The notes beneath the pieces were generated by a model, which had not been told where the DNA came from, did no database searches, and saw only the letters and a program-made list of their open reading frames with translations. Shown in pieces: positions 1-37,740 of a stretch of 37,740 nucleotides of DNA (positions within the stretch are counted from its first letter, which is position 1; every line of letters starts with the position of its first letter). Source of the stretch: a virus (lineage: Duplodnaviria; Heunggongvirae; Uroviricota; Caudoviricetes). Location of the stretch: positions 1-37,740 of the IMG/VR virus record IMGVR_UViG_2778261277_000009. The stretch is one strand, 5' to 3'. The translations under genes were made by a program, and so were the position numbers.

Positions 1-10299: not shown

Positions 10300-11484
10300 T
10301 CAAGCCTTAAGAGGCTTTGTGTATGTTCGTGTAATCCAACCAGTAATAAACTCATCCCCTGATTTAACCTGCACGTAAAGCCATTGACGATCTTTCTTAT
10401 CTAAAATAGCAACAATTGTGTTTTTGCCAATGCATTCAATCACTTCACTATTTAAAGAAGGACTGACATGTAATCTTACGTTATCACCAGTTATAAACCT
10501 AAAACCATTGAGATCTTCCCACTTAATTTCTGTGTTTTCTTTAATTAATTTTTGTTTTGATATTGGTGCATCCTCATATAGGGATACAGAATATGATTCT
10601 GTCTTGTGTATTTGCGATAAGATTTGTTCTTTTGCATAATCAGCAATAGCGCCAAGCACCACTTCTGTTAAAAGCCACATAATAATAAACTGAAGCGGGT
10701 GAGGGAGCGACTTAAATGAATCAATGAACGTCGAACTGGATTTATTTAATCCTTTGTCTTGAACATCACTTTCGTTGTGAGATGTTTCAATAGCACCTTC
10801 GACATAAGCCTGTGCAATTGATGAAAGACTTTGCTCCATTATTTGATGTAATGAAGCCTTTTGCGCTAGGGTATATTGTTTTAATGATTCTTTTATTTCA
10901 TTGTTTAAATCTATCTTATGACTTACATTTTGTCGCAATTCATTAAGTATTGCTTGCATGTTATTTAAACCAGCTTGCTTATTAAGCATCTCGAACTGGT
11001 TTCGTAACGGCATAGCAATTTCTGCCTGCTTCCTTAGCATTTGAATGTATTTATTTGCATCATGCGGGGGATAAACCTTGGCCTGTTTCTGTAGAATTTC
11101 AAGAAATTCACGATGCTTGCTATTTATTCTTCTCAAGCTCGTCATGTTCGCAAGCTGTTTTTTAACAGAATCACTAAGTAACGATTGCAAATTCAATCTT
11201 GCTATTTGTTCTTGAGCTAGCCGCCCTATTCTTAACTGTTCTTGCAAGTTTGCCATATGTTCTCTATACGATGGAATGATTGCGTTTTTTTGCAGTTCTG
11301 CCAACTGTCTAACCAAATTATTAGAAGCATATTCTGATTTTAATAAATCACTTGCCGATGTATATCCTGGCATTTTGATTTTACTTAAATTATCACGCCA
11401 GGTAATATTTGAATCTCTATTATAGAGATCGCTTACTGAGCCAAGTGCAAGTTTTTTAATATCCTTCACTTTATTCACCGTCAT
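10300..11484 (-). CDS. coiled-coil membrane protein with C-terminal SH3b-like domain (function unknown)
   Basis: 394-aa ORF in a low-GC island; long Q/L/K-rich heptad region, one hydrophobic helix (FIIMWLLTEVVLGAIADYA), C-terminal segment ending GDEFITGWITRTYTK that resembles bacterial SH3 domains. Confidence 0.5.
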   Translation of the reverse strand: MTVNKVKDIKKLALGSVSDLYNRDSNITWRDNLSKIKMPGYTSASDLLKSEYASNNLVRQLAELQKNAIIPSYREHMANLQEQLRIGRLAQEQIARLNLQSLLSDSVKKQLANMTSLRRINSKHREFLEILQKQAKVYPPHDANKYIQMLRKQAEIAMPLRNQFEMLNKQAGLNNMQAILNELRQNVSHKIDLNNEIKESLKQYTLAQKASLHQIMEQSLSSIAQAYVEGAIETSHNESDVQDKGLNKSSSTFIDSFKSLPHPLQFIIMWLLTEVVLGAIADYAKEQILSQIHKTESYSVSLYEDAPISKQKLIKENTEIKWEDLNGFRFITGDNVRLHVSPSLNSEVIECIGKNTIVAILDKKDRQWLYVQVKSGDEFITGWITRTYTKPLKA

Positions 11485-11977
11485 CTTGCTTTAAACATCC
11501 ATCATTTTTAGCTTCCTTGTAAATACTTGAAATTCCATCAAGAGAGAATGATGTAATTCGACGCGATCCGATATATACATCCATGTTTTTTTCTTTTGTG
11601 GCTGACGCTGACTTCCAAAAAGAATACCATTCCCTACGATTTGGAGCAGTGTTTTGCGTACCAATATTAAAGCTATCCGGACCAACAATTAAGGTAATTA
11701 CATCAGCTTTACGAGAAATTGTGTCGCGTGTAGAAAAATCAGCATTCTCTTTCCCTCCACTTACATACAAATTTCTTCCAGCTATATGATCTTCGGAACC
11801 TTCCCTTGCTCCAGCATCACAAGAAAAGTTAATTGTATAACCATCGTCATTGGTTGCAGAGATTTCTCTCCACCCTTGCTCACCTCCTACCGTCCAAACG
11901 GTAGAACCTGCCATTGCTGATAATGGCAGAAAAGAGGACATTAATAAAAAGCTATACAATGACTTATATAATTTCAT
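11471..11977 (-). CDS. secreted/periplasmic protein with signal peptide (function unknown)
   Basis: 168-aa ORF; N-terminus MKLYKSLYSFLLMSSFLPLSAMA is a classic signal peptide; AAGGA SD 8 nt upstream; low GC. Confidence 0.5.
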   Translation of the reverse strand: MKLYKSLYSFLLMSSFLPLSAMAGSTVWTVGGEQGWREISATNDDGYTINFSCDAGAREGSEDHIAGRNLYVSGGKENADFSTRDTISRKADVITLIVGPDSFNIGTQNTAPNRREWYSFWKSASATKEKNMDVYIGSRRITSFSLDGISSIYKEAKNDGCLKQDDGE

Positions 11978-12065
11978 ATTTTTATCCTTTTTGTTTTAGA
12001 TATTATAGGCATAGTCCATATTGTTAGATCCACTATGCCCAGAGAATTTAATATTATTCATTAAA

Positions 12066-12557
12066 TTATGGAGCTACACCCGGCCCCCTGGCTCGTTCTT
12101 CAAGCGTACCCTGCACGTTTTGATGGCGCATTCCTGGGGCATTTCTGATTGAGTCAATGCCATTTCTTCCAACATCTTCTTTATTAACGGCATTGCTCGC
12201 CACCAGCACACCCCAGCTAGGGATAGCAAAATCAGGAGCGGTTTCGCATGCCTTTACCATATAATCGAAAGTGCTTCGATTGATCTCATTTGCATCGGGG
12301 TTTAATAGGCGAGAATATTGGTATTTAGCATTTGCGTTGGTTGAGACTTTATACAGTTCCTGCTGCACCATCGCTTCAGAAAGTTTAAGGCGCTTCATAT
12401 CTGACAGTAACTTCTTGCGCATGGATTCGTCTTCACTGACAGCAAATCCGTAAACGTGCCCAAGGTATTTCGTATAATCGGTACAAATCTCCTTTACGCT
12501 TGATGCTGCATTAACAGTCCCAGCCATAAATAATAACGGTAGTAATAGTTTTCTCAT
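12066..12557 (-). CDS. secreted protein with Sit-like C-terminal motif (candidate superinfection-exclusion factor)
   Basis: Start chosen at the ATG with a GGTGAGG SD (MRKLLLPLLFMAGTVNA signal peptide); C-terminal IDSIRNAPGMRHQNVQGTLEERARG matches two motifs near the Sit C-terminus. Confidence 0.5.
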   Translation of the reverse strand: MRKLLLPLLFMAGTVNAASSVKEICTDYTKYLGHVYGFAVSEDESMRKKLLSDMKRLKLSEAMVQQELYKVSTNANAKYQYSRLLNPDANEINRSTFDYMVKACETAPDFAIPSWGVLVASNAVNKEDVGRNGIDSIRNAPGMRHQNVQGTLEERARGPGVAP

Positions 12558-12653
12558 TATAACCTCACCTGCCTTATAACTCATTTAGGGTACATATTTT
12601 CGCCTTTAAAAAAAAGAGGTTATTAGATCCAATTGTGCATTTATTAAACAAAC

Positions 12654-12670
12654 AATGCTCTAATAAATTT
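12654..12670 (+). promoter_or_regulatory. C1 repressor operator (Op51-like) in the divergent region before c4/icd/ant
   Basis: AATGCTCTAATAAATTT, 16/17 match to the P1 C1 operator consensus ATTGCTCTAATAAATTT. Confidence 0.7.
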
Positions 12671-12842
12671 GTATTTTTAAGTCACGAATGCTATCTTTTC
12701 GCATCATATTGACCTTTTAATCGTTCAGGCTTATAGTTCCGCCGTCGTAGCAAATTCTGCGACCAGGTTTGACAGCCTGAATGATTGTGCGGACAACCGC
12801 AGATTTCCGATATTGCGGTATTTTTGTGTCCGTTAAACCGCG

Positions 12843-12945
12843 TTACGCCCAAATTATGGTGGGGCGTGATGGGGAGGCTTCGGCCTGCTGGTTTCACAAT
12901 CGCCAGTCTGTCAACCCTGTCACGTCCTGCCACCTGTTTGACAGC
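12843..12945 (+). ncRNA. c4: c4 antisense repressor RNA region (approximate boundaries)
   Basis: Several hairpins upstream of icd; one loop (UUCACAAUCG, 12890-12899) is complementary to GAUUGUGA at the icd ribosome-binding site (12968-12975). Position matches P1 c4. Confidence 0.4.
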
Positions 12946-12984
12946 GGGTAGCAGGTTGTTAAACCTGATTGTGAGGCCGTAACT

Positions 12985-13206
12985 ATGGTTAATGCCAATC
13001 CTTGCGCACGCCAAGAATTCATCTGGCGTTTCTATTCCTGTAAAAAACACCACTATCACTTCGTTATCGCAGCAACAGAAGACGAAGCACGCTCTCAATT
13101 GCCTGACGGCCCCTGCATTTTTACTGCCCGTTTTTCAACTAACTCGCGCAATTCACTTAGTTACTGGAGCCTCCCCTTCTCTGCCGACGTTCAGGGGGGT
13201 TTATGA
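12985..13206 (+). CDS. icd: Icd-like small protein
   Basis: 73-aa ORF whose stop overlaps the ant ATG (ATGA at 13203-13206); GAGG SD upstream. Confidence 0.55.
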   Translation: MVNANPCARQEFIWRFYSCKKHHYHFVIAATEDEARSQLPDGPCIFTARFSTNSRNSLSYWSLPFSADVQGGL

Positions 13207-14246
13207 AAAAACCTCTCGTCACCCGTAATGACATAGCCGAAGCGATCGCCCTGCATACTGCCTGTATGCCGACACGGGAGATCCCCGGCGCAATTGCCAA
13301 CTATTTCATGATAACCAGACGTTTTTATACCCGAACAGATAAGGCTGTGATCAACAAGCTACTGATAGCCGAGATCAGGGATTATTTGATTGAACAAGGA
13401 CGTCTACGTTACGCAACAGTGGCAGCAGAAATGAGAAAGGAGGCACATAGAATGACCGGTAATAATTTGAATGTTGAAAAAACAGCACCTGTTACGTCAG
13501 CTACGCCAGCACCAGCCGTGAATATCATCCCCAACACCGGAGACACAATCGACAGCCTGACACTGTTAAAGATGGTCAATGAAGCGCGTAAGTTATGTGG
13601 GGAACCAGAGGTTCGGAACAACAAATTCATCGAAAAAATACTCGACGAATTAGAAGGTGAGGACGGTTACACAAAAAGTGCAACCGTGCCGCCAGGTGGC
13701 GGTACGCCTATGGTTGTCATAACCATGACCTACAAACAAGCCCTGCGAGTCGCCGCACGCGAATCAAAAGCCGTCCGCCGTTTGCTGATCGACAAACTGG
13801 AAGAATTGCAGCAGGCAAACTCCCCTGCCCCATCGATCCCCCAAACATTACCAGAAGCTCTACGCCTGGCTGCCGAGTTGGCAGAACAGAAAATGCAGCT
13901 GGAACAACAGCTGGTGGCCGCAGCCCCTAAAGTCGATTTTGCCGACCGGGTATCAGTGGCCAATGGAATCCTGATCGGGAACTTTGCAAAGGTCGTTGGA
14001 CTTAAGCAAAACGCCCTTTTCTCATGGTTGCGCCAGAACGGCATTCTCATGGCTTTTGGTGCGCGCAAAAACGTACCGCGCCAACAGTACATCAACGCCG
14101 GGTATTTCACGGTGAAAGAAGTGGTGCTGGATGATGAAAATGGCTACCAGATACGGCTGACGCCCCAATTAACGGGTAAAGGCCAGCAGTGGTTAACTCG
14201 CAAGCTACTTGATGCTGGTTTGTTAAAACCAGTAGCAATAGGTTAA
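13203..14246 (+). CDS. ant1: antirepressor Ant (KilAC/ANT C-terminal domain)
   Basis: 347-aa ORF; C-terminal domain (LPEALRLAAELAEQK...GKGQQWL) is paralogous to the KilA C-terminus in the next operon. Confidence 0.8.
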   Translation: MKKPLVTRNDIAEAIALHTACMPTREIPGAIANYFMITRRFYTRTDKAVINKLLIAEIRDYLIEQGRLRYATVAAEMRKEAHRMTGNNLNVEKTAPVTSATPAPAVNIIPNTGDTIDSLTLLKMVNEARKLCGEPEVRNNKFIEKILDELEGEDGYTKSATVPPGGGTPMVVITMTYKQALRVAARESKAVRRLLIDKLEELQQANSPAPSIPQTLPEALRLAAELAEQKMQLEQQLVAAAPKVDFADRVSVANGILIGNFAKVVGLKQNALFSWLRQNGILMAFGARKNVPRQQYINAGYFTVKEVVLDDENGYQIRLTPQLTGKGQQWLTRKLLDAGLLKPVAIG

Positions 14247-14259
14247 CAAAAGAAAAAAA

Positions 14260-14284
14260 CCTGCCAGCAAACTGGCAGGTTTCT
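14260..14284 (+). terminator. rho-independent terminator after ant
   Basis: CCTGCCAG-caaa-CTGGCAGG stem-loop followed by TTTCT. Confidence 0.6.
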
Positions 14285-14324
14285 GAGCAGATCGTCCAAC
14301 CCGATCTGGATCGGGTCAGAAAAA

Positions 14325-14341
14325 TTTGCTCTAATAAATTT
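14325..14341 (+). promoter_or_regulatory. C1 operator (Op53-like) before kilA-repL
   Basis: TTTGCTCTAATAAATTT, 16/17 to consensus, 70 nt upstream of the kilA ATG. Confidence 0.7.
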
Positions 14342-14410
14342 CGTTTTCTAAGTGCAAAGAATCACCATTTCGAGCTGGTGATTGAAGGTTGATGCAAATT
14401 TGGAGAAAAA

Positions 14411-15211
14411 ATGCAACAAACATTCAATGCGGATATGAATATATCAAACCTTCATCAAAATGTCGATCCTTCAACCACTCTGCCCGTTATTTGTGGTGTT
14501 GAAATTACGACCGACCGCGCTGGCCGTTACAACCTTAATGCTCTACACAGAGCGAGCGGACTCGGTGCCCATAAAGCGCCAGCTCAATGGCTAAGAACGC
14601 TGTCAGCTAAACAGCTCATCGAAGAGCTTGAAAAAGAAACTATGCAGAATTGCATAGTTTCGTTCGAAGGCCGTGGCGGCGGCACTTTTGCCCATGAATT
14701 GCTCGCAGTGGAGTACGCTGGTTGGATTTCTCCCGCGTTTCGGCTGAAGGTAAACCAGACATTTATCGACTATCGAGCTGGAAGATTACAACCTGCTATT
14801 CCGAAGAGCCTCCCAGAAGCTCTCCGTTTGGCTGCCGACCTGGCAGAGCAAAAGCAACGGCTGGAGCAAAAAATGCTGATGGATGCACCTAAAGTCGAAT
14901 TCGCCGAACGCGTTGCTACCGCCAGCGGGGTTCTAATCGGCAACTATGCCAAAGTGCTCGGCCTGGGCCAAAACTATCTCTTCACCTGGTTGCGTGATAA
15001 CGGAATTCTGATCGCAACCGGTGAACGCAGGAACGTCCCCAAACAAGAATACATATCCCGTGGGTATTTCACCCTTAAAGAAACCGTGATCGATACAAGC
15101 AATGGAAGCAGGATTTCTTTCACGACTCGTATAACCGGCAAAGGTCAGCAGTGGCTGATGAAGCGATTGCTTGATGCTGGTGTGCTGGTACCTGTCGCGG
15201 CAACGCGCTAA
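14411..15211 (+). CDS. kilA: KilA (KilA-N DNA-binding domain plus KilAC domain)
   Basis: 266-aa ORF, TGGAG SD; C-terminal domain about 65% identical to the Ant C-terminus. Confidence 0.8.
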   Translation: MQQTFNADMNISNLHQNVDPSTTLPVICGVEITTDRAGRYNLNALHRASGLGAHKAPAQWLRTLSAKQLIEELEKETMQNCIVSFEGRGGGTFAHELLAVEYAGWISPAFRLKVNQTFIDYRAGRLQPAIPKSLPEALRLAADLAEQKQRLEQKMLMDAPKVEFAERVATASGVLIGNYAKVLGLGQNYLFTWLRDNGILIATGERRNVPKQEYISRGYFTLKETVIDTSNGSRISFTTRITGKGQQWLMKRLLDAGVLVPVAATR

Positions 15212-15240
15212 CAGACGTAGTAAGAACCACCAGCATTGTA

Positions 15241-16086
15241 ATGCTGGCTAAAGTCACTTTCCTGAGCTGTATAACGATGAGCGATTTTACTTTTTCTGGC
15301 TATGAATTGGCCTGCTTTGTAACACACTCCGGTCTATCCCGTAGCGCCGGGCATATCCTGTCGCAATGTGCAAATCTCGCGGCAACAACCAGTGAATACT
15401 TCATTCACAAGCCTCACCGCCTGATCGCGGCAGAAACTGGTTATAGCCAATCAACCGTCGTTCGTGCATTCCGTGAAGCTGTAAACAAAGGAATCCTGTC
15501 TGTAGAGATTGTTATCGGCGATCACCGTGAACGTCGCGCTAACCTGTACCGGTTTACACCATCCTTTTTGGCCTTCGCACAACAAGCCAAAAATGCGCTG
15601 ATTGAAAGCAAATTAAAGATCTCTTCAGCCGCAACCAAGGTTAAAGCTGTTCTCGCTAAGACATTGGCTTTATTTGATTTTTTATCCACACCCCCATGTC
15701 AAAATGATACCCCCTCCCCCTGTCAGGATGACGTGGCAATAAAGAATAAGAAGTCACAAATTAAAAAAACAAAAAGATCAGTTTCCGGCGGTGCCGGAAC
15801 GACCAGACTCAAAAAATTGACTTCATGGATCGCTGAGGCAAAAGCAAAGGCTGACAATCTGCGGTTATCCAAAAAACGCGCTCAAAAACATGAGTTCAAG
15901 CAGAAAGTAGAGGCGGCAGCGCGGAAATATACTTACCTGAAGAACAAGCGTTCTCCTGATATTAGCGGGATATCAAACTTCGATAATCTGCCGCATTGCA
16001 TGACGGTAAACGAAGCTCTTAATGCGGTTTTAGCCAAAAATAAAGATAACGAAAAATGGGGTATACCGGCAGGATTCAGAGGGTGA
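15241..16086 (+). CDS. repL: lytic replication initiator RepL
   Basis: 281-aa ORF directly after kilA; basic C-terminal region; matches P1 RepL in position and size. Alternative start at the ATG at 15277. Confidence 0.75.
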   Translation: MLAKVTFLSCITMSDFTFSGYELACFVTHSGLSRSAGHILSQCANLAATTSEYFIHKPHRLIAAETGYSQSTVVRAFREAVNKGILSVEIVIGDHRERRANLYRFTPSFLAFAQQAKNALIESKLKISSAATKVKAVLAKTLALFDFLSTPPCQNDTPSPCQDDVAIKNKKSQIKKTKRSVSGGAGTTRLKKLTSWIAEAKAKADNLRLSKKRAQKHEFKQKVEAAARKYTYLKNKRSPDISGISNFDNLPHCMTVNEALNAVLAKNKDNEKWGIPAGFRG

Positions 16087-16349
16087 TAGATTGCTCTAAT
16101 CTGGAGTCACCTGGCATTTTCAGTTTGAGGTCGGAGATGCAATCTGATTTTTACAGTTAGCGATCACTTTTTGCAGGGCATCGTTGAGACATATCCATAT
16201 ATAAAAACCCAAAGCCAGATCAAAACTTGTACTGATAAAAACACAGCTAACCATCACAACTTGTAACGTTTATAATGAGTAAAAGAGTGATACATTGCTA
16301 CTTTTACATATTTTTTGACTTAATTCATGGATAGTAATGGAGATGCATA

Positions 16350-17405
16350 ATGACTTATGCTGGCACACAAACAGCAGATAACGCCGGGGATACCATGAAA
16401 TCGTATGCTATTTGGAATAATAAAGGTGGCGTAGGAAAGACCTACTTATCTTTCGCTATGGCCTGTGAATACGCAAGGCAAAATCCAGAAAAGCGTATTA
16501 TTTTTGCAGATATGTGCCCGCAGGCTAACTTATCTGAAATATTGCTCGGCGGTAACGGTACTGGTGCTGCTAACCTCGCGAGCTTAATTCAACAACGAAA
16601 AACTGTCGGTGGGTACTTTGACAGAAGAACTCGCAGCCCCCACATGCTTACCGGTTCAGAAACAAGTTTCTTAATTCATGTCTCTGAAATTAACGGGCAT
16701 GTCCCTGACAATGTATTTTTGATTGCAGGCGACCCAAGCCTGGAAGTTCAGGCGCAAGTAATCAATCAGTTAAGCAGCGTAAACTTACCAGTTGACTCAT
16801 GGAAAAGCATCCACCTGTGGCTACGAGATTTGCTTGTTGCATGTGCACAACAACAAGGTATCGAAGAAACCATTTGCTTTATTGATTGCAACCCCAGTTT
16901 CTCTGCCTATACCGAACTATCACTGATAGCAGCAAATGCAATTATAATACCTTGCTCAAGTGATGGTTCTTCGGCTCGAGCAGTGGATAACCTAAGCCAG
17001 TTGGTTTATGGCGTTGGAGTACAAAACGATTATCGTTCTGTTAACTTTTACGATCGGTGTCAACAGTTTGGTCTAGCGGTTCCTGTCATTCATTCTCTAG
17101 TTTTTAATCGTTCGACAGAGTATGACAAACGAGCAAGTAAAGCGTTTTCGGCAATGTTCGACGAAATCAGGGATAGAGCTGAAAATCTGCGGACGAATAA
17201 ACCAACAGCGTTCCAAGGCGGAAATTTAAAAACGTTTACTGTGCCAGATAACCATTCCGTAGCTATAGTATCTTCCCATCTAGGAAGACCTCTATTTGAT
17301 ATAAAACCAGGCAGATATCAGATCCATGATACTGAGCCACAAATCAATAATGAACCATTAGAAAGATATGGTGCAGCAATCGAACGTCTTGTTCAGAGTT
17401 TATAG
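16350..17405 (+). CDS. orphan ParA/MinD-family ATPase (deviant Walker A), no partner ParB
   Basis: Walker A NNKGGVGKT, A' IFADMCPQ, Walker B CFIDCNPS; alternative start at 16395 (MKSYAIWNNKGGVGKT) with a GGGGA SD; lower GC than the core. Confidence 0.7.
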   Translation: MTYAGTQTADNAGDTMKSYAIWNNKGGVGKTYLSFAMACEYARQNPEKRIIFADMCPQANLSEILLGGNGTGAANLASLIQQRKTVGGYFDRRTRSPHMLTGSETSFLIHVSEINGHVPDNVFLIAGDPSLEVQAQVINQLSSVNLPVDSWKSIHLWLRDLLVACAQQQGIEETICFIDCNPSFSAYTELSLIAANAIIIPCSSDGSSARAVDNLSQLVYGVGVQNDYRSVNFYDRCQQFGLAVPVIHSLVFNRSTEYDKRASKAFSAMFDEIRDRAENLRTNKPTAFQGGNLKTFTVPDNHSVAIVSSHLGRPLFDIKPGRYQIHDTEPQINNEPLERYGAAIERLVQSL

Positions 17406-17428
17406 TGGCTTATCTCACTCATAATGGC

Positions 17429-17465
17429 TAAAAAAAGGCTGCAACAGAGGTTGCAGCCTTTTTTA
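17429..17465. terminator. bidirectional rho-independent terminator between convergent genes
   Basis: A-run, GGCTGCAAC-agag-GTTGCAGCC, T-run. Confidence 0.75.
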
Positions 17466-17475
17466 TAAAATTACA

Positions 17476-17763
17476 TTAACAGACTGGTAGCGATAGTAAA
17501 TTATTATTCCATCGATTGTCTGCATACGTTCTAATAAACTGCCTTCCACCATTACCAGGATTAACAACCCCAACTTCTACACGATTACCTGCATTATCTG
17601 TTACATAGAATGTATGGAGATTATTATCAATAGCATTAATTACCTGCTCAACAGTCCATTTCCCATTGCTAGTATTAAATTGAGGACTTCCCACATGAGT
17701 AATATGCTCATGGATTGATTGCGAGCCGGAGAGGGTAATGCAAGTAATGCGTACATCAGCCAT
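17476..17763 (-). CDS. small DUF3892-like protein
   Basis: Start chosen at the ATG with an AAGGAAG SD (MADVRITCITLSG...NNLLSLPVC, 95 aa); the N-terminal extension in the ORF track looks spurious. Confidence 0.5.
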   Translation of the reverse strand: MADVRITCITLSGSQSIHEHITHVGSPQFNTSNGKWTVEQVINAIDNNLHTFYVTDNAGNRVEVGVVNPGNGGRQFIRTYADNRWNNNLLSLPVC

Positions 17764-18051
17764 ATATACTTCCTTTATTCTATAGATTATAGGAATTGCG
17801 TTGTCCAAAAAACAAACAACACAATAACAATAAAGAAACATACACACAACAAAAACTAACGCTATTTATTGATAGATTTGCCTGATGAATGCTAGCTCTC
17901 TTTGCTGCCTAGCACTCAAACAAATAACAGAAGAAAGCCCCAGATAACATTACGCGTCCTGCAAGACGCTTAACATTAATCTGAGGCCATATCCATGCTT
18001 AGCATATCTAGATTAACCCTCTCCCCTTTTAAGGAGCAAGGAATTTTACTG

Positions 18052-18648
18052 CTATGCCGCCTTTCCAGTTATGGATTCAGCGACAAGAACAACCCCATGC
18101 TTACTTCGATCTGGGTGTTCACTCCATATCTCAGATTCAGGAATACTTACCCCGTCATAGCAAACACGTTCGCCGTCAAACGGGTAATACTGAGCGGCAT
18201 CGGTGTCGAGGATAAACACTTTTAGCTCGGAAGAGCGACGGGCGATGTGTTGCCAAAGAGCTTTTCCACCTTCGTATTGCTCATTATCACTAAGCAAAAC
18301 AACACCAGCTTTTGAGGCTACGGTTTCGTAAACAAAAGTAGCTAAACCGACATCACGGACGGTTCCATCAACCACGATACCTTCAATCTGGGCAACATCG
18401 CTATCCTCCCAGAACTTCCTTACCAGTACGCCTTCAAGCTGCGGGCGACGTTGAAGTTCAAGAGTAGCGACAACCTTATGGCGCATATCACCATCGATAA
18501 CAGAAGGCGCAGCCTCTATTACAGCTGCAAATGGGGTTTTGGAATCCCATATAACCTGGTAAAGCACACCCTGGATGGTAACTCCGTCCAGGATCGAAAA
18601 TCGACGAGCGACAGTACCCGGGGAGTACGACATTGGAATCACAGCCAT
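18052..18648 (-). CDS. hypothetical protein, 198 aa
   Basis: Start chosen at the second ATG (MAVIPMSYSPG) with an AAAGGGGGA SD; operator-like site 18701-18716 upstream. Confidence 0.5.
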   Translation of the reverse strand: MAVIPMSYSPGTVARRFSILDGVTIQGVLYQVIWDSKTPFAAVIEAAPSVIDGDMRHKVVATLELQRRPQLEGVLVRKFWEDSDVAQIEGIVVDGTVRDVGLATFVYETVASKAGVVLLSDNEQYEGGKALWQHIARRSSELKVFILDTDAAQYYPFDGERVCYDGVSIPESEIWSEHPDRSKHGVVLVAESITGKAA

Positions 18649-18776
18649 TTTAGAGTCCCCCTTTAACAGTACAGGCACAAACATCTACCTCAATAATTGT
18701 AGTTTATTAGAACATTAATAATCTAACATAAAACTCCAGACAATGTTATCGATGCATGTTTATATAAAATAGTTAT

Positions 18777-18798
18777 AAAAAAAGCTCCCGCAGGAGCT
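18777..18798 (-). terminator. rho-independent terminator ending the minus-strand late operon
   Basis: GCTCC-cgca-GGAGC hairpin followed on the minus strand by a 7-T run. Confidence 0.65.
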
Positions 18799-18819
18799 TT
18801 AAAATACAAGGGATGACTC

Positions 18820-19329
18820 TTAATCCCACTCAATCCAGTTGTAGACGATACGAAGTGACGGGCGCACAGCGGCAGTCACATCTTCGGTACTAAAGTCGAT
18901 TGCATCACTGTAGATTTTGCAGTCCAACATTTCAATTGTTGTAGCAGCTTTTGTCACAGCGTTAACCCCGGAAGATTTGGATTCAGGGGTAGCAGCCATC
19001 GTGATATCAACATAGTCCTTCGCCGCAATGCGATCTTTAATGAACTGAAGAATATCGCCTTCGATAGTCTCCACGCACTGGACCTGGATTTCCCCAGAGT
19101 TTCGAATTGGACCGTGCTGGTTGAACTTCACACCATTCGGACCATAGTCCTCCACATCCTCGCGGGTCATTTCAGGAATTTGCGACGTGCGAACCAGTAC
19201 GCTGATATCTTCATGGCCTGCAAAAGTGAGCTGGAATTCAGAAGATACCAGTCGTTCGCCTTTGGCCGCGTTGGCAGTATAGCGGCCCTTAATAAATTTA
19301 CGGTTTCCCTTAGTGTTATTGTGCCCCAT
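18820..19329 (-). CDS. virion structural protein (tail tube-like candidate)
   Basis: 169-aa ORF, last gene of the late block; size and composition tube-like. Confidence 0.4.
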   Translation of the reverse strand: MGHNNTKGNRKFIKGRYTANAAKGERLVSSEFQLTFAGHEDISVLVRTSQIPEMTREDVEDYGPNGVKFNQHGPIRNSGEIQVQCVETIEGDILQFIKDRIAAKDYVDITMAATPESKSSGVNAVTKAATTIEMLDCKIYSDAIDFSTEDVTAAVRPSLRIVYNWIEWD

Positions 19330-19340
19330 ATAAAATCCTT

Positions 19341-19922
19341 TTACTGGAACGCCCGAACAATATCGGAGCTGTTATATATCGAAGAACCGGTCAACTGGAG
19401 GTTGACGGTGTTTTTCAGGAAATGCCCATTGCTGTCCCTGGGCGCATCGAGATCGAAACTTATGTCCTGGATAGCGACATCAATGATGTTGATCCGGCGA
19501 CCAATGTTTAGCGTCACACGCTCCGGGATTCGACCTCCAATACTGGCATCTTTAAGTTCCGGGCTAATCATCGCTGACAATGCGGCGATAGCTCCTGAAA
19601 CCTCCGTGAATGGATCAAACAAAGCGATGAAAGTTACTGGCAGCGTGAAAGTTGGCGGTGTTCCCCCCTCCCAAACCATTAAGCTGTTCCAACGGGCCAC
19701 CGACGTTGTTTCAGTACCAACCTGCGCAAAACCACTGAAGGCACCAGCAACAGACCCCATGGACATACCGGTAAACGGCGCTTCCCAATTCTGGGCCATG
19801 TTCATTGCTGCCCCCTGGCTGATATATCCGGTAACCTGGTACTGAGAGTTCGTTAAAGTAACTTTCAGAAATGGCGATACACCATCAGCCTGGCTGTAAA
19901 CCCCATAAGGTATAGGTGCCAT
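19341..19922 (-). CDS. virion morphogenetic protein
   Basis: 193-aa ORF, tightly spaced in the late operon. Confidence 0.4.
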   Translation of the reverse strand: MAPIPYGVYSQADGVSPFLKVTLTNSQYQVTGYISQGAAMNMAQNWEAPFTGMSMGSVAGAFSGFAQVGTETTSVARWNSLMVWEGGTPPTFTLPVTFIALFDPFTEVSGAIAALSAMISPELKDASIGGRIPERVTLNIGRRINIIDVAIQDISFDLDAPRDSNGHFLKNTVNLQLTGSSIYNSSDIVRAFQ

Positions 19923-19957
19923 TCAAGTTAAAGGCCGGAGTTCTCCGGCCTCCTCCT

Positions 19958-20773
19958 TTAGCCAAGGCGCTTACGGCGCAGTTTCATTGACTTTTTGCGG
20001 GCAAGTTTTGCCGCGCCGGTCTGGGCTTTTCGACGCGCTTTTTTCAGCGCCGATTTTTGAGCCGCAGTCAGACGTTTTTTCCGCAGGCGTTTACGGATGA
20101 GTTTGATCTCACCGTTACGAACAACCTTCTTAAATGCTTCAGTCAGCATTTCATCAGAAGTGCCAGCAACAACAAACGCCGCTTCCAGTTCGTCGCGGTC
20201 GTCGCTATCTAAACCAGCGATAGAGGCACCAACATCAGCAGCAGCGTCGTCGTCTTCATCGTCAGCCAGTGCTTCGATCATGTCATCATCTACACCGCAT
20301 GCTGCGAGGAAGTCAGCAACATTTGCCCATGCTTCGTTATAGGCATCGTCCTGTTCTTCTGTAACTTCGGAGTCGTCGTCATCAGAGATACCAGCGATAG
20401 CCTGAACGAAACCATCAAGGGAGTCGAAAGTCAGATCACCGCTATCAGCCCAGGCGAAAACGGCATCGGCCGCATCACTCAACGCATTCTGCATCGCACT
20501 TCGATTTGCAGCTTCCAGAATCATCTGGTGCGCCTGTTCAACGGTCCATTCTTTACCGTCTTTCTCTTCCAGGATTTGCTCAGGAGCCGGATCAGATGGA
20601 ACGTTATCGTTAGTCTGTGCCGCCGGTTCCGGATTATTATTAATAACCGGATCTGTTGGCGGTTCGGCGCTTGCTCGGGCAGACTCCATCAGCTGCACAG
20701 GATCAGAGTTCAAAGCGAAACGGGACAGTCCATTCCCCAAAAATGCCCCGGATTGAAAAAAGTTTTTGCTCAT
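19958..20773 (-). CDS. acidic virion protein with highly basic C-terminal tail
   Basis: 271-aa ORF; D/E-rich body, K/R-rich last 45 aa. Confidence 0.5.
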   Translation of the reverse strand: MSKNFFQSGAFLGNGLSRFALNSDPVQLMESARASAEPPTDPVINNNPEPAAQTNDNVPSDPAPEQILEEKDGKEWTVEQAHQMILEAANRSAMQNALSDAADAVFAWADSGDLTFDSLDGFVQAIAGISDDDDSEVTEEQDDAYNEAWANVADFLAACGVDDDMIEALADDEDDDAAADVGASIAGLDSDDRDELEAAFVVAGTSDEMLTEAFKKVVRNGEIKLIRKRLRKKRLTAAQKSALKKARRKAQTGAAKLARKKSMKLRRKRLG

Positions 20774-20782
20774 TGTATTCCC

Positions 20783-22372
20783 TTACTTAATAAGCAGCGG
20801 TACGCCCTGGATACGACGGGCTACGCCAGTCGGGCAGCAGGCCCAGACTGCTTCCCATTTATCGAATTCCGCCTGCGTAACTTTCAGCACATACGGTTCT
20901 GTACCGTCAGCATCAGGATCACGAGGAGCCACCAGAGCGCCGGAGGCGACAAAGCGATCTAAAAGTTTGGTCATCCCTTTAGTCAGACCAGCCGCAGTAA
21001 TACCGTCCGGGCTATGCTTCATCTGTCGGGCTAACTGGACAAAGAAACGGCTGATTGCATTCATCAGGGATGGGACGTGCTGGAAGTGCAGATAGTTATC
21101 CTGCGTGCAGCAAGTTAAAGCATCGTCGATGATCATCTGGCCAGAGGTGCCAACAGATACTTTATTGAGACGGCCCTTGACCATTGCTTCTTCGTCCGGG
21201 GTATCTTCCGGATACAGCGGTTGAATTGACGCTCGAGCAATGACGGCACGTTCTTCACCAGCCGGTGAGTAATGCCAACCGCCGACATCAGAGTTTTTCT
21301 TGACGCCACGAGCTTTCGCCGCATACGCCGAGCCAGACAGACCGAAGACCACACGGGATTGGGTCCATTTGTCTTTGCAGGAGAACGGGAAGTGATAGAC
21401 AGCACAGCTTACATAATCGGTACCAAGTAAACCGGTATCTTCAACAGCAGAGATCGCTTCCGTGTACGTCAATGTCGGTTTGACATCAAAGAAGCCATCA
21501 ATCAGGCGATCTGCACAGATTTTACCTAATGCGGTGATAGCCGCATTGTCATAGCAGCCCAAGCCAAGAACAGCGGTGTACATGTACGGCGCATTGTTCA
21601 GCACTTTCACCGCACGCAGGTACGCAGCGGTTGAGATTTTCGACTGATCACCGTTGGTACCACCAGTGAACGCCAACGATTTTTTGTTTGTTACTTTCGC
21701 TGTAGAAATCAGATCTTCATTAACAACCGCGCGCAGATATTTAGAACGGGCTTCCAGAGCCGTAGGCAGATAACACAAGCGGCCCATGTCATCTTTCGCT
21801 TCTTCCGCCAAAGACACAGTGTGTGTCTCCAGGGTCGTTACCACACCGAGCGAAGTCGTCTGGGTCAGTTTTAAGAGGAAGCGTTCATTACCCGCGCTGT
21901 CCGCTGTTGCCGTTTCGATGGTTAACTCACGGGTAGGTGAAATACACGGATCACCATCATCAACGTAGATAGCAAAGGCTTCGCCGCTATCAAGTTCAAT
22001 TTCAGAACCGTATGGCAACGCACTGTAAGCCGGTTCGCCTGATTCATCGAACATAATAATCGGGAACTTCGCATCATCCGGAACAGCACGGACAACATAA
22101 CCAGACGTTTGCTGAATAGCTTCGTACACATGGCGAATTGGTTCGAACTGTGAGCCGGAAGACGGCTTCAGCGGTTCGCCGAGAACATCTTCGTAATTGG
22201 ACTCAGTAACCGCAAGAACAGTAAACGGCTTGCCACGCGCAAATACGCCAATACCAGCCCACAAGCTGCTATTTAATGCAACACCGGTAGATAACGTCGC
22301 ATCGGCATTGATCGGGCTAACAGCGACGCCGGATGCATTACCTAATGACTGTTGAATTGAATATTGAGACAT
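20783..22372 (-). CDS. tail sheath protein (P1 gene 22-like)
   Basis: 529 aa (about 57 kDa), position and size consistent with the contractile sheath. Confidence 0.55.
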   Translation of the reverse strand: MSQYSIQQSLGNASGVAVSPINADATLSTGVALNSSLWAGIGVFARGKPFTVLAVTESNYEDVLGEPLKPSSGSQFEPIRHVYEAIQQTSGYVVRAVPDDAKFPIIMFDESGEPAYSALPYGSEIELDSGEAFAIYVDDGDPCISPTRELTIETATADSAGNERFLLKLTQTTSLGVVTTLETHTVSLAEEAKDDMGRLCYLPTALEARSKYLRAVVNEDLISTAKVTNKKSLAFTGGTNGDQSKISTAAYLRAVKVLNNAPYMYTAVLGLGCYDNAAITALGKICADRLIDGFFDVKPTLTYTEAISAVEDTGLLGTDYVSCAVYHFPFSCKDKWTQSRVVFGLSGSAYAAKARGVKKNSDVGGWHYSPAGEERAVIARASIQPLYPEDTPDEEAMVKGRLNKVSVGTSGQMIIDDALTCCTQDNYLHFQHVPSLMNAISRFFVQLARQMKHSPDGITAAGLTKGMTKLLDRFVASGALVAPRDPDADGTEPYVLKVTQAEFDKWEAVWACCPTGVARRIQGVPLLIK

Positions 22373-22432
22373 AACTTTCCCTGTTATGCGCCCCGCACGG
22401 GGGCGCTATGTTAAACGGAGAACTTCCCCTGA

Positions 22433-24139
22433 TTACTCAGAGTCACCGGCATCAATCGTGTCGCCGCTTATGAAGTTAAGCCCGCCTTTTTTGGCCATTG
22501 TCAGCGTTACACGAGTGAAGTAATCAGCGCCGTTGCGTGGGTGCATATCGTTGATAGCCGAACCCCACAGCGTGGTACGGTTGACCAGCGCCGGAGTGGT
22601 CGGATGCTGGAACGGGATGGCCGGGACAGCATCACCAGTCACGAAGCCTGCTTTACCCGGATTTTCATCACGGACGTAGCACAGCACATCCATCGAGCTG
22701 AACTGAATGTTCTCTGTCGTTAAGTTCTTACAAATACCAGCAGGTACTTCGTACACTTTCACGTTACCGAACAGGGTACCGATGTAGTGAACATACGGAG
22801 TCTGGATATAGTCTTCGGCTGGCTGGAAGAAATCCTTCGGCAACTGTTTGAAGAAAGATGCTGCATCAGCACCAGCAAACATCCCCATCGCACCAGAAGA
22901 TTTAACGCGCTCAATAATGTCGCGATATACAGTCTGGAATTTGCCACGAATGATGGTTGCCCATACATCAAAGGACTGGTTAACCGGCAGAGCGATGTCA
23001 AAGGTGTCGGTCGCAAGAGTACGCCAGATCATGATGCGAAGACGCAGCATATCCTGTTCATGAGACAGGTATTCCTTCAGGGTGCGGAACTGTAGGGAAC
23101 CCAGGTCCAGACCAAATTCTCGCTGTGCTTCATACGCCGCCTGTACCGTGTGCTCAGCCGCGATAACGAACTGGCTTGGGAACAGGGTGTATTTCTTCAT
23201 TTCGTGGTTGATCAGCGGGATCAGCTCAGGAGCGGCTTCAATATTGATTTCCGTCTCAATTGCGATCTCAGTGCCTTTATCCGGCGCTTTGGAGAACGAC
23301 AGGGCAATCTGACCAATGTTGTAGTTCAGAGAGCAGGTAACAGTGATTTGCTCACCAGCAGCATTAGTAAACGAGTGAAGTAGGCTGCCGGAACCGTTAT
23401 CAACAACAGACTTAATACGGTTAACGTAGATATTAGTGCGACCTTTTCGGATTGGTACATTCTGGCCTTCGAAGTCTTCCATCTTGAAGGTTGCGGTTTT
23501 GCTGGTGCCATCGGAGCTTGCCACCAGCACATAGCGGCGGCGTAACTGGCTGTACACACCGACGGATTGCATGTCCAGAACATCACCAGCAGCATAAGAA
23601 CCAAAAGAGGAACCTGCCACGTTAAAGACTTCATAGATGTCGGACTGGTCACGCGTAACCGGAATGAAGGTACACGCATCAGCGGTAGCTGCCCCCAACT
23701 GAACAGGCAGGATCATCGCGAGGAATAAAGGCAGACGCATAACACCGTCAGAAACGCTCATCATCTCTGCTGCGACGGATTCCAGCATCGCTTTATTAGT
23801 GGCATCCATGCTATTGCGGGTGGACTCAATCAGGCAGTTTTCCAGCGTCTGGTGGCAGGAGGCCAGAATTTCCGGACGCGGCATAGATTTATGTGCTGCG
23901 GCGTAGTCAGCCAGTGCACTTGCCCACGCTGTAGCGATTTGAGCGGTGGCATTATCAGAGATACCCGCAAAAACCGGGTCTTTACGTGCAGCTTCAAGGA
24001 TAGATGCGGCACGCGCGGCATCATCTTTAATGAATTGGTTATCAGTACCGAACTGCGCAGTGCTTGCCCAGCCAAGCACAGCTTTAGAGCGTTTTGCGAT
24101 ATCTGCAATACGATTCTGGTATTCGCGTAAGTTACTCAA
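22433..24139 (-). CDS. major head protein candidate (P1 gene 23 position), probable TTG start
   Basis: About 63-kDa ORF; the track's first codon at 24160 is TTG; a TTG at 24139 has an AAGGAAG SD 7 nt upstream. Confidence 0.45.
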   Translation of the reverse strand: MSNLREYQNRIADIAKRSKAVLGWASTAQFGTDNQFIKDDAARAASILEAARKDPVFAGISDNATAQIATAWASALADYAAAHKSMPRPEILASCHQTLENCLIESTRNSMDATNKAMLESVAAEMMSVSDGVMRLPLFLAMILPVQLGAATADACTFIPVTRDQSDIYEVFNVAGSSFGSYAAGDVLDMQSVGVYSQLRRRYVLVASSDGTSKTATFKMEDFEGQNVPIRKGRTNIYVNRIKSVVDNGSGSLLHSFTNAAGEQITVTCSLNYNIGQIALSFSKAPDKGTEIAIETEINIEAAPELIPLINHEMKKYTLFPSQFVIAAEHTVQAAYEAQREFGLDLGSLQFRTLKEYLSHEQDMLRLRIMIWRTLATDTFDIALPVNQSFDVWATIIRGKFQTVYRDIIERVKSSGAMGMFAGADAASFFKQLPKDFFQPAEDYIQTPYVHYIGTLFGNVKVYEVPAGICKNLTTENIQFSSMDVLCYVRDENPGKAGFVTGDAVPAIPFQHPTTPALVNRTTLWGSAINDMHPRNGADYFTRVTLTMAKKGGLNFISGDTIDAGDSE

Positions 24140-24190
24140 TTTACTCTTCCTTAAACACAAGGCACTTGTGTGAATCCCTTTTCGGAAGAG

Positions 24191-24209
24191 ATTTTATTGA
24201 AAGTCACTT
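24191..24209 (-). promoter_or_regulatory. candidate late promoter (AAGTGACTT palindrome, 4 nt, TAAAAT)
   Basis: Same architecture as the site upstream of R; palindrome lies inside a longer inverted repeat GAAAGTCA/TGACTTTC. Confidence 0.4.
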
Positions 24210-24274
24210 GTTGACTTTCTCGTGACAAGAAATTTTTTTATTTTTTTCGGGAGGAGGGGAGAAAGGTAAAATCC

Positions 24275-24362
24275 AAGGTGAAATCGTGGCGATTTCACCT
24301 TGAAATTTTAGAAGGATTTACTTTAAAAACAGTAATTTAATGGTGAAATTTGAATGGCGAAA
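24275..24362. other. parS: parS partition site (centromere)
   Basis: Box A heptamers (GTGAAAT/ATTTCAC) and box B hexamers (TCGCCA/TGGCGA) flanking an AT-rich IHF-like spacer, immediately downstream of parB. Confidence 0.8.
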
Positions 24363-24364
24363 GT

Positions 24365-25366
24365 TTAAGGCTTCGGCTTTTTATCGAGGCTCTTTCTAAG
24401 GATATGCCCAATCATCCTGTCGAGTTCTTCCTGTAACTCTTTTGAGAGTCGATTAAACTCATAAGAAAATGCACGGCCTTTCACGCGCTTCCTTGCAAAG
24501 CGATCCTTGTCCTCAAATTTCCATAATTCAGTAACTACGGACTTATCTTTAGAACCTTTATCCGTGAGTAGTGAGGCTTCCTTTGTTATCAAGCGCAGGA
24601 TTTTATTTTTAACTTCATCTTCGGCCATTTCTTCAATGGATAAGATGTCGTTTATTTCCGGGGATATGTTTTGAATAAGCTGATCAAACTCTAAATTCTT
24701 GTTCCCCATTTCGTCGCCAACAGCACAAAGCGTTTTGTAGTCCGAAAAGGTTAATTCCGACTGCACAGGGAAAAGGGCGACTAATTCTTCCGGAGCACTC
24801 GCTGCCTGGAGAGCACGCGTGACCTTCGCCTGAGACAGCCCTTCTTTGGCTGCAATATCCTTCTGACTCATCCCATCATTTTTCATTCGCATCAAACGCA
24901 GACCTATTTCTCGAATGCTGTGCTGCAATGCTGTCTGAACGTCTTTCGCTAAATTTTGCGCTTCCTGAACGCTGATCTCCTGATCCGTGACTAAAACCCG
25001 CAACCCTACGTTCTCTAAGATGGCAGAAGCTCGACGCCGGGAACCATCCAAAATTTCAATTTTCCCTGTAGCCCGTCTAACACCTATTGCAGGGTAAAAT
25101 TGCTGATGCTTAATAGTGCTTCGGATACTTTTTAATGATTTTGGCGTAAGAGATGCCTGGTCACGCCCGTTGTTATGCTGATCAACAAAGGTATCGCTTT
25201 CTACCTGGTTCGGAGGTATTACCTCTTCAATAAATGTGGCCTGGCGACCAGTTGATAACTTGAATACCTGCTCGACTCGATCGCCAGAGGCTGAAGAACT
25301 ATCAAATCCGCTTAATATTGAAGGATTAAGGGTTCGCCCAATTGTTGGTCTGTTTTTCTTTGACAT
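24365..25366 (-). CDS. parB: partition protein ParB
   Basis: 333-aa ORF, MSKKNRPTIGRTL N-terminus, directly downstream of parA and upstream of parS. Confidence 0.95.
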   Translation of the reverse strand: MSKKNRPTIGRTLNPSILSGFDSSSASGDRVEQVFKLSTGRQATFIEEVIPPNQVESDTFVDQHNNGRDQASLTPKSLKSIRSTIKHQQFYPAIGVRRATGKIEILDGSRRRASAILENVGLRVLVTDQEISVQEAQNLAKDVQTALQHSIREIGLRLMRMKNDGMSQKDIAAKEGLSQAKVTRALQAASAPEELVALFPVQSELTFSDYKTLCAVGDEMGNKNLEFDQLIQNISPEINDILSIEEMAEDEVKNKILRLITKEASLLTDKGSKDKSVVTELWKFEDKDRFARKRVKGRAFSYEFNRLSKELQEELDRMIGHILRKSLDKKPKP

Positions 25367-25382
25367 GGGGGTTTCTTACTCC

Positions 25383-26579
25383 TCAGTTAGATCTGATAAA
25401 TTCAATACGGTCAAAAACTGCTTTAGCAAAATCTTCCGCGGCAATTCGCGCGTTCTTCAATGCATCAGCACTACCAACATACGTTGCCGGGTTAGCTGAA
25501 ATAACAGTGTCAAAAGACTCGCCGCAACGTTCAAAACCGTCAAGGCGAGGGAGGACGACATCGAGCATATCCCCACCGAACACTTCTTTAGCCAGGCTAT
25601 GGCAATACTTATGATCTGCCTTGTTACTCAACTTGGACATAAAACCAATGTTAGTCGCAAGCTGGCACTCGCAGCCTTCATCCGAAATGAGTTTCACCAA
25701 CTCAGGAAGGCGGGCAACGTATTTAAGCGATGAGTGGAAATCGACAGTTGCTGGCGGCAGAGGTGTAAACAGTATATTGGCCGAGGCCAAAGCATTTTTC
25801 AGGAAGGCGTCAAGGTGAGGACCACTATCAACGAGGATAAAGTCATAATCGCTCTTCAGCTTATCAATCACATTTTCTTTCAGGACAGCATGGATGTTCT
25901 GACCCGGTAGATGCTCATTGCACAGCTCTCTCCAATCGGATGCAATAAAGGCATCGTCAATCGACGCAGGCATAACGTCAACCCCAGGTACAACAGAAGG
26001 AACAATAAACTCCTCTAACAGCTCTTCACGGCTTACATTCTGCAACATAGCCTGTGCAGATGTTGCGTTTACGATACCAATAGAGTGTTTATGGCTTAAA
26101 AACATCGTTGCTGAAGATTGCGGATCAAGGTCAATAACCAGAATCCTTAAATCTTCCATCAGAAGATGAGGGTGGGCACGCATTGCATGCGCCAGAGAAA
26201 CCGTCGATACAGTTTTTGACACACCGCCTTTAAGATTGGAGATGAAAATCACATACGCTTCGCTGTAGCGATCCCGGTATTTTGGCACTCCGCGATGTTC
26301 ATATATGTCAATGATGTTCTGAATTGACATCGCATATTTCATTGAAGAGCCAGCAGGACGTTTATCGAAAACATAACCCTTTTCTTCCATTTCACTTACG
26401 GCATAGTCAACGTTCGCTCGAGTCAGTAGAGGCAATTTTGCCAGTGCCGCTTTCGCATAGACCTGGTAAAACTCGTTCGCGTGTAGCTCATCCTTTTGCA
26501 ACTGTACTTGTTCAGTCAGAACATTGAGCATTCTGTTTGCTCTTTGAGCAACCTTGTGAAGCTGGCTGGAATCACTCAT
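25383..26579 (-). CDS. parA: partition ATPase ParA (type Ia, with N-terminal DNA-binding extension)
   Basis: 398-aa ORF; Walker A NLKGGVSKT about 100 aa from the N-terminus. Confidence 0.95.
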   Translation of the reverse strand: MSDSSQLHKVAQRANRMLNVLTEQVQLQKDELHANEFYQVYAKAALAKLPLLTRANVDYAVSEMEEKGYVFDKRPAGSSMKYAMSIQNIIDIYEHRGVPKYRDRYSEAYVIFISNLKGGVSKTVSTVSLAHAMRAHPHLLMEDLRILVIDLDPQSSATMFLSHKHSIGIVNATSAQAMLQNVSREELLEEFIVPSVVPGVDVMPASIDDAFIASDWRELCNEHLPGQNIHAVLKENVIDKLKSDYDFILVDSGPHLDAFLKNALASANILFTPLPPATVDFHSSLKYVARLPELVKLISDEGCECQLATNIGFMSKLSNKADHKYCHSLAKEVFGGDMLDVVLPRLDGFERCGESFDTVISANPATYVGSADALKNARIAAEDFAKAVFDRIEFIRSN

Positions 26580-26842
26580 CGAAAGTCATCCTTTATGCTG
26601 TATTTTTGAATTTAATTAAAAATGCTGCATAAAATAATAATGTATGCGTAGATGCTTGTACATAGCATTCCCTGCATGTTTACTCCTTTGCCAAGTGTGT
26701 CACAACATGCTTTGGCATCCTCCACGCATAAAGGACGCGGATTTCTTCTATGTTCAGGTTGTAGCCTGAATCATTTTGGTGATTTCCTGCTTCAACGGGC
26801 AGCCCGGCTTCACTCTCTATCAACTGGTGAGAACGGCTTGCC

Positions 26843-27138
26843 CGGCAGCTTCGATGTGTGCTGGAGGGAGAATAAAAGTCTAAGATGTGCGATAGAGGGA
26901 AGTCGCATTGAATTATGTGCTGTGGAGGGATCGCTGGTATCAAATATGTGTGCTGGAGGGAAAGACAGAGAATTACATGTGCACTGGAGGGAAAAACGGA
27001 TGGACAGATGTGTGCTGGAGGGAAAGTCTGAGCAAACTGCGGGGCGTCCCCCTCCAGCGCACATCAAAAACGGGAAATTGGACAAGCCTTCCCGGCAGCA
27101 CACATTTTTTGAATGCAGCTGCCCTCCAGCACACACTT
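26843..27138. repeat. incA copy-control iteron array (9 RepA-binding 19-bp repeats, 6 in one orientation and 3 inverted)
   Basis: Repeats of type GATGTGTGCTGGAGGGAAA at 26843, 26884, 26914, 26945, 26976, 27007 and inverted copies at 27049, 27091, 27121. Confidence 0.85.
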
Positions 27139-27997
27139 ATTCGGGGAGTTTCAGCTTTGGATTGCGAGAATGGACGATTACAAAACTTTCCCGGCCTTTC
27201 TTCTCAATTGAACAGTCGAGATAGCCGATTGTTTTAAGCTGTTCTATCGCTTTCTTAATGATACGGTTTTGCTCGCCAACAGCTGACTGCAAAGCCAGGC
27301 GCTCACGGATTCGCGCGAACGATAGCGGCAACGGGTTCTGCGGAAGGCTTTCGATGAAAGTGTAAATGGCTTGTGCAGCTTCTTTCTTCGGAAGGGCACG
27401 CAAGGCGTGGTGTTGCAACAGAACGCGATAATCAAGCTGGAACAGCTCCCACAGCTTCGAATCAGCCTCCAGCTCTATCAGATCAAGGTCAGCATCAAAA
27501 CGCCCGACCTTCAGCAGACCAGTCTGATAGCCGCCTTTAGCATCTTTTCCGCGCTTAAAAGCGATACCCTTGTTACGCAAGCGTCCAAGTGATTCATGAA
27601 TGGTTAAACGCAGTTTCGCATCCAGACGTTTTGAGGGGAAACCACAGGCTTTAGCGAATTCCTGAAACGATAACTGGATGGTGTTTGAGGACAAGCCGTA
27701 TTTGCTGAACGCGTAGATGACACCGATCCACGTTTTGAAATCAGTATCCATATCGAGTCGAGGACCGGTGATTTTAATATCATCGTAACCCTCGGCTTTA
27801 GCTATCTCCAGCTGGGAAAACGCTTTGGTGGCATCAATCTCTTTACTTTCTCCTTTGCTCTTTGATGGCTTCGGAACGAATACCCCCAAGCGCATCAACG
27901 CTACAGGCTGGACAGTGTTGTTTGAATTAACTGTTAGTTCTTTTGCCTTACTTTCAATGTCTGCGTAAAGAATATCGGAGATAAATGATTGATTCAT
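27137..27997 (-). CDS. repA: plasmid replication initiator RepA
   Basis: 286-aa ORF flanked by iteron arrays on both sides; MNQSFISDILYADIESKAKEL N-terminus. Confidence 0.95.
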   Translation of the reverse strand: MNQSFISDILYADIESKAKELTVNSNNTVQPVALMRLGVFVPKPSKSKGESKEIDATKAFSQLEIAKAEGYDDIKITGPRLDMDTDFKTWIGVIYAFSKYGLSSNTIQLSFQEFAKACGFPSKRLDAKLRLTIHESLGRLRNKGIAFKRGKDAKGGYQTGLLKVGRFDADLDLIELEADSKLWELFQLDYRVLLQHHALRALPKKEAAQAIYTFIESLPQNPLPLSFARIRERLALQSAVGEQNRIIKKAIEQLKTIGYLDCSIEKKGRESFVIVHSRNPKLKLPE

Positions 27998-28015
27998 ATT
28001 ACTTTTTCCGAATTG

Positions 28016-28274
28016 TGTGGATAGTTTTTATAAGTGGTGATAACTACCCAGGCTTTCCCGTCAGCACACATCCTATATCCCGCCAGCACACATTAGCAAC
28101 CCGTCAGCACACATTTTTATCCCTCCAGCACACATCGTTTTCCCTCCAGCACACATCGCGATACACTTCTAAACCAGACGTGGCGCGGCCTGCAACGATC
28201 AGGGATCTATATGGATCTAATTGGGATCTGTATGGACCTAATTATTGGATCTACCCAGTGGATAATGTGGATAA
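28016..28274. other. plasmid origin oriR (DnaA boxes, incC iterons, GATC-rich repeats)
   Basis: DnaA-box-like TGTGGATAG (28016-28024); five GATC sites at 28197-28251 in short AT-rich repeats; tandem DnaA boxes AGTGGATAA/TGTGGATAA at 28257-28274. Confidence 0.8.
28055..28157. repeat. incC iterons (5 direct 19-bp RepA sites) within the origin
   Basis: Five copies of CC(C/G)(T/C)CAGCACACAT(C/T) spaced 20-22 bp. Confidence 0.85.
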
Positions 28275-28302
28275 GTGAAAAACCGGCCAACATAGCCGGT
28301 TG
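28274..28302 (-). terminator. rho-independent terminator after the upfA-like gene
   Basis: AACCGGC-caacata-GCCGGTT hairpin followed on the minus strand by TTTTTCAC. Confidence 0.55.
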
Positions 28303-28314
28303 GAAGGAAGGGTA

Positions 28315-28707
28315 TTATTCTACGCTTTCGATAAGAAGACCATGTTCATAGCATTTAAGCTCATCGCCTTCATACAGGAACTGGTATCCAATACCACCAT
28401 ATTCAGGCACATTAGGGAATAACTCATCACTTACCGAAGAACAAATCACACCAATGCAGCGATCAACGCCTTCTCGTTCTTCAGTGCTGAAAAAATCCTC
28501 TTCGGTAAGAACATGAGTGCATTGCTCATCAGCATAGGTCGGAAATACATGCTCGATGCAATCCGGGTGTTTTAAACCAAGCTGATTGGCAAGCTCGAAA
28601 GCATGACGGTATTGTTCAGATCCTGGCTTGCCAACAGTGATTTGCTCAATTTTGTAGATTGAAGTCGCTTTGTTGATAGTTTGCTTTACTGTTACTTTAT
28701 CAGACAT
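28315..28707 (-). CDS. hypothetical protein (UpfA position)
   Basis: 130-aa ORF, acidic, Cys-containing. Confidence 0.5.
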   Translation of the reverse strand: MSDKVTVKQTINKATSIYKIEQITVGKPGSEQYRHAFELANQLGLKHPDCIEHVFPTYADEQCTHVLTEEDFFSTEEREGVDRCIGVICSSVSDELFPNVPEYGGIGYQFLYEGDELKCYEHGLLIESVE

Positions 28708-28718
28708 AAAAATCCCTT

Positions 28719-29051
28719 TTAGTTACCGCTGATAGCGCGGTTGTAATCATTAACGTTGCGATTCTTCCTGTTAATCCCCATCAGCATCGTTTCTGTATCA
28801 AGGATATACGCTGGCAGATCATCAAAATATTCACTGCTAAACTCTGGCATCCTGCACATAAACGCACTTTTGGGGGCAGGGTGGTTAACCTTTGTCGGCG
28901 TCGGCGTTAAATTCGCTGATCGACTCCCGGAGCAACCGCTGAGTGTCAGCAGGAATACGCTGGCGAACATTACCCGCCGCAACCAGTTGTTTCTGAACTT
29001 CAGCTTTTCGTTCCATTTGCCTGTCAGCATACTTGGCTTGTTCTGATTCAT
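28719..29051 (-). CDS. outer-membrane lipoprotein, o-spanin-like (Rz1-like; Mlp position)
   Basis: Lipobox LTLSGC, Pro-rich mature part with a second Cys; starts inside the upstream gene in a different frame and extends 166 nt past its stop; AGGAAG SD before the ATG at 29051. Confidence 0.5.
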   Translation of the reverse strand: MNQNKPSMLTGKWNEKLKFRNNWLRRVMFASVFLLTLSGCSGSRSANLTPTPTKVNHPAPKSAFMCRMPEFSSEYFDDLPAYILDTETMLMGINRKNRNVNDYNRAISGN

Positions 29052-29307
29052 TTTTCACTTCCTGGCTGTGAAAATGTTGCTCTGCTTTGTTCATCGTCTC
29101 AATGGTCTGGTTAAGATCCTTTATTGACTTATCACGTTCCTTAACAGCCTGATCAAGACTGCCAATTTTCTCGATGGCTTGCTTTAGCTGATGACGTTCC
29201 CATACAAACCCAGCACCAACAAGTGCGCAAATCAGAACAAGAACACCAGTAGCAGCAAGTTTCTCCTTCAAAGACAAAGCTGTTTTTAACGTAGAAAAGA
29301 ATGACAT
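28885..29307 (-). CDS. type II inner-membrane coiled-coil protein, i-spanin-like (Rz-like; PpfA position)
   Basis: Start chosen at the ATG with an AGGAGG SD (MSFFSTLKTALSLKEKLAATGVLVLICALVGAGF); N-terminal TM helix followed by a charged coiled-coil periplasmic domain. Confidence 0.5.
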   Translation of the reverse strand: MSFFSTLKTALSLKEKLAATGVLVLICALVGAGFVWERHQLKQAIEKIGSLDQAVKERDKSIKDLNQTIETMNKAEQHFHSQEVKNESEQAKYADRQMERKAEVQKQLVAAGNVRQRIPADTQRLLRESISEFNADADKG

Positions 29308-29346
29308 GTCTTCCTCCTGAAGAAAAATTATCAATGAAGTCCTTTG

Positions 29347-30135
29347 TTACTGTGCCGCTTTGTTTAATTCATCAAGAACAGAATCAGGAACCAAAGCGGC
29401 AACTGCGCTGGCTGTGCTGGCCTTATTTGCTGATGCTTCCGCAAGCGCGGTACCGATAGCATGGTTATAAGCAGTTATGGCTACGTTGGCGCTTTCATTC
29501 GCTCGTTCATACTGCTGTTGTAACGCAGTTGTGGGCGCTGTTGTCTGGTTGAAAACAACCCCAAACTGTTCAGTTGCTACTTTCAGAGATTCAATTTGCT
29601 CTTCTGTTAGTGTTGGTGGGGGAGTGGCAGTGCCGCCGCCTGAACCAGAGCCTGACGAGCTTACTGAGCCAGTGTTAAGGGTCTGGTTAATCTCCCCCAT
29701 AGCAGCGACTAAACTTGATGTATTAAGCGCGTTAACAGCGTCCTCAAGCGATTTAGTAATATTCACATCACCAATGGCAATAGAGATCGGCAGTTCTGAA
29801 ACTTCTCGCTCATTAGCACGGCAGTAAACATCCCAACCAATATCGAGTTGAAGCAGCATTGACAGATCTGCATAACCAGCCAACAGGTCCGCGTGCTTAG
29901 TTGCCAGTTCTCCAATGTTCGTTAAGCCGGTTGTAGTTGTTCTGATCGTTGAAACATAACTGGTAATAGTGTCGGGATAGACAATTGTATCCAGAATTAA
30001 TCCGGTCAATTCTTCTGCAAGCAGTTTTGCTGTGTTAGCACTGTTTCGTGCCGATGTTATGGCACCAGGTGTTTTCATCCCACCAGCGGCGGCCAATTTT
30101 TTATATGCGGATAACTGGTAGTCTTTTTCCAGCAT
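29347..30135 (-). CDS. hypothetical protein (UpfB position)
   Basis: Start at the ATG with an AGGAGA SD (MLEKDYQLSAYKK); Ser/Thr/Gly-rich C-terminal half. Confidence 0.5.
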   Translation of the reverse strand: MLEKDYQLSAYKKLAAAGGMKTPGAITSARNSANTAKLLAEELTGLILDTIVYPDTITSYVSTIRTTTTGLTNIGELATKHADLLAGYADLSMLLQLDIGWDVYCRANEREVSELPISIAIGDVNITKSLEDAVNALNTSSLVAAMGEINQTLNTGSVSSSGSGSGGGTATPPPTLTEEQIESLKVATEQFGVVFNQTTAPTTALQQQYERANESANVAITAYNHAIGTALAEASANKASTASAVAALVPDSVLDELNKAAQ

Positions 30136-30143
30136 GATATCTC

Positions 30144-30428
30144 CTAACTTACCTGAACCAGGCCGTCTCCGGACGCTACGGTAGATCCGCATGAAACAGG
30201 GTCACCAACGCATACGATCCCTTTACCATTGACGGTAAACCATGCCCTGGTTGATATAGCTTGCCCACCGTGCGTACTGTTTCCATCGGTATGCTGTGCA
30301 TATTGCTTACCATCAACTAACACTTCGACTCCGTTGACTTTAAGTAGTGGTTCACTCTCTACAGGAGGCCTGGATGGGAATCCTCCGTGCCCCGAACAAA
30401 TGCTGTCTTTTGTTGCAATACTTGCCAC
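30144..30428 (-). CDS. small Gly/Cys-rich protein with PAAR-like repeats (tentative), GTG start
   Basis: 94 aa with CSGHGG, STHGGQ and DPVSCGST motifs, reminiscent of PAAR spike-tip proteins; the first codon is GTG with GGTGA upstream. Confidence 0.4.
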   Translation of the reverse strand: MASIATKDSICSGHGGFPSRPPVESEPLLKVNGVEVLVDGKQYAQHTDGNSTHGGQAISTRAWFTVNGKGIVCVGDPVSCGSTVASGDGLVQVS

Positions 30429-30509
30429 GTCATCACCAATTATTTGCTCTGATTTTCGTTATTTTAACTCAGGTTGTTTGTGGTCTACATGGCGTTTACC
30501 TATTATAAA

Positions 30510-30526
30510 ATTGCTCTAATAAATAT
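30510..30526 (+). promoter_or_regulatory. C1 operator in front of the uhr-hrdC-dmt operon
   Basis: ATTGCTCTAATAAATAT, 16/17 to consensus, about 70 nt upstream of the first ATG that has an SD. Confidence 0.7.
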
Positions 30527-30597
30527 TGTTTTTTATGTCGTATTTTCGGTACCATTCAGCCATCGCCCTTCAATGGGCATTTGTTTGGAGTCGTCAG

Positions 30598-30882
30598 ATG
30601 CAGATGGAGCTAATAAGCCGCAAAGAGTTCGATAGCCGTGTAACCAGCGGTGAACTCGACAACTTGCAGGCTATCAAGGTGAAAGAAGGCTTTTGCCTCA
30701 TTGGGAATCAGAGCGGAACAAATCGCGTTTTTATGCTTCGCCGTACGGATTTGAAGCCATTTGTCTGGAAGAACGAAATTGGTCCCAGCTCATACGCTCA
30801 AACGAGGGGGGGCCACAACCTGGCCTTTTTCTACAAAGACGAGCTTTCTGTGGTTGATATTCAAGGGTTACAACATGTTTAA
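30598..30882 (+). CDS. small protein upstream of the rdgC homolog (Uhr-like)
   Basis: ATG at 30598 with GGAG 8 nt upstream; 94 aa; its stop overlaps the next gene's start. Confidence 0.5.
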
Positions 30883-31780
30883 GCACTGGAAAAACATTAC
30901 TATTTATAAACTTTCTCGTGAGGCGGATCTGACCGACTTAGAAGATAAAAAGAAAATGATCCTTTTCACGCCATGCGGTAGTCAGGATATGGCCAAGTTC
31001 GGTTTTGTATCTCCATTTGGTGATAATTCCGAAGTTATCGCTATGCATGGAAATGGTTTTATCCTTGTTGAAGCAAAGCGCGAAACAAAAATTCTTCCCC
31101 CGCCGGTTATCCAGCGAGCTATTCAAGAAAAAATTGAAAAACTTGAGCAAGAACAAGCGCGTAAACTGAAGAAAACAGAGAAGGACTCCCTGAAAGACGA
31201 AGTTCTGCATTCTCTTCTGCCACGAGCTTTTTCAAAGTTTTCTGTTATCCAGGCGATCTACGACGGTTCAACTAAACGTATCTATATCAATGCCAGCGCG
31301 CGGCAGGCAGAGGATATGCTCGCGCTTATGCGTAAGTCTCTGGGTTCTCTTCCTGTTGTTCCCCTGAGTGTTGAAAATCCCATTGAATTAACGCTGACCG
31401 ACTGGGTACGTGATGCTCGTGCTCCACAGGGATTTCAAATGGGGGATGCGGCAGAACTTAAGGCAGTGCTTGAGGATGGCGGTATCGCCCGAGTGAAAAA
31501 GCAGGATTTGGGAAGCGATGAAATTTCCACACACCTGGAAGCTGGCAAGCTCGTCACAAAGTTGGCACTCGACTGGCAGAACCGCATTAAATTTACACTG
31601 GACCATAACTTCAGCCTTACCAGCGTCAAATTTGCGGATGAATTGCTTGAGCAGAACTCTGATATTGATAGTGAAGATGTAGCGCAGCGACTGGACGCAG
31701 ATTTCTTCCTGTTAACCAGTGAAATTTCGTGCCTGGTTGATGCTCTGGTAAATGCCCTGGGCGGAGAGGCTAAGCAGTGA
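30875..31780 (+). CDS. hrdC: RdgC-family recombination-associated protein
   Basis: 301 aa; N-terminus [16 protein letters not shown]...[15 protein letters not shown] and ...[28 protein letters not shown] match the E. coli RdgC pattern as recalled from memory. Confidence 0.85.
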
Positions 31781-33795
31781 GAGAGCTGTGCTATGGATCT
31801 GTTTGCAGTGGAATTGAAGCCGCGAGCATTGCCTGGGAACCGTTGGGTATGCGTCCGGCGTGGTTTGCTGAGATCGAGCCTTTTCCATCTGCCGTTCTTG
31901 CGCACCGCTGGCCCCATGTCGCCAACCTTGGCGACATGACAAAACTCGCCCAAAAAGTCCAGGCAGGAGAAATTGAAGCCCCTGATATGCTCGTCGGGGG
32001 TACGCCTTGTCAGGCATTCAGTATCGCGGGCTTACGTGGTGGGCTTGATGATGAGCGCGGCGCGCTAACTTTGAAGTATGTGGAGCTTGCAAATGCAATT
32101 GACGACAAACGGGCTGAGTCCTTCCTCAAACCAGCAGTTATCGTCTGGGAAAATGTCCCAGGAGTCCTGTCATCAGCAGATAACGCGTTCGGATGTTTCC
32201 TTGCCGGATTGGCTGGAGAAGATGCGCCATTCGAACCTGGTGATCGACCTGAATCACGAAAAAGTAATACGTTCTGGCGGTGGGATGTCAAAACCGGTTG
32301 CCATGCTCCAAAGTGGCCGCAGTGTGGTTGTATTTATGGACCGCAGCGAAAAGTGGCCTGGAGAATCCTTGATGCCCAATACTTCGGAGTGGCACAACGA
32401 CGCCGACGCGTGTTTGTTGTCGCAAGTGCTCGAACAGACCTCGATCCCGCAACGGTACTTTTTGAGTTCGAAGGCGTGCGCCGGAATATTGCGCCGAGCA
32501 GAGGCGAGGGGAAGGAAACTACCAGATATACTTCAAACATCGCTATCAGAACTTGCGATGATACAAACATAATTGCCATGGCACATGGGCAAGGAGGGGC
32601 TGAGATAAAAACCGATAATTCGGCACCAACTTTGACATGTAACCATGAAGCACCAATTGTATTGCTCGGCGACGGTAGAATGCGCCGTCTTACCCCTGTC
32701 GAATGTGAAAGGCTGCAAGGTTTTCCTGATGGGCATACGTTGATCCCGACGGAAAAGCGTAAAAAAGTTAATTCAGATGAACTGGCATATCTTCGCAATC
32801 ACTATCCAGATTTAAGCGAAGAAGAGGCCGCGATGCTTGCAGCTGACGGACCGCGTTACAAAGCGATCGGCAATAGTATGGCAATACCAGTAATGTGCTG
32901 GATTGGAGATCGGATTACTAAGGCCGTATGTCGGCAGAAAGAAGGAAGTGAAACAAAAGAGCGAAAAGTTAAACCAGCGGCAGAATTCGAACGGTCCATA
33001 TTCAAATGGGCTGGTGGAAAATTTGGTGTTCTGGAACAAATCTTTCACTATTTGCCAGAAGGGAAGCGCCTGATTGAACCTTTCGTTGGTGGCGGAGCTG
33101 TCTTCATGAATGCCGGATACCAGGAAAATCTGCTAAATGATGTGAATGCTGACCTGATTAACTTTTACAAGACTCTGCAACGCGAGGCGCATTCACTTAT
33201 CACTCTGGCACATCGTTTCTTCCTGGACTACAACACCCAGGAGGGATTCCTGGCAGTACGGAATGCGTTTAACAAACAAGTCTATGATGATTTACATCGC
33301 GCAGCGGCGTTTTTGTTCCTGAACCGACATTGTTTTAATGGATTGACGCGCTACAACCAGGCCGGTGAGTTCAATGTCGGTTATGGGAAGTATAAAACTC
33401 CGTATTTCCCATTACAGGAGATGGAAGCCTTCCTCGGTGCGGAAGGGCGGTCTGAGTTTGTATGCGGTGATTTTGCAGCAGTGATTGAAGCTGCCGGAGA
33501 AGGAGATGTCATCTTTTGCGATCCGCCGTATGAACCGCTCCCCAATACAGAGGGGTTTACGAACTATTCCGGTCATGACTTTAAGTTTGAAGAGCAAAAA
33601 CGCCTGGTGTCTCTGTTGACGGATGCTCATCGCCGAGGTGCAAAGGTACTCATTACTAACAGTGGCGCGCCAAACGTCAGAGAACTTTATCAGGACAGTG
33701 GCTTCAGAGTGGAACCTCTCTTTGCCAGACGTTCTGTGTCTTGTAAGGGAGACACTCGTGGTGTTGCTCATGACGTTATGGCTATATTGCTCTAA
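31777..33795 (+). CDS. dmt: bifunctional DNA methyltransferase: N-terminal C5-cytosine MTase fused to C-terminal Dam-like N6-adenine MTase
   Basis: GTG start overlapping the rdgC stop; C5-MTase motifs [11 protein letters not shown] (PCQ), ENVPGV (ENV), QRRRVFVVA; C-terminal FKWAGGK and DPPY motifs. Confidence 0.9.
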
Positions 33796-33815
33796 TAAAT
33801 TTATTAGTGTAATAT
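33786..33815 (+). promoter_or_regulatory. C1 operator (perfect consensus, Op72-like) overlapping a sigma70-like promoter toward the tRNA/ban region
   Basis: ATTGCTCTAATAAATTT exact (33786-33802), followed by a partial inverted half-site; -35 TTGCTC, 17-nt spacer, -10 TAATAT (33810-33815). Confidence 0.7.
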
Positions 33816-33989
33816 CACCTCAATGAATCGTGATTTATAGAGCGATTTAGCTGTTAGCCGCGACAGGCGCGGCGGCAAGTATGGCGGGGTAGTGACTCCT
33901 TCCCCATCATGACGCCGAGTTGCCAGGTTGACCATACGCCTAAGTGGCAACACCGAAGTGCGTTACGAGCTTCCAGTTTGCCCATCTTC

Positions 33990-34015
33990 GGGTGGGCGTT
34001 TTTTTCAGGGTTTTC
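33990..34015 (+). terminator. strong rho-independent terminator about 190 nt downstream of the operator/promoter
   Basis: GCCCATC-UUCG-GGTGGGC stem with tetraloop followed by G and seven T. Confidence 0.7.
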
Positions 34016-34471
34016 GTCATGGTTAGCGACTTTGCGGCGGTTTAGAAACTGACCATTAAAGTAAATGCAAACGATGATCTGATGATGGTAGCGGCCTAAG
34101 AAGCCAGACGCCACGGGGTATGAGTCGTCCCCCGTCAAAAAATCGACCGCAGAGTGTCCCCGTCTGTGTATTAGGGAACGGGGAGGCACAACAGGTAAGG
34201 GCGCTGGTTCGATTAACCAGATGAGCGAGAAGGGGTCATCTTTTTGGTCAGCGTCCTTACCTGTTACGTCCTTTTTCATTCTGCGTAACAGCAATTGCTT
34301 TTAGCAATTTGAAGATAACGTCCTACTACGGGGGTATCCCGTCATGCTGAAGGCGCTAATCACGCTGGAAGCCAGGGTTGTGCATCCCCTGTTACCGAAT
34401 TGCAGCCAGGGCGCGGTGCGCCGAAAAGCATACGGAGGTGGAAGCCCTCGCCGGAGACGTACCCGGCAAGT

Positions 34472-34547
34472 GATGGTGTAGCTCAGCGGTTAGAGCGGTT
34501 GACTGTTAATCAACGGGTCGATGGTTCAAATCCATCCACCATCGCCA
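34472..34547 (+). tRNA. tRNA-Asn (anticodon GTT)
   Basis: Hand-folded cloverleaf: 7-bp acceptor GATGGTG/CACCATC, D-arm TAGCTCAGCGGTTAGAGC, anticodon loop CTGTTAA, T-loop TTCAAAT, encoded CCA. Confidence 0.85.
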
Positions 34548-34549
34548 AT

Positions 34550-34625
34550 GCCGGTTTAGCTCAGTTGGTAGAGCGCCTGCCTTGTAAGCAGGATGTCAGC
34601 GGTTCGAGTCCGTTAACCGGCACCA
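34550..34625 (+). tRNA. tRNA-Thr (anticodon TGT)
   Basis: Cloverleaf with acceptor GCCGGTT/AACCGGC, anticodon loop CTTGTAA, T-loop TTCGAGT, encoded CCA; starts 2 nt after tRNA-Asn. Confidence 0.85.
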
Positions 34626-35188
34626 GCACAACAGGTAAGGGCATTCTCCCTTATAGGGCTTGGCTTAAATGCATCGAGTGCTCTTACCGTTGTGATGAAG
34701 TGCAGCTCTTTGAAGCAACCAGAAGATAAGCATCTGGCTTCACAACATAAACCGCAGGAACGACCAATAAACGGTAGTCCGTATGGAGAACACCCCGTTG
34801 AGGAAGAGGCCTGGCCGGAACCGTAACCGGCGACTGGTAATGTGTGTAAATGGAGCGAAATATGTGGGCGTTTAACGGGATACGGGTTGTAACAGCGATT
34901 ATTAACGGCGAACTTAAGTATTCACGTTTCGAGACAAATGAACGTGATGGGAAATGTATTGGTGTGCGGTTAGTAAGAGAATACGCATAACAACTACAAC
35001 GTTGAGAACACTGGCGTAACGGGGTCATATCCCAATCTATGAATAAATGTTGCGTTGCAGCGTGACAACCAGTGTTCTCAACATTGTGGTGAATGCACAG
35101 GCTGATGTGCCGCAACTACAGTAGTGCGCGCTTTGCGGGGCTTGCTACAACCCTGTGTCGGAGTTCAGCACCGACCATCACAATCACT

Positions 35189-35275
35189 GGAGAGTAGGGA
35201 GCATGGTGCTCAAACGGTCTTGAAAACCGTCCCATTGCGCAAGCGATGATGGTTCGATTCCATTACTCTCCGCCA
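35189..35275 (+). tRNA. tRNA-like element, class II (long variable arm), anticodon-arm identical in type to tRNA-Ser(UGA); atypical D-arm
   Basis: Perfect 7-bp acceptor GGAGAGT/ACTCTCC plus G and CCA; anticodon stem-loop ACGGT-CTTGAAA-ACCGT; T-arm GATGG-TTCGATT-CCATT; 17-nt variable region; D-arm only 4 bp with a 5-nt loop. Confidence 0.4.
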
Positions 35276-35538
35276 GTGCAACGTTAAGAGTATTTGGCTA
35301 ATTAAGCGAATGCCGGAAGCAGAACCGGATCACCAAATGCGTACAGGCGTCATCGCCGCCCAGCCAGCCAAGTGCTCTTACCATTGCGGTGAATGCGGCT
35401 ATGCGCACGCGGAACAGTTAAAACAATCCTCCTTAGTGGTTAAGTCAAACATCCCGGCGTTAATTGTTAACTGGTTAACGTCACCTGGAGGCACCAGGCA
35501 CCGCAGCTTTTTTATTCGTTAAATAATGGAGTGAGAGG

Positions 35539-35775
35539 ATGCAGAACAATCCGAACAAATGTCGAACGCTATGGGTGCGGTTATATATTTATGCCGTCCT
35601 CTGTTTGATTGTGTCACTGGTTCTGTATGTTTGGCTTTTGCCAAATATGATCTCATCTAACAGCACAATACTTGTATTGTTGGGAGTCCTTTTCGCGCTC
35701 ATTTACCCGGCTTTCGCAGTAGTCTTTTTTCGTGAAAAAACCAGGAAATTAATTAATGAAAAAAACGTTGATTAG
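35539..35775 (+). CDS. upl: small two-helix membrane protein upstream of plp (Upl-like)
   Basis: 78 aa with two hydrophobic helices; GGAG SD; overlaps the plp start. Confidence 0.5.
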   Translation: MQNNPNKCRTLWVRLYIYAVLCLIVSLVLYVWLLPNMISSNSTILVLLGVLFALIYPAFAVVFFREKTRKLINEKNVD

Positions 35776-36583
35776 TGCAGCGATTATTTTGGGTTCTTTA
35801 TGTCTGACCGGATGCGATCGGGTAGAGCCAGGTAACGTAGGGATCAAAGTAAATAAGCTGGGGGATGATAAAGGTATCGGTGAAGTAGTTGGTGTTGGTC
35901 GCTACTGGACAGGCTTGAATACTGAAGTTTATATCTTCCCGACCTTTAAGCAAATGAAGACATACGATGAGCCGTTCAGCTTCCAGATGAGCGACGGAAC
36001 AACCATTGGTTACCACATCGGCGTAGCCTACAAGGTTGATCCAGCAAAAGTCACAACGGTATTTCAGACCTATCGCAAAGGTGTAGATGATATTACTGAT
36101 ACCGATCTACGCCAGAAGGTTGCAGATGCTCTGAACCGGTTAGCCAGCAAAATGACCACCGACAAATTTATCGACGGTGGCAAATCTGAATTGCTTGATG
36201 CAGCCCTTAAAGACATTCAGGAAGAAATGACGCCAATCGGCATTCAGGTGATGAGCCTCTCTTATGTAGGTAAGCCAGAATATCCGCCAACAGTTATTGA
36301 CAGTATTAACGCCAAAGTTACGGCAAACCAAAAAACCCTGCAACGCGAGCAAGAGGTCAAACAACGTGAAGCAGAGGCCAACATGCTGCGCGCGGAAGCT
36401 GCCGGACAGGCTGATGCTATTCGCACAAAAGCCCAGGCCGAAGCTGATGCCATTCGTTTACGTGGTGAAGCTCTGCGCCAGAACCCCGGTGTTATGGAGT
36501 TGGAAGCGATCAACAAATGGAACGGTACATTACCGCAGTATATGACCAGTAATACCGCTGTTCCGTTTGTTCCGGTGAAATAA
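35756..36583 (+). CDS. plp: lipoprotein Plp (SPFH/band-7-like fold candidate)
   Basis: Signal peptide with lipobox LCLTGC; C-terminal Ala/Glu/Gln/Arg-rich coiled coil. Confidence 0.65.
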   Translation: MKKTLISAAIILGSLCLTGCDRVEPGNVGIKVNKLGDDKGIGEVVGVGRYWTGLNTEVYIFPTFKQMKTYDEPFSFQMSDGTTIGYHIGVAYKVDPAKVTTVFQTYRKGVDDITDTDLRQKVADALNRLASKMTTDKFIDGGKSELLDAALKDIQEEMTPIGIQVMSLSYVGKPEYPPTVIDSINAKVTANQKTLQREQEVKQREAEANMLRAEAAGQADAIRTKAQAEADAIRLRGEALRQNPGVMELEAINKWNGTLPQYMTSNTAVPFVPVK

Positions 36584-36610
36584 AAGTGTAAGCAAAATTG
36601 GCAGTAATCC

Positions 36611-36686
36611 GGCCCTTTAGCTCAGTGGTTAGAGCTGGCGACTCATAATCGCACGGTCACCGGTTCAAGTCCGGTAGGGGCCACCA
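36611..36686 (+). tRNA. tRNA with anticodon CAT (Ile2/lysidine-type or Met)
   Basis: Acceptor GGCCCTT/AGGGGCC, D-arm TAGCTCAGTGGTTAGAGC, anticodon loop CTCATAA, T-loop TTCAAGT, encoded CCA. Confidence 0.8.
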
Positions 36687-36972
36687 CATTTGGTTGTAAC
36701 ACGGCGTCTGGCACATGCGTCGTTAGCGGTCTGGTGACGTTAAAAGGGGGGAACCTTGCCCCTAGCTCAGGCAACGAACCAGGTAGCCGGAATGTGCAAG
36801 CCACCGTTTGTTGTTTTTCGGGTAAAGGGATTCACCATCCTGGCGATTCGGTGTGACAGCCGGGAAGAGTCCGGCGCATTAATCCTGATTTTCTGGTGAT
36901 GACTCATATCGTTAGGAGTGATTTGAGTATGCCGATTATATCTGACATTCAGCACACCAGGATGGAGTGTTA

Positions 36973-37680
36973 ATGTCTGCATCCCCTCTTGAATCCATGC
37001 CAAATTCCCTTAGTGCAGAACAAGCTGTGCTTGGTGGCTTAATGCTTGATAACTGCCGCTGGGATGAAGTTGCAGATCGTATAGTTGCTGATGATTTTTA
37101 TACCAGTGCTCATCGTGAAATTTTCAGTGAGATGGAGAGGTTATTAAGTCATGGCAAACCGATTGATTTGATAACACTTGCTGAAGCACTTGAACAGAAC
37201 GGTAAATTAGAACGCGCCGGTGGTTTTGCGTACCTTGCGGAGATGTCAAAGAACACGCCCAGCGCGGCAAATATTTGTGCTTATGCGGATATCGTTCGTG
37301 AACGCGCGGTTGTTCGTGAAATGATTTCCGTCGCAAATGAAATAGCCGAAGCTGGATATGTGCAGGATGGCAGGGGCAGCAATGAATTGCTGGATATGGC
37401 CGAGCGCCGCGTTTTTGAAATAGCTGAAAAACGACAAAAGAGCGGTAGTGGTCCAAAAGATATCGCCAGCATTCTCGATGCAACGGTATCTCGCATAGAA
37501 GAGTTGTTTCAGCGACCGCATGATGGTGTAACGGGGCTTGATACCGGATTTACCGATCTCAATAAGAAGACGGCAGGACTTCAGCCGTCCGATCTCATTA
37601 TTGTCGCCGCCCGCCCATCGATGGGGAAGACCACGTTTGCGATGAATCTCGTCGAAAATGCCGCAGTTCGTAACGATTAG
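36973..37680 (+). CDS. ban: DnaB-family replicative helicase Ban, interrupted by an in-frame TAG at 37678-37680 (frame continues to the window end)
   Basis: N-terminus SAEQAVLGGLMLDN...ISVANEIAEAG...SMGKTTFAMNLVENAA is DnaB-like; the TAG sits where DnaB has a Lys, and downstream codons read PVLVFSLELPSHQLMLRSLA in the same frame. ATG at 36973 has GGAG 5 nt upstream. Confidence 0.8.
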   Translation: MSASPLESMPNSLSAEQAVLGGLMLDNCRWDEVADRIVADDFYTSAHREIFSEMERLLSHGKPIDLITLAEALEQNGKLERAGGFAYLAEMSKNTPSAANICAYADIVRERAVVREMISVANEIAEAGYVQDGRGSNELLDMAERRVFEIAEKRQKSGSGPKDIASILDATVSRIEELFQRPHDGVTGLDTGFTDLNKKTAGLQPSDLIIVAARPSMGKTTFAMNLVENAAVRND

Positions 37681-37740
37681 CCCGTATTGGTTTTTTCCCT
37701 AGAGTTGCCGAGCCACCAGCTGATGCTGCGCTCACTGGCT

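What the first reader, a model, noticed from the sequence alone, without database searches (positions are those of the whole stretch)
35189..35275. Possible fourth tRNA or tRNA-like element with a Ser(UGA)-type anticodon arm and atypical D-arm
An 87-nt segment folds with a perfect 7-bp acceptor stem ending in G-CCA, a canonical T-arm (TTCGATT loop), a long variable arm and an anticodon stem-loop of the tRNA-Ser(UGA) type. The D-arm is abnormally short (4-bp stem, 5-nt loop), so standard scanners may miss it. It could be a functional phage tRNA, a decaying tRNA, or a tRNA-like recombination or processing site. P1 is usually described with three tRNAs.
Basis: seen in the sequence. Interest (0 to 1): 0.45.

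Follow-up and report, generated by a model that had tools for sequence, protein, structure and literature searches.

The report
Phage tRNA-Ser gene, unusual D-arm
The 87-base segment is a real serine tRNA gene that some P1-like phages carry as a fourth tRNA; it is already annotated in public genomes, and its odd shape belongs to a known class of phage serine tRNAs with a compact D-arm.

Summary
ARAGORN calls tRNA-Ser(UGA) there. A covariance model built only from non-P1-like relatives scores it 81.7 bits (E~4e-19), against 45-47 bits for conventional tRNA-Ser.

It is not new. RefSeq annotates the identical 87 nt as tRNA-Ser in P1-like plasmid prophages, the phage D6 record annotates it, and a D6-like plasmid paper reports Asn/Thr/Ser/Met tRNAs. 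P7 also has it. Canonical P1 lacks it: the gene sits in a ~185-bp cassette (35183-35367) that P1 and Ro157c2YLVW replace with unrelated sequence. The tRNA plus its 3' spacer is 82% identical to rV5.

The short D-arm is a family trait, not decay. 29 of 120 sampled phage tRNA-Ser(NGA) genes have it, and its stem covaries. In this family position 8 pairs with 65 (A-U, U-A, G-C) while 49:65 is often mismatched. That fits the 8/4 tRNA-Ser class of Mukai et al. 2017, but the window sequence alone cannot separate 8/4 from 7/5.

Phage T5's tRNA-Ser1(UGA) has the same architecture, and its GenBank record says it can be converted into an effective amber suppressor.

UCA codons are about twice as frequent in the phage ORFs as in an E. 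coli sample.

Verdict: functional, already known, modest interest.

The parts
35189..35275 (+). tRNA-Ser(UGA) gene, 87 nt, with encoded CCA
   Evidence: ARAGORN. The identical sequence is annotated tRNA-Ser by PGAP in NZ_CP028585.2 at 48690-48776. The family model R1 gives 81.7 bits.
35189..35196 (+). Acceptor stem 5' strand (positions 1-7) plus A8, which can pair with U65 to give an 8-bp stem
   Evidence: Pairs 1-7 are 100% standard across 28 relatives, and 5 of the 7 show double changes. The 8:65 pair is A-U in 19, U-A in 5, G-C in 1 and unpaired in 3. RNAalifold predicts 8:65 as paired.
35199..35211 (+). Compact D-arm: stem GAGC/GCUC (plus an optional A-U closing pair) and loop (A)UGG(U)
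   Evidence: All 4 stem pairs show changes on both sides across relatives. In the Klebsiella phage copy the A-U pair becomes G-C. The tRNA-Sec model and the MFE fold both use this register.
35214..35230 (+). Anticodon arm; loop CUUGAAA; anticodon UGA at 35221-35223
   Evidence: The stem is 95.7% paired, with 4 of 5 pairs changed on both sides. The loop is identical to that of E. coli serT.
35234..35247 (+). Long variable arm: 5-bp stem with a GCAA tetraloop
   Evidence: Sequence. Covariation in the outer 4 pairs. Class II tRNA feature.
35248..35272 (+). T-arm (G49, then AUGG-UUCGAUU-CCAU, then U65), acceptor 3' strand ACUCUCC, and discriminator G73
   Evidence: Sequence. T-stem pairs 50:64 and 51:63 covary. 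The 49:65 pair is G.U in 16, U-A in 3 and unpaired in 9.
35183..35367 (+). Cassette of ~185 bp: the tRNA-Ser plus a ~90-nt 3' spacer. Present in the window, P7, D6 and pWCHEC4533; replaced by unrelated sequence in P1 and Ro157c2YLVW
   Evidence: blastn breakpoints at 35182 and 35368-35373. Alignment A3. Window 35189-35364 is 82% identical to rV5 locus L004 1501-1670.
33786..33815 (+). C1 operator and P1ban-type promoter sequence (ATTGCTCTAATAAATTT...TAATAT) upstream of the tRNA cluster; the presumed source of transcription
   Evidence: Sequence, compared with the annotated Oban/P1ban of P1 record AF234172. Its role for this tRNA is inferred.
34472..34625 (+). Neighbouring tRNA-Asn(GUU) at 34472-34547 and tRNA-Thr(UGU) at 34550-34625, in the same cluster
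   Evidence: ARAGORN and Rfam.
36611..36686 (+). tRNA with anticodon CAU, annotated tRNA-Ile (ileX-like) in P1; the last tRNA of the cluster
   Evidence: P1 annotation.

Best explanation
It is a working phage-encoded tRNA-Ser(UGA) gene.

Where it sits. It lies in a small exchangeable cassette inside the tRNA region of a P1-like phage-plasmid, between the C1-controlled ban promoter and the ban helicase gene.

How it most likely works. The following steps are inferred:
- It is co-transcribed with tRNA-Asn, tRNA-Thr and tRNA-Ile when C1 repression is lifted.
- It is matured by host RNase P and 3' trimming. The CCA end is encoded.
- Host seryl-tRNA synthetase charges it through the anticodon-independent serine identity set: the long variable arm, G73, and G1-C72, G2-C71 and A3-U70.
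- It then reads UCA codons, and by wobble other UCN codons.

Shown here: UCA codons are about twice as frequent in the phage genes as in host genes.

Architecture. It belongs to a phage-borne tRNA-Ser lineage that also includes the tRNA-Ser genes of T5, rV5-like phages, and some Klebsiella, Pseudomonas and Streptomyces phages. The lineage has a compact, tRNA-Sec-like D-arm (4-5 bp stem, 3-4 nt loop, A8 instead of U8). Its 12-bp acceptor/T branch is most probably arranged 8/4 (A8-U65 paired, 4-bp T-stem) rather than 7/5. That is the (8/4) tRNA-Ser class of Mukai et al. 2017.
For: Gene call:
- ARAGORN.
- PGAP annotates the identical 87 nt as tRNA-Ser, with no pseudogene flag.
- 72 of 5426 complete E. 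coli genomes hold at least 80% of window 35100-35360.
- The D6 record annotates it. PMC6799933 reports Asn, Thr, Ser and Met tRNAs in a D6-like plasmid.

Structure under selection:
- On 28 relatives, 91-92% of cells are paired, against 71% in shuffles and 37-54% when partners are slid. 19 of 25 pairs show double changes.
- The window and the Klebsiella phage copy differ at 10 positions. Six of these form three compensatory pairs.

Independent model: R1, trained on 23 non-P1-like sequences, gives 81.7 bits for the window. It gives 46.9 bits for E. coli serT and 44.6 bits for T4 tRNA-Ser.

Family trait: 29 of 120 distinct phage tRNA-Ser(NGA) genes have the compact D-arm.

8/4 arrangement:
- In the compact set, 8:65 is Watson-Crick in 25 of 29, with three pair types, and 49:65 is mismatched in 9.
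- In the 91 conventional genes, 8:65 is Watson-Crick in 2 and 49:65 is Watson-Crick in 83.
- The close relative L030 has U8-A65 together with A49.A65.
- RNAalifold predicts 8/4 without guidance.
- The tRNA-Sec model scores 45.1 bits. Mukai et al. found their allo-tRNAs through that same model (PMC5389517).

Function of the architecture:
- T5 tRNA-Ser1(UGA) scores 78.4 bits on R1 with all pairs standard. Its GenBank note says an anticodon swap gives an effective amber suppressor.
- 8/4 and 9/3 allo-tRNAs insert Ser in E. coli (PMC5389517).

Identity elements: G1-C72 and G2-C71 are present in 28 of 28 relatives and A3-U70 in 25 of 28.

Codon demand:
- UCA is 19.8% of Ser codons in 34 window ORFs and 10.5% in 46 E. 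coli K-12 CDS (odds ratio 2.1, p 2e-7).
- ACA and AUA, read by the other phage tRNAs, are enriched in the same way.
Against: - There are no expression, processing or aminoacylation data for this gene or any P1-like copy.
- The generic Rfam tRNA model stays below its threshold.
- No sigma-70-like promoter is predicted nearby. A terminator-like hairpin at 33976-33998 lies between the ban promoter and the tRNAs, so co-transcription is an inference from P1 annotation.
- The gene is dispensable: canonical P1, RCS47 and Ro157c2YLVW lack it.
- The D6 copy has a broken D-stem pair, and L077 has a broken variable-stem pair.
- For the window sequence itself, A8-U65 (8/4) and G49.U65 (7/5) are both possible and equal in energy, -29.7 against -29.6 kcal/mol.
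- Three compact-D relatives (L090, L108, L038) have U8.U65 and must be 7/5.
- The anticodon stem is 5 bp, not the longer stem described for typical allo-tRNAs.
Confidence: 0.85

Rival explanations
1. It is a decaying tRNA pseudogene: a remnant acquired from an rV5-like phage that is no longer used in translation, and the short D-arm reflects a deletion.
For: - The P1-like copies have a D-loop one base shorter than rV5 and T5.
- The generic tRNA model is below threshold.
- One annotation pipeline labels a Klebsiella phage relative 'pseudogene'. tRNAscan-SE did not call the amino acid for D6.
- D6 and L077 each carry one broken pair.
- The cassette is absent from P1.
Against: - The compact D-arm is shared by distant phages and its stem covaries.
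- Within the P1-like lineage, changes are compensatory.
- All 25 pairs in the window copy are standard.
- The CCA end, G73 and the first three acceptor pairs are intact.
- The sequence is identical in many independent plasmids.
- T5's equivalent is recorded as functional.
Confidence: 0.07
2. It is a tRNA-like RNA or DNA element with a non-decoding role: a recombination or integration target, a processing signal for the ban-operon transcript, or a decoy or replacement aimed at host tRNA-targeting defences.
For: - It sits at a mosaic junction, with cassette borders at 35182 and 35368.
- tRNA genes move repeatedly between rV5-like and P1-like phages. The Ro157c2YLVW tRNA-Tyr resembles the rV5 tRNA-Tyr.
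- The non-canonical architecture might change recognition by nucleases. This is inference only.
Against: - It is a complete tRNA with a conserved serine identity set and a conserved Ser anticodon (UGA or AGA) across the family. That is the constraint pattern of a decoding tRNA.
- P1-like prophages are plasmids, and no integrase or att-type partial tRNA copy was seen.
- The flanking 26-nt repeat is also present in P1, which lacks the cassette.
- The 3' spacer has no significant fold, z -0.09.
- The anticodon loop is identical to the host's, unlike known nuclease-evading phage tRNAs.
Confidence: 0.06
3. It is a selenocysteine or recoding tRNA, given the near-threshold match to the tRNA-Sec model.
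For: RF01852 scores 45.1 bits against a gathering score of 47. The D-arm is tRNA-Sec-like.
Against: - The anticodon is UGA (serine codon UCA), not UCA.
- The acceptor/T branch has 12 pairs, not the 13 (8/5) of bacterial tRNA-Sec (sequence; PMC7609411).
- The D-stem is 4-5 bp rather than 6 bp.
- Mukai et al. describe exactly such hits as false positives of the tRNA-Sec model.
Confidence: 0.01

Closest known systems
tRNA-Ser annotated in P1-like plasmid prophages, phage D6 and D6-like plasmids (for example NZ_CP028585.2 48690-48776; MF356679 7145-7231; pYU39_89 in PMC6799933)
   Same: The RefSeq plasmid copies are identical to the window. The D6 copy is 97.7% identical and the unannotated P7 copy 98.9%. 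All occupy the same position between tRNA-Thr and the downstream genes.
   Different: Nothing essential. The window's surroundings are a different mosaic, with an extra 161 nt at 34832-34992 and a lipoprotein/protease module instead of tciA-C.
Phage rV5 trnS, tRNA-Ser(UGA), and its Vequintavirinae homologues
   Same: 89% identity over the tRNA. The ~90-nt 3' spacer is also homologous, with 82% identity overall. Same A8-G9, D-stem GAGC/GCUC, anticodon arm and T-arm.
   Different: rV5 has one more base in the D-loop (AAUGG) and a longer variable arm, for 91 nt in all. It sits in a larger tRNA array of a virulent myovirus.
Phage T5 tRNA-Ser1(UGA), T5t08, NC_005859 30845-30934
   Same: Same architecture: A8-G9, 5-bp D-stem with a tetraloop, G49/U65, long variable arm. 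It scores 78.4 bits on R1 with all pairs standard. Its GenBank record states that an anticodon swap gives an effective amber suppressor.
   Different: 71% identity. The discriminator is U73 instead of G73, and the D-loop has 4 nt.
(8/4) tRNA-Ser and allo-tRNA class (Mukai et al. 2017, PMC5389517)
   Same: [quoted passage not shown]
   Different: The anticodon stem is 5 bp, not extended. The D-stem is 4-5 bp with a 3-nt loop. In this particular sequence a conventional 7/5 reading with G49.U65 is equally possible. The paper's consensus figure and supplement could not be read.
Canonical bacterial tRNA-Ser(UGA), E. coli serT, and phage T4 tRNA-Ser
   Same: The same anticodon loop CUUGAAA, a long variable arm, G73, a GGA... 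acceptor start and an encoded CCA.
   Different: serT and the T4 gene have U8, a 20-nt D region with a large loop, and a Watson-Crick 49:65 pair. They are 64-66% identical to the window and score only 45-47 bits on R1, against 81.7 bits.

Membership tests
tRNA (functional class II tRNA-Ser) | A cloverleaf with acceptor, D, anticodon, long variable and T arms, supported by covariation | tested here: met
   91-92% of cells are paired across 28 relatives, and all five helices show double changes. ARAGORN call. R1 gives 81.7 bits.
tRNA (functional class II tRNA-Ser) | A serine anticodon in a 7-nt loop with U33 and a purine at 37 | tested here: met
   The loop is CUUGAAA with anticodon UGA, identical to E. 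coli serT.
tRNA (functional class II tRNA-Ser) | E. coli SerRS identity set: long variable arm, G73, G1-C72, G2-C71, A3-U70 (set recalled from established literature) | tested here: met
   All are present in the window. Across the family, G1-C72 and G2-C71 occur in 28 of 28 and A3-U70 in 25 of 28. Actual charging was not tested.
tRNA (functional class II tRNA-Ser) | A mature, aminoacylated RNA is made | not testable with these tools
   No expression data are available. Indirect support: the T5 homologue is recorded as convertible to an amber suppressor.
Canonical 7/5 tRNA as modelled by Rfam RF00005 | Reaches the family gathering score of 29 bits; has U8 and a standard D-loop | tested here: not met
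   There is no RF00005 match at gathering threshold. Position 8 is A, and the D-loop has 3-5 nt.
(8/4) tRNA-Ser / allo-tRNA (Mukai et al. 2017) | A 12-bp acceptor branch made of an 8-bp acceptor stem and a 4-bp T-stem | tested here: inconclusive
   The family level favours 8/4. The 8:65 pair is A-U in 19, U-A in 5 and G-C in 1 of 28, whereas 49:65 is G.U in 16, U-A in 3 and unpaired in 9. RNAalifold predicts 8/4. In the window itself, A8-U65 and G49.U65 are both possible and equal in energy.
(8/4) tRNA-Ser / allo-tRNA (Mukai et al. 2017) | A D stem-loop resembling tRNA-Sec: a long stem and a very small loop | tested here: met
   The stem is 4-5 bp and the loop 3-5 nt. The stem covaries.
(8/4) tRNA-Ser / allo-tRNA (Mukai et al. 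2017) | A long variable arm and a G73 or U73 discriminator | tested here: met
   The variable stem is 5 bp with a GCAA loop, and the discriminator is G73.
(8/4) tRNA-Ser / allo-tRNA (Mukai et al. 2017) | An anticodon stem longer than in canonical tRNAs | tested here: not met
   The stem is 5 bp. The next possible pair is A.C (marks it as non-standard). This feature is stated for allo-tRNAs in general. Whether it holds for the (8/4) tRNA-Ser subgroup could not be checked, because the figure and supplement are not held.
tRNA-Sec (RF01852) | Anticodon UCA, a 13-bp acceptor branch (8/5 in bacteria), a 6-bp D-stem, and a score above the gathering threshold | tested here: not met
   The anticodon is UGA, the branch has 12 bp, and the D-stem is 4-5 bp. 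The score is 45.1 bits, below 47.

The most novel reading that the evidence does not exclude
The compact-D, probably 8/4 architecture may be a selected property of a horizontally mobile phage tRNA-Ser cassette rather than a neutral quirk. This cassette is shared among P1-like, rV5-like and T5-like phages and others. One possibility is that the architecture makes the phage's UCN decoder invisible to a host or competitor nuclease, a modification-dependent defence, or a turnover pathway that recognises the canonical D-arm and elbow of host tRNA-Ser. The phage would then keep translating when host tRNA-Ser is attacked or depleted.
Probability: 0.1. Interest if true: 0.6.

Novelty: already known. 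Interest (0 to 1): 0.22.

Why it matters
The practical value is in annotation.
- P1-like phage-plasmids do not all carry the textbook three tRNAs. A subset, including P7 where it is not annotated, carries a fourth, tRNA-Ser(UGA), on a small exchangeable cassette shared with virulent rV5-like phages.
- The analysis links well-known cultured coliphages (T5, rV5, P7 and D6) to the non-canonical (8/4) tRNA-Ser class, which was described mainly from metagenomes. The T5 suppressor note is an existing experimental handle on that class.
- It explains why generic tRNA covariance models and older scanners miss or mislabel these genes.

None of this changes current understanding of tRNA biology.

Tried and rejected
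- The generic Rfam scan gave no tRNA hit at the site. Only the permissive scan revealed the tRNA-Sec-like match.
- The supplement of Mukai et al. is not held, and neither is the P1 genome paper, tried as PMC523184. The published 8/4 consensus and the P1 operon description therefore could not be read directly.
- The P1-like phage-plasmid survey PMC9603915 does not mention tRNAs.
- My first 'compact D-arm' classifier picked up spurious helices inside canonical D-loops. I replaced it with one that requires the hairpin to span the whole D region.
- Alignment A4 had shifted 5' ends and was discarded. A5 still shifts three sequences by one column.
- T4 tRNA-Ser was tried as an experimental anchor but proved conventional. 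T5 served instead.
- ARAGORN's D-arm register (GGG/CTC, 9-nt loop) was rejected on energy and covariation.
- I tested whether P1's replacement segment is a decayed copy. R1 gave no hit at E<=10, and the apparent MAFFT similarity was judged forced.
- I considered the flanking 26-nt direct repeat as an insertion scar. It was rejected because P1 has both copies without the cassette.
- I looked for a structured element in the rV5-shared 3' spacer. The fold z-score was -0.09.

Full report

Yes, at exactly the stated coordinates. ARAGORN finds four tRNAs in the window:
- Asn(GUU) at 34472-34547
- Thr(UGU) at 34550-34625
- Ser(UGA) at 35189-35275
- a CAU-anticodon tRNA at 36611-36686

Read directly from the sequence, the 87 nt have these features:
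- a perfect 7-bp acceptor stem
- discriminator G followed by an encoded CCA
- T-loop UUCGAUU
- a 5-bp anticodon stem with loop CUUGAAA
- a variable arm with a 5-bp stem and a GCAA tetraloop
- a D-arm GAGC-AUGGU-GCUC

The fold is better than all 200 shuffles (z -3.24). Rfam's generic tRNA model does not reach its gathering score here, although it scores the other three tRNAs at 65-75 bits. In a permissive scan the best family is tRNA-Sec, at 45.1 bits against a threshold of 47, E 3e-8. That model aligns the D-arm as a long stem with a tiny loop.

**2. What the window is, and whether the element is known**

The window is a P1-like phage-plasmid (Punavirus-type):
- It has the C4 antisense RNA and its targets.
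- It has the C1 operator and P1ban sequence at 33786-33815 (compared with the P1 annotation).
- Its closest phage records are P1 relatives.

The identical 87 nt are annotated 'tRNA-Ser' by PGAP in ~90-kb E. coli plasmids, for example NZ_CP028585.2 48690-48776, with no pseudogene flag. 72 of 5426 complete E. coli genomes hold at least 80% of window 35100-35360.

P7 has it at 98.9% identity but leaves it unannotated. A paper on D6-like plasmid prophages reports four tRNAs: Asn, Thr, Ser and Met (PMC6799933).

Canonical P1 has three tRNAs and no copy of this element.

**3. A small exchangeable cassette**

P1 and Ro157c2YLVW are 95-99% identical to the window up to 35182, six bases before the tRNA. 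They regain homology at 35368-35373. In between they carry 151 and 131 nt of unrelated sequence. The family model finds no tRNA remnant in that sequence.

The window's 35189-35364, which is the tRNA plus ~90 nt of 3' spacer, is 82% identical to the trnS region of the virulent myovirus rV5. The tRNA alone is 89% identical. The spacer has no significant fold. The 26-nt direct repeat that brackets the region is also present in P1, so it is not an insertion scar.

This looks like modular exchange of tRNA genes between rV5-like and P1-like phages. Ro157c2YLVW likewise carries a tRNA-Tyr that closely resembles rV5's.

**4. The odd D-arm is a family trait**

BLAST finds relatives annotated as tRNA-Ser in rV5-like phages, T5-like phages, and Klebsiella, Pseudomonas and Streptomyces phages.

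I then scanned viral contigs for Ser(UGA) anticodon loops followed by a long variable arm and a T-loop, leaving positions 8, 49 and 65 free. I parsed 120 distinct tRNA-Ser(NGA) genes:
- 91 are conventional, with U8 and a ~20-nt D region such as UGGCAGAGUGGUCGAAUGCG.
- 29 have a hairpin that spans a compact D region, with a 4-6 bp stem and a 3-6 nt loop usually containing UGG.

The D-stem covaries freely. Examples are GAGC/GCUC, GGGC/GCCC, GCUC/GAGC, GCUA/UAGC, GCGG/CCGC, GCGU/ACGC and CUCC/GGAG.

On an alignment of 28 compact-D sequences:
- 91-92% of cells are paired, against 71% in column shuffles and 37-54% with slid partners.
- All five helices, including all four D-stem pairs, show changes on both sides.

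Within the P1-like lineage, the window and the copy in Klebsiella phage vB_Kpn_1825-KPC53 differ at ten positions. Six of these form three compensatory pairs and one is a G.U/A-U switch.

A covariance model built from 23 relatives, with every P1-like sequence excluded, gives these scores:

| Sequence | Bits |
|---|---|
| Window element (E ~4e-19, no non-standard pair) | 81.7 |
| E. coli serT | 46.9 |
| T4 tRNA-Ser | 44.6 |

**5. 7/5 or 8/4?**

In the compact-D set:
- Position 8 is Watson-Crick to position 65 in 25 of 29: A-U in 19, U-A in 5 and G-C in 1.
- The conventional T-stem pair 49:65 is a plain mismatch in 9 and G.U in 16.

In the 91 conventional tRNAs the pattern is reversed: 8:65 is Watson-Crick in 2, and 49:65 is Watson-Crick in 83.

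A close relative with the same D-stem (L030) has U8-A65 together with A49.A65. RNAalifold, with no guidance, predicts an 8-bp acceptor stem and a 4-bp T-stem for the family.

This is the architecture that Mukai et al. (PMC5389517) named 8/4. They reported it for serine tRNAs of bacteriophages. [quoted passage not shown] The group was found among 'false positives' of the Rfam tRNA-Sec model.

Caveats:
- In the window itself (A8, G49, U65) both readings are possible and equal in energy, -29.7 against -29.6 kcal/mol.
- Three compact-D relatives have U8.U65 and must be 7/5.
- The anticodon stem is 5 bp, not extended.
- I could not read the paper's consensus figure or supplement.

I therefore call membership of the 8/4 class probable, at about 0.6, not established.

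**6. How it most likely works**

Shown here:
- The gene is intact and under structural selection.
- It carries the anticodon loop of the host's tRNA-Ser(UGA).
- It has G1-C72, G2-C71, A3-U70, G73 and the long variable arm. These are conserved across the family.
- It lies in the same orientation as the other tRNAs, downstream of a C1 operator and ban promoter sequence.

From outside evidence:
- T5's tRNA-Ser1(UGA) has the same architecture (78.4 bits on R1, all pairs standard). Its GenBank record says it becomes an effective amber suppressor when its anticodon is replaced.
- 8/4 and 9/3 allo-tRNAs insert serine in E. coli (PMC5389517).
- SerRS prefers 12-bp acceptor branches and does not read the anticodon (PMC7609411).

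Inferred:
- transcription with the ban operon on derepression
- processing by host enzymes
- serylation by host SerRS
- decoding of UCA and, by wobble, other UCN codons

The codon usage fits. The phage figures come from 34 window ORFs and the host figures from 46 E. coli K-12 genes.

| Codon | Phage | E. coli K-12 |
|---|---|---|
| UCA (share of Ser codons) | 19.8% | 10.5% |
| ACA (share of Thr codons) | 25% | 16% |
| AUA (share of Ile codons) | 20% | 6% |

For UCA the odds ratio is 2.1, p 2e-7. ACA and AUA are the codons served by the phage's tRNA-Thr and tRNA-Ile.

Weak points:
- The simple scan predicts no promoter nearby.
- A terminator-like hairpin at 33976-33998 lies between the ban promoter and the tRNAs.

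**7. Rivals**

- Pseudogene. This is unlikely given the compensatory changes, the intact identity elements and identical copies in many plasmids. The D6 and L077 copies each have one broken pair.
- Non-decoding tRNA-like element (recombination site, processing signal or decoy). This is not favoured. The conserved features are those of a decoder, no att-like partial copy or integrase context was seen, and the anticodon loop is unchanged from the host's.
- tRNA-Sec. This is excluded by the anticodon UGA, the 12-bp branch and the sub-threshold score.

**8. Verdict**

The finding is a correct reading of a real gene. The gene is already annotated and published as the fourth tRNA of some P1-like and D6-like elements. 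Its unusual shape belongs to a described class. What this analysis adds:
- the cassette boundaries
- the link to rV5
- the family-level evidence for a compact D-arm and probable 8/4 arrangement in cultured coliphages, including T5
- the codon-usage match

Interest is low to modest.

Noticed in passing
window 34832-34992: A 161-nt segment is present in the window and in Ro157c2YLVW but absent from P1, P7, D6 and pWCHEC4533, where the subject coordinates run on without a break. It contains a small ORF at 34850-34990 (+, 46 aa).
   Followed up: partly
window 35071-35096 and 35371-35396; 34993-35014 and 35069-35090: There is a 26-nt direct repeat (85% identical, 300 nt apart) that brackets the tRNA-Ser cassette. 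There is also a 22-nt inverted repeat (91% complementary) just upstream. Both are also present in P1, which lacks the cassette, so they are not insertion scars. Their role is unknown.
   Followed up: partly
window 35385-35505: A sub-threshold match to the Rfam sRNA family STnc100: 40.1 bits against a gathering score of 47, E 8.5e-7, covering model positions 31-147 of 206. It lies just downstream of the cassette and upstream of the small membrane-protein ORF at 35539-35775.
   Followed up: no
L001 1653-1739 (Ro157c2YLVW) and L004 1300-1386 (rV5): Ro157c2YLVW carries an extra 87-nt tRNA-Tyr(GUA) between tRNA-Asn and tRNA-Thr. It closely resembles rV5's tRNA-Tyr. This is a second case of tRNA genes shared between rV5-like and P1-like phages.
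   Followed up: partly
L004 1690-1788 (rV5): ARAGORN reports an odd 99-nt 'tRNA-???' with a four-base anticodon (atcc) directly downstream of the rV5 tRNA-Ser spacer. It is not annotated in the rV5 record.
   Followed up: no
window 35539-36583: Downstream of the tRNA-Ser, the window has a 78-aa ORF and a 275-aa ORF. Relatives annotate the latter as lipoprotein, SPFH-domain protein or serine protease, and it is ~86% identical to segments of lambdoid and Stx phages. Canonical P1 has tciA, tciB and tciC here instead. The tRNA region is a mosaic hot spot.
   Followed up: partly
window 33976-33998: A strong terminator-like hairpin followed by a run of T. It lies in the region that the P1 record labels 'dicF-like', between the ban promoter and the tRNA cluster. 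It may limit read-through into the tRNAs.
   Followed up: no
L090 3213-3296, L108 6974-7055, L038 259-341: Three viral-contig tRNA-Ser(UGA) genes have the compact D-arm (GACAG-NUGG-UUGUC) but U8.U65 and G49.U65. They therefore have a compact D-arm without a possible 8/4 arrangement. The two features are not strictly coupled.
   Followed up: partly
window 12731-12783 and 12852-12937: The C4 antisense RNA and its a1/b1 target sites are detected above the Rfam thresholds. This is the known P1 immI immunity region and confirms the identity of the window.
   Followed up: no

What the first reader, a model, noticed from the sequence alone, without database searches (positions are those of the whole stretch)
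37678..37680. In-frame amber codon interrupts the ban helicase gene at a conserved lysine position
The DnaB-like frame reads ...GKTTFAMNLVENAAVRND-TAG-PVLVFSLELPSHQLMLRSLA. Conserved helicase sequence continues in the same frame after the stop, and the TAG sits where DnaB has a lysine (a single AAG to TAG change). This is either a genuine amber allele or pseudogene, a signature of a laboratory-derived mutant, or a sequencing error. None of the tRNAs identified here has a CUA anticodon, so phage-encoded suppression is not evident.
Basis: seen in the sequence. Interest (0 to 1): 0.5.

Follow-up and report, generated by a model that had tools for sequence, protein, structure and literature searches.

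The report
Stop codon in a contig's noisy end
The amber codon in the phage P1-type helicase gene ban is really in the deposited sequence, but it is one of six odd base changes found nowhere else and packed into the last 63 bases of a draft-assembly contig, so it is most likely an assembly or read-end error and not a real mutant gene.

Summary
Observation confirmed: TAG at 37678-37680 is in frame in a ban/DnaB-type helicase gene that starts at 36973. Relatives have AAG (Lys) there, and no tRNA in the window has a CUA anticodon.

The window is a complete draft contig (NLFZ01000039.1, 37,740 nt, GCA_002225765.1), so the TAG lies 63 nt from a contig end. It is the first of six substitutions (37678, 37696, 37697, 37701, 37705, 37726). 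The 1,358 nt before them are identical to the closest relatives.

- All six are transversions; only one falls at a third codon position.
- Two replace methionines, including the one in the SLEM motif. K236, M245 and M252 are invariant in 117 homologues.
- None of the six occurs in 130 ban segments checked base by base. About 900 phage, plasmid and E. coli records all keep at least six differences from this stretch, and exact scans of three contig collections found no variant k-mer.
- Near-clonal sister contigs show one private difference in 7.6 kb.
- Only 14 nt follow the last variant, as expected for a dead-end tip supported by very few reads.

Best explanation: contig-end artefact (about 0.8). 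A real ban knockout is biologically tolerable, because ban is non-essential, but poorly supported (about 0.13). Low interest. Reads or PCR would settle it.

The parts
36973..37677 (+). ban (P1 DnaB-analogue replicative helicase) codons 1-235: N-terminal domain, linker and start of the RecA-like domain, including Walker A GKT (codons 217-219)
   Evidence: ORF and translation. Pfam PF00772 and PF03796. 97.9% nt identity to P1 ban (AF234172), aligning to the same annotated start. 100% identical to AP026755.1 and NZ_CP117623.1 over 36900-37677, and to AP026755.1 from 36320.
37678..37680 (+). In-frame TAG at ban codon 236, where every relative has AAG (Lys)
   Evidence: A at 37678 in 130 of 130 other ban segments. 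The 23-mer carrying the TAG is absent from the viral, genome and metagenome collections.
37678..37726 (+). Cluster of six private transversions: 37678 A>T (Lys>stop), 37696-37697 AG>TC (Ser>Ser), 37701 T>A (Leu, synonymous), 37705 A>T (Met245>Leu in SLEM), 37726 A>C (Met252>Leu)
   Evidence: Position-by-position comparisons. No record is better than 145/151 or 52/57 identical across this stretch. Variant k-mers are absent from the collections.
37681..37740 (+). Twenty further ban codons in the same frame after the TAG, running into the physical end of contig NLFZ01000039.1
   Evidence: Translation. Contig length is 37,740, equal to the window length.
36611..36686 (+). tRNA with CAT anticodon (annotated tRNA-Ile2/trnI in P1) just upstream of ban, showing the conserved P1 gene order
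   Evidence: ARAGORN. P1 annotation.
35756..36583 (+). SPFH/Band_7 lipoprotein gene upstream of the tRNA and ban. It occupies the position that tciA-tciC hold in P1.
   Evidence: ORF. PF01145. Annotation in relatives.

Best explanation
The amber codon is most likely a contig-end artefact in the draft assembly, not a property of the plasmid. The contig's last 63 nt appear to be a dead-end tip built from one or very few poor-quality or chimeric read tails. That tail carries six miscalled bases, and the first of them turns AAG (Lys236) of an otherwise normal P1-type ban gene into TAG. On this reading the real gene is an intact 454-codon ban, identical or nearly identical to WP_024236442.1. Shown: contig-end position, clustering, privacy, mutation spectrum, hits on invariant residues. 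Inferred: that few reads support the tail.
For: (1) The window is the entire contig NLFZ01000039.1 (37,740 nt) of GCA_002225765.1, so the TAG is 63 nt from a contig end. (2) Against the closest relatives the window is identical over 36320-37677 (1,358 nt), then differs at six positions within 37678-37726. If six differences fell at random over this 1,421-nt tract, all six would land in the last 63 nt with p about 8e-9. (3) Near-clonal sister contigs from independent runs (L059, L061, L063; 99.95-99.97% identical over 7.6 kb) leave the window only one private difference (34333). Six in 63 nt then has Poisson p about 4e-16. (4) All six are transversions and five are complement swaps. Natural differences in the same window are about 60% transitions, giving p about 0.004 for six of six transversions. 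Four of the six lie at first codon positions, one at a second and one at a third, the opposite of divergence under selection. (5) K236, M245 (SLEM motif) and M252 are invariant in 117 enterobacterial Ban/DnaB homologues. (6) None of the six bases is seen in 130 other ban segments. In 432 plasmid, 456-457 E. coli and 18 phage records the best match still carries all the differences. No exact variant k-mer occurs in IMG/VR, GTDB-representative genomes or JGI metagenomes, and a control scan of IMG/VR with the codon left open found 92 stretches. (7) Only 14 nt follow the last variant. A real allele carried by all plasmid copies would be tiled by reads running further into this unique gene, and a bubble branch in a k>=21 graph could not have rejoined the main path. 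This is inference from how assemblers work. (8) The 235-aa product exists on this one NCBI contig only, and ORFs predicted for a real variant continuation are not in the 15-billion-protein collection.
Against: No reads or quality values are available, so the support for the tail is inferred. The other contig end (1-400) is clean. The error spectrum (A>T three times, T>A, G>C, A>C, no indels) is not the classic signature of any platform I can name. AGC>TCC happens to preserve serine. Loss of ban is tolerated: CRISPRi scores P1 ban non-essential (PMC10695390), and frameshifted ban alleles occur in other assemblies. A real knockout is therefore biologically possible.
Confidence: 0.8

Rival explanations
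1. Genuine null allele: this wild P1-like plasmid, or a subpopulation of its copies, carries a real multi-nucleotide mutation patch. The patch truncates Ban after residue 235, removing all of the ATPase domain beyond Walker A. The plasmid survives because host DnaB serves its replication.
For: ban is non-essential for P1. Other assemblies carry ban split by a T5>T4 frameshift 13-17 nt downstream of this codon, so ban inactivation does seem to occur naturally. The sequence is what was deposited.
Against: Six private transversions in 49 nt beside 1,358 identical nt do not fit ordinary mutation accumulation. No other sequence shares even one of them. No donor for a templated or gene-conversion event was found in the window, in K-12 dnaB, or among 5,426 E. 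coli genomes. Lying within 63 nt of a contig end would be a coincidence of about 0.3% (2 x 63 / 37,740). A fixed allele should not end the contig 14 nt after the last variant.
Confidence: 0.13
2. Engineered or laboratory allele: a designed edit, for example by oligo recombineering, that introduces a stop together with silent and Met>Leu changes.
For: The six changes span 49 nt, which would fit one oligo. Two are synonymous, including a two-base Ser>Ser swap. Three fall in the hexamers of the P2dbn promoter predicted in the P1 annotation (-35 at 37700-37705, -10 at 37722-37727).
Against: The contig is not laboratory P1. It carries an SPFH gene in place of tciA-C and an extra tRNA-Ser. It is only about 97-98% identical to P1, and near-clonal sisters occur in several unrelated sequencing runs. 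ATG>TTG would not remove a bacterial start codon. No published construct was found, although the one literature search made was not exhaustive.
Confidence: 0.02
3. Functional recoding: the TAG is read through by a suppressor tRNA or by programmed readthrough, so full-length Ban is still made.
For: The helicase frame continues after the stop.
Against: No CUA-anticodon tRNA is present among the four tRNAs in the window. No relative has a stop at this codon. The downstream Met>Leu changes hit invariant residues, which argues against a maintained functional gene.
Confidence: 0.01

Closest known systems
Bacteriophage P1 ban (DnaB analogue; AAQ14047.1 in AF234172) and its orthologues in P1-like phage-plasmids (e.g. 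WP_024236442.1)
   Same: 97.9% nt identity to P1 ban over 36900-37740, and 100% to WP_024236442.1-encoding plasmids up to 37677. The alignment starts at P1's annotated ban start. The upstream tRNA(CAT) is the same. DnaB N-terminal and DnaB_C domains and Walker A are present.
   Different: An in-frame TAG at codon 236 and five further private substitutions, two of them Met>Leu at invariant positions. The gene runs off the contig end, so codons 257-454 cannot be seen.
E. coli DnaB replicative helicase (PDB 6bbm and others)
   Same: The intact relative's Ban aligns end to end with E. coli DnaB (E = 8e-234). Lys, SLEM and MMR are conserved at the affected positions.
   Different: Plasmid/phage-borne accessory copy. 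The DNA is too diverged (longest shared word 20 nt) for host dnaB to have donated the variant bases.
Dead-end 'tip' or low-quality read tail at the end of a draft-assembly contig
   Same: The errors sit only in the last 63 nt, the sequence before them is perfect, the bases are seen nowhere else, and the sequence stops 14 nt after the last error.
   Different: Reads were not seen, the assembler and platform are unknown, and the opposite contig end shows no such noise.
Naturally frameshifted ban alleles (T5>T4 at window-equivalent 37691-37695) in other assemblies
   Same: The disruption lies in the same 20-nt neighbourhood of ban and shows that ban-null P1-like elements may exist.
   Different: It is a single-base homopolymer change found on many independent contigs and different backgrounds. 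It is not a unique cluster of transversions and does not sit at contig ends.

Membership tests
DnaB-family replicative helicase (P1 Ban orthologue) | DnaB N-terminal domain (PF00772) | tested here: met
   E = 4.7e-36, residues 9-110.
DnaB-family replicative helicase (P1 Ban orthologue) | RecA-like C-terminal domain (PF03796) with Walker A | tested here: inconclusive
   Only profile positions 1-46 of 255 lie before the TAG. Walker A GKT is present. The rest lies beyond the stop or the contig end.
DnaB-family replicative helicase (P1 Ban orthologue) | Conserved SLEM motif and following MMR after Walker A | tested here: not met
   The window reads SLEL and LMLR. Both Met are invariant in 117 homologues. 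I take this as evidence that the tail is erroneous, not that the gene is a different kind of helicase.
DnaB-family replicative helicase (P1 Ban orthologue) | Uninterrupted ORF of about 454 codons | tested here: not met
   Stop at codon 236, and the contig ends at codon 256.
DnaB-family replicative helicase (P1 Ban orthologue) | P1-type synteny (tRNA-CAT upstream, Punavirus backbone) | tested here: met
Amber-suppressed or recoded gene | Cognate suppressor tRNA (CUA anticodon) encoded nearby | tested here: not met
   ARAGORN finds GTT, TGT, TGA and CAT only. The host genome could not be examined.
Amber-suppressed or recoded gene | Stop codon conserved at the same site in relatives | tested here: not met
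   130 of 130 other ban segments have AAG.
Contig-end assembly artefact | Anomaly confined to the terminal bases of a draft contig | tested here: met
   Contig length equals window length. All six changes lie in the last 63 nt, and the 1,358 nt before them have none.
Contig-end assembly artefact | Variants absent from all other sequences, including near-clonal relatives | tested here: met
   The near-clonal contigs themselves stop before ban, so they only set the background rate.
Contig-end assembly artefact | Low read support or low base quality for the terminal bases | not testable with these tools
   No reads or quality values are available.

The most novel reading that the evidence does not exclude
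The six-base patch is real. A single clustered mutational event, or a heteroplasmic hypermutated patch, in a wild P1-like plasmid simultaneously truncated Ban and altered both predicted hexamers of the internal P2dbn promoter. This would point to an unrecognised localised mutagenic process or to selection against ban in this lineage. The nearby recurrent T5>T4 frameshift alleles would then mark ban as a repeatedly inactivated gene.
Probability: 0.08. Interest if true: 0.35.

Novelty: not a real feature. Interest (0 to 1): 0.07.

Why it matters
If real, it would be one more null allele of a gene already known to be dispensable for P1, which is of modest interest. Its practical value is as a cautionary example. 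An apparent premature stop in a conserved gene should be checked against contig boundaries and close relatives before it is read as biology. Here that check turns a possible amber mutant into a probable 63-nt assembly tail.

Tried and rejected
1. Gene conversion from host dnaB: rejected. K-12 dnaB does not carry the variant bases, and its longest shared word with ban is 20 nt. The last 57 nt hit only ban in 5,426 E. coli genomes.

2. Templated mutation from a quasi-repeat or hairpin: rejected. There is no second copy of the variant 20-mer in the window, even with three mismatches. No significant inverted repeat or fold exists in the region (z = +0.97).

3. Finding the neighbouring contig of the same assembly: failed. 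Ten guessed proteins were looked up, among them wild-type C-terminal fragments and variant post-TAG ORFs. Only the full-length Ban and a generic MMRSLA... ORF exist in the collection. Look-ups by Band_7 and by a 141-aa lineage-specific ORF found near-clonal Logan contigs, but those stop at about 35483-35503, before ban.

4. Recurrent contig ends at ban codon 234 (16 contigs) and contig starts at codon 254 (11 contigs) first looked like a special unassemblable segment that coincides with the variant patch. The simpler explanation is that fragment lengths in these clusters are spread widely, and the codon-234 break abuts a common G/T polymorphism at 37675, carried by 21 of 130 segments. That fits mixed or co-resident P1-like elements. 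I do not count it as evidence for biology at this site.

5. Searching papers for the assembly accession (NLFZ..., GCA_002225765) found nothing.

6. Re-aligning the tail with indels did not reduce the number of differences (by eye).

Full report
**What is in the sequence**

An ORF starting at ATG 36973 encodes the N-terminal 235 residues of a DnaB-type helicase and stops at TAG 37678-37680. The same frame then continues for 20 codons to the last base of the window. Pfam finds the DnaB N-terminal domain and the first 46 of 255 positions of DnaB_C, including Walker A.

The stretch 36900-37740 is 97.4-98.2% identical to ban of P1, P7, RCS47, SJ46 and other Punavirus records. It is 98-99.3% identical to several hundred P1-like plasmids. 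P1's annotation places ban at the same start, downstream of the same tRNA(CAT).

Relatives have AAG at the codon and E. coli DnaB has AAA. ARAGORN finds tRNA-Asn, -Thr, -Ser(TGA) and -Met/Ile2(CAT), and no CUA anticodon.

The exact 235-aa product is recorded on a single contig, NLFZ01000039.1 of assembly GCA_002225765.1. Its length is 37,740 nt, the length of the window. The window is thus a whole draft contig, and the TAG lies 63 nt from its end.

A position-by-position comparison with the closest relatives (AP026755.1, NZ_CP117623.1, E. fergusonii NZ_AP028823.1 and ten further contigs encoding the same Ban) shows two things:
- There is no difference at all from 36320 to 37677 (1,358 nt).
- Six differences follow at 37678 (A>T, Lys>stop), 37696-37697 (AG>TC, Ser>Ser), 37701 (T>A, Leu synonymous), 37705 (A>T, Met245>Leu in SLEM) and 37726 (A>C, Met252>Leu).

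The four nearest natural differences upstream (35692-36319) are all transitions.

**Are the six changes seen anywhere else?**

No.
- Over 37590-37740, none of 432 plasmid records or 456 E. coli records exceeds 96.0% identity, which is exactly the six mismatches.
- Over 37684-37740, the best of 457 E. coli records is 52/57, which is the five non-amber changes.
- Exact scans for the amber 23-mer, a 35-mer, the variant 28-mer and the variant 27-mer found nothing in IMG/VR, GTDB-representative genomes or JGI metagenomes.
- A control scan of IMG/VR with the codon left open found 92 stretches.
All 124 that align without a gap have the reference base at the other five sites. The remaining six are T5>T4 frameshift alleles.
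- K236, M245 and M252 are invariant in 117 enterobacterial Ban/DnaB proteins.

**Is this ordinary divergence?**

A lineage-specific 141-aa ORF led to near-clonal sister contigs from independent sequencing runs (L059, L061, L063). They are 99.95-99.97% identical to the window over 27854-35487. Against them the window has one private difference in 7.6 kb (34333).
- Six private differences in 63 nt then has a Poisson probability of about 4e-16.
- Six differences placed at random in the 1,421-nt tract would all fall in its last 63 nt with probability about 8e-9.
- All six are transversions, against about 40% among natural differences in this window, so p is about 0.004. Five of them are A<>T or G<>C swaps.
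- Four hit first codon positions, one a second and one a third.

None of this resembles either purifying-selection divergence or neutral decay of a pseudogene. Neutral decay should have scattered changes over the whole gene.

**Mechanism**

The pattern is what a dead-end tip at a contig end looks like: perfect sequence, then a short error-laden tail contributed by one or a few read ends. Only 14 nt follow the last variant.

If the variant bases were carried by all plasmid copies, reads would tile on into the rest of this unique gene and the contig would not stop there. If they formed a bubble, the branch would need at least k-1 matching bases to rejoin the main path. This last step is inference from how assemblers work. 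I could not see reads, and I do not know the platform or the assembler.

I looked for a biological donor for a templated multi-base event and found none:
- K-12 dnaB does not carry the variant bases and shares at most 20 nt with ban.
- The variant 20-mer has no second copy in the window.
- No other E. coli sequence matches the tail.
- The region has no notable inverted repeat or fold.

**Why a real allele is not excluded**

Ban is dispensable for P1 in a dnaB+ host (CRISPRi 'NE' and D'Ari et al. 1975, as cited in PMC10695390).

While looking for the neighbouring contig I found many contigs in which ban is split into a 249-aa ORF and a 204-aa ORF. The cause is loss of one T from the T5 run at window-equivalent 37691-37695. 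Some of those assemblies look error-prone, but others are short-read isolate or metagenome assemblies. Naturally inactivated ban genes therefore probably exist, and a null allele would be viable.

Also against the artefact reading: the other contig end is clean, and the substitution spectrum is not a textbook platform signature. I therefore give the artefact 0.8 and a genuine allele 0.13.

An engineered allele (0.02) is unlikely because the backbone is a wild mosaic P1-like plasmid, with an SPFH gene in place of tciA-C and an extra tRNA-Ser. Suppression or recoding (0.01) has no support.

**A lead that I set aside**

Sixteen contigs from unrelated assemblies end at ban codon 234 and eleven start at codon 254, bracketing the variant patch. 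This looked like a recurrently unassemblable segment.

However, the fragment clusters contain break points spread over much of the gene. The codon-234 break also sits immediately before a common G/T polymorphism at 37675 (Asp/Tyr235), carried by 21 of 130 segments. Forks of this kind are expected when two P1-like elements or strains are mixed. It does show that draft assemblies often break inside ban, which fits this contig ending there.

**Comparison with what is known, and verdict**

The gene is an orthologue of P1 ban on a P1-like (Punavirus) phage-plasmid. Nothing about the locus is new. The stop codon is present in the deposited record but is most probably not a biological feature.

Novelty: not a real feature. 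Interest: low.

The decisive test is trivial: pile up the isolate's reads on this region, or PCR-sequence it.

Noticed in passing
L024:1252-2615, L025, L028, L030 (window-equivalent 37691-37695): Many independent contigs carry ban with the T5 run shortened to T4. This splits the gene into a 249-aa ORF and a 204-aa ORF that overlap at TGATG. The 204-aa product is indexed in 40 blocks of the collection. Either it is a recurrent natural frameshift allele of a dispensable gene, or it is a homopolymer error in some assemblies.
   Followed up: partly
window 34333: This is the only other private base of the window relative to near-clonal sister contigs. The window has G inside a G-run (ACGGGGGTA) where all nine relatives compared have T. 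It could be a real SNP or a second small error in this assembly.
   Followed up: partly
L035:3741-7028, L039:4339-7380, also L047, L052, L062: In several relatives the Dmt DNA methyltransferase is 1,013-1,095 aa instead of the window's 672 aa. The longer versions carry weak Hint_2 and LAGLIDADG_3 Pfam hits, which suggests an intein with a homing endonuclease inserted in the methylase gene of some P1-like plasmids.
   Followed up: no
window 35189-35275: A tRNA-Ser (anticodon TGA) lies in a 650-nt stretch (about 34836-35482) that mostly does not align with the E. fergusonii, E. coli O165 and E. albertii relatives. It is not among the tRNAs annotated in the P1 stretch examined (Asn, Thr, Ile). 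Near-clonal Logan contigs break at its right edge (35483-35503).
   Followed up: no
L010-L015 ends (window-equivalent 37674-37675) and L016-L023 starts (37730-37732): Contigs from unrelated assemblies repeatedly end at ban codon 234 and start at codon 254. The left break abuts a common G/T (Asp/Tyr235) polymorphism. The cause of the right break was not identified.
   Followed up: partly
window 37700-37705 and 37722-37727: Three of the six private substitutions fall in the -35 and -10 hexamers of the sigma-70 promoter P2dbn predicted inside ban in the P1 GenBank annotation (TTGAGA>TAGAGT, GATGAT>GATGCT). This is probably coincidence.
   Followed up: no
window 1-3000: The other end of the contig lies inside the tail-fibre gene region. 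It shows no cluster of mismatches against its closest relative over the first 400 nt.
   Followed up: partly
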